Shown: piece after piece, positions 1 to 29,438 of the stretch
How positions within the stretch are numbered: position 1 is the first letter of the stretch
How the letters are laid out: each line of letters begins with the position of its first letter
DNA from: an uncultured Thermus sp.
Lineage (GTDB): Bacteria > Deinococcota > Deinococci > Deinococcales > Thermaceae
Direction: 5' to 3'
DNA length: 29,438 nt
Assembly (NCBI GenBank): GCA_947085095.1
Contig: CAMTVD010000003.1
Location: forward strand, 1 to 29,438
Made by a program: the position numbers and the translations under genes
Notes under the pieces: model-generated
Told to the model about the DNA's origin: nothing
The model's input: only the letters and a program-made list of their open reading frames with translations
The model's database searches: none

Positions 1-42
1 GACCTCGCCCAGGTGCGGCTGAACGAGCCCGTGAGCCTGTAG
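1..42 (+). CDS. 3' end of an unidentified gene (…DLAQVRLNEPVSL*), truncated by the window edge
   Basis: Frame 1 is open with GC3-rich codons and ends at TAG 40-42, overlapping the first arm repeat. Confidence 0.4.
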   Translation, partial: DLAQVRLNEPVSL

Positions 43-58
43 CAGAGCTGTAGCAGAG
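37..58 (+). repeat. Left arm-type integrase site pair (CTGTAGCAGAG x2)
   Basis: Exact 11-bp tandem repeat at 37-47 and 48-58. The TGTAGCAG core recurs at 235-242 and 247-254 on the other side of the att core. Confidence 0.7.
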
Positions 59-141
59 CGCCAACCGGATAGTACCCCCACGTGCCAATCCGTGCCGATT
101 CCTGACGCGACTTGCCGCGGTGCGCAGGGATTTTCGTGCGG

Positions 142-185
142 TCGCACTCAGGAGGTCAGGGGTTCGAATCCCCTCGGCTCCACCA
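142..185 (+). mobile_element. att core: 3' half of tRNA-Ala(CGC), not a complete tRNA
   Basis: TCGCACTCAGGAGGTCAGGGGTTCGAATCCCCTCGGCTCCACCA spans the anticodon loop (CGC), variable loop, T-arm with GTTCGAATC, acceptor 3' strand and CCA. Upstream sequence lacks the 5' acceptor strand and D-arm. Lies next to the integrase 3' end. Confidence 0.88.
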
Positions 186-204
186 GCTCCAGAACGGAGT
201 TTTT

Positions 205-230
205 GACCCCCCGGGGAAGCCCGGGGGGTC
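205..230. terminator. 11-bp GC hairpin between att core and integrase end (possible terminator)
   Basis: GACCCCCCGGG-GAAG-CCCGGGGGGTC perfect inverted repeat. No clean U-tract follows on either strand. Confidence 0.45.
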
Positions 231-233
231 GCT

Positions 234-256
234 CTGTAGCAGAAGGTGTAGCAGGA
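234..256 (+). repeat. Right arm-type integrase site pair (TGTAGCAG x2)
   Basis: CTGTAGCAGAA at 234-244 and GTGTAGCAGGA at 246-256, same orientation as the left pair. Confidence 0.7.
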
Positions 257-262
257 ACCCCG

Positions 263-1396
263 CTAACCGATGTCCAGCACCCACCCCCGCCGCTCCTCCT
301 CCAGGAGGTGGCGGTAGATGCCCAGGGTGATGTTCGGGTTTGCGTGGCCCATGCGCTCGGCCACCAGCTCCACGGGAGCCCCCTGAGCGAGGAGGAGGGA
401 GCCGTAGGTGTGCCGGAGGTCGTGGACCCGCACCTGGGGGAGACCGAGCCGGGCGAGGAGCCTGCGGAGGAAGTGGTCCGGGGCGTCCGGGTGGACGGGC
501 TGGGAGGGGTCCCGCCCCGGGAAGAGCCAGCTCCTCCGCACCTCCTCCTCGCTGAGCCCCTGGACGCTCTCGCGGTAGGCCCGCAGGCGCTCCAGGGTGG
601 TGGGGGGGATGGGGACCGCACGGTAGCCCGAGGAGGTTTTGGGTTCGGAGACAACCCCCTTCCCGCCCACCTTCGCCCACGCCCGGCGCACGTGGAGCAC
701 CCCCTCCTCGAGGTCCACGTCTTCCCACCGGAGGCCCAGAGCCTCGCCCCTTCGGAGCCCGCAGGTGAGCATGAGCCGGAGGGCGATGGCGAGGGGGGAG
801 GGGTGCTCGTCCAGCGCGGCGAGAAGTCTCCTAGCCTCATCGGGCTCCAAGGTTCTTCCCGGACTCCTCCTCGGCGGCCCCTTCACCTTCACGGGAGCCA
901 CAGGGTTGCGGTGGATGAGCTCCATCCGCACGGCGTCCTCAAAGACGGCGTGGAGGAGCCAGCGGATGTTCTTCATGGCGTGCGGGGTGAGCCTGAGCCC
1001 GTCCAGGTGCCGCCGGACGTGGAGAGGTTGGACGCTCTGGAGCCGCATGCGCCCAAAGCGGTCGTAAGCCGTGGGGTCCCTGAGGGAGGGTATGGCCTTC
1101 GCCAGGTGGTAGCGGTAGCTCTCCAGGGTGCGGGGGCGAACCTCCGCCGCCTTGCGCTTGAGCCAGTCCTCGGCCCAGTCCCGCACGGTGATCTGGGCGG
1201 GCTCGGCGAGGAGCCCCCGGTGGTGGAGCACCTGGAGCTCGGCGAGCTTACGGGCGACCTCCTGGCGGGTCCTGCCGTAGACGACCTTCCGCCGGGGGTT
1301 CCCGCGAGGGGTGTAGCCCACCGTGATGGCCCCGACCCAGAGCCCGTCCTTCCGCTGGTAGATGGACCCTTCTCCTGGAGGACGCTTGCGGGCCAT
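263..1396 (-). CDS. int: Tyrosine recombinase (phage integrase)
   Basis: Starts MARKRPPGEGSIYQRKDG (arm-binding N-terminus). Catalytic motifs GLRRGEALGLRWEDVD, PKT, HDLRHT, MGHA and Tyr (GIYRH). ATG at 1396 preferred over the ORF-track start at 1585. Confidence 0.96.
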   Translation of the reverse strand: MARKRPPGEGSIYQRKDGLWVGAITVGYTPRGNPRRKVVYGRTRQEVARKLAELQVLHHRGLLAEPAQITVRDWAEDWLKRKAAEVRPRTLESYRYHLAKAIPSLRDPTAYDRFGRMRLQSVQPLHVRRHLDGLRLTPHAMKNIRWLLHAVFEDAVRMELIHRNPVAPVKVKGPPRRSPGRTLEPDEARRLLAALDEHPSPLAIALRLMLTCGLRRGEALGLRWEDVDLEEGVLHVRRAWAKVGGKGVVSEPKTSSGYRAVPIPPTTLERLRAYRESVQGLSEEEVRRSWLFPGRDPSQPVHPDAPDHFLRRLLARLGLPQVRVHDLRHTYGSLLLAQGAPVELVAERMGHANPNITLGIYRHLLEEERRGWVLDIG

Positions 1397-1397
1397 G

Positions 1398-2150
1398 TCA
1401 GCGCAGGTGCTGGCTCCAGGACTCGTAGTCCCGGTGGCTGACCTCCAGGGTGTAAGACGTGGGCGGGTTGCCCAAGAGGACGAAAACGGCTTCCCCCACC
1501 CTCCGCTCCAAGGGAGCACCCTGCCGCACCTGGCCCAGGGCTTTCTCGGCCCACGCCTTGGACTCCAGCTGCGGGTTGCCGTCAAAGGGGGCGGTGGCGA
1601 GGTAGGGGAGGAGCCAGGACGCCGTGGGCTCGGCGTTCAAACCGGATACGCTGACCTCGTAATGCAGCACCTTGTCCCCGTAGGTGGCGATCTCCACCCA
1701 CATCTCCGCCCCGGTGTCGGGGTCCACCTTCACCGCCCGGTGGTACTTCACCCCAGGGATAACGTTGGAGGGCTCCATGGTAAAGCGGAAGCCGTAGGGC
1801 TCCTTCTCCAGGTTCAAGGTGATGTCTACCCAGAAAAGCCCGGGTAGGACAGGGGGCGGAGGCATTTCCGCCTCCTGGGTTTTGGGGGGTTCGCTGGCCT
1901 GCTCCGTTTGCGAAGGTTGGGGAGATTGTGCAGGTTGCGAAGGTTGGGCAGATTGAACAGATTGGGCCGATTGGGGGTTTTGCGGTGTTTGCGGTGGAGG
2001 AATGAGGACCAGTCCGATGAGCGCCACCACCGCACCGAAGGCAAACATCCCCAGCCTTTCCTTCAGGGTCAGCGGCTTGGCACCCTTGGGCGTCTTGGAG
2101 AACGCCGCCGCCAGGAGCAGCCCCCCAAGGATGAGGAGAACCCAACCCAT
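1398..2150 (-). CDS. Membrane-anchored protein with Gln/Pro/Ser linker (possible superinfection exclusion)
   Basis: Two N-terminal hydrophobic segments, QSAQSVQSAQPSQPAQSPQPSQ linker, then a globular domain. GGAGG RBS. Sits between repressor and integrase. Confidence 0.7.
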   Translation of the reverse strand: MGWVLLILGGLLLAAAFSKTPKGAKPLTLKERLGMFAFGAVVALIGLVLIPPPQTPQNPQSAQSVQSAQPSQPAQSPQPSQTEQASEPPKTQEAEMPPPPVLPGLFWVDITLNLEKEPYGFRFTMEPSNVIPGVKYHRAVKVDPDTGAEMWVEIATYGDKVLHYEVSVSGLNAEPTASWLLPYLATAPFDGNPQLESKAWAEKALGQVRQGAPLERRVGEAVFVLLGNPPTSYTLEVSHRDYESWSQHLR

Positions 2151-2159
2151 GGCTACCTC

Positions 2160-2816
2160 CTACATCTTCCGCACCAGGGTGGCCGCCACCCCGAGGATGC
2201 GGTCGTGCTCGGTTAGGGGAACGGGAGGGTGGTCCGGGTTGTCGGAGTAGAGGTACCAGGAGCCGTTGTAGCGCTGGAGCCGCTTTACCACAACCCCGTC
2301 CCAGTGCACGTGCACCGCCACGATGCGCCCGGGCTCCGGGGCTCCCCCCGTCCAGAAGACCACGATGTCCCCGTCCCTGAGCGTGGGCTCCATGGAGTCT
2401 CCCTTGACCCGCACGGCGAAGAGCTCTTCCTCCCGCTTGCCCCTGAGCTCGGGGATGTGGAGGGTGATGTATTCCGCGCCCTCGTTCCACATCGGCGGCC
2501 CAGCCCCGGCGTCTATGACAGGAATACGATACCGCACCACGGAAATAGCCCCGGGGATTTCCGCACCAGGAAGCTGGATGCCGGTTTCGCGGGAGAACTC
2601 CTCGGGGGTCCATTGGAGAACCCGGAGAAGCCGGTTGAACGCTTCCGGGTCCTTAGCCCAGAGATAGCGGATGGCATTCTCGGGGTCGGGAAGGACCTGG
2701 GTTGCCAGCCACGAAGCGCTGCGCCCTACCATACGGCTCACCTTTGGCTGTGATAGCCCCAGCTCGCGGATGCGCTTGCGGATAGCCATAGCGGCTTTTT
2801 CTTCTGTAGCCACCAC
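2160..2816 (-). CDS. CI/LexA-like phage repressor (HTH plus S24 autopeptidase)
   Basis: N-terminal HTH, Ala-Gly cleavage site (DAGAG), catalytic VKGDSMEP serine and VVKRL lysine. Divergent from Cro. Confidence 0.93.
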   Translation of the reverse strand: MVATEEKAAMAIRKRIRELGLSQPKVSRMVGRSASWLATQVLPDPENAIRYLWAKDPEAFNRLLRVLQWTPEEFSRETGIQLPGAEIPGAISVVRYRIPVIDAGAGPPMWNEGAEYITLHIPELRGKREEELFAVRVKGDSMEPTLRDGDIVVFWTGGAPEPGRIVAVHVHWDGVVVKRLQRYNGSWYLYSDNPDHPPVPLTEHDRILGVAATLVRKM

Positions 2817-2831
2817 TTTGCCACCCCCTCG

Positions 2832-2901
2832 GTGTTAGCATAGCTAACACTCTGTCAGGGGTGTTGACTATTCGGCCAGGCTGTGCTAGCATGGCTGACA
2901 G
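2832..2901. promoter_or_regulatory. Genetic switch: operators and rightward early promoter
   Basis: Perfect palindrome GTGTTAGC-ATA-GCTAACAC (2832-2850) and a degenerate copy GTGCTAGC-ATG-GCTGACAG (2883-2901). Promoter TTGACT (2864-2869), 17 bp, TG-n-TAGCAT (2887-2892). Leftward -10-like TATGCT at 2842-2837. Confidence 0.8.
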
Positions 2902-2902
2902 G

Positions 2903-3130
2903 ATGACGGCAACGGACCTGGCAACCCTGATTAGGGTCAAGCGAGCGGAGAAGCGCTGGAGCCAGGCGGATTTGGCAGCCAAGGCTGGCGTCTCCCGCTC
3001 GCTCGTTGCGTATGTGGAGAATGGCGGTCGCCCCAGCATCAGCACTCTAAAAAAGCTGGCGACTGCGTTGGGTATTTCTGCGTCCGAGTTATCAGCAATA
3101 CTGCTGGCAGAGGAGGCCTCCCATGCCTAA
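2903..3130 (+). CDS. Cro-like XRE HTH regulator
   Basis: RAEKRWSQADLAAKAGVSRSLVAYVENG…PSISTLKKLATALG is a classic HTH_3. Start set at ATG 2903 because the upstream in-frame starts overlap the promoter. Confidence 0.9.
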   Translation: MTATDLATLIRVKRAEKRWSQADLAAKAGVSRSLVAYVENGGRPSISTLKKLATALGISASELSAILLAEEASHA

Positions 3131-3389
3131 CCCCACGACCACCCCTCAGACTGCGTTGCCCCACCCCGTGGCCTACAACATCGCCCAGGCCGCCAAGGTT
3201 CTGGGTATCGGGGAAAGGACCCTCCGCTACCTCATCCGGGCGGGGCAGATCCGCGTGGCCCGGGTGGGGAGGAGGGTGCTGGTCCCTCACTCGGCCATCG
3301 TGGAGTTTTTAGAACGCGGTGGCGTTGAACAGGTCCTCTACGGCCACGTGGCCGTGAGGAAGTCGGCCAGGGTGGAGGCCCTGGCCTAG
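3123..3389 (+). CDS. xis: Excisionase (HTH_17 family)
   Basis: AYNIAQAAKVLGIGERTLRYLIRAGQIRVARVGRRVLVP matches the Xis/HTH_17 pattern. GAGGAGG RBS. Confidence 0.85.
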   Translation: MPNPTTTPQTALPHPVAYNIAQAAKVLGIGERTLRYLIRAGQIRVARVGRRVLVPHSAIVEFLERGGVEQVLYGHVAVRKSARVEALA

Positions 3390-3403
3390 TGGAGGTGATG
3401 CGA

Positions 3404-3706
3404 ATGACTAGACAGGCGCAGGTTCAGTATACCACAGCTCTGCGGCGGGTGCTGGAGAAGTATCCAACCCTCCCCCCTCGGAAGCGCGGCGAGTCCTGGG
3501 AGGAGTACCTCCAGCGCTTGGAGCACCGGCTCCGGTTGCTGGAGGCGGCCTGGGGGGACTGGGTGGAGTCCCCCCCTAGCCCCGAGCTCTACCTCTCCGA
3601 CCCTTACTGGGCACACGCGTGGCCCAAGGCCCGGGGGGAAATCTACTTGCTCCGCATGGCTTTGCCGGAGCTTCGGCGGGCCCTCAAGGGGGTGCGCCAT
3701 GCGTAG
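3404..3706 (+). CDS. Hypothetical early protein
   Basis: GGAGGTG RBS 6 nt before ATG 3404, host-like codon usage, overlaps the next gene. Confidence 0.65.
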   Translation: MTRQAQVQYTTALRRVLEKYPTLPPRKRGESWEEYLQRLEHRLRLLEAAWGDWVESPPSPELYLSDPYWAHAWPKARGEIYLLRMALPELRRALKGVRHA

Positions 3707-4061
3707 GGACTGGCGCACCGCCTGGTATCAGGCCAACCCAGAGGGACTGGTGGGGCGTCTCAGGGACCTCGCGCGGTCCCGCCCCGAGGCCGCCAGGGCC
3801 CTGGCCACGCGGCTGGAGCGCGAGGGCTGGGGCCCCTGGTGGGAGCTCCTGGGGGACCTCCAGGCCCCCCGGGCCCTCTGCCCCGTGTGCTGGGGGGAGG
3901 GGGTGGTGTGGACGCATCCCATGGCTCGCTCGTGGGAGGTCCCCCAGGACCTCGCGGACGAGTGGTGGCAGGACTGCCACGCATGCGGCGGGGAGGGCCT
4001 GGTGCCCTTCCCCGTTGACGCAGGGGACTACGGGGAGGAAACCCCGTTCCCAAGGAGGTAG
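3699..4061 (+). CDS. Hypothetical protein with two CxxCxGxG zinc-binding motifs
   Basis: CPVCWGEG and CHACGGEG (DnaJ-type zinc repeat). Translationally coupled to neighbours. Confidence 0.7.
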   Translation: MRRDWRTAWYQANPEGLVGRLRDLARSRPEAARALATRLEREGWGPWWELLGDLQAPRALCPVCWGEGVVWTHPMARSWEVPQDLADEWWQDCHACGGEGLVPFPVDAGDYGEETPFPRR

Positions 4062-4064
4062 ATC

Positions 4065-4640
4065 ATGGGGATCTTTAAAGGGATGGTCGCGGAAAGGAGC
4101 GGCGAGCAGGCGGTTAGGGAGCCCGGGACGTACGAGTTCCAGCTGGTGGAGGTGCAGGCGGGGCTCATGGCGAGCCAGTTCAGCGAGGAGCCCAAGCCCG
4201 CCTTGCGCTTTGTCTTTGAGGACGACGAGGGGCGCCTCTCCGGTCTCGTCAACATCCCCTCCATCGGTAGAACCCCCGATGGCTCCTACGGGCTCCTCTA
4301 CAACGAGAAGTCCAAGTTTTGGCAGGTGGTGGGGGCCCTCTGGGGCCGGGCGGTCGGGCCTCAGGACGCGAGCCTCCTGGGCATGGACATTCCCGGGGTG
4401 AACAGACCGGAGGACCTGAAGCGCTTACCTCTCTTCTTCACAGAGGGGCAGGAACCGGTGAAAGGGGTGGTGATTCGCATGGGCGAGGAGGAGATCACCG
4501 CCCCCGGCAGGCCCGTGCTCCTCACCATCGCCACGAAGGAGAAGGGGGACCGGGTGGTGACCAACATCATCCAGTACGCCCCGGTTCCGAGGAAGCGGGC
4601 TCAGAAGGCGGCCCAGAAGGCGGCTGAAGACCTCTGGTAG
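4065..4640 (+). CDS. Putative phage ssDNA-binding (OB-fold-like) protein
   Basis: AAGGAGG RBS. PGTYEFQLVEV N-terminal motif, beta-rich core, short acidic/aromatic tail (AEDLW). First gene of the replication module. Confidence 0.55.
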   Translation: MGIFKGMVAERSGEQAVREPGTYEFQLVEVQAGLMASQFSEEPKPALRFVFEDDEGRLSGLVNIPSIGRTPDGSYGLLYNEKSKFWQVVGALWGRAVGPQDASLLGMDIPGVNRPEDLKRLPLFFTEGQEPVKGVVIRMGEEEITAPGRPVLLTIATKEKGDRVVTNIIQYAPVPRKRAQKAAQKAAEDLW

Positions 4641-4647
4641 AGGAGCC

Positions 4648-5274
4648 ATGGCCCACCGCGCCCTGTACGACCCGACCCCGGAGGAGTGGCGCTACTACTC
4701 CTTCTCCCCCACGGCGGTGCGGTGGGCCAGGGTCGCCCTCGAGGCGGAGGGGTACGAGGTGGAAGCGCACGCCGCCCTGCTGGAGTTCGGCGTCCTCCTG
4801 GCGGCGTGGCACCCCGAGAAGGGGACCGGATTCCTCCTGGACGTCTACGATGTGAACCTCGTGGCGCGCCACGGCCCCGAGGCTCTGAGGAAGGGCCTCG
4901 TCCGGGGCTACGCCGCCAACCACGTCCGGGAGGACGAGCCCGGGTACCACATCCGCCGCTACGCCGAGGCGGCCCTGGCCCGCATCGTCAACGAGTTCGC
5001 CCGGGAGGCCACTCCGGGGAACCGCAACAACGCCCTGAACCGCATGGCCTACCAGCTCGGGCGACTGGTGGGCGGGGGGCTCATCTCCGAGGAGGAAGCG
5101 AGGGCGCTCATTTTCGGGGAGGCCGAGAAGGTCTTCCAGCCCTCCGAGCGCGCCGAGGTGGAGGGGACGGTCCGGTCGGGCCTCGAGGCCGGGAAGCGGA
5201 AGCCCGCCCCGCGCCCTGAGCGCCTGCTCGGCCTCAAGCCCAGGAAGGGGGTAGTGCCGCCGTGGAGAGAGTGA
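4648..5274 (+). CDS. Protein with primase C-terminal-like helical domain
   Basis: PGNRNNALNRMAYQLGRLVGGGLI…EVEGTVRSGLEAG resembles the helical domain that follows AEP/bifunctional prim-pol domains. No catalytic AEP motifs recognised. Confidence 0.6.
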   Translation: MAHRALYDPTPEEWRYYSFSPTAVRWARVALEAEGYEVEAHAALLEFGVLLAAWHPEKGTGFLLDVYDVNLVARHGPEALRKGLVRGYAANHVREDEPGYHIRRYAEAALARIVNEFAREATPGNRNNALNRMAYQLGRLVGGGLISEEEARALIFGEAEKVFQPSERAEVEGTVRSGLEAGKRKPAPRPERLLGLKPRKGVVPPWRE

Positions 5275-6233
5275 GCCTCGCCCCTCCGCCCCGCTTGAGC
5301 CGGGAGGAAGCCCTGAGCAGGGTGCAGGAGTGGATCCCGGGGGTGGAGCGCGTCCTCTGCATCCAGAGCACCCCCCGCCAGTACGTCCTCGTCCTGGAAG
5401 GCGGGCAGAAGGTGGACATCGGGAGCGTGGAGAGCCTGGCGAGCCAGCGGAAGGTGCGGGTGCGGGTGGCGGAGGTCCTAAAGGTGCTCCCCCGCTGGCT
5501 GGATCAGCGCTACTGGGACGACATGGCCCAGGCCATCATGGACGCCTCCGAGGACGTGGAGGCTCCCGAGGCGGAGGAGCTGGACCTCCTCCGGGCCTGG
5601 CTGGAGGCCTACCTGGACGAGCGCTCCCCCGCCCGGGAGGACGACCCCCAGGCGTGGGAGAGCCACTTCCGCATGGAGCTCCCCATCACGTGGCGGGGCG
5701 ACCTCGCCATAAACGCCACGAACTTCGCCTCCTGGGTGGGAGACCGGAGGGGGCACCGCATCCGCCCCAGGGAGATGGCCCTCCTCCTCCGGCGCTACGG
5801 GGCGGAGCCGGTGAAGGTCCAGCGCAAGGGGAGTGGTGCCAACCGCACCCGGCGGTACTGGGCCATTCCAGCCTCCCTCCTGCCTCCCGAGTGGGTGCCT
5901 TCTGAGCCTTCCGAGGAGGCGGCTAATGAGAACGCGTTCGCAGGTAGTCAGATAGTCGGAACCCCCAGCGCATCTGACTACCTCGCGAATAGCGTCCTGG
6001 ACGGCGAAAAGGTGGGAGGTAGTCAGGTAGTCAGATACAAAAACGAGCCGAACACCTCGCAATCATCTGACTACCTGACTACCGGAGGCACGAAGCCCGT
6101 GCAGAACGGGGTTTCTCGGGTAGTCAGATGGTCGGGCTCATCTGACTACCTGACTACCGCTAAGGGTGAGAAAGATTTCTCAACCGAAGAGGAGGGGGAG
6201 GTGCTGAGCGATGAAGGGGTTGACTGGTTCTAG
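5262..6233 (+). CDS. Putative replication protein containing internal iterons
   Basis: Between the primase-like and helicase genes. Its 3' third carries GGTAGTCAG repeats in both orientations (SDYLTT/GSQVV peptide repeats). Confidence 0.6.
   Translation: MERVSLAPPPRLSREEALSRVQEWIPGVERVLCIQSTPRQYVLVLEGGQKVDIGSVESLASQRKVRVRVAEVLKVLPRWLDQRYWDDMAQAIMDASEDVEAPEAEELDLLRAWLEAYLDERSPAREDDPQAWESHFRMELPITWRGDLAINATNFASWVGDRRGHRIRPREMALLLRRYGAEPVKVQRKGSGANRTRRYWAIPASLLPPEWVPSEPSEEAANENAFAGSQIVGTPSASDYLANSVLDGEKVGGSQVVRYKNEPNTSQSSDYLTTGGTKPVQNGVSRVVRWSGSSDYLTTAKGEKDFSTEEEGEVLSDEGVDWF
5942..6158. repeat. Iteron array, likely replication origin
   Basis: Alternating-orientation copies: AGGTAGTCAGATAGTCGG 5942-5959, ATCTGACTACCT 5972-5983, GGTAGTCAGGTAGTCAGAT 6018-6036, ATCTGACTACCTGACTACC 6065-6083, GGTAGTCAGATGGTCGG 6119-6135, ATCTGACTACCTGACTACC 6140-6158. 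Locally more AT-rich. Confidence 0.78.
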
Positions 6234-7839
6234 CCGCCTCCGGGTCTACGGGCCGCCCGGGACGGGGAAGACGACCTGGCTGAAGAACGAGGTGGAGCGG
6301 CTCCTCCGCTCCGGCGTGCCCGGGGAGGAGATCGCCGTGTGCTCTTTCTCCCGGGCGGCGTTCCGCGAGTTTGCCTCCAGGCTCGCCGGGCAGGTGCCTG
6401 AGGACAACCTCGGGACCATCCACAGCCTGGCCTACCGGGCCATCGGAAGGCCTCCTCTGGCCCTGACGAAGGACGCCCTGAGCGACTGGAACCGCCGGGT
6501 GCCCGACACCTGGCGCGTGACCCCGAGGGTGGACGGGAGGGGGGCGGACCTCCTGGACGTCATGGACCCCTACGAGGACGAGGACTCGAGGCCCCCCGGG
6601 GACAAGCTCTACGACCGGGTGGCCTACCTCCGGAACACCCTCGCCCCCATGGCGGCCTGGAGCGAGGAGGAAAGGGCCTTCTTCCAGACCTGGAAGGCCT
6701 GGATGAACGCTACGGGGCTTGTGGACTTCCCCGGGATGCTGGAAATGGCCCTGGCGAAGCCCGGCGGCCTCGGAGCGCGCTTCCTCCTGGTGGACGAGGC
6801 CCAAGACCTCACCCCCCTCCAGCTCCTCCTGGTGGAGAAGTGGGCCCAAGGGGCCCGGCTCGCCCTGGTGGGGGACGACGACCAGGCCATCTACGGCTTC
6901 ATGGGAGCGGACGGGGCCTCGTTTCTCGGGGTCCCGGTGGAAGACGAGCTTGTCCTAGGTCAATCCTACCGCGTCCCCGCCAGGGTGCAACGGGTGGCGG
7001 AGGCCGTCATCCGCCGGGCGCAGAACCGGGCCCCGAAGCGCTACGCCCCCCGTGGGGACGAGGGAGAGGTGCGCCTCCTCTGGGTGCCCCCGGAAGACCC
7101 CTACCACGCCGTGGTGGATGCCTTGGAGCGGGTAAACCGGGGGGAGAGCGTCCTCTTCCTGGCCACGGCCAAGTACCTCCTGGAGGAGCTGAAACGTGAA
7201 CTCCTCCGCGTGGGGGAGCCGTACGCCAATCCGTACGCCCCCCACCGGCACAGCTTCAACCTCTTCCCCCAGGGAGCGAGGAGCGCCTGGGAGAAGGCGC
7301 GGAGCTTCCTCTTTCCCAACCGCATCGCGGCGGACGTGAAGGCGTGGACCAAGCACGTGAGCTCCAAGGTCTTCGCCGTGAAGGGGGAGGAGGCGAGGCG
7401 GTACATAGAGAGCTTCCCGGACGAGGAGAAGGTGGGGGACGACCACCCCATCTGGAACGTCTTCCGCCCGGAGCACCGTCCGCACGCCGTGGGGCGGGAC
7501 GTGTCCTGGCTCCTGGACCACCTCCTGGGGAACGCCCCCAAGACGATGAGGCAGAGCCTCATGGTGGCCCTGAAGAGCCCGGAGGCGGTCCTCCAGGGCA
7601 GGGCTAGGGTGTGGATCGGAACGATCCACAGCGTGAAGGGCGGCGAAGCGGACTGGGTGTACGTCTGGCCTGGGTACACGAGAAAGGCGGCTAGGGAGCA
7701 CCCGGACCAGCTACACAGGCTCTTCTACGTGGCCGCCACCCGGGCGAGGAAGGGGCTCGTGCTCATGGACCAGGGGAAGGCCCCGCACGCCTACCCCTGG
7801 CCCGCCGTGAGGGAAGAGGTGGAGGTGGACGTATGGTGA
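6211..7839 (+). CDS. Superfamily 1 (UvrD/Rep-like) DNA helicase
   Basis: Walker A GPPGTGKT, TIHSLAY, Walker B LVDEAQD, VGDDDQAIYGFMGA, QSYR, TIHSVKGGEAD, LFYVAATRAR. Confidence 0.95.
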   Translation: MKGLTGSSRLRVYGPPGTGKTTWLKNEVERLLRSGVPGEEIAVCSFSRAAFREFASRLAGQVPEDNLGTIHSLAYRAIGRPPLALTKDALSDWNRRVPDTWRVTPRVDGRGADLLDVMDPYEDEDSRPPGDKLYDRVAYLRNTLAPMAAWSEEERAFFQTWKAWMNATGLVDFPGMLEMALAKPGGLGARFLLVDEAQDLTPLQLLLVEKWAQGARLALVGDDDQAIYGFMGADGASFLGVPVEDELVLGQSYRVPARVQRVAEAVIRRAQNRAPKRYAPRGDEGEVRLLWVPPEDPYHAVVDALERVNRGESVLFLATAKYLLEELKRELLRVGEPYANPYAPHRHSFNLFPQGARSAWEKARSFLFPNRIAADVKAWTKHVSSKVFAVKGEEARRYIESFPDEEKVGDDHPIWNVFRPEHRPHAVGRDVSWLLDHLLGNAPKTMRQSLMVALKSPEAVLQGRARVWIGTIHSVKGGEADWVYVWPGYTRKAAREHPDQLHRLFYVAATRARKGLVLMDQGKAPHAYPWPAVREEVEVDVW

Positions 7840-8513
7840 GGAAGGCGCTGGAGGTCATCCGGGAGGCCGAAGCGAGGGGGCTTCGCTTCGTGGAGCAGGA
7901 CGGGCGCCTCGGCCTCGAGGGGCCCGAAGAGGTTCGGGCGGCGTTCCGCCAGGAGTACGGGGAGGTCATCCCGGTTTTGAAGGGGGCCATCCTCGCCCTC
8001 CTCCGGGACGAGGCCCGCCTGGACGAGGCCATGGAGGCCAGGCTGGAGTTCGCCCTGGCCTACGAGGCGAAGCTGGAGACGGAAGCAGAGGAGGACGGCG
8101 CCCCTGCCTGGCTCGCCTACACCATGTGGTGCCTCCTGGCGGACGCGCTGAACGGCTTCGTCCTCCGGGGGCTCGGGGACGACTGGCCTAAGGTCCAGGC
8201 CGCCGTGGCGAGCGGAAAGGGGCGGGAGCTCCGGGAGCGGGCCTTGGAGCGGTGGGCGGAGGTCTACAAGGCCATGGAGGCCCACCGCTTCCGGATGCGC
8301 TGGGAGGACGAGGCCTGGCGCGAGGAGCTTTGCCGCATGGGCCAGGAGGCGGAGCTATGGGCCTGGCGGGCCTGGCTGGTGGAGCTCGCCAAGAAGAACC
8401 CTGAGGCCGAAGGCCAGGACGAGCTGGACCCCTGGGTGGACCTCCGGCCCTGGGCGGTGTGGTTGGCGAGGAACGGGAAGCGGCTCGGGCTCGTTTGGAG
8501 GGAAGCGGCGTGA
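7833..8513 (+). CDS. Hypothetical protein
   Basis: GGAGG RBS, coupled to the helicase. N-terminus (AEARGLRFVEQDGRLGLEGP) resembles the small TubC-N-like module seen in phage replication regions. Confidence 0.65.
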   Translation: MVRKALEVIREAEARGLRFVEQDGRLGLEGPEEVRAAFRQEYGEVIPVLKGAILALLRDEARLDEAMEARLEFALAYEAKLETEAEEDGAPAWLAYTMWCLLADALNGFVLRGLGDDWPKVQAAVASGKGRELRERALERWAEVYKAMEAHRFRMRWEDEAWREELCRMGQEAELWAWRAWLVELAKKNPEAEGQDELDPWVDLRPWAVWLARNGKRLGLVWREAA

Positions 8514-8524
8514 GGAGGTAGGCC

Positions 8525-8929
8525 GTGGTAGTTCGCATCCTCAACCGCAGTGATGGCGGGTCGGGGGTTTACGTTGGCCGCCCTTCCCGCTTCGGGAACC
8601 CCTACCGCGTGGGCGAGGACGGCACGCGTGAGCAGGTCATAGCCCTCTACCGCGAGTATTTCGCGGCCAAGTCGGAGTTTGATAGCCGCTTCCGCGAGGC
8701 CCTGGAAGCCCTCTACGCCAAGGTCAGGCGCCACGGCGAACTGAACCTCGTGTGCTGGTGCGCTCCGAAGCCGTGCCATGCCGAGGTCATCGCCGAGTGG
8801 ATTGTGCGGAGGGGGAAGGAGGAGGGCCTCGAGGTTCGGGTGGAGGTGGCCCGTGCAAGGAGCGGTAGTGGTGGCGGCGTACTGCCCGGCCACGGCCACG
8901 TGGGAGGCCGTGGTGGTCGCCGGAGGTAG
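8525..8929 (+). CDS. DUF4326 family protein
   Basis: VYVGRPSRFGNPY…LNLVCWCAPKPCHAEVI signature. Confidence 0.88.
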   Translation: MVVRILNRSDGGSGVYVGRPSRFGNPYRVGEDGTREQVIALYREYFAAKSEFDSRFREALEALYAKVRRHGELNLVCWCAPKPCHAEVIAEWIVRRGKEEGLEVRVEVARARSGSGGGVLPGHGHVGGRGGRRR

Positions 8930-9083
8930 GGTGGTGGGCTACGGCTCCTCCCCCGACTACGGCGTGGCCGTGGAGGCGGCGGTCCTCGAGGCCCGGGCCC
9001 GGGGGGTAGAGGTTCTCCCCCCTCCTCGCCCCCGCTCTGGCCTCGGGTGGTTCTGGGAGTGGTTAAAGGAGGTGCTGGGATGA
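8853..9083 (+). CDS. Hypothetical protein
   Basis: GGAGGTGG RBS before GTG 8853 (MQGAVVVAAY…). Ends in an ATGA overlap with the next gene. Confidence 0.55.
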   Translation: MQGAVVVAAYCPATATWEAVVVAGGRVVGYGSSPDYGVAVEAAVLEARARGVEVLPPPRPRSGLGWFWEWLKEVLG

Positions 9084-9280
9084 GGCCGCGTATGTACACC
9101 GTCCCCTGCCCCGTGGAGGGGTGCGAGAGGAAGGCCAAGGTGCACAGGAGCATGCCCGCCGGGTACACGGGCCTCTGCCCGTGCCAGGCGGTGTGGCTCC
9201 AGCTGGGCTGGTCCACCACCGCCGACTACGACCGTGTCCCCTACCTGGTGGTCCTGCGGAAGAAGCGGAGGAGGGGATGA
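9080..9280 (+). CDS. Small Cys-rich hypothetical protein
   Basis: AAGGAGG RBS, CPVEGC and CPC motifs, ATGA coupling at both ends. Confidence 0.6.
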   Translation: MRPRMYTVPCPVEGCERKAKVHRSMPAGYTGLCPCQAVWLQLGWSTTADYDRVPYLVVLRKKRRRG

Positions 9281-9525
9281 GGGTCCTCGGGCGGGCGGAA
9301 GAGGCGCTAGCGCATCTCGCGGAGGCGGTGGGGTACTACTGCCCCCCTGAGCTGGTCCTCGAGGCTGAGCGGTGGCTGGATGACTTGCGGGAGGCGCTTA
9401 GGGAGGGCGCGGAAGCGAGCCGGGCGCTAGAGGCGTGCCGCGCCCGGGAGCGCCTGTCATCCCAGGAGCGGTTGCGGCTCAAGGAGGCTGTCATTAAGGC
9501 GCGGGAGATTTTGGAGCGGATATGA
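9277..9525 (+). CDS. Hypothetical protein
   Basis: GGAGG RBS, ATGA overlaps, helical charged sequence (MRVLGRAEEALAHL…). Confidence 0.6.
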   Translation: MRVLGRAEEALAHLAEAVGYYCPPELVLEAERWLDDLREALREGAEASRALEACRARERLSSQERLRLKEAVIKAREILERI

Positions 9526-9692
9526 CCCTGGCGGATCTGCTTTTGGCCTACGTTCTCGCCACGCTCACGGGGCTCGCTGTCCTGCTTCGCCCTCGCCGCG
9601 AGCCCCTGCCGGAGGGGGCGAGCGTGGGGTTTTTGGTTCTCGTGGGGGTTTTATGGCTAATGTTCTTCCTCGCGCTCGTTCTGTGGCGCTAG
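9522..9692 (+). CDS. 56-aa two-transmembrane protein (absent from the ORF track)
   Basis: MTLADLLLAYVLATLTGLAVLLRPRREPLPEGASVGFLVLVGVLWLMFFLALVLWR*. GGAG RBS and ATGA coupling with the upstream gene. Confidence 0.65.
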   Translation: MTLADLLLAYVLATLTGLAVLLRPRREPLPEGASVGFLVLVGVLWLMFFLALVLWR

Positions 9693-10033
9693 AGGCCACT
9701 CTTCCATGGCCGCCCTCGGTGAACCACTACTGGGCGGCCAGGGGGAATGGCCGCTACCTCTCCCCCCACGCCCAGCGGTGGCACAAGGAGGCGTGGGCCA
9801 CCCTGCGCGCCGCGTGGCGCGGGAAGCCCATGCGGGGGGAGGTGGCGGTGCTCGTCGTCCTTCATCCCCCGGACCGGAGGAGGCGGGACCTGGACAACAT
9901 CCTGAAGGCGGTCCTGGACGCGCTCGTGCACGCGGGGGTGCTCCAGGACGACTCCCAGGTGGCGGAGCTTCACGCCGTGCGGCGAGAGGCGCGCCGTCCT
10001 GGACGGGTGGAGATACGGGTGGAGAGATTCTGA
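9653..10033 (+). CDS. rusA: RusA-family Holliday junction resolvase
   Basis: LPWPPSVNHYW, PPDRRRRDLDNILKAVLDAL and DDSQV motifs. True start may be GTG 9683. Confidence 0.93.
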   Translation: MANVLPRARSVALEATLPWPPSVNHYWAARGNGRYLSPHAQRWHKEAWATLRAAWRGKPMRGEVAVLVVLHPPDRRRRDLDNILKAVLDALVHAGVLQDDSQVAELHAVRREARRPGRVEIRVERF

Positions 10034-10200
10034 CATCCTCCCCGTTCTGAAGAACGGGGGCTCCTACACGGAGCTTGCGAGGTTGGAGTCTGCATGAGCC
10101 GAAGCCCATACCTTTACCCCATCCAGCCCCTCCTCTACGGGAGGAGCCTGTCCGGGTTGCCCCAGACGGGCCGTGTCAGGCGGCCCATAGCGCAGCAGTC
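10030..10200 (-). ncRNA. omegaRNA (reRNA)-like scaffold at the element right end; 5' boundary approximate
   Basis: Consecutive minus-strand hairpins GGGCCG/CGGCCC (10186-10168), GTCTGGG-GCAA-CCCGGAC (10167-10150), CTCCTC/GAGGAG (10146-10130) and GTATGGGC-TTCG-GCTCATGC (10111-10092), with GNRA/UUCG tetraloops and G-U pairs, abutting the right end. Confidence 0.62.
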
Positions 10201-10386
10201 CAGCCGCTACGCCAATGCACTTGTTATCCCGGTACGCCGTGGCAAGGCCGTCACAGACGGTAGGCGTGGGGTTGCCGTGCATGGCAAAACTGTAGCACAT
10301 CAGCGGATGGACGTGCTACACCGAGCTTCGCTCGGCTTTCGCTTCCTTCCCGGTTTGAAAACCGGGGCATCCGCGGAAGGAGTTTT
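10030..10386 (-). mobile_element. Non-autonomous IS200/IS605-family miniature element (no tnpA, tnpB deleted)
   Basis: On the minus strand: target TCAC (10390-10387), left guide GATG plus hairpin CCCGGTTT-TC-AAACCGGG (10366-10349), right guide GAGC plus hairpin CCCCGTTCT-TC-AGAACGGGG (10059-10040), then AGGATG and the TCAG end. Both guides predict their cleavage tetranucleotides under the IS608 pairing rule. Composition differs from the flanks. Confidence 0.88.
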
Positions 10387-10568
10387 GTGACCCTCACGGG
10401 CCGGGAGGTCCAATCCCTCCCGGCACCGAGGTACCGGCCCAAATCGGGAGTTTCCGGTCTCCCTGACCAAAACCGGCCCCCCAACAAAATCTTGGGGTGA
10501 ACACCGCTTCCCCCAGGCGCTCGGAGGGCCGGGGGCGCCTGAGGAGGGGCGGGTAGGAGGAGGTGGAA

Positions 10569-11051
10569 GTGTCTAGGAAGTGCACCATCTGCACCCACCC
10601 CCAGCGGGCGGAGATAGACCGAGAGCTCGCAGAAGGGAGGTCTATCCGAGACATAGCGAGACGCTATAGCGTTTCACGCCCTTCCCTTCACCGCCACCGC
10701 ACGCACGTCCAGGACGCTGTTCAACGGGCGGTTGAAGCCAAGGCGGTCCAGGTCGGCGTGTCCGTTTTGGACCGCATCAGGGAGCTGAACCGCGAGGCCC
10801 GCGCCCTTCTGGAAGAAGCTCGCTCAAAGGGACGCTACGCGGCGGCGGTCCAGGCGATTGGGGCGGCTACCAGGCTTTTGGAACTAGAGGCCAAGCTCCT
10901 CGGGGAGCTAGACGAGCGTCCCAGCGTCCAGGTGGCGCTGGTGGCGAGCCCGGAGTGGGCCCGGCTGAGGGCGGTGGTCCTCGAGGCCCTGGCCCCCTAC
11001 CCCGAGGCCAGGGCCGCCCTGGTGGAACGTCTGGAGGCGGAGGGTGCGTGA
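10569..11051 (+). CDS. Terminase small subunit
   Basis: CTICTHPQRAEIDRELAEGRSIRDIARRYSVSRPSLHRH (Zn/HTH) then coiled coil. Strong GGAGGAGG RBS. Directly upstream of the large subunit. Confidence 0.8.
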   Translation: MSRKCTICTHPQRAEIDRELAEGRSIRDIARRYSVSRPSLHRHRTHVQDAVQRAVEAKAVQVGVSVLDRIRELNREARALLEEARSKGRYAAAVQAIGAATRLLELEAKLLGELDERPSVQVALVASPEWARLRAVVLEALAPYPEARAALVERLEAEGA

Positions 11052-12297
11052 GCTCGCCCAGGACCTGGCCCTCGCCCTAGACCCCACGGTGGTCCTCAAG
11101 CGGGCGGGTGTCACGCCCGCCCCCTGGCAGCGGCGGGCCCTCCTCTCCCCGTCCCCCCGCCTTCTCCTCCTCGCCTCGCGTCAGGCGGGGAAGAGCACCA
11201 CCGCCGCCGCTCTCGCCCTCCACACCGCCCTGGTGCGCCAGGAGGCCACGGTGCTCCTCATCGCCCCCTCCCAGCGGCAGAGCCAGGAGCTCGCCAACCG
11301 GGTGCGGCGCTTCGCCCAGGTCCTCGGCCTGGAGCTCCAGGCGGAGAGCGCCCTTCGGCTGGAACTCCGAGGGGGGAGCCGGGTCATCGCCCTCCCCGCC
11401 AAAGAGGGAACCATCCGGGGCTACAGCGCCCACCTCGTGGTCCTGGACGAGGCCGCGTGGATCCCCGACGACCTCTACGCCGCCGTGCGCCCCATGCTGG
11501 CCGCCACCCGTGGCCGTCTGGTGGCCATCTCCACCCCCTTCGGCACCCGGGGCTGGTTCTGGCGGGAGTGGGTGGAAGGGGAGGGGTGGGAGCGGGTGAT
11601 GGTGACGGCCTACGACGTGCCCCACCTGGACCCGGCGTTCCTGGAGGAGGAGCGCCGCGCCCTGGGAGAGTGGCGATTTCGGCAGGAGTACCTGTGTGAG
11701 TTCCTCTCCTCGGGCGGGGCCATCCCCGAGGAGGACGTGGAGCGGGCCACACGCCTCCCCGGCCCCGAGGAGCCCCGGGAGGGGCGGCGCTACGTGGCGG
11801 GGCTGGACCTCGCCCGCGTCCACGACTGGACCGCCCTCGCCATCGTGGACGCCACGGAGCCCGAGGCCATGCGCCTGGTGCGCCTGGAGCGCTGGCGGGC
11901 AGAGTGGGAAGAGACGGTGGAGCGGGTCCTGAGCCTCGTCCGCCCCTACGCCCCGAGGCTACTCGTGGACGCCACGGGCGTGGGGGATCCGGTCTACGAG
12001 CGCCTGCGGCGGGCCTATCCCAATGTCTACCCGTACCGGTTTTCCCACGCCACAAAGCCCCCCCTGGTCACCGAACTTCGCCTGGCCCTCGCCGAGGGGA
12101 GGCTTCTCCTCTACCCGGACCCCGCCCTCCTCGGGGAGCTCCGGGCCCTCGAGGCCCGCCAGACGGCCTACGGGGTGAGCTACGAGGCCCCGTCCGGGGC
12201 GCACGACGACACGGTGATGGCCCTGGCCCTCGCGGTGTGGGCGGCCCGGCATGCGGCCCCTACTGGTGGGCCCTACCGGGTGAAGGGGAGGTGGTAG
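11044..12297 (+). CDS. Terminase large subunit
   Basis: ASRQAGKS Walker A, IRGYSAHLVVLDEAAW Walker B, ISTPFG, FRQEYLCEF, nuclease GLDLARVHDWT, DATGVG and HDDTVMALALA. Confidence 0.95.
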   Translation: MRELAQDLALALDPTVVLKRAGVTPAPWQRRALLSPSPRLLLLASRQAGKSTTAAALALHTALVRQEATVLLIAPSQRQSQELANRVRRFAQVLGLELQAESALRLELRGGSRVIALPAKEGTIRGYSAHLVVLDEAAWIPDDLYAAVRPMLAATRGRLVAISTPFGTRGWFWREWVEGEGWERVMVTAYDVPHLDPAFLEEERRALGEWRFRQEYLCEFLSSGGAIPEEDVERATRLPGPEEPREGRRYVAGLDLARVHDWTALAIVDATEPEAMRLVRLERWRAEWEETVERVLSLVRPYAPRLLVDATGVGDPVYERLRRAYPNVYPYRFSHATKPPLVTELRLALAEGRLLLYPDPALLGELRALEARQTAYGVSYEAPSGAHDDTVMALALAVWAARHAAPTGGPYRVKGRW

Positions 12298-12521
12298 TGG
12301 GCTCCAAAGAGCTGTATGCTAGGGCTAAGCTGGGCAAGACTCTACCCTGCCCCCGGTGCGGCTCCACGGAGGTGGAGTCCAGGGGGCGGGTGGGCGTGGA
12401 GGGGGTATGGCCGGACGTGATGCTGGTGCGGCGGTACAGGTGCAGGCGCTGCGGGCTTACGTACGAGAGCGCCGAGGTCGCTCTGACGTTGACCCCGCCC
12501 TCCTCGTCTGGGGCGCTCTGA
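12297..12521 (+). CDS. Zinc-ribbon protein (Ogr/Delta- or NrdR-N-like), candidate regulator
   Basis: GGAGG RBS. CPRCGSTEVESRG…RRYRCRRCGLTYESAE. Confidence 0.65.
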   Translation: MGSKELYARAKLGKTLPCPRCGSTEVESRGRVGVEGVWPDVMLVRRYRCRRCGLTYESAEVALTLTPPSSSGAL

Positions 12522-12529
12522 ACGCCCGC

Positions 12530-12811
12530 ATGCGCCGCGTGGGGCCTCCCGGCCGGGGGCGCCGGGAGGAGGTGGAGCGGCTGGTGGGTCAAGCGGGGAG
12601 CTACGCCCTGCGGGTGGGGGGGCGCTGGTACCCCTGGGACACAGTGCGTGAGGCCCTGCGGCGGGCCCTGGAGCTGGACCGCCCGCCCCACGAGCGGAGC
12701 CGGGAGGCGCGGGACCTGGCGGCCTTCCTCTGGTCCCCTCGCCCCGACCGGGTGGGCTATGTCCTAGCCCGCCCCAGGCTCCTCCAGATATGGAGGGAGA
12801 TTCATGGCTAA
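12530..12811 (+). CDS. Hypothetical protein (start uncertain)
   Basis: Fills the gap before the portal gene with host-like codon usage and overlaps the portal start. The frame is open further upstream. Confidence 0.5.
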   Translation: MRRVGPPGRGRREEVERLVGQAGSYALRVGGRWYPWDTVREALRRALELDRPPHERSREARDLAAFLWSPRPDRVGYVLARPRLLQIWREIHG

Positions 12812-14231
12812 GGAGAAGGTGAACACCTACCAGGAGCCTCGGGGCTGGCTCCGGGCCGAGTGGACCCCGGCGGAGGTCCGCACCGTCTGGGCCATCGCCC
12901 AGCAGGGGGACATGCGGCCCGTGGCCGAGCTTGCCCGGGCCATCTTGGGGGACGAGCGGGCGCAGGGGGTCCTCTCCGTGCGGGTCCGGGCCCTCCTCGG
13001 CCTCCCCTTCACTCTGGAGCCCGCCCCCGGCGGGGAGCGCTGGGCGAAGCTTTTAGAGGAGCGGTGGTGGAGCCTCTTCCCCGAGGAGGCCCTGCACGAC
13101 CTCATGGTCTGGGCCCTCCTCACGGGGGTGGGGCTCGCCGCCCTCTCCTGGGTGGAAGAGGACGGCCTCCTCTGGCCCCGGCTGGACGTCTGGAACCCGG
13201 GGGCCCTGGTGATGCGGGACGGGGCGTGGCGCGTGCGGGACGCCACAGGGCAGGAGCATCTGCTGGAGCGGGGGATGTGGCTCCTCTACACCCCCTACGG
13301 GCCGAAGCGCCCGTGGGAAAAGGGGCTCTGGCGGACCCTCGCCCTCCCCTGGCTGGTGAAAGCTGACGCCATCCGGTACTGGGCCCGTGACAACGAGGTG
13401 GGGGCCCTCAGGGTGGCCTACACCGATGGGCCCACGGGGGAGACGGGAAAGGAGCTCGCCCAGCTCCTGGCGGACCTCGGAGGTGACACGGGCCTCGTCC
13501 TCCCCGAGGGGTGGCGGCTGGACGTGCTCTCGCCCTCGGCGGAGGTGTGGCGCTCCAAGGCGGAGGCCATCGCCTGGGCGGACCGGGCCATGACCATCGC
13601 CATACTCGGGCAGAACCTCACCACGGACGTCCAGGGCGGGAGCTACGCCGCCGCGCGGGTGCACGAGGCCGTGCGAGCGGACCTCCTGGAGGCGGACGTG
13701 GAGACCCTAGCCACCGGGCTCAGGAACGGCGTCCTGGCCCTCTGGGCCGAGTGGAACGCGGGAGACCCTGCCCTCGCCCCCTGGCCTCGCTGGGACCCCA
13801 GGCCCCCCGAGGACCTGGCCGCCCGGGCGGAGACCCTGCAGCGGTTGGCCCAGGCCGTGGCGACCTTCGCCCAGGCGGGGGCGAACGTGGACCTGGACGC
13901 CCTCCTGGAGGAGTACGGCCTCCCCGTGCGGAAAGGGCAGGGGCTCGTGCGCCTCGCCTCGGGGGACCCGCCCCAGGAGGCCCCGGGCTTCGTCCAGGGG
14001 CAGCTCTACGCCGACGCCCTCGCGGATCGCCTCCTATCCCGCCTCCCCGACCCCCTGGCGGGCCTCGAGGCCGAACTCGCCCAGGCCCAGAGCTACGAGG
14101 AGGTGCGGGGCCTCCTCATGCGCCGCTTCCGGGAGGCCTCCCCTGAGGAGGTGGCCGCCCTCACGGAGCGGGCCCTGGCCCTCGCGGGACTGGCGGGGCG
14201 GTACTCGGTGATCCGCGATGTGGAGCGTTAG
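12804..14231 (+). CDS. Portal protein (Mu gp29/DUF935-like)
   Basis: IAILGQNLTTDVQGGSYAAARVHEAVRADLLEAD motif. Position after terminase. Confidence 0.92.
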   Translation: MAKEKVNTYQEPRGWLRAEWTPAEVRTVWAIAQQGDMRPVAELARAILGDERAQGVLSVRVRALLGLPFTLEPAPGGERWAKLLEERWWSLFPEEALHDLMVWALLTGVGLAALSWVEEDGLLWPRLDVWNPGALVMRDGAWRVRDATGQEHLLERGMWLLYTPYGPKRPWEKGLWRTLALPWLVKADAIRYWARDNEVGALRVAYTDGPTGETGKELAQLLADLGGDTGLVLPEGWRLDVLSPSAEVWRSKAEAIAWADRAMTIAILGQNLTTDVQGGSYAAARVHEAVRADLLEADVETLATGLRNGVLALWAEWNAGDPALAPWPRWDPRPPEDLAARAETLQRLAQAVATFAQAGANVDLDALLEEYGLPVRKGQGLVRLASGDPPQEAPGFVQGQLYADALADRLLSRLPDPLAGLEAELAQAQSYEEVRGLLMRRFREASPEEVAALTERALALAGLAGRYSVIRDVER

Positions 14232-15357
14232 CGCCGATCCCCTCCGCTTCCAGGAGGCGGTGGAGTGGTTCCGGGGCAAGGTGCCCCTCCTCAAGGGGGA
14301 GTGGGGCCAGCTCACCCAGGAGGCCCGGCGGCGGGCCTTCACCGCCGCCGGGGTGGCCCTCTTGGACCGCCTCGCCCTTCTCCACCAGAGCGTTCTCCGG
14401 GCCCTGGAGGAGGGGACGCCCCTGGAGGAGTGGCGGCAGGAGGCCCTGCGCGTCCTCGGGGAAAGGTGGAGCTACGGCCACCTGGAGACCATCTTCCGCA
14501 ACAACGTCCAGGCCGCCTACTCCGCCGGGAGGTGGGACCAGCTCCAGGACCCCGCCGTGCGTCGCTCCCACCCCTACCTCATGTACGATGCCGTGCTGGA
14601 CAGCCGCACCACGGAGATCTGCCGGGCCCGGGACGGGGTGGTGCGCCCGGCGGACGACCCGTGGTGGAGGTCCAACTGGCCCCCCCTCCACCACAACTGC
14701 CGGAGCGGGGTGCGGGCCCTCACCCGCGCGGAGGCCGAGCGGCGGGGCGTGACCCAGACCCTGCCCAGCCTCCCCCCGCAGGAGGGCTTCGGCCTCTCCC
14801 CGGCGGAGGAGGAGTGGGTGGAGGGCTACGCCAAGGGCCAAAGGGACGCCGCCCGCCTCCCCTGGGCGCCCGCCTTCGCCGGGGAGCCACCCACCTGGCG
14901 CTCCTACGACCTACCTGAACGCCTGGACCCTACGCCCGCCCCCGGAGACCTCCTGCCCACGCTGGCGGAGGTGGGGGAGGCGCGCTTCCTCGCCCTCCTG
15001 GAGGAGCGCTTGGGAGGCCTCCCCGCCCTCCTCGTGGACCCCACGGGCCTCCCCGTGCTGGTGGACCGGGGGCTCGTGGGCCACCTCAAGGGGGATGGGC
15101 GGGAGCGCTTCCTCGCCTGGCTTCCAGACCTGGTGCGGACCCCGCAGGAGGTCTGGCTCCTCCCCCTTCAGCACGAGCGGCGAGTGGTCTTCCGCCAGCG
15201 GTACCTGAAGGTCTACCGGGAGGGGCGGGACCGGCACCTGGTCCTCTCGGCGGAGGTGCACCGGGGGGCCCTGGTAGCCCTGACCTTCGTGGAGTCTAGG
15301 GACTACGCCTATCTCCAAAACCAGCGGGTGGGGTTTCTCCGGTGGGTGGCCAAATGA
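14218..15357 (+). CDS. MuF (Mu gpF/SPP1 gp7) minor head protein with C-terminal PBECR2-like nuclease domain
   Basis: MuF motifs LETIFRNNVQAAYSAGRW, YDAVLDSRTTEICRARDG and PPLHHNCRS. C-terminal GRERFLAWLPDLVRTPQEVW…RYLKVY…TFV…YLQNQRVG resembles PBECR2. Confidence 0.88.
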   Translation: MWSVSADPLRFQEAVEWFRGKVPLLKGEWGQLTQEARRRAFTAAGVALLDRLALLHQSVLRALEEGTPLEEWRQEALRVLGERWSYGHLETIFRNNVQAAYSAGRWDQLQDPAVRRSHPYLMYDAVLDSRTTEICRARDGVVRPADDPWWRSNWPPLHHNCRSGVRALTRAEAERRGVTQTLPSLPPQEGFGLSPAEEEWVEGYAKGQRDAARLPWAPAFAGEPPTWRSYDLPERLDPTPAPGDLLPTLAEVGEARFLALLEERLGGLPALLVDPTGLPVLVDRGLVGHLKGDGRERFLAWLPDLVRTPQEVWLLPLQHERRVVFRQRYLKVYREGRDRHLVLSAEVHRGALVALTFVESRDYAYLQNQRVGFLRWVAK

Positions 15358-15435
15358 AACGGGGAACGCCCCCCTGGAGGGGCGCCCGTCCTGCACCGGG
15401 CTATCGGGAACCCAGGCCCAGCCCGGTGGGTTTGC
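15352..15435 (-). ncRNA. Candidate ~83-nt structured small RNA convergent on the MuF-nuclease gene
   Basis: Own promoter (next feature), 9-bp stem CACCGGGCT/AGCCCGGTG (15428-15420/15402-15394), then a terminal hairpin 15389-15359 followed by UUUCAUUU. Confidence 0.6.
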
Positions 15436-15439
15436 CCTG

Positions 15440-15468
15440 ATTCTAGCACCCCTTGTAGCGGAGTGCAA
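15440..15468 (-). promoter_or_regulatory. Leftward sigma70-type promoter
   Basis: TTGCAC (15468-15463), 17 bp, TG-c-TAGAAT (15445-15440). Confidence 0.75.
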
Positions 15469-15481
15469 GGTGTGCTATCCT
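15453..15481 (+). promoter_or_regulatory. Rightward sigma70-type promoter for capsid/tail genes
   Basis: TTGTAG (15453-15458), 17 bp, TG-c-TATCCT (15476-15481). Confidence 0.65.
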
Positions 15482-15504
15482 AGAGCTAAGCTCGGATAAC
15501 TCTA

Positions 15505-15529
15505 CCCCCGGGAAGCCCCGGGGGGTTTT
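15505..15529 (+). terminator. Terminator-like hairpin in the 5' leader of the protease gene
   Basis: CCCCCGGG-AAGC-CCCGGGGG followed by GTTTTC, ending 8 nt before ATG 15538. Confidence 0.55.
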
Positions 15530-15537
15530 CGTGGACC

Positions 15538-16854
15538 ATGACACGGCATGCCCTGACCATCCCCGTCCCCGGGGGCGAGCCCCCCCGCGAGTTTCGCATC
15601 TTCCCCTTCGGTCGCGTGGAGACGACCAAGGGGGTCTTTCTCTTTGACCAGGAGGCGGCCCGCCGGGTGATGCAGGCCTGGCGGGACTACGGCAACCGGC
15701 TCTCCATTGACTACGAGCACCAGGCCCTGGAGCCCGTGTCCAACGGCCCCGTCCCCGCCGCGGGGTGGTTTGACCTCGAGGTCCGGGAGGACGGCCTCTG
15801 GGCGGTGAACGTGGAGTGGACCCCGAGGGCTATGGAGCTTTTGCGCAACCGGGAGTACCGCTACTTCAGCCCCGCCTTCTACGTGGACGAGGAGGGGCGC
15901 ATCGTGGAGCTCATCAACCTCGCCCTCACCAACCTCCCGGCCACCAAGCGCATGGAGCCTCTGGTGGCGAAGGCGGTGGGGTTTGAGTCGGGCCCGGTCT
16001 ACGAGGGCTCCTCCTGGGACGCGGACGCCGCCGTGGCCCGGGTCCGGCGCTGGGCCAGCCGGGACGGGAGCGGGGACAAGGAGACCATAGACTGGGCGAG
16101 GTACCGCAAGGCTTTCGCCTGGTACGACGCCACGGACCCAGAGAGTTTCGGCTCCTACAAGCTCCCCCACCACGACGTGGTGGACGGGAAGCTTGTGGTG
16201 CACAAAAGGGGGGTCTACGCCGCCGCCGCCGTTCTGCAAGGGGCGCGTGGTGGCGTGGACATCCCAGAGGCGGAGCTGGAGGCGGTGAGGAGGCACATCG
16301 CGGCCCACTACCACCAGTGGGGCGAGAAGGCCCCCTGGGAGCGGGAGGAGACCAGGAGGACGAGGATGGAAAGAGTTTTGCGGCTTTTGGGACTTAGGGA
16401 CGACGCTGGCGAGGCCGAGGCCGAAGCGGTTCTCCGCAGGCTCATGGCGTTCCCGGAACGGGTCTTCGCCCTGACGGGGACGCGCCGGGAGGACGAGGCC
16501 GAGGCGGTGCTCCTGGCCTGGAAGCAGGCCCACGAGGAGCTGCCCCGGGTCCAGGAGCGGCTGGCCGCGCTGGAGGAGGAGCGGAGGAAGGAGCGGCTGG
16601 CCCGCCTCATTGAGGAGGGGAAGAGGGAGGGCAAGCTCACCCCGGCCATGCTCTCCTGGGCGGAGAGCCAGACTCCCGAGGCGCTGGAGGCGTTTTTGCG
16701 GGTGGCCCCCAGGGTGGTCCGGGCGAACGGTCTGGAAGAGCCGGAACCTGGTGGGCTGGACTGGAACCAGATGACGCCCGCTCAGCGGGCGGAGCTCTAC
16801 AGGAAGGACCCCGAGGCCTACCGCGCCCTGCGGCGGAGGGCCCTCGGGTACTGA
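15538..16854 (+). CDS. Mu-like prohead protease/scaffold (gpI-like)
   Basis: IDYEHQ, PAAGW, GLWAVNVEWT, EYRYFSPAF and LALTNLPA motifs, then a coiled-coil scaffold with EGKLTPA. Confidence 0.92.
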   Translation: MTRHALTIPVPGGEPPREFRIFPFGRVETTKGVFLFDQEAARRVMQAWRDYGNRLSIDYEHQALEPVSNGPVPAAGWFDLEVREDGLWAVNVEWTPRAMELLRNREYRYFSPAFYVDEEGRIVELINLALTNLPATKRMEPLVAKAVGFESGPVYEGSSWDADAAVARVRRWASRDGSGDKETIDWARYRKAFAWYDATDPESFGSYKLPHHDVVDGKLVVHKRGVYAAAAVLQGARGGVDIPEAELEAVRRHIAAHYHQWGEKAPWEREETRRTRMERVLRLLGLRDDAGEAEAEAVLRRLMAFPERVFALTGTRREDEAEAVLLAWKQAHEELPRVQERLAALEEERRKERLARLIEEGKREGKLTPAMLSWAESQTPEALEAFLRVAPRVVRANGLEEPEPGGLDWNQMTPAQRAELYRKDPEAYRALRRRALGY

Positions 16855-16866
16855 GGAGGTAGTGAG

Positions 16867-17727
16867 ATGCCTGTGACCACTAGGAGCGACCTATTCATCC
16901 CCGAGGTGCTGGCCGACGCGGTGGCGGGCGCGTGGCCCGACCGCATCGCCCTGCTGGGCACGGAGGCGGTGGTGGAGTCTCGCACCCTGCCCGGCGACGC
17001 CAAAGACGGAGATAGGGTCAGGATTCCGTACTTCGGAGTCCTGGGCGAGTACGAGGTCGTGGGGGAGGGGCAATCCCTGACCCCCACGAAGCTCACCATG
17101 ACCACAGAGGAGGCCGTGGTGCAGCGGGCGGGGAAGTTGTTTGAGATAACCGCCTGGGCCCGCATGGCGGCCATGTACGCCGACCCCTACGCCGAAGCCA
17201 CCCGCCAGCTCCTCGAGGGGGCTCGGCGGACCTTTGACCGGGCTCTGGTGGAAGCGGCTGCCTCCACCACGGGCAGAGGAGTCCAGACGGTGAACGCCTC
17301 CTCCGGCACCATCTCCTACGACGCCATCGTGGACGCCCTGAGCGCCTTCGGCGAGAGCGAGGACTCCGTGGCCGCCGTCGTCATGCACCCCAAAGTCTTG
17401 AACGACCTCCGCAAGGCGAAGAGCAACGACGGCATGCCCCTGTTCCTCAACCCCCAGGACGGTGGCCGCCCACGGGTGCTGGGCCTGCCCATCATCGTCT
17501 CCCGCCGGGCCCCGGTCATCAGCGGCACCCCCAACACCTACGTCACCCTCTTCGTGCGCCGCGGGGCCCTCGCCCTCTGGTACAACGGCACGCCGAGCAT
17601 TGAGACGGACAAGGACATCGCCAGCGACACCCTCCTCGCCGCCGTGAACGTCTACTTCGTGGCCCACCGCTACTCCCGACTCCCCGGCGACACCGATCCT
17701 GTGGTGGTGCGGCTCGTGACCAGGTAG
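16867..17727 (+). CDS. Major capsid protein
   Basis: TTRSDLFIPEV, GDRVRIPYF, DAIVDALSAFGE, VMHPKV and IETDKDI pattern. Follows the protease; strong RBS. Confidence 0.88.
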   Translation: MPVTTRSDLFIPEVLADAVAGAWPDRIALLGTEAVVESRTLPGDAKDGDRVRIPYFGVLGEYEVVGEGQSLTPTKLTMTTEEAVVQRAGKLFEITAWARMAAMYADPYAEATRQLLEGARRTFDRALVEAAASTTGRGVQTVNASSGTISYDAIVDALSAFGESEDSVAAVVMHPKVLNDLRKAKSNDGMPLFLNPQDGGRPRVLGLPIIVSRRAPVISGTPNTYVTLFVRRGALALWYNGTPSIETDKDIASDTLLAAVNVYFVAHRYSRLPGDTDPVVVRLVTR

Positions 17728-17729
17728 CC

Positions 17730-17999
17730 ATGGGGTACTTCGCTATTCGGCGCATGCGGGAGAGGCTGCAAGGAGCAGGAGCGCCCGAGCTCCCTCGGGA
17801 GGGTGCCCCCACCCCCGAGGGGCCTGCGGGAGGTACGCCCCTCCCCGAGGGCTTTCCCGCCCGTAGCCTCCTCCTCGCCAACGGATACGCCACCCTGGAG
17901 GCGGTGCGGGAGGCCACGGACGAGGCCCTCCTGGGAGTGAAGGGCATCGGGCCGAAGCTCTTGGCGGAGATCAGGGATGCCCTACGCCAGCAGGGCTGA
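17730..17999 (+). CDS. Small helix-hairpin-helix protein
   Basis: GYATLEAVREATDEALLGVKGIGPKLLAEI HhH motif. Confidence 0.7.
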   Translation: MGYFAIRRMRERLQGAGAPELPREGAPTPEGPAGGTPLPEGFPARSLLLANGYATLEAVREATDEALLGVKGIGPKLLAEIRDALRQQG

Positions 18000-18369
18000 C
18001 CTGCGCGCCCTCGGGCTTCCCGAGGCGGTCCTGGCCTCCATCCCGGAGGCGGAGCAGGAGGCGGCCCTCGAGGCTGCCTCCGCCCTGGCGGACTCCTACC
18101 TCCGGGCCCGCTACGACCTCCCCCTCGCTTCCTGGGGGCGCGGGCTCACCCGGGCCGTGGCCCTCATCGCCGCCTACGACCTCATGAGCCGGAGGGGGTA
18201 CGACCCCACCCGGCCCGGGCAGGAGAACCTGCGCATGCGCTATGAGGACGCCATCCGCTGGCTGGAGGGGGTGGCCGCAGGGAAGGTGGACCCCGGGGTA
18301 GAGGACGCTACCCCCGAGGTTTCCTCCACCGCCGTCCAGGCCGTGACCCGCGAGCGGAGGTGGCCGTGA
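17977..18369 (+). CDS. Head-tail connector (Mu gp36/DUF1320-like)
   Basis: YASRADL…ASALADSYLRARYDLPL…RYEDAIRWLEGVAAGK. Confidence 0.88.
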   Translation: MPYASRADLRALGLPEAVLASIPEAEQEAALEAASALADSYLRARYDLPLASWGRGLTRAVALIAAYDLMSRRGYDPTRPGQENLRMRYEDAIRWLEGVAAGKVDPGVEDATPEVSSTAVQAVTRERRWP

Positions 18370-18887
18370 GTGTGCGCGGGGATTTTGACGAGCTGAAGCG
18401 GCTCCTGCGTGGCTTTGAACGGCTAACCCGGCCCGGGGCCCTGCGGGAGGTGTCCCGCGCGGCGGCGGAGGGGGCCATGAGCGCCCTCATGGACCGCTTC
18501 CGCACCGCCACCGACCCGTACGGGAGGGCGTGGCCGCCTTCTCTCCGGGCTCAGCTGGAGGGGGGGCAGACCCTCTCGGACACGGGCCGCCTGCGCCGCT
18601 CCTTCAGCGTCCAGAGCGTCAGCGAGAGGGGCTTCGTCATCGGCACCAACGTGCGCTACGCCGCCGCCCACCAGTTCGGGGCGGTGATCCGCCCCCGCCG
18701 GGCACGTTACCTCCGCTTTCGCTTGGCCGGGGGGCGTGGGGCGCGGAAGGGCGGGAGAGGGCGGTGGGTCACCGCTAGCCGGGTGGAGCTCCCCGCCCGG
18801 CCCTTCTTCCCCGAGGGGCATTACCTCGGGGAGTACGCCGAGCGCATGCGCGAGGCCATCGCCGCGTGGTTGGAGGCCGAGCTGTGA
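18360..18887 (+). CDS. Virion morphogenesis protein (Mu gpG / P2 gpS-like)
   Basis: DPYGRAW, TLSDTGRLRRS, IGTNVRYAAAHQFG and LPARPF. Confidence 0.88.
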   Translation: MAVSVRGDFDELKRLLRGFERLTRPGALREVSRAAAEGAMSALMDRFRTATDPYGRAWPPSLRAQLEGGQTLSDTGRLRRSFSVQSVSERGFVIGTNVRYAAAHQFGAVIRPRRARYLRFRLAGGRGARKGGRGRWVTASRVELPARPFFPEGHYLGEYAERMREAIAAWLEAEL

Positions 18888-19318
18888 TCGCGGAGTTCAT
18901 CCAGGTCCTCGCCCAGGAGCTTCCCGCCGTGCCCATCTACGTGGGGCTCGCCGGGCTGGACGAGCACGCCCACCCGCCCCGTCTGGTGGTGGTGCCCGAG
19001 CGGGAGACCCTGGAGGCCTCCACCCAGTACACCTTCCCCGCGCCCACAGGCCGCCCCCTCTACGCCCGGCGGGTGCGCCTCTCCCTCTACCTCTGGGCCA
19101 GCGCCTACTCGGACGTGGAGGGGATGCTGGCGGAGGTCCTCACCGCTCTGCGGCGGCGGCTCGGCACCCTCGCCCAGCCCCGGGACGGGGAGTGGGTGGA
19201 GGGGGGAGCCATCGCCCTGGGGGTGGCCTACCGGCTGGGCCTCGAGGTGGTGGCCCCGGTGGAAGAGCGGGAGCAGTACGTAATCCTGGAGCAGTTAGCC
19301 ATGCAGTGCGGAGGTTGA
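18884..19318 (+). CDS. Putative tail terminator/completion protein
   Basis: GGAGG RBS, GTGA coupling. Size and position before the sheath gene. Confidence 0.55.
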   Translation: MIAEFIQVLAQELPAVPIYVGLAGLDEHAHPPRLVVVPERETLEASTQYTFPAPTGRPLYARRVRLSLYLWASAYSDVEGMLAEVLTALRRRLGTLAQPRDGEWVEGGAIALGVAYRLGLEVVAPVEEREQYVILEQLAMQCGG

Positions 19319-19319
19319 T

Positions 19320-19523
19320 ATGCCTAGGAAAGACGAGACCCAAGAGGTTCAGGAGGAGCCCCGGCGCCCCTACGAGGAGTGGGCGCGGGAGCTCGGCACC
19401 CCAGGGTGGCTCCTCGCCGCCGCCAAGACGAAGGCGGGATGGGCCCTGGGGCAGGAGGTGACCCGCAAGGAGTACGAGGCTGCCCTTGAGGCGGCCCAGG
19501 GGGAGGTGATCCGCAATGCCTAA
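19320..19523 (+). CDS. Small hypothetical tail-region protein
   Basis: GGAGG RBS. W…A…GW…G.EVT..EY..A pattern typical of small pre-sheath genes. Confidence 0.65.
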   Translation: MPRKDETQEVQEEPRRPYEEWARELGTPGWLLAAAKTKAGWALGQEVTRKEYEAALEAAQGEVIRNA

Positions 19524-20925
19524 TCTGCCCGGGGTGTACCTGAACATCCAGGACGGGAACCTGGGCGTCCTCCCGGCCCTGGGAGAGGGCGTGCACGTCA
19601 AGATCGGCGTGGCGAGCCAGGGGCCCGTGAACGAGGTGGTGGCCGTCTACGACACCAAGCGGGCCAAAGAGGTCTTCGGCTCCGGTCCCCTCCTGGAGGC
19701 CATCGGCGTGGCCTTCGCCCAGCGGGCGGGGGCCATCTACGCGATCCGGGTGAACGCCAGCGTGGCGGGCACGGTCTCCAGCGTGACCAAGGCGGGGAGC
19801 GGGACGGGCACCCTCACCGTCACGGGAAACCCCCTGGACGCTTACGAGGTGGTCGTCCGCATCACCCGGGCCGGGGGTTTGGGGGCCGCCGCCTTCGTCT
19901 ACTCCCTGGACGGGGGGGACACCTACAGCCCCGAGATCGCCGTCCCCAGCGGCGGCACCTATGACCTCCCGGGCACCGGGCTCACCCTCACTTTCAACCC
20001 CGGCTCGGGGCAGTTCAAGGCCGGGGACGAATACCGGTTCACCACCACCGCCCCCGGCTATAGCCTGACCGACCTGAACAACGCCCTGGACGCCCTTTTT
20101 GCCCAAGCCCAACTCCGCTACCAGTTCGTGCACGTGGTGGGGGCCGCCACCCCCACCGTGGCCGCCGCCGTGGACGCCCGCATGGGGGAGGCGGCCAGCC
20201 AGCACCGCTACATCTGGGCCATCCTGGACGCCGAGGACAAGACCGACAGTCAGCTGCGCACTGACTGGGCCAGATTCGCTTCCACGCGGGTGGGCGTGGG
20301 GGCTGGGTACGCCGAAATCGCCAGCCCCATCACCGGGCGGGTGCACCGCAGACCCATTTCCTGGCTCTGGGCGGGACGCCGCGCCGCCCGCCCGGCCCAG
20401 GAGGACGTGGGCCGGGTGGCCTCTGGCCCCCTGGTGGGCGTGGTCCGGCTCCACCGGGACGAGTATGTGAGCCCCGGGCTGGACGAAGCCCGCTTCACCA
20501 CGGCCCGCACCTACCCCGCCTACGCGGGGTACTACCTCACCCAGGGCCGCCTCATGGTCCCGCCCGGCTCGGACTTTGAGCTGGACCAGTACCGCTCCGT
20601 GATGGACCTGGCCTGCACCGTGGCGTACCAGGCGGGGCTTAGGTTCGTGAACGAGTCCATCCGCGTGGACCCCGCCACCGGGGGCATCGCCGAGAAGGAC
20701 GCGGTGCGGGTGGAAGGGTACATCGCGGGGATGCTCAGAGCGGCTCTGAAGGGGAAGGTGAGCGAGATAGAGGGCCAGCCCGCCGTACGGGTGACGGTGG
20801 ACCGCACGGAGAACATCCTCTCCTCCCGCCGCCTCCCCGTGTCCATCGCCGTCATCCCTCTGGGCTACGCCAAGTTCATCAGCGTGGAGATCGGGTTTGA
20901 GAACCCGGCGCTGAAGGTGGGGTGA
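19516..20925 (+). CDS. Contractile tail sheath protein (DUF2586-like)
   Basis: LPGVYLNIQDGNLG start, LDEARFTTARTYPAYAGYY…GSDF, C-terminal ENILSSRRL.V…IPLGYAKFI.VEIGFENP. 469 aa. Confidence 0.88.
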   Translation: MPNLPGVYLNIQDGNLGVLPALGEGVHVKIGVASQGPVNEVVAVYDTKRAKEVFGSGPLLEAIGVAFAQRAGAIYAIRVNASVAGTVSSVTKAGSGTGTLTVTGNPLDAYEVVVRITRAGGLGAAAFVYSLDGGDTYSPEIAVPSGGTYDLPGTGLTLTFNPGSGQFKAGDEYRFTTTAPGYSLTDLNNALDALFAQAQLRYQFVHVVGAATPTVAAAVDARMGEAASQHRYIWAILDAEDKTDSQLRTDWARFASTRVGVGAGYAEIASPITGRVHRRPISWLWAGRRAARPAQEDVGRVASGPLVGVVRLHRDEYVSPGLDEARFTTARTYPAYAGYYLTQGRLMVPPGSDFELDQYRSVMDLACTVAYQAGLRFVNESIRVDPATGGIAEKDAVRVEGYIAGMLRAALKGKVSEIEGQPAVRVTVDRTENILSSRRLPVSIAVIPLGYAKFISVEIGFENPALKVG

Positions 20926-20930
20926 TCTGA

Positions 20931-21368
20931 ATGGAGGTCAGGAACACCAAGCTCTACGACTTCTCCTCGGTGGAGCTCATGATAGATGGGGAGACCATCC
21001 CTGTGGACGCCGAGGTGGAGTACGCCGTGCCCGAGGTCCAGGAGGAGTACATCTACAAGGGGGGGAAGCCGGTGGGGCGCACGCCGGGGATGGTGGAGCC
21101 GGTGGAGGTGACGGTCAAGCTCCCCAAGGACATCTACGACCAGCTCCTGGACAAGTGGGGGAACGGCTTCCAGGACAAGGAGGTGGACATCCAGGTGGTC
21201 TACGCCGGGACGGACGGGCAGACCACCGTGGACTTCATCCGGGCGTGGAGGCCTACGGGCGGGGGGAGCGTGTCCGTGTCCAAAGGCGCTGAGCCCGTCA
21301 TGGTGGAGCTCAAGGGGAAGGCCCTCGAGGTCCTGCCCCGGTCCAAGGCTCCCTTCCGGGCCAAGTGA
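20931..21368 (+). CDS. Tail tube protein
   Basis: 145-aa beta-rich protein right after the sheath (YDFSSVEL, PVGRTPG). Confidence 0.78.
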   Translation: MEVRNTKLYDFSSVELMIDGETIPVDAEVEYAVPEVQEEYIYKGGKPVGRTPGMVEPVEVTVKLPKDIYDQLLDKWGNGFQDKEVDIQVVYAGTDGQTTVDFIRAWRPTGGGSVSVSKGAEPVMVELKGKALEVLPRSKAPFRAK

Positions 21369-21378
21369 GGAGGGGTAG

Positions 21379-21702
21379 ATGCCTGAGCTGAAACCCGCAG
21401 ACGAGCAGGACCTCCTCCTGGAGCACGGGGAGGTCTACGTGGCCGAGGGGCGCTGGGGCAAGGCGTACTTCCGCCCGCCCCAGGAGCCCGAATACAGCCG
21501 CTTCGTGGCTACCGCCGCCCGCGAGGGGGCGAACCTCTACGCGGCGCAGAAGACCCTGGTCCTGGACTGCCTCCTGAAGCCCTCCCGGGCCGAGTTCGCC
21601 GAGATCGTTCGCCAGCGGCCTGGGCTCGTGCCCAAGATCGCCGCCGACCTCATCGCCCTGGCCCAGGACGAGGAGGCCCGGTTTCTGGCGCCGCTCGGTT
21701 GA
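21379..21702 (+). CDS. Tail assembly chaperone
   Basis: Between tube and tape measure, followed by an overlapping alternative-frame ORF. Confidence 0.75.
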   Translation: MPELKPADEQDLLLEHGEVYVAEGRWGKAYFRPPQEPEYSRFVATAAREGANLYAAQKTLVLDCLLKPSRAEFAEIVRQRPGLVPKIAADLIALAQDEEARFLAPLG

Positions 21703-21853
21703 GGTTTACCAGCAAATCCTGAAGGAGCGGAACGTGGCCCTGGCCGCCAAGTGCCTCTTAGCCTACCGCAGGGGGGAGCGCTCCCCGGAGGCGGCGGCCG
21801 GGGCCATGCTGGAGGCCGCGAGCCACCTGGCCCTCATCCCCGACCGTGGATAA
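21683..21853 (+). CDS. Probable frameshifted extension of the tail assembly chaperone (gpT-like)
   Basis: +1 frame FWRRSVEVYQQILKERNVALAAKCLLAYRRGERSPEAAAGAMLEAASHLALIPDRG* fills the gap to the tape measure gene. Confidence 0.55.
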   Translation, partial: FWRRSVEVYQQILKERNVALAAKCLLAYRRGERSPEAAAGAMLEAASHLALIPDRG

Positions 21854-24329
21854 CCGCCTGCAGTGGATCTTTGAGCTTCGCGCCCAGGTTGCCGGGCTCA
21901 CCGCCGCCGTCAGACAGGTGCGGGAGTTCCAGCGGGCGGTGGTGGGGGCTACCTCCGCCGCCCGCGCGGCCAGCGCGGGCATAGGGGCGGAGTTCAGGGA
22001 GACGGGCTACGCCGCCCGCTCCCTCTCCCTGGCCCTGGCAGGGGTGGGGGCGGCCCGAGGAGGGTTCGCGGCCCTGGCCTCCGGGGCGGCCAGGGCCAGG
22101 GCGGAGATGGCCGCCCTCTCCTCCAGCGTTTTCAACCTCCGCAACCTCCTCATCGCCGGGACGGCGGGGTACGGGGCCAAGCTCGTCCTGGACGCGGTTT
22201 CGTTTAAGGAGAACACCCTCATCGCCTTCCAGACGCTTTTGGGCAGCCGCGAGGAGGCGGAGCGGATGATGCGGGAGGCGGTCAGGTTCGCCGCCGGCAC
22301 CCCCTTTGAGACCCGGGACGTCATTGACGCGTACCAGCGTTTGCTGACCGACCGCTTCAAGCCGGCGGAAATCCCGGTGGTGCTCAAGGCCGTGGGCGAC
22401 CTGGCCGCTCTGAAGGGGTTCAGCAAGGAGATCATTGACCGAGCGCTCCGCGCCATCGGGCAAATCCGGGCCAAAGAGCGGTTGCAGGGCGAGGAGCTAG
22501 ATCAGCTGGCCGAAGCCGGGGTGTCTCGCGGCAAGGTCTACGAGGTGATCGCGAAAAGGATCGGGAGGACGACCGATGAGGTGCGCAAACTGCAGGAAGC
22601 GGGGCGCATATCCGCTGACCTGGGCGTCGTGGCGGTCCTGGAAACCATACGCGATACCATTTCCGGCGGGCAGCTGGGGAAGCTCATGGACCTCACGAGC
22701 CGGTCCATCTCCGGGCTGTGGTCCACGCTCCGCTCCCGGCCCACGGAGCTCCTAATGGACATCAACGTTGACCCCGTGCGCAACGTGTTGGCTAACCTGG
22801 TAGCCCTCACCGACCCCGACACCCCTAGCCGCACGGGGCAGCGGTTAAAGGCCATGCTGGAGCGCTACATCGGCGGGGCGTTTAGGGGCGTGTTTGGTAG
22901 CCTCGCCGACGCTACCGACCCCTCGAGGGCCGAAGCCAACCTGAACCGCTTCCTGGACAGCGTGGAGCGCACGATTGCCCGGGTGAGCCTGGCGTGGCAG
23001 CGCATCCGCCCCGCCATCGTGGAGACGTGGCGCGGGGTCATGGACGGCATCCGAGCCGCTCAAAGCGTGGCCCAAACCGTGGCCCCCGTTCTAAACGCCG
23101 TGGCCCAAGCGCTAGGGGGCACTGCGGGCGGCATGGAGGCTTCCACCGTTTCTGGCTTCCGGCTCATCGGCATGGGCATCGCCTTGGCCGGAGCGTGGCG
23201 GCTTCTCAACCTCCTCACCCTGGGCATGGCGGGAAGCGTGGTGCGCTGGGGTGGGCTATCGGTGCTGTGGTTTGGCCGTGTGGCGTTGGCCGCCATGCGC
23301 TACGCCGTGGCCCACCGAGCCGCCATGATGGCCGCGGCCTCCAGCATGGGGCCCATGCTGGCCCGCTTGGGCATGGGGGCGCTAACCATCCTCCGGCTGG
23401 CCACCCCCTGGGGGCTGGTGGCTACGGCGGCGGCGTTTGCCGTGGGCTACATCATCCGCAACTGGGACAAGATCAGGGGATTCTTCGCCAACCTATGGGC
23501 GTCCGTCTCCGGCGCGGCTTCGGCGGCCTGGCAAGGGGTCGTGGCCTGGGCGAGCGGGGCGTGGTCCTCCGTGGTGGCGGCGGTTTCCGGGGCGTGGGGG
23601 AGGATCACCGAGGCCGTCTCCAACGCCTGGGCCGCCCTCCGCGAGCGCGTTTCTAGCGCCGCGGGGAGGGTGCGGGAAGCCCTCTCGTCCCTCTACCGGG
23701 GAGTGGTGGGGTGGTTTAGGAACCTCCCCGACCGCATCGTGGAGGCCGTGCGTGGGGCGGGGAGCCGCTTCGTGGAGGGCCTGCGGGAGATCGTCCGGCG
23801 CGCCCCTGGCGGGGACCTCCTCCTCCGGGCGCTGGACGCGGCGGGGAACGTGGCCCGCCAGGCGTGGGAGTGGGGGAAAGGCGTGGCCCGGGCTATTGGG
23901 GGCGGGGCCAGAGAGGGGCTCGGCATCCGTTCCCCCTCGCGGGTGTTCGCCCACATCGGAGCCATGACGGCCCTTGGCCTCGCCGTGGGCCTGCAGAACG
24001 CTGCGCCTATGGTGGAGCGGGCCACCCAAACGCTGCTCCAGGCGACGCAGGTGGCTCCCACGATAGAGGCCGCCATCAGACTGCCGGAGGTCGCGCCTAC
24101 TCTCCGCTCGCCCGAGGCTCCCCCGCCCCCTCCCGCTCCTCTCCTCCCCGCCGTGACCGCGCTAGCTCCTACGACCAGAGAAACCGTGGTCCATATCCAC
24201 GTGAACGGGGCGCGGGACCCGCGGGAGGTGGCCCGCGAGGTGGTGGCGGCCATAGACCACTGGGCGGCGGGGCGCATCGTGGTCCTGGGCCTCGAGGCCC
24301 TGGCCTCGGAGGTGGGCCATGACGCATGA
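21846..24329 (+). CDS. Tail tape measure protein
   Basis: 827 aa, Ala-rich. FAAGTPFE…LKAVGDLAA…IGQIRAK…GEELDQLAEAG domain, Trp-periodic repeats, LGIRSPSRVF motif. Confidence 0.95.
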   Translation: MDNRLQWIFELRAQVAGLTAAVRQVREFQRAVVGATSAARAASAGIGAEFRETGYAARSLSLALAGVGAARGGFAALASGAARARAEMAALSSSVFNLRNLLIAGTAGYGAKLVLDAVSFKENTLIAFQTLLGSREEAERMMREAVRFAAGTPFETRDVIDAYQRLLTDRFKPAEIPVVLKAVGDLAALKGFSKEIIDRALRAIGQIRAKERLQGEELDQLAEAGVSRGKVYEVIAKRIGRTTDEVRKLQEAGRISADLGVVAVLETIRDTISGGQLGKLMDLTSRSISGLWSTLRSRPTELLMDINVDPVRNVLANLVALTDPDTPSRTGQRLKAMLERYIGGAFRGVFGSLADATDPSRAEANLNRFLDSVERTIARVSLAWQRIRPAIVETWRGVMDGIRAAQSVAQTVAPVLNAVAQALGGTAGGMEASTVSGFRLIGMGIALAGAWRLLNLLTLGMAGSVVRWGGLSVLWFGRVALAAMRYAVAHRAAMMAAASSMGPMLARLGMGALTILRLATPWGLVATAAAFAVGYIIRNWDKIRGFFANLWASVSGAASAAWQGVVAWASGAWSSVVAAVSGAWGRITEAVSNAWAALRERVSSAAGRVREALSSLYRGVVGWFRNLPDRIVEAVRGAGSRFVEGLREIVRRAPGGDLLLRALDAAGNVARQAWEWGKGVARAIGGGAREGLGIRSPSRVFAHIGAMTALGLAVGLQNAAPMVERATQTLLQATQVAPTIEAAIRLPEVAPTLRSPEAPPPPPAPLLPAVTALAPTTRETVVHIHVNGARDPREVAREVVAAIDHWAAGRIVVLGLEALASEVGHDA

Positions 24330-24867
24330 CGAGCTCGTCATCGTGGGCCCTAGCCGCTGGCGCATCGCCCCCGACCCCAAGGCGGACATCGTGGGGCAGG
24401 TGCGGGTGAGCGTGCGAGGCGGGGGCCTGCGCGAGTCCACCGTGGAGGTGCCGGGGCAGGACGGGGTGGTGTCCACGAAGCTCGGCTATTCCCCGGCGGA
24501 GGTCACGGTGGAGGTACGCGTGGCCGACCTCGGCCAGCTAGACCGCATCCGGCGCTTCGCCGAGGTCTACCGCAACCGGCGCGGGGCGGAGAAGCACACC
24601 CCCGTCCAGCTCGTCCACCCCGCCACGCACCGCTGGGGCATCCGGGAGGTCTACCTGGTGGACCTGGAGGAGGCCCCCCTGGACTGGAGGGAGGGGTATC
24701 GGCTCACCCTCCGCTTCCAGGAGTGGTGGCCGGAGACGAGGACGAAAAAGGCCGCCAAGCAGCAGGGCAGCGGCGCCGGAGGCGGGGACGGGCTCCTCGG
24801 TCAGGGCGCGAGCATCCTGGAGGTGGACCGCCCCTCTAAGGCTCCCCCGCCTCCGCCTAAGAGGTAG
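24319..24867 (+). CDS. Putative tail tube initiator/baseplate protein
   Basis: Immediately after the tape measure gene, GGAGG RBS, beta-rich. Confidence 0.55.
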   Translation: MTHDELVIVGPSRWRIAPDPKADIVGQVRVSVRGGGLRESTVEVPGQDGVVSTKLGYSPAEVTVEVRVADLGQLDRIRRFAEVYRNRRGAEKHTPVQLVHPATHRWGIREVYLVDLEEAPLDWREGYRLTLRFQEWWPETRTKKAAKQQGSGAGGGDGLLGQGASILEVDRPSKAPPPPPKR

Positions 24868-24869
24868 CT

Positions 24870-25541
24870 ATGGCGAGCTTCATCCTTGGGAATGACCCCA
24901 TCGCCACCGGAGAGGTGGTGCGGCCCTACCCCGGACGGGCCCACGCCACCCTCCTCCTCGGGGTCCCTCACGGGGAGCACTCCGTAACCGAAGGGGCGCG
25001 GGCGCCCCTGCGCCTTCTACATGACGACGTGGAGCTCGTCCTCCATGGCACGCCCGTCCAGATCATGCGCACCCCGGACGGCTGGCCCCTGGTGCGCTGG
25101 GTGGCCGGGGCGGGCACCCTCCACCGCGTCCTGCGCCCCCGCTACTACCAGGGCGTGCCCGCCCGCCTGGTGGCGGAAGACGCCCTGAAGGAGGTAGGGG
25201 AGAAGCCTGGGGCGCTGGACCTGCCCAGCGTCCTCAGGGTCTGGGTCCGCCACGCCGAGAGCGCCTACCGGCTCCTCTGGCGGCTGGCGGAAAGGGAGGG
25301 GCGGGCGATCTACGTGGGCGAGGACGGAAAGGTCCACGCGGAGCGCCCCGAGTGGCCCAAGGGCCCCGAGGTGCCCGGGGCGAAAGCCCTCGGCCCCGGG
25401 GCGTACCTAGCCCCCATGGACCTCTCCCTCCGCCCGGGCGCGGAGGCCACCCTCTGGCTAGGTGGGGTGCGGGTGCCCGTCCGGGTGAGCCGAATCGTCT
25501 ATCGGCTGGAGAAGGCCACGATGGAGGTGTGGCGTGCGTGA
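24870..25541 (+). CDS. Putative baseplate hub protein
   Basis: ESAYRLLWRLAEREG resembles the gpD/gp44 hub motif. Precedes the spike gene. Confidence 0.6.
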   Translation: MASFILGNDPIATGEVVRPYPGRAHATLLLGVPHGEHSVTEGARAPLRLLHDDVELVLHGTPVQIMRTPDGWPLVRWVAGAGTLHRVLRPRYYQGVPARLVAEDALKEVGEKPGALDLPSVLRVWVRHAESAYRLLWRLAEREGRAIYVGEDGKVHAERPEWPKGPEVPGAKALGPGAYLAPMDLSLRPGAEATLWLGGVRVPVRVSRIVYRLEKATMEVWRA

Positions 25542-26028
25542 GCGAGCCGTTCGCGCTCTGAAGGCCCTCGCCTCCGAGGGCATAGACTTCCTCGCCCTCT
25601 ACCCGGCGGAGGTCCTCCTGGACCACGGGGACATGCACCTGGACCTCCGCCCGGACGACCCGCGCTTCCCTCACCTCGTCCGGGTGCCCCTGCGCGTGTT
25701 CCTCCCCGGGGCGTACGTGCGGGTCAAATCGGGTAGCCGGGTACTCCTCGGGTTTGAGGGGGGAAACCCTGAGCGCCCCGTGGCCTACCTGTGGGAGGCC
25801 GGGGGAACGGTGGTGGTAGAGATCCGCTCCGTGTCTGGCCGCCGGGTCCGGGTGGACGACGAAGCGGGAGAGATCCGGGTGGAGGACCCCGTCCGGGTCG
25901 TGGTGGACGCCCCCCAAATCCTCCTTGCCGGGGGCGGCCCCCCTGTGGCCCGGGTGGGGGACCCGGTGCAGGTGGGGGCGGCTGTGGGCCAGATAATCGG
26001 CGGCAGTTCCAAGGTCTTTTCGGGGTGA
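25534..26028 (+). CDS. Baseplate spike (gpV/gp45-like)
   Basis: GSRVLLGFEGGNPERP OB-fold motif; C-terminal VARVGDPV…GQIIGGSSKV. Confidence 0.82.
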   Translation: MRERAVRALKALASEGIDFLALYPAEVLLDHGDMHLDLRPDDPRFPHLVRVPLRVFLPGAYVRVKSGSRVLLGFEGGNPERPVAYLWEAGGTVVVEIRSVSGRRVRVDDEAGEIRVEDPVRVVVDAPQILLAGGGPPVARVGDPVQVGAAVGQIIGGSSKVFSG

Positions 26029-26031
26029 ACC

Positions 26032-26409
26032 ATGACCGACTTCGGGACCGACATCACTGAAGAGCTGACCTGGCGCCGGGTCTCCGGCCTGGAGAACCTG
26101 GCCCGGGCCATCGCCCGCCGCTACATCACCCCGAGGGGGGCGCTCTGGTACGCCCCGGGGTACGGGCTGGACCTGCGGCGCTACTTGAACGAGGCCATGA
26201 CCCCAGAGCTCCTGGAGGAGATGCGCATCCTGGTGGAGCAGGAGGCCGAGAAGGACCCCCGGGTGCGCTTCGCCGAGGCCCGCGTGGCCCCAGAACCGGA
26301 CCACCGCGTGCGGGTGGCCCTGCGCTTGGAGACGGACCAAGGGCCCTTTGACCTGGTCCTCAGCGTGGACCGGGTGAGCGTGGAGGTGCTGAATGCCTAC
26401 CCTGGATGA
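26032..26409 (+). CDS. Baseplate wedge protein (gpW/gp25-like)
   Basis: VSGLENLARAIARRYITPRGAL…YG…DPRV. Confidence 0.82.
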   Translation: MTDFGTDITEELTWRRVSGLENLARAIARRYITPRGALWYAPGYGLDLRRYLNEAMTPELLEEMRILVEQEAEKDPRVRFAEARVAPEPDHRVRVALRLETDQGPFDLVLSVDRVSVEVLNAYPG

Positions 26410-27493
26410 GCTCCTGACTCCGCCCTCGCGGGACCAGCTGCGCCAGCGCCTCATAGAGGCCCTGCGGGACATGGGTTTTCCCCTCAACGATTTCAACCCA
26501 GGTGCGGTGGGGCGGCACGTGGCCGTGGAAGCCCCGGCCCTGGGGCTGGAGGACCTGTGGCGCATGGTGGCAGCCATCGCCCGGGGGGGCTACCTCTCCA
26601 CCGCGTCCGGCCCGTGGCTGGACCTCCTGGCAGAGGAGTTCTATGCTCTTAAGCGGAAGCCCGCCGCCTTTACCTGTGGCGTGGTGCGCCTCTCCGCCCT
26701 GCCGGGGTTCGGTCCCTATGAGATCGGCCCCGGGGACCTCTGGGTGGGGACGGCGGACGGGAAGCGCTACAGCAACATCACGGGCGGCACCCTCCCCCAA
26801 GGGGGCACCCTGGACCTCATCGTCCAGGCGGAGTCCCCTGGGGCCAGCTACAACGTCCCGGACGGGGCCATCACCGTCCTCCACACCCCCCTGCCGGGAG
26901 TGAGCGTGGTGAATCCCGCGGGGTGGCTCGTGGAGGCGGGGGCGGACGAGGAGACAGACGAGAAGCTACGGGCCAGGTGCTGGGCGCGCTGGGCGGAGCT
27001 CGGGGGCGGGGCCACGAAAGCGGCCTACGAGTACTGGGCCCTCACCGCTCACCCCAGCGTGACGAAGGTGCGGATACTGGACGACCACCCCAGGGGTCAG
27101 GGGACTGTGGACGTGGTCATCTGGGGGGAGGGGGGTATCGGGAGCGAGGTGGTGGGCGTCGTGGACGCCTATGTCCAGGCCCGCAGGCCGCTCACGGCGA
27201 ACGTCCTGGTCTATGCCGCTACCCCGCGCGTGGTGGCCCTCTCAGGCGTGGTCTACGCCGTTCCCGGAGCCCTCACCCAGGCTCAGGCGGCGGTGGACCG
27301 GGAACTCGCCGCCATGCAAAGGGAGGTTCCGATCGGTGGCATCCTCTACCGCAGCCGGATCATTGAAGCTCTCTTCGCCCGTCCCCATGTGACCAATGTG
27401 GTGCTCTCCAGCCCCACCGGAGACATCGCCCTGGGGACCACAGAGGCCCTGGTGCTGGACGCTAGCGGGATCAGCTACGAGGAGGCGGCATGA
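26393..27493 (+). CDS. Baseplate J-like protein
   Basis: TASGPWLD, AESPGASYN, GADEETDEKLRAR, AYEYWA and RGQGTVDV. Confidence 0.93.
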   Translation: MPTLDELLTPPSRDQLRQRLIEALRDMGFPLNDFNPGAVGRHVAVEAPALGLEDLWRMVAAIARGGYLSTASGPWLDLLAEEFYALKRKPAAFTCGVVRLSALPGFGPYEIGPGDLWVGTADGKRYSNITGGTLPQGGTLDLIVQAESPGASYNVPDGAITVLHTPLPGVSVVNPAGWLVEAGADEETDEKLRARCWARWAELGGGATKAAYEYWALTAHPSVTKVRILDDHPRGQGTVDVVIWGEGGIGSEVVGVVDAYVQARRPLTANVLVYAATPRVVALSGVVYAVPGALTQAQAAVDRELAAMQREVPIGGILYRSRIIEALFARPHVTNVVLSSPTGDIALGTTEALVLDASGISYEEAA

Positions 27494-28224
27494 GCTACGA
27501 GGAGTGGATGGAGAAGGCCCAACCCCCCTGGCTCCAAAACGAGGCTGGGCGGCGCTGGGCCAGGGCGCTCGGGCGCGTCCTGGACGGGGCAGTGGACGGA
27601 GCACGGGACGCCGTGCTGGCCCGCTACCCCAGCTATGCCCCTGAGGACGCCCTAAACCTCGTTGGGGAGGGCCGCGCCCTCCGCCGCTTCCCCCCCGACG
27701 AGCCGGACGCCTTCTACCGGGAGCGCGTCCGGCACGCCTGGGACTGGTGGCTCCGGGCGGGGACGAAGCCCGGCATGGAGGCCGAGCTCGCCCGCCTCGG
27801 CTTCCACGCCAGGGTAATAGAGGGACCCTTTGAAACCTACTTTGACGGCGCCTGGCGCTTTGGGGACTACGAGGGCGCTTTCACGGGCCCTGCCTGGGCG
27901 GAGTTCATTTTGGAGGTCAGTCCAGCGGGGCCCTGGACCGCGCGGGAGCGGGCCTACCTGCGCCACGCGGTCCAGGAGCTCAAGCCCGCCCACGCGGTCC
28001 TGCGGGAGGTGCGCCTCCTCCTCCAGGACGGGCGCGTCCTGCGCCTCGCCGCCCTCCCGGCGGGAGAGGTCTGGGACCTCGGGCGCTTTGGGGAGTTCTA
28101 CTTCGGCGAGGTCCTGGAGGGGGCGTGGGCGGCGGGGCTCGGCGGGGCCGCGTGGCTGGACTCCCGGCGGCTGGAAGGAGGGGTGTTTGATGGGGAGTGG
28201 AGTTTCGGCGAGCGTGGTTTCTAG
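27490..28224 (+). CDS. Baseplate wedge/tail protein (P2 gpI-like)
   Basis: FYRERVRHAWDWWLRAGTKPGM, WAEF and ELKPAH. Follows gpJ. Confidence 0.82.
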   Translation: MSYEEWMEKAQPPWLQNEAGRRWARALGRVLDGAVDGARDAVLARYPSYAPEDALNLVGEGRALRRFPPDEPDAFYRERVRHAWDWWLRAGTKPGMEAELARLGFHARVIEGPFETYFDGAWRFGDYEGAFTGPAWAEFILEVSPAGPWTARERAYLRHAVQELKPAHAVLREVRLLLQDGRVLRLAALPAGEVWDLGRFGEFYFGEVLEGAWAAGLGGAAWLDSRRLEGGVFDGEWSFGERGF

Positions 28225-28453
28225 GCGCACATGGGGCCCCGTGCCCAGGGGGAGCTTCCTCCTCAGGCGGACGGAGGAGGAGTGGGCCCGGGCGAGGACG
28301 GAGGCCGTGGAGCGGAGGGTCTACGGCCCTCCCCTGGACGGCTGGCCCTTTGCGGGCGGGGAGCCCTCTATGGCCTCCCTCGGGCTCGGCCTCGCCTGGG
28401 CGGCGGAGGAGCGCAGGGTGCAGGGCCCGCCCTTCGGGGAGGTGGAGTTCTAG
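28190..28453 (+). CDS. Hypothetical protein, or out-of-frame continuation of the gpI-like gene
   Basis: AAGGAGG 8 nt before ATG 28190. Fills the gap and stops immediately before ATG 28454. Confidence 0.45.
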   Translation: MGSGVSASVVSRRTWGPVPRGSFLLRRTEEEWARARTEAVERRVYGPPLDGWPFAGGEPSMASLGLGLAWAAEERRVQGPPFGEVEF

Positions 28454-28795
28454 ATGGCGTTCACGCAAGCGGCGAAGCGGCTCATGCTCCAGGCCCTCAT
28501 GGACGCGGTGGTGGAGGCGGGGTGGGGGACTTCTGGCGCGGCTACGGCCGGTAGCCTCACCAACCCCGTCTACACCAGCCTCGTGGACAAGCGTTTGGAG
28601 GGGGACAGCGCGGTCTTTGAGTACGCCCTGGCCTGGGAGGGCCTAGGGGTGCGCACCCTGCGGGAGATCGCCCTCTTCACAAGGGATGAGAACGGAAACC
28701 GGGTCATGCTCTACCGCCGCACCCGGGACCCGGTGGACCTGGAGGTGGGGATGACGGTCATAGATCGGCTCACGGTGCGGCTGGAGGAGGTGTAG
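28454..28795 (+). CDS. Tail fibre attachment-type protein
   Basis: GGAGG RBS. TLREIALF motif resembles tail-fibre N-terminal/collar domains. Confidence 0.6.
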   Translation: MAFTQAAKRLMLQALMDAVVEAGWGTSGAATAGSLTNPVYTSLVDKRLEGDSAVFEYALAWEGLGVRTLREIALFTRDENGNRVMLYRRTRDPVDLEVGMTVIDRLTVRLEEV

Positions 28796-28796
28796 C

Positions 28797-29438
28797 GTGC
28801 CCACGATTGAGGAGCTTTTGGACTTTTTAGCAAGTCGGGGTATCCCGGACGAATGGCAGCCCGCGGAGACCATAGAGTCGGGCGGGGGGACGATCCCCAA
28901 GACCTCTTCTAAGGGGCTCGTCCGCAGCTCCACCAACGAGATCATTGAGGTCGGGGCCTTCGCCCGCATCATGGCCCTGTACGCCATGCGGGACCGGGCG
29001 GTCATGCGGGCGGCGGCGGTGCTGGGCTCCCTCGCCCTGGACCAGGCCGCCCTGGCCCACAAGGCCCTCGCCGACCTGCGCCAGCGGGCCTTCCAGGCGG
29101 GCCGGGTCTACATCCCCCGCAAGTACGTGGTGAGCGGGCTGCAGGTTAGCCAAGGCAACGGGCGCTCCCTCTCCATCGCCGCCGGGGTGGCGGTGCAGGG
29201 GGGGATACGGATGCGCTACGCGGAGCGGCCCAACGCCATCGCCGTGCCGGGCAACCCGGGGACGAGCGCGAAGACCTACGTCCTCTCCCTCGCCAACGAC
29301 GGCGCTCCCTACCTGGTGGAGGGCACCTCGCCCCCCGAGGGGGGTTTGGCCCTGGCCCGGGTCCATGTGCCCGCCGGGGACACCGGCCCCAGCTTCGCGG
29401 GCACCATTACGGACGTCCGCCTCATCGCCACCCCGTCC
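28797..29438 (+). CDS. Probable tail fibre protein, 5' part (runs off the window)
   Basis: GGAGGAGG RBS and GTG 28797. Open to the edge: MPTIEELLDF…VVSGLQVS…LSIAAGVAV…LALARVHVPAG…ITDVR. Confidence 0.65.
   Translation, partial: MPTIEELLDFLASRGIPDEWQPAETIESGGGTIPKTSSKGLVRSSTNEIIEVGAFARIMALYAMRDRAVMRAAAVLGSLALDQAALAHKALADLRQRAFQAGRVYIPRKYVVSGLQVSQGNGRSLSIAAGVAVQGGIRMRYAERPNAIAVPGNPGTSAKTYVLSLANDGAPYLVEGTSPPEGGLALARVHVPAGDTGPSFAGTITDVRLIATPS

Follow-up and report, generated by a model that had tools for sequence, protein, structure and literature searches.

A protein-less, PATE-like IS200/IS605 mini-element with a complete predicted omegaRNA at the rusA stop codon of a temperate Thermus phage

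The window analysed here (the whole stretch of DNA, 29,438 nucleotides) carries at positions 10030-10386, on the minus strand, an element that is in all likelihood a protein-less, non-autonomous derivative (a PATE-like mini-element) of TnpB-only IS200/IS605 elements of the IS1341 type, and most likely a dormant passenger in its present genome. The insertion falls exactly on the GTGA stop of rusA, in a temperate Thermus phage similar to Riverbug. Both the class of element and its need for TnpB in trans have been published before, and the element adds little new biology to them. What it offers is a guide-RNA-only IS605 derivative in a clean natural form, with filled and empty alleles defined to the base in a cultivable thermophilic phage-host system (the host of Riverbug is T. 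thermophilus HB8). The use of omegaRNAs in trans, the discrimination between a TCAC transposon-adjacent motif (TAM) and a TCAG TEM, and RNA-guided homing of phages become directly testable with it, and it is a pointer to a thermostable TnpB/omegaRNA pair.

Insertion Site and Ends of the Element

An earlier note on this DNA had described a 357-bp minus-strand element with both subterminal hairpins and had called for an alignment of related phages across the empty site. Alignment with Thermus phage Riverbug (PQ109080.1, locus L030) and with a prophage of genome G007 (contig C1, locus L020), both uninterrupted at this place, identifies 10030-10386 as an exact 357-bp insertion without target duplication, and fixes its boundaries to the base. 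The empty site reads ...GAGAGATT/GTGA/CCCTCACGG in Riverbug, in the G007 prophage, and in two metagenome contigs (L198 and L200). Riverbug and the G007 prophage both have GGTGGAGAGATT/GTGA/CCCTCACGGG, and TCAC occurs once per empty site (...ATT/GTGA/CCC). The scan of metagenomes with the empty-site pattern gave 13 matches, 11 of which lie in unrelated DNA and are due to chance. Besides the window, only its possible source runs showed the filled allele; every other relative found was empty. In source run X3, no contig that joins the two flanks across the element was listed; as contigs lose rare variants, this was not taken to bear on excision.

The gene at the insertion point, rusA (9653-10033, plus strand, 126 aa; Pfam RusA, E = 4.9e-20), is nearly unaltered. 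Compared with the empty alleles, its last codon is changed from TTG to TTC (Leu to Phe) and a TGA stop is retained: the original stop is the TGA of GTGA, and the present one comes from CTGA, the complement of the right-end TCAG. RusA was also considered as a route to related phages in IMG/VR, where it led only to distant genes (79 loci, 40-49% identity) and was left unused. At the opposite end of the element, the left-end complement GGAAGGAGTTTT was considered as a ribosome-binding site for a GTG-initiated ORF (10387-10500), and this reading was dropped because there is no evidence for the 37-aa frame as a gene.

The ends of the element are asymmetric, with subterminal hairpins that both have TTCA loops and are kept in relatives, and they have no terminal inverted repeats. 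On the left, the TCAC target or transposon-adjacent motif (10387-10390, minus strand, reading GTGA on the plus strand) precedes the element in every copy with a visible left end (the window, G002, G018, L169, L170, L188, and L189). The left end itself (10348-10386, minus strand) consists of a 19-nt spacer (10386-10368), which includes the DNA guide GATG (10371-10368), and of the subterminal hairpin CCCCGGTT-TTCA-AACCGGGA (10367-10348). The foot pair of this hairpin is lost in the window copy, where position 10348 is A as opposed to G in relatives, and this loss might weaken recognition by TnpA. A second left-end hairpin, CCGAGC-GAA-GCTCGG (10321-10335, minus strand; the scan reported the stem on the plus strand), is conserved with changes in relatives. 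The right end (10030-10063, minus strand) comprises the DNA guide GAGC (10063-10060), the hairpin CCCCGTTC-TTCA-GAACGGGG (10059-10040), AGGATG, and the cleavage motif TCAG (10033-10030); its 30-nt pattern has exact matches in seven genome contig loci and one IMG/VR locus. The hairpins, guides, and cleavage motifs described in the earlier note are confirmed as sequences. Pairing of GATG with TCAC and of GAGC with TCAG would follow the pattern of IS608; the motifs are identical in all copies and so show no covariation. In IS608, the right DNA guide is GAAT.

Relatives and Mobility

Full-length relatives of 1368 and 1386 bp, with TnpB proteins of 415 aa (G002) and 407 aa, have both ends in common with the window. 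They share TCAC/AAAACTCC... on the left and ...GGATGTCAG/ on the right, and their flanks diverge beyond these. The G002 copy is 95% identical to the window over 10030-10197 and 86% identical over 10291-10390. The window element is a deletion derivative of the 1368-1386-bp TnpB-only IS200/IS605 elements that has kept the left end, the promoter-like TGnTACAGT, and the whole omegaRNA.

Mini-element copies of 352-357 bp are present at other sites following TCAC, in Meiothermus-like genomes and on three contigs of IMG/VR, of which one belongs to a related phage. Their identity to the window is 92.4% over 357 bp for L170 (the same locus as L190), 90% for L189, 88.7% for L169, and 81% for L188; these copies have the same deletion and the same middle part, while their flanks are all different. 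Mini and full-length copies occur together in three genomes (G050, G065, and G033); a mini copy of G065 (L190) is carried by a provirus and shares the genome with a full-length TnpB element of the same family. The four IMG/VR contigs that match the omegaRNA core pattern all carry protein-less copies, and the TnpB of the family was not found on these four records. Mini-elements are also found in non-phage contexts, including chromosomes. The occurrence of the same mini-element at other sites indicates a mobile PATE family and not an invention of the phage.

A second viral contig (L061) carries an omegaRNA-bearing remnant that abuts rusA in the same orientation as in the window. Descent of this remnant and of the window element from one ancient insertion was considered and rejected, as the two differ in codon phase and, by 17 nt, in the distance from rusA to the right end.

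The omegaRNA Scaffold

The omegaRNA scaffold (10030-10215, minus strand), supported by Rfam, the R1 model, and RNAalifold, has nine helices and ends at the right end of the transposon. Rfam HgcC (RF00062) matches 10017-10188 over model positions 1-130 of 130 with 55.9 bits, where the cut-off is 50 (E = 1.2e-11), and the fold has a z-score of -4.9; neither the match nor the fold is a product of chance. Other Rfam matches between 9500 and 11000 all fall far below their cut-offs, and HgcC matches elsewhere in the genome are weak (at most 21.5 bits) and were set aside. The L061 copy scores 57.9 bits with HgcC.

The earlier note would have counted helices missing relative to full-length relatives against its reading, and none is missing. 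The window scaffold keeps 62 of the 63 consensus pairs given by RNAalifold, one loop-closing pair being C-A, and it scores 212.5 bits with the R1 model, compared to 220.5 for the intact G002 copy and to a range of 139.6-222.9 among intact copies. The GNRA- and UUCG-capped hairpins that the note had described next to the right end are present as GCAA and UUCG loops in the right-hand stems. Covariation was seen in two sets of sequences. Among six sequences, compensatory changes affect 9 of 63 pairs; among 21 distinct sequences, aligned by fitting to the model, pairing holds in 97.4% of cells, and changes on both sides are seen in 31 of 63 pairs. None of 500 shuffles reached the observed value, and slid controls gave 7-14. 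In G002, in G018, and in nine further distinct insertions, the match to the R1 model stops at the right end and overlaps with a frame of about 400 aa that encodes TnpB.

Coding Remnant and Promoter-Like Motif

Neither tnpA nor tnpB is found within the element, in agreement with the earlier note: the lone long internal frame (10064-10300, 78 aa) has no Pfam match, and a C-terminal remnant is all that persists of tnpB. In this in-frame remnant (10064-10282, minus strand) the start codon is joined to a decayed C-terminal coding part, which matches TnpB residues 367-414 at 83% identity and residues 329-414 at 51% (tblastn, query P0001). The remnant is probably not a gene.

The extended -10 reported earlier is likewise confirmed as a sequence. 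The motif TGcTACAGT (10289-10297, minus strand; TGCTACAGT when read from 10297 to 10289) is kept at the same place in relatives, as TGcCACAAT in G002, TGgTATACT in G018, and TGCTACA(G/A)T in L170 and L169. It precedes the former tnpB start, the ATG at 10282-10280, by about 7 nt, and the transcript may therefore be leaderless. A generic scan for two-hexamer sigma-70 promoters returned no sites, so that the claim of a promoter is based solely on this conserved extended -10-like motif. Contigs from RNA libraries of other samples (runs X15 and X16) were compared with the element, but neither their depth nor the stretches they leave uncovered are a measure of expression, and such contigs carry no information on transcription, transcript ends, or strand. 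The element strand has no T-run terminator.

Guide, Target, and Partner Proteins

The guide of an omegaRNA is the DNA that flanks the right end (PMC10055086). By this rule, the putative guide of the window element would be AAUCUCUCCACCCGUAUCUC (10010-10029, minus strand), read from 10029 to 10010 past the right end and antisense to the last rusA codons. With the guide taken from the flank beyond the right end, the omegaRNA would be directed to the empty version of its own insertion site, and every IS605-type omegaRNA has such an aim as a built-in property. The candidate guide matches the empty allele of G007 at 20 of 20 positions, with TCAC exact, and its first 14 nt match the Riverbug-type alleles; the proposal that this sequence, following TCAC, represents the true empty 3′ end of rusA is borne out. 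The filled right junction of the window reads TCAG plus target, one base away from TCAC plus target. Immunity of the element's own split site, which the note had asserted, is an assumption that depends on this single base.

A host-encoded TnpB had also been proposed, and the lack of one had been named as evidence to the contrary. A search for full tnpB and tnpA genes found none in the genome of origin, which is a bin, probably metagenomic, of 41 contigs and 93% completeness: it contains no PF07282, no PF01385, and no PF01797, and the G002 TnpB as query matched only the element's own remnant. Since the bin is incomplete, divided into 41 contigs, and probably metagenomic, repeats may have been lost and the assignment of a host is not proven. 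The element, or its right end, is present there as a single copy. Among the 31 other Thermus genomes, only two encode a cognate TnpB (at least 79% identity), and G007, which carries the target, is not one of them; Y1 TnpA (PF01797) is found in 7 of these 31 and in 31 of 67 other genomes of the family. With no TnpB, no Y1 TnpA, and one copy, neither mobility nor use of the guide can be claimed for this host.

The reading we favor, that of a non-autonomous derivative dormant in its present genome, would account for these findings as follows. A Y1 TnpA from elsewhere would have pasted the single-stranded element 3′ of TCAC on the bottom strand, onto the rusA stop. The element has kept what it needs in cis, namely both subterminal hairpins, the DNA guides, the promoter-like motif, and the complete omegaRNA. 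In a cell with a cognate TnpB, the predicted omegaRNA, if transcribed, could be loaded onto the protein and direct the cleavage of element-free sites, leading to retention or homing, and in a cell with a cognate TnpA the element could move. Since neither protein was found in the present bin, a dormant passenger is the most likely state of the element there, and it would be tolerated by the phage because rusA is nearly unaltered by the insertion.

Alternative Explanations

The element could instead be a dead relic that drifts and would be unusable or immobile even with TnpA and TnpB present. In favor of a relic are the single copy in a bin where no partner proteins were found, the left hairpin that has lost its foot pair, a C-A loop-closing pair in the scaffold, and the lack of a match in the two-hexamer promoter scan. 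However, the near-complete set of scaffold pairs, the R1 score well inside the range of intact copies, the intact cleavage motifs and DNA guides at either end, and the 92% identity to other copies of the mini-family make decay beyond use unlikely. A role of the right end in regulating its neighbors is far harder to sustain. A transcript convergent with rusA could act as a cis-antisense RNA on the 3′ end of the rusA mRNA, to which the guide segment is complementary, or the hairpins could form a bidirectional terminator between early and packaging genes, and the L061 remnant also abuts rusA in the same orientation. Close relatives lack the element, though, the family inserts at many unrelated sites, and the element strand has no T-run terminator, all of which renders either function very improbable.

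The earlier note had suggested a possible benefit to the phage, in which the guide-only element programs a TnpB of the host to cut element-free siblings or prophages, a form of homing or interference like that of homing endonucleases. The perfect TCAC plus 20-nt target in the G007 prophage, the 14-nt match in Riverbug-type alleles, and the intact scaffold are consistent with this view, as are the protein-less state of all four IMG/VR contigs, the related phage with a mini-element elsewhere, and the G065 provirus copy that shares its genome with a full-length TnpB element. Even so, a phage device of this kind seems improbable. TnpB of any family is missing from the bin, and the cognate one is rare in the genus and not found in the target-bearing G007. 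The same mini-element occurs in chromosomes and on other contigs, and its presence in non-phage contexts means that it is not phage-specific. Any IS605 element targets its empty site by default, without a need for selection on the phage; the filled allele is confined to the window and possible source runs, other relatives being empty; and self-immunity would depend on a one-base difference between TAM and TEM. Broader still, and about as doubtful or slightly more so, is the idea that guide-only mini-elements are split gene drives with temperate phages as their vehicles, the omegaRNA of the phage directing a chromosomal TnpB to cut element-free copies of that phage. The four protein-less IMG/VR contigs, the related phage with its mini-element at another site, and the provirus copy that shares a genome with a full-length TnpB element are compatible with it. 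If this were true, element-free siblings and prophages, such as the G007 allele, would be converted or eliminated, and the elements would spread between Thermus and Meiothermus.

Relation to Known Systems

As a dormant non-autonomous derivative, the element resembles the PATE elements of Geobacillus stearothermophilus, which are described as having no protein gene, both IS605-type ends, and a right-end omegaRNA with a guide from the flank, as needing TnpA and TnpB from other copies, and as being present in several copies at different TAM sites (Meers et al., preprint; PMC10055086). It differs from these PATEs by its Thermaceae TnpB lineage, its putative TCAC TAM and TCAG TEM, the location of a copy in a temperate phage, and a bin without the effector. 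The idea that TnpB may receive its omegaRNAs in trans from protein-less elements appears in the discussion of the same paper (PMC10055086), and standalone omegaRNAs are stated to work in trans with compatible effectors in the introduction of another (PMC10691335).

The architecture of the ends follows IS608 of Helicobacter pylori, the paradigm of single-strand "peel and paste" transposition, as outlined in PMC3201880: the left hairpin foot has the target tetranucleotide 19 nt to its 5′ side, the right foot is followed by the cleavage site 10 nt further 3′, 4-nt guides lie 5′ of the hairpins, and insertion is scarless, without target duplication. Unlike IS608, which in that account carries tnpA and tnpB and uses TTAC and TCAA, the window element is gene-less and has TCAC and TCAG. 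Its RNA resembles HgcC and the Halobacterium sotRNA or PATE-derived RNAs (Gomes-Filho et al., 2015; PMC4615843) in the full-length HgcC match, in the hairpin with a UUCA tetraloop at the right end, and in the overlap with the 3′ end of an IS1341-type tnpB. The archaeal definition of HgcC, however, predates omegaRNAs, and the window match holds an 80-nt insertion, which shows that this bacterial lineage has additional helices.

Mobile elements with nucleases of their own are also known from phages, where homing endonucleases serve competition, according to a review (PMC13565253). The window element is like these and like phage-borne tnpB elements in being a mobile element on a phage whose associated nuclease would cut the element-free allele, but they have their own nuclease gene, whereas here there is only a guide RNA and the nuclease would be that of the host. 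A TnpB homologue (E <= 1e-10) was found in 210 phage records, for example in ISH12 of the Halobacterium phages phiH and ChaoS9 and as a "transposase" in Thermus phage MN1.

Insertion of the Element in a Thermus Phage

The window, contig G000:C3 in its entirety, belongs to a genome of 2.08 Mb in 41 contigs (93% complete) that is probably a metagenomic bin, since metagenome runs that may be its source contain the stretch. The contig is a temperate Thermus phage or prophage resembling Riverbug, with genes for an S24 repressor, a UvrD-type helicase, DUF4326, RusA (9653–10033, plus strand) and a large terminase; across structural and packaging genes it is about 90–92% identical to Thermus phage Riverbug (PQ109080.1). 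Compared with Riverbug and with a prophage on contig G007:C1 of another Thermus genome, the window has 357 additional bases (10030–10386), inserted without target duplication into an empty allele that reads GGTGGAGAGATT/GTGA/CCCTCACGGG in both relatives. The earlier note had proposed a protein-free mini-element on the minus strand here, and its boundaries are correct to the base. A search of metagenome contigs with the junction pattern returned 13 matches, two of them related phages, both empty; the other 11 lie in unrelated DNA and arose by chance. In an unrelated hot-spring run (X5), contigs bridge the element, one running from 10002 to 10385 across 25 intervening Riverbug-like letters and one from 10024 to 10391, which is weak support given 88% likeness and sides of only 36 and 30 letters.

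On the minus strand, which is the top strand of the element, the 19 nt directly after TCAC (10390–10387) end in GATG and lead into a TTCA-loop hairpin. The right end is made up of GAGC, another hairpin with a TTCA loop, AGGATG and TCAG (10033–10030). Pairing of GATG with TCAC and of GAGC with TCAG fits the IS608 scheme, as reconstructed here with the right guide generally known for that element; the motifs are identical in all copies, hence covariation is uninformative. The distances of 19 and 10 nt and the location of the 4-nt guides 5′ of each hairpin foot equal those described for IS608 (PMC3201880). At window position 10348 the foot pair of the left hairpin is lost, the element strand having A where G002, locus L170 (G065:C8) and others have G; contigs of X5 and of another run, X15, carry the alternative base. 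In X3, a possible source run, a separate 188-nt contig has an identical 30-nt right end (window 10030–10059) with another flank, so the community includes another element with this right end, although the bin does not.

Parent Elements and the Mini-Element Family

In a search of 32 genus genomes, both halves of the element turned up in G002:C29 and in G018:C34, separated by 1.1 kb, with 95% identity to G002 across window 10030–10197 and 86% across 10291–10390. These parents are TnpB-only elements of 1368 and 1386 bp, encoding TnpB of 415 and 407 aa, and their junctions are as in the window (left TCAC/AAAACTCC, right GGATGTCAG) within unrelated flanks. Records of genome_contigs under the titles Thermus altitudinis and T. 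scotoductus DSM 8553 contain the same insertions, and records titled Meiothermus contain further full-length copies. The window element retains the left end, the TGnTACAGT motif (10297–10289), the former tnpB start codon (10282–10280), a decayed C-terminal coding piece and the whole remainder up to the right end; it has lost about 325 codons of tnpB. The observation of the earlier note is confirmed: the element is a guide-RNA-only offshoot of a TnpB-bearing IS200/IS605 element and a new member of the already known protein-less type termed PATE.

The Rfam model HgcC matches 10017–10188 (minus strand) over its full length (55.9 bits against a cut-off of 50); Gomes-Filho et al. (PMC4615843) connected it with RNAs from the 3′ end of IS1341-type tnpB and with one derived from a PATE. 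An alignment of six copies gave a consensus with nine helices and 63 pairs, compensatory changes being present in 9; the window has 62, the exception being a C-A at a loop-closing pair, and its single-sequence fold has z = -4.9. A covariance model made from this alignment (R1) found matches in 21 of the 68 genomes of the taxonomic family. Among 26 matches (21 distinct), 97.4% of cells were paired and 31 of the 63 pairs had changed on both sides, more than in all 500 shuffles and against 7–14 in slid controls, in an alignment that was model-fitted and so biased toward structure. The window scores 212.5 bits, in the range of intact copies (G002, 220.5). The scaffold is thus complete, free of the loss of essential helices that the earlier note had named as refuting its proposal.

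Short contigs identical to window 10030–10076, 10142–10196 and 10167–10215 were found in X16, a metatranscriptome library from another habitat, and pieces of a G002-like full-length element in X15; contigs from RNA libraries prove neither transcription, strand nor ends. The X16 contigs (window 10030–10217) carry adapter letters about 6 nt past the right end and, on the other side, immediately upstream of about 10215. As a lead only, these positions would be consistent with a discrete RNA, about 190 nt long, from a copy of the mini type, given that contigs cannot fix RNA ends.

Fourteen of the 26 matches (11 distinct insertions) come with a near-complete TnpB frame, one (L161) split, and the remainder include protein-less copies. 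Two of these, L170 and L169 (G050:C171), share the architecture of the window element, including the middle sequence that at first seemed unrelated to G002. Compared over its full extent, their identity to the window element is 92.4% and 88.7%, and their flanks after TCAC differ. L173 and L156 are also minis, but have diverged further and have additional hairpins. Genomes G050, G065 and G033 each hold both full-length and mini copies, the situation described for PATEs (PMC10055086) and for standalone omegaRNAs (Altae-Tran et al., as cited in PMC10691335), which reportedly act in trans with compatible effectors. The element belongs to a mobile mini-element family and is not an invention of the phage.

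Guide Targeting and the Missing Effectors

The earlier note had suggested that the phage uses its guide to program a host TnpB against element-free phages. The underlying match to the empty rusA site is real: the guide agrees with the G007 allele at 20 of 20 nt and with Riverbug-type alleles over the first 14 nt, and TCAC plus 16 nt occurs exactly in G007 and nowhere else in the 32 genus genomes. Such a match is an automatic consequence of how IS605 elements work. A host with TnpB could allow the mechanism, as the provirus case in G065 shows. Among 31 other genus genomes, TnpB homologues are present in 21, but a cognate TnpB (at least 79% identity) in only two, and Y1 TnpA in seven. Everything needed to use the guide is missing from the genome to which the window belongs. 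The TnpB profiles PF07282 and PF01385 and the Y1 TnpA profile PF01797 found nothing in this 93%-complete bin, from which repeats may drop out and in which binning does not prove the host; the G002 TnpB as query matched only the remnant; TnpB fragments at contig ends, seen in other draft genomes, were absent; and both the element and its right end are single-copy. G007, with the perfect target, has neither this omegaRNA family nor a cognate TnpB.

Nor is the supposed immunity of the split site trivial. The right junction is TCAG plus target, one base off TCAC plus target, and Meers et al. (PMC10055086) note only minor TAM/TEM differences in their elements. Given the automatic match, the missing effectors and this one-base difference, and with no sign of selection for such use, we regard deployment against sibling phages as improbable; the adaptive interpretation is unsupported in this genome, and it remains testable.

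Copies in Other Phages

When IMG/VR was scanned with a 24-nt pattern from the omegaRNA core, four contigs were retrieved, all with protein-less copies. L189 carries a mini-element 90% identical to that of the window, and L190, which IMG/VR classes as a provirus, coincides with locus L170. L188 has the same 357-bp mini-element (81% identity) between phage flanks homologous to window 24189–25963 and 26032–27586, and is a relative of the window phage with the element at a different site. The fourth, L061 (the same contig as L187), holds a 5′-truncated tnpB remnant. The family TnpB was absent from all four records, which are fragments with CheckV completeness of 29–87%; the L189 contig encodes three TnpB of other families, 31–41% identical to the G002 protein. 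Phage TnpB-bearing IS elements are common, 210 phage records having a homologue at E <= 1e-10.

The empty site for the L188 copy (L188 1718–2074) lies at window 26025–26028, the GTGA at the stop of ORF 25534–26028, and reads TTCAC/CCCGAAAAG on the minus strand; the L188 flank agrees with the window for the first 9 nt past the motif and then diverges. Each phage is therefore filled at the site that is empty in the other. In L061 (IMGVR_UViG_3300045107_000622, 1616–2472), a more distant phage, a 145-aa remnant frame is accompanied by a complete omegaRNA (HgcC, 57.9 bits) and a right end that likewise adjoins the 3′ end of rusA in the same orientation, rusA and omegaRNA being colinear with window 9695–10214 at 72%. 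This looks like an independent insertion, because its junction sits 17 nt farther on in rusA and falls in a different codon phase. The left end was not found in L061, and 2587–2764 matches the 3′ parts of other TnpB elements from Thermus.

Effect on rusA and Neighboring Sequence

Read on the top strand, the bottom-strand TCAC is GTGA, which comprises the stop codon of rusA and the G before it. The TCAG end of the element supplies CTGA at this position, so rusA retains its TGA and only the last codon is altered (TTG to TTC); this near-unchanged rusA would be why the phage tolerates the insertion. At the right junctions of 20 distinct family insertions, an opposite-strand frame ending in the element's CTGA is open for at least 97 codons in seven, six of which have coding-like third-position GC, L188 being the exception. 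In these cases the element sits exactly on the TGA of a convergent gene, with the TCAG end regenerating the stop. By a rough, uncomputed estimate, survivorship of neutral insertions could account for this placement without special targeting.

Just 3′ of the insertion site, window 10401–10423 (plus strand) forms a hairpin with arms CCGGGAGG and CCTCCCGG, which is maintained in Riverbug through changes in both arms (CCGGTGGG and CCCACCGG). Lying between rusA and the packaging genes, it may be a terminator or a regulatory stem.

Follow-up and report, generated by a model that had tools for sequence, protein, structure and literature searches.

A small RNA gene predicted convergent to MuF-PBECR2 in a Mu-like phage of Thermus: a candidate RNA immunity factor for a virion RNase-like protein

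This study shows that the gap downstream of a MuF-PBECR2 gene in a Mu-like phage of Thermus is occupied by an independent and previously uncatalogued small-RNA gene, predicted on the opposite strand and equipped with a putative promoter of its own. The gene lies in a window of 29,438 nucleotides from an uncultured Thermus sp. (contig CAMTVD010000003.1), by which we mean the whole stretch of DNA that was analysed. Comparison of its homologues gives good support to a new family of structured RNAs, with a predicted loop-loop tertiary contact, promoter and terminator and with about 70 variants. We tentatively propose that this RNA may act as an immunity factor for the RNase-like domain encoded beside it.

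The protein at this locus was characterized by profile search. A preliminary description of the DNA had proposed that the MuF protein is fused to a PBECR2-like nuclease domain, and the Pfam scan bears this out. The scan finds only two domains in the gene product, Phage_Mu_F at residues 56-163 (E 4.6e-18) and PBECR2 (PF18810), the latter with E 2e-19 and 70.4 bits against a cut-off of 27.1 and covering profile positions 2-119 of 120. A catalytic-type His in the motif LVGHL and a Thr in ALTF are present and are conserved in relatives. Both residues are retained in 36 of 39 aligned PBECR2 rows, counting an alignment in which the Thr of L013 is shifted by one column and L212 is truncated by a contig end, while neither is retained in L204 and L020. 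The AF2 model (pLDDT 89.8) displays helices followed by four long strands. A Foldseek search of the PDB with this model returned nothing at E <= 0.001, the top match being the CdiA-CT chain 7m5f_C at E 0.12. The best VIA-align rows were colicin D (Z 5.0, rmsd 2.9, 77 aligned), BrnT, five CdiA-CT toxins, colicin E5 and RelE, all at Z <= 5, which is weak and rated as not decisive by the tool. The gene sits in a packaging and head module made up of terminase, Mu-type portal, MuF, Mu I protease, capsid and Mu gp36. In the passages of Iyer et al. 2017 (PMC5512222) that describe MuF-PBECR, this is how Mu gp30-like proteins are normally built, so that the domain is not an exotic toxin add-on. The same passages give His plus Ser/Thr as the PBECR active-site pair, and expect the MuF-PBECR protein to be packaged and injected without expecting a need for immunity.

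Between MuF-PBECR2 and the protease gene is a gap of 180 bp (15358-15537). No conserved open reading frame was found in it: even the most persistent frame stays open in just 47 of 61 distinct homologous copies, and lengths among relatives differ by non-multiples of three. The earlier claim that the gap holds no credible immunity gene thus stands. The RNA spelled out in the preliminary description is present in the sequence and ends on the MuF stop codon, its two ends (15436 and 15352) being deduced from the promoter and the U-run. It is the only match of the covariance model in the window and in the genome, and its convergent overlap with the MuF-PBECR2 coding region is at most 6 nt (Table 1). 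The promoter had been called near-consensus, which does not hold for its -35 part. The hexamer TTGCAC agrees with TTGACA at 3 of 6 positions and is not kept in relatives such as L006, and a promoter scanner at its threshold called no promoter. The conserved element is the extended -10 box, found as TGnTAnnnT in 53 of 62 distinct copies and as plain TAnnnT in 6 more, with neither form in 3; across these copies it ends 1-7 nt ahead of model position 1. At the other end of the gene, the U-run position has at least 5 T per 8-nt window in 39 of the 62 copies and fewer in 23, and a minus-strand terminator-like site is called at 15374-15361. The strand is further indicated by 44 G.U cells against 14 A.C cells in the alignment. 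A separate promoter and leader unit on the plus strand precedes the protease gene; its hairpin displays compensatory changes in L002/L006, and the unit also occurs in the RNA-less loci L015 and L204.

Table 1. Positions of the genes, signals and predicted RNA elements in the window
Feature	Position	Strand	Basis or remark
MuF-PBECR2 gene, 379 aa	14218..15357	+	Pfam scan; stop codon TGA at 15355-15357
PBECR2 RNase-like domain	residues 257-376, ~nt 14986-15345	+	Pfam
Predicted small RNA gene, ~85 nt	15352..15436	-	covariance model 97.9 bits; homologues; covariation; G.U bias
Putative extended -10 box TGcTAGAAT	15440..15448	-	conserved in copies
-35-like hexamer TTGCAC	15463..15468	-	17 nt upstream of -10; read from sequence
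Predicted 5' hairpin	15390..15430	-	P1 15420-15430 with 15390-15402; P2 15417-15419 with 15406-15408
Unpaired parts of 5' hairpin	CA bulge 15392-15393; GAU bulge 15403-15405; loop 2 CCUGGGUU 15409-15416	-	
Predicted 3' hairpin P3, terminator stem	15360..15389	-	conserved loop UCCAGG 15373-15378, pairs with loop 2
U-run UUUCAUUU	15352..15359	-	overlaps MuF stop codon and last codon; read from sequence
Separate neighbouring unit	15473..15530	+	extended -10 TGcTATCCT 15473-15481; -35-like TTGTAG 15453-15458
Leader hairpin and T-run of neighbouring unit	15505-15530	+	directly before protease ATG at 15538; terminator-like call
Mu I-like protease gene	15538-16854		next gene after MuF-PBECR2

The homologues argue strongly that the minus-strand RNA is structured, as had been proposed. 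In the 62 distinct rows double-sided changes occur in 9 of the 11 pairs of P1, with 90.6% of cells paired, and double changes are seen in all 7 modelled pairs of P3. In another alignment, double changes affect 16 of the 27 pairs, and the share of paired cells is 94%, compared with 84.6% in shuffles, none of which in 500 reached as high a value, and with 32-55% in slid controls. The 63-row alignment leads to the same conclusion. Folding of the single 88-nt sequence was no better than that of shuffles (z -0.63, with 45 of 200 shuffles folding as well); because the DNA is 70% GC, single-sequence thermodynamics is uninformative here.

Covariation also points to a helix outside the search model, in which the loop CCUGGG of the 5' hairpin pairs with the terminator loop UCCAGG. 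This loop-loop helix of 5-6 bp is 95.6% paired. At pair 22-66, 48 rows have CG and 13 have UA; at pair 23-65, UA occurs in 46 rows, CG in 13 and GC in 1; and the 5-bp core of the helix exists in five Watson-Crick variants (CCUGG/CCAGG, CCCGG/CCGGG, CUCGG/CCGAG, CUUGG/CCAAG and CCGGG/CCCGG). In L209 the helix is preserved in a shifted register. The pseudoknot of the preliminary description is therefore right as to the loop that pairs and wrong as to its partner, since it had paired this loop with the flanks AACC and CAGG. The two flanks pair with each other, with U-A in place of C-G in 8 rows, and changes in the loop are not matched by changes in the linker, so that the loop-flank pseudoknot is rejected. 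The loop-loop pairing may join two molecules instead of one, two arrangements that covariation cannot distinguish.

Conservation of the RNA is not confined to its helices. At loci where the adjacent PBECR2 domains share 30-63% amino-acid identity, the 5' domain of the RNA keeps 85-96% nucleotide identity, and the unpaired bases GAU, CA and ACGC are conserved among copies. The conservation of these single-stranded nucleotides goes well beyond what cis-antisense action would require, which favours protein binding, the preference that had been expressed before. The RNA does not appear to belong to a catalogued family. In Rfam 15 the region 15300-15560 gives no match at the gathering score, the best sub-threshold family being sraL with 19.9 bits against 39, and no description of the RNA was found in the literature searched outside subscription journals and supplements. 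Mimicry of a host RNA was also considered and rejected; blastn-short against the whole genome gave matches at chance level only, the best being 22 nt at C14:47156, inside a coding sequence.

Seventy-two distinct copies of the RNA were collected from Deinococcota genomes, viral contigs and metagenomes, and they are spread across at least three families of the order. Chance model matches in coding-like sequence were excluded (L132, L133, L138, L144, L146, L160, L162, L179, L181 and L183), and in the pattern scans 3 of 23 loci found with a 17-mer and 36 of 56 found with a loose pattern were attributed to chance. The preliminary description had suggested testing whether promoter and fold co-occur only with the nuclease extension. 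When loci are chosen by their protein, this is largely what is found. A phylum-wide protein search of 364 genomes, from which 29 MuF loci were fetched, found the convergent RNA at the stop codon in 10 of 12 loci with a PBECR2-type C-terminus and in 0 of 17 MuF genes with other C-termini, and among viral contigs, searched from the protein side, 28 loci came up, of which 27 were testable and 23 carry the RNA; as related loci are not independent, these counts overstate the number of events. When loci are chosen by their RNA, a full PBECR2 gene is missing beside 43 of the 72 distinct copies. We regard these results as supporting a genetic link between the RNA and the PBECR2 domain, rather than between the RNA and MuF in general. 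For example, L015 has its protease and promoter region in common with L014 and carries neither the RNA nor a PBECR2-type C-terminus.

The exceptions among PBECR2-type loci are informative. L020 and L204 are the two RNA-less loci whose gap is undisturbed, and these are also the only two of the 39 aligned rows in which both His and Thr have been lost, supporting the view that presence of the RNA tracks the catalytic integrity of PBECR2. In the RNA-less loci L010/L211 and L203 an IS-like insertion lies precisely at the stop codon, and the RNA-less L213 is a 28% partial match. In L010 the catalytic residues are intact and no RNA was found, either within 5 kb downstream with filters off or in the whole genome (G168); the prophage is disrupted there, with an IS-like element adjoining the stop codon.

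The copies that lack a full PBECR2 gene deserve separate attention. Many of them keep just the last 7-40 codons of it, and in L043 and L125 the RNA was left behind where the MuF C-terminus had been swapped. Tandem, divergent copies occur in the host loci L123, L151 and L170. The structure covaries among the orphans themselves, and promoter, fold and terminator are all preserved in orphans that neighbour lysS, integrases or CRISPR arrays. Remnant copies without a toxin are a known pattern of orphan immunity genes at polymorphic toxin loci, and orphans without the RNase fit this pattern. They also allow an independent function, and since over half of the distinct copies stand beside no RNase gene, the RNA may have a role that does not depend on the RNase.

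On this evidence, we put forward, as the best though still tentative explanation, that the RNA would be an immunity factor for a virion-delivered BECR-type RNase, antitoxin-like in action and outside the type III families. Under this proposal, the RNA would fold to a compact kissing-loop shape and bind the PBECR2 domain, probably at or near its conserved active site, as a pseudo-substrate inhibitor. Produced constitutively from the prophage, it could prevent fresh MuF-PBECR2 from harming the cell that makes it and shield lysogens from RNase injected with the DNA of related superinfecting phages, and the orphan copies in bacteria could then represent acquired immunity genes. Several points restrict this interpretation. 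PBECR2 is the common C-domain of Mu gp30-like proteins, for which Iyer et al. expect no need of immunity, the structural resemblance to BECR toxins is weak, and L010, in its disrupted prophage, combines intact catalytic residues with absence of the RNA. The RNA core is near-invariant while the protein diverges to 30% identity, which is unlike the rapid co-diversification of toxins and their immunity factors, and is compatible with an inhibitor only if the RNA contacts invariant active-site residues.

The alternative that survives best, although we consider it unlikely, is that the RNA regulates in cis as an antisense transcript, in the manner of type I systems or of lambda OOP, and would pair with the 3' UTR of portal-MuF read-through transcripts or with an intercistronic late transcript and cause cleavage or interference with the protease promoter, thereby tuning late-gene or MuF expression. 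The layout of the locus suits such a regulator well, because the RNA is convergent with MuF and ends on its stop codon, and the only plus-strand terminator-like site lies downstream of the RNA gene, at 15505-15530, so that upstream transcripts probably cross the entire RNA gene. Moreover, the promoters of the RNA and of the plus-strand protease operon overlap, and in L007-L009 about 10 nt separate the -10 box of the RNA from the ribosome-binding site of the protease gene. However, pairing with the opposite strand is automatic for any such transcript and leaves unexplained the high identity of the 5' domain and its conserved unpaired bases, the covariation between the RNA's own loops and the link to the PBECR2 catalytic residues. 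The orphans beside lysS, integrases and CRISPR arrays, which retain the signals and the fold, and the very small coding overlap speak against it as well.

Rather less probable, in our judgement, is that the RNA takes part in a conflict between phage and CRISPR, either as a decoy or mimic for repeat-binding proteins or as a host-captured inhibitor that shields crRNAs from the phage RNase. This idea comes from the array-linked orphans, which lie at the trailer end and on the repeat strand of genuine arrays in L127, L129, L131, L123 and L151, at the array beside lysS, and in L170. The last of these has a different repeat type, and its RNA begins 16 nt past the last of 17 repeats. In addition, one repeat-like unit stands 5 nt ahead of the -10 box of the RNA in L118, and L015 has a solitary repeat unit in the equivalent gap. 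The repeat hairpin of L170 (CACCGGCCC/GGGCCGGUG, then AGGA) resembles P1 in part, the likeness being CACCGG...CCGGUG and then AGGA. Passages of Iyer et al. (PMC5512222) leave the targets of these domains open among phage or host mRNA and CRISPR RNA, proposing CRISPR RNAs as possible targets of some PBECR domains, and anti-CRISPR RNAs that mimic repeats are described in the literature (PMC10651486). On the other hand, ATTGAAAC is found within 120 nt upstream of only 5 of the 72 distinct copies; six array-linked loci were seen overall, and five of them probably represent a single orthologous locus. The likeness to the repeat amounts to 6+6+4 nt at the stem ends of GC-rich hairpins, and is absent for the L127 repeat and for type B RNAs. 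Recombination of solitary phage repeats with host arrays could have placed the RNA there without any function, and the gap in our window has no repeat unit, the assembly showing only another repeat type. The orphans at array ends suggest a testable link between the phage RNase and RNA-guided immunity. A specific form of this link, which we hold to be doubtful, is that bacteria have captured the RNA at CRISPR trailer ends, where it would be made together with crRNAs and would disarm a phage RNase that destroys RNA-guided defence on entry.

It is also improbable that the RNA is a trans-acting or unrelated small RNA, a moron in this slot of the Mu-like phage whose association with PBECR2 is due to descent. 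Its own promoter and terminator, its many RNase-free contexts and its spread over at least three families would be expected of a moron. Descent alone does not explain why the RNA is missing from all 17 sister MuF genes, as the comparison of L015 with L014 illustrates, nor why it was twice lost along with the active site, and blastn-short revealed no convincing target or look-alike in the host genome.

Still less probable is that the RNA is a partner of the MuF C-domain, either as a substrate or cofactor of PBECR2 or as a head-assembly or packaging RNA that oligomerises like the phi29 pRNA. The gene does sit in the head-morphogenesis module between portal-MuF and protease, complementary covarying loops are a hallmark of the phi29 pRNA, covariation does not separate intramolecular from intermolecular pairing, and an RNA-binding role is predicted for the Mu MuF C-domain in passages of Iyer et al. 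(PMC5512222). Against this, the phage has an ordinary large terminase, the RNA is lost with the catalytic residues in L020 and L204 though the rest of the domain stays, the orphans keep promoter and fold in chromosomal loci distant from head genes, and no Rfam family, pRNA included, reaches E 10 at the RNA region apart from unrelated weak rows.

Finally, it is very improbable that there is no RNA gene and that the element is a DNA-level site or a bidirectional terminator of the MuF operon. The unremarkable single-sequence fold would agree with this, and no transcript was seen in the sequencing runs examined, which were 4 of the 23 listed: run X1 gave a single 23-kb contig spanning the whole region without strand or ends, X6 gave two contigs, one stopping at 15289 and the other starting at 15389, and the raw-read runs X20 and X21 gave 0 reads, so that the four runs are uninformative on transcription. 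Yet the covariation, including that of the loop-loop helix, the strand-specific G.U bias, the promoter conserved in its spacing in 53 of the 62 copies and the absence of a T-run after either hairpin on the plus strand all contradict it.

If the RNA does inhibit PBECR2, it would represent a new way to tame a delivered toxin, and, should the immunity interpretation be true, the first case of an immunity factor made of RNA that acts against a BECR RNase injected from a virion. To our knowledge, all known immunity factors of polymorphic toxins and effectors are proteins. In the solved BECR toxin complexes of our structural match list (ImmD, CdiI, BrnA and RelB) the partner is likewise always a protein, and the known protein-binding RNA antitoxins act on another nuclease family from another gene layout. 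We know of no assay of any PBECR domain, although these domains are common in phage virion proteins, so a natural tight ligand would offer a biochemical handle on them. If the CRISPR-linked interpretation were true, it would bring counter-counter-defence at the level of RNA into the arms race around CRISPR. Whatever the function of the RNA family, its roughly 70 variants and thermophilic origin suit structural work.

One close functional parallel is found in the type III toxin-antitoxin systems (ToxIN, CptIN and AbiQ/antiQ), which are also phage-related and in which a structured, pseudoknot-like RNA binds and neutralises an endoribonuclease, as we propose here. In those systems the toxins belong to the ToxN/AbiQ family, and the antitoxin consists of tandem short repeats located upstream, co-transcribed with the toxin and cut by it. 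Our locus differs in its toxin family and its gene layout. Its protein carries a PBECR2 domain of BECR type instead of a ToxN, AbiQ or CptN toxin and is a virion component, not an abortive-infection toxin, and its RNA, about 85 nt long, occurs once, lies downstream and convergent, and has its own predicted promoter and terminator. No tandem repeats were found in 13800-16000, where the window's one model match lies on the opposite strand. The RNA is thus not a member of the type III systems, and the analogy drawn in the preliminary description fails on the toxin family and the gene arrangement.

Lambda OOP/cII and the Bacillus prophage type I pairs txpA/RatA and bsrG/SR4 resemble the present locus in having a short RNA, made from its own promoter toward the 3' end of a phage or prophage gene and ending inside it. 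Those RNAs pair extensively with the mRNA and are not otherwise constrained in sequence, and type I toxins are small membrane peptides. The partner here is a 379-aa virion protein with minimal coding overlap, any overlap with a 3' UTR would depend on where its mRNA ends, and the RNA has an internal covarying loop-loop helix and conserved unpaired bases. The prohead RNA of phi29 is likewise a structured phage RNA with two complementary covarying loops and an association with the portal region; it forms rings by pairing between molecules, is indispensable for packaging in phi29-like podoviruses, and has no RNase partner. Our RNA is shorter, has orphan chromosomal copies and is linked to catalytic residues.

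The RNA anti-CRISPRs and solitary repeats (PMC10651486) are small phage ncRNAs in conflict with RNA-guided defence; a solitary repeat unit lies in the equivalent gap of L015, and some orphans adjoin arrays, but the RNA studied here is no repeat copy and resembles one repeat type at the stem ends only. With the MuF-PBECR proteins of Iyer et al. (PMC5512222) our protein shares the domain architecture and the His and Thr residues, while the passages of that paper describe them without an RNA partner or immunity factor. Lastly, the MuF polymorphic toxins, as portrayed in passages of Jamet et al. 2017 (PMC5576092), have much in common with this locus: a MuF N-terminus, a location among the packaging genes of a temperate phage, a nuclease-type C-domain of at least 100 aa and displaced C-terminal remnants left behind. 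In these passages, a small open reading frame of fewer than 150 aa immediately downstream encodes the immunity protein, whereas in the present locus that slot, which has no conserved open reading frame, is taken by a predicted RNA gene on the opposite strand.

A short RNA gene very probably lies on the minus strand directly behind the MuF-PBECR2 gene, and this prediction is well supported by comparison of related loci. The RNA sequence spelled out in the preliminary description is present in the gap at 15358-15537; as a single sequence its minus-strand fold is unremarkable (z -0.63 against shuffles). The near-consensus promoter claimed for it does not hold up, since the -35 element TTGCAC fits at only three of six positions, and for this reason a promoter scanner calls none in the gap at its threshold. 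The RNA has no match to an Rfam family, there are no tandem repeats at the locus, and no reading frame in the gap is conserved among the copies of the RNA, which agrees with the earlier view that the gap holds no credible immunity ORF. The element recurs 3' of MuF-PBECR2 genes down to 42% identity. A search for an exact 17-mer of its core hit 23 viral contigs and yielded 20 true copies; a looser pattern hit 56 loci, with 20 genuine ones among them, three on new contigs. Among 68 genomes of the family, the covariance model R1 recovers the RNA in 22 (three weak matches are probably false), and it does so in five more genomes from two other families of the order. A pattern scan of metagenomes gave 46 loci (39 true), and the pooled 90 matches represent 72 distinct copies.

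Features of the Mu-type head module and of the gap behind MuF
Feature	Position	Strand	Remark
Large terminase	11044-12297		Mu-type head module
Portal_Mu	12804-14231		Mu-type head module
MuF (MuF-PBECR2 gene)	14218-15357	+	Mu-type head module
Predicted RNA gene	15352-15436	-	about 85 nt
Separate unit in rest of gap	15453-15530	+	extended -10 promoter and leader terminator hairpin
Mu I-like protease	15538-16854		Mu-type head module
Capsid	16867-17727		Mu-type head module
Mu gp36			Mu-type head module

The 5' hairpin of the RNA consists of an 11-bp helix P1 with a CA bulge, a GAU bulge, a 3-bp helix P2 and an 8-nt loop; an ACGC linker then leads to the terminator hairpin P3, which has a variable stem (about 7-11 bp) with double changes in every modelled pair and a conserved 6-nt loop. 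A type B subclass with a shorter P1 and a CGCG linker keeps the same overall plan. In the first alignment of 26 rows, 94.0% of cells are paired against 84.6% in column shuffles, a value reached by 0 of 500 shuffles, and two-sided changes occur in 16 of 27 pairs (slid controls, 32-55%). With 62 distinct rows, fitted to nested helices rather than to a pseudoknot, the figures are 91.4% against 77.7%, and two-sided changes in 20 of 27 pairs bear out the convergent structured RNA proposed from the single sequence. The inner loop does form a pseudoknot-like pairing as proposed, but its partner is not the flanks. The flanks CC/GG belong to P1 and covary with each other (C-G to U-A in eight rows). The 8-nt loop is instead complementary to the 6-nt loop of P3: CCUGG/CCAGG is found in 43 rows, across four loop combinations, CUCGG/CCGAG in 11, CCCGG/CCGGG and CUUGG/CCAAG in two each and CCGGG/CCCGG in one, while one locus (L209) shifts the register to UCCGGG/CUCGGA, and one orphan, that is, a copy without a full PBECR2 gene beside it (L123a), is mismatched. 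As the two loops are complementary and change together, a loop-loop contact supersedes the loop-flank pairing. Where PBECR2 is 30-63% identical to that of the window, the 5' domain of the RNA is 85-96% identical and P3 only 44-72%.

The minus orientation gives 44 G.U against 14 A.C cells, the latter mostly at the misaligned base of P3. TGnTAnnnT stands 1-7 nt ahead of model position 1 in 53 of the 62 distinct copies, and of the other nine, six show a plain -10 box and three show none. At least five T occur in the 8 nt after P3 in 39 of the 62 copies, the run being weaker in the remainder; it overlaps the MuF stop codon, where the RNA had been proposed to end. A cis-antisense role, in which the RNA would act on the convergent MuF transcript, appears unlikely. 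The separate plus-strand unit has the extended -10 sequence TGcTATCCT and then a leader, about 45 nt long, whose end directly before the protease ATG is a GC hairpin with a T-run. Compensatory changes preserve this hairpin in relatives, and the unit also occurs where the RNA is missing; it has the look of a late-operon unit dependent on antitermination.

In a Pfam scan, residues 56-163 of the MuF product match Phage_Mu_F and residues 257-376 match PBECR2 (E 2e-19 for PBECR2), so that the nuclease-like C-terminal extension noticed earlier is confirmed by profile. PBECR domains are described as phage BECR-fold RNases with an active site formed by a His within the N-terminal helix together with a Ser/Thr in the last strand; MuF-PBECR is given as the simplest architecture, and Mu gp30 itself carries an inactive copy (Iyer et al. 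2017, PMC5512222). Across 13 aligned C-domains there is almost no variation at His45 and Thr112. An AF2 model (pLDDT 89.8) has no strong PDB neighbour by Foldseek, the best being a CdiA-CT toxin at E 0.12. A structure search independent of Foldseek lists at its top colicin D tRNase (Z 5.0), BrnT, several CdiA-CT toxins, colicin E5 and RelE, neighbours that offer weak but coherent agreement with the BECR assignment.

Among 29 genome loci found with the MuF query, the RNA is present in 10 of 12 with a PBECR2 C-terminus and in 0 of 17 with other C-termini. Two related loci, L014 and L015, have the protease and plus-strand promoter region in common, and PBECR2 and the RNA occur together in L014 only. 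Of 28 viral loci, 23 have the RNA, four lack it and one is cut by the contig end; the two sets are not independent, since some viral loci duplicate genome loci. In the RNA-less loci L010/L211 and L203, an IS200/IS605-like element has inserted precisely at the stop codon of MuF-PBECR2 and takes the place of the RNA. These insertions share the same left end in two different phage lineages, and a preferred target at this hairpin-rich site is suggested. Another RNA-less locus (L213) is a 28% partial match, and in L204 and L020, which likewise have no RNA, the gap is undisturbed and both His and Thr are lost; no other of the 39 rows has lost both residues.

In the search from the RNA side, 43 of the 72 distinct copies lack a full PBECR2. 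The full domain faces 29 copies, a partial domain faces 11, and tblastn finds no PBECR2 beside the other 32; of 12 of these 32 that were translated, seven show C-terminal PBECR2 remnants of 7-37 codons. Some orphans lie in Mu-like phages with a replaced MuF C-terminus (L043, L125). In L043, L125 and L156 the MuF C-terminal region is unrelated, and the last 7-12 PBECR2 codons and the RNA gene are still downstream, which is C-terminal displacement of the kind seen in polymorphic toxin loci. Other orphans stand beside tyrosine integrases (L182, L154), a plasmid RepA gene (L117) and housekeeping genes. Covariation of the structure is also seen within the set of orphans, which are therefore maintained.

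Further orphans lie where genuine CRISPR arrays end on the trailer side, and they are encoded on the repeat strand. Five loci have them at a lysS-adjacent array (L127, L129, L131, L123, L151), with two divergent copies in tandem in L123 and L151, and an unrelated array (L170) has three copies, the first beginning 16 nt past the last repeat; L118 has a single repeat-like unit 5 nt ahead of the -10 box of the RNA. The repeats are 36-37 nt long and end in ATTGAAAC, and the terminal repeats next to the RNA are degenerate. A solitary repeat unit of the type in the L127 array lies in the MuF-protease gap of L015 (2930-2973), a related phage that lacks the RNA and in which MuF ends in another kind of C-terminal region. 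In this shared genomic position the unit may be an RNA anti-CRISPR. A CRISPR-related role of the RNA itself is rather improbable, and that it is a small RNA unrelated to the nuclease is less probable still.

A prophage or phage makes up the window, which is the entire contig C3 of a 2.08-Mb genome of roughly 70% GC; besides the head module it carries a contractile-tail module, and its nearest named relative at this locus is Meiothermus luteus. The RNA occurs once in the genome. A second MuF gene of this genome (G000:C4:1309-1908) is 41% identical over residues 2-201 and lacks the PBECR2 part. A role as a partner or pRNA-like RNA is very improbable. An Rfam HgcC match (10017-10188, minus strand; 55.9 bits at a cut-off of 50, E 2.4e-10) falls where the GC content drops between the early region and the terminase; the candidate ORFs of this stretch match no Pfam family. 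In RNA-seq run X1 of a cultured organism, in which window 15000-15900 was examined, a single contig of 23 kb at word depth 186 spans the whole prophage region, which means that either DNA was carried over or the prophage was induced.

The reading that fits best, tentatively, is that the RNA would act by binding to the RNase, either as inhibitor or as immunity factor, because it is tied to an intact active site, because its unpaired bases are conserved, and because of the tertiary contact and the orphan pattern. The proposed mode of action would be like that of RNA antitoxins. The analogy with type III systems drawn earlier does not extend to membership: tandem repeats are absent and this genome has a single RNA copy. 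Since the RNA-RNase pair lacks the features that define type III and type I systems, we file it under neither.
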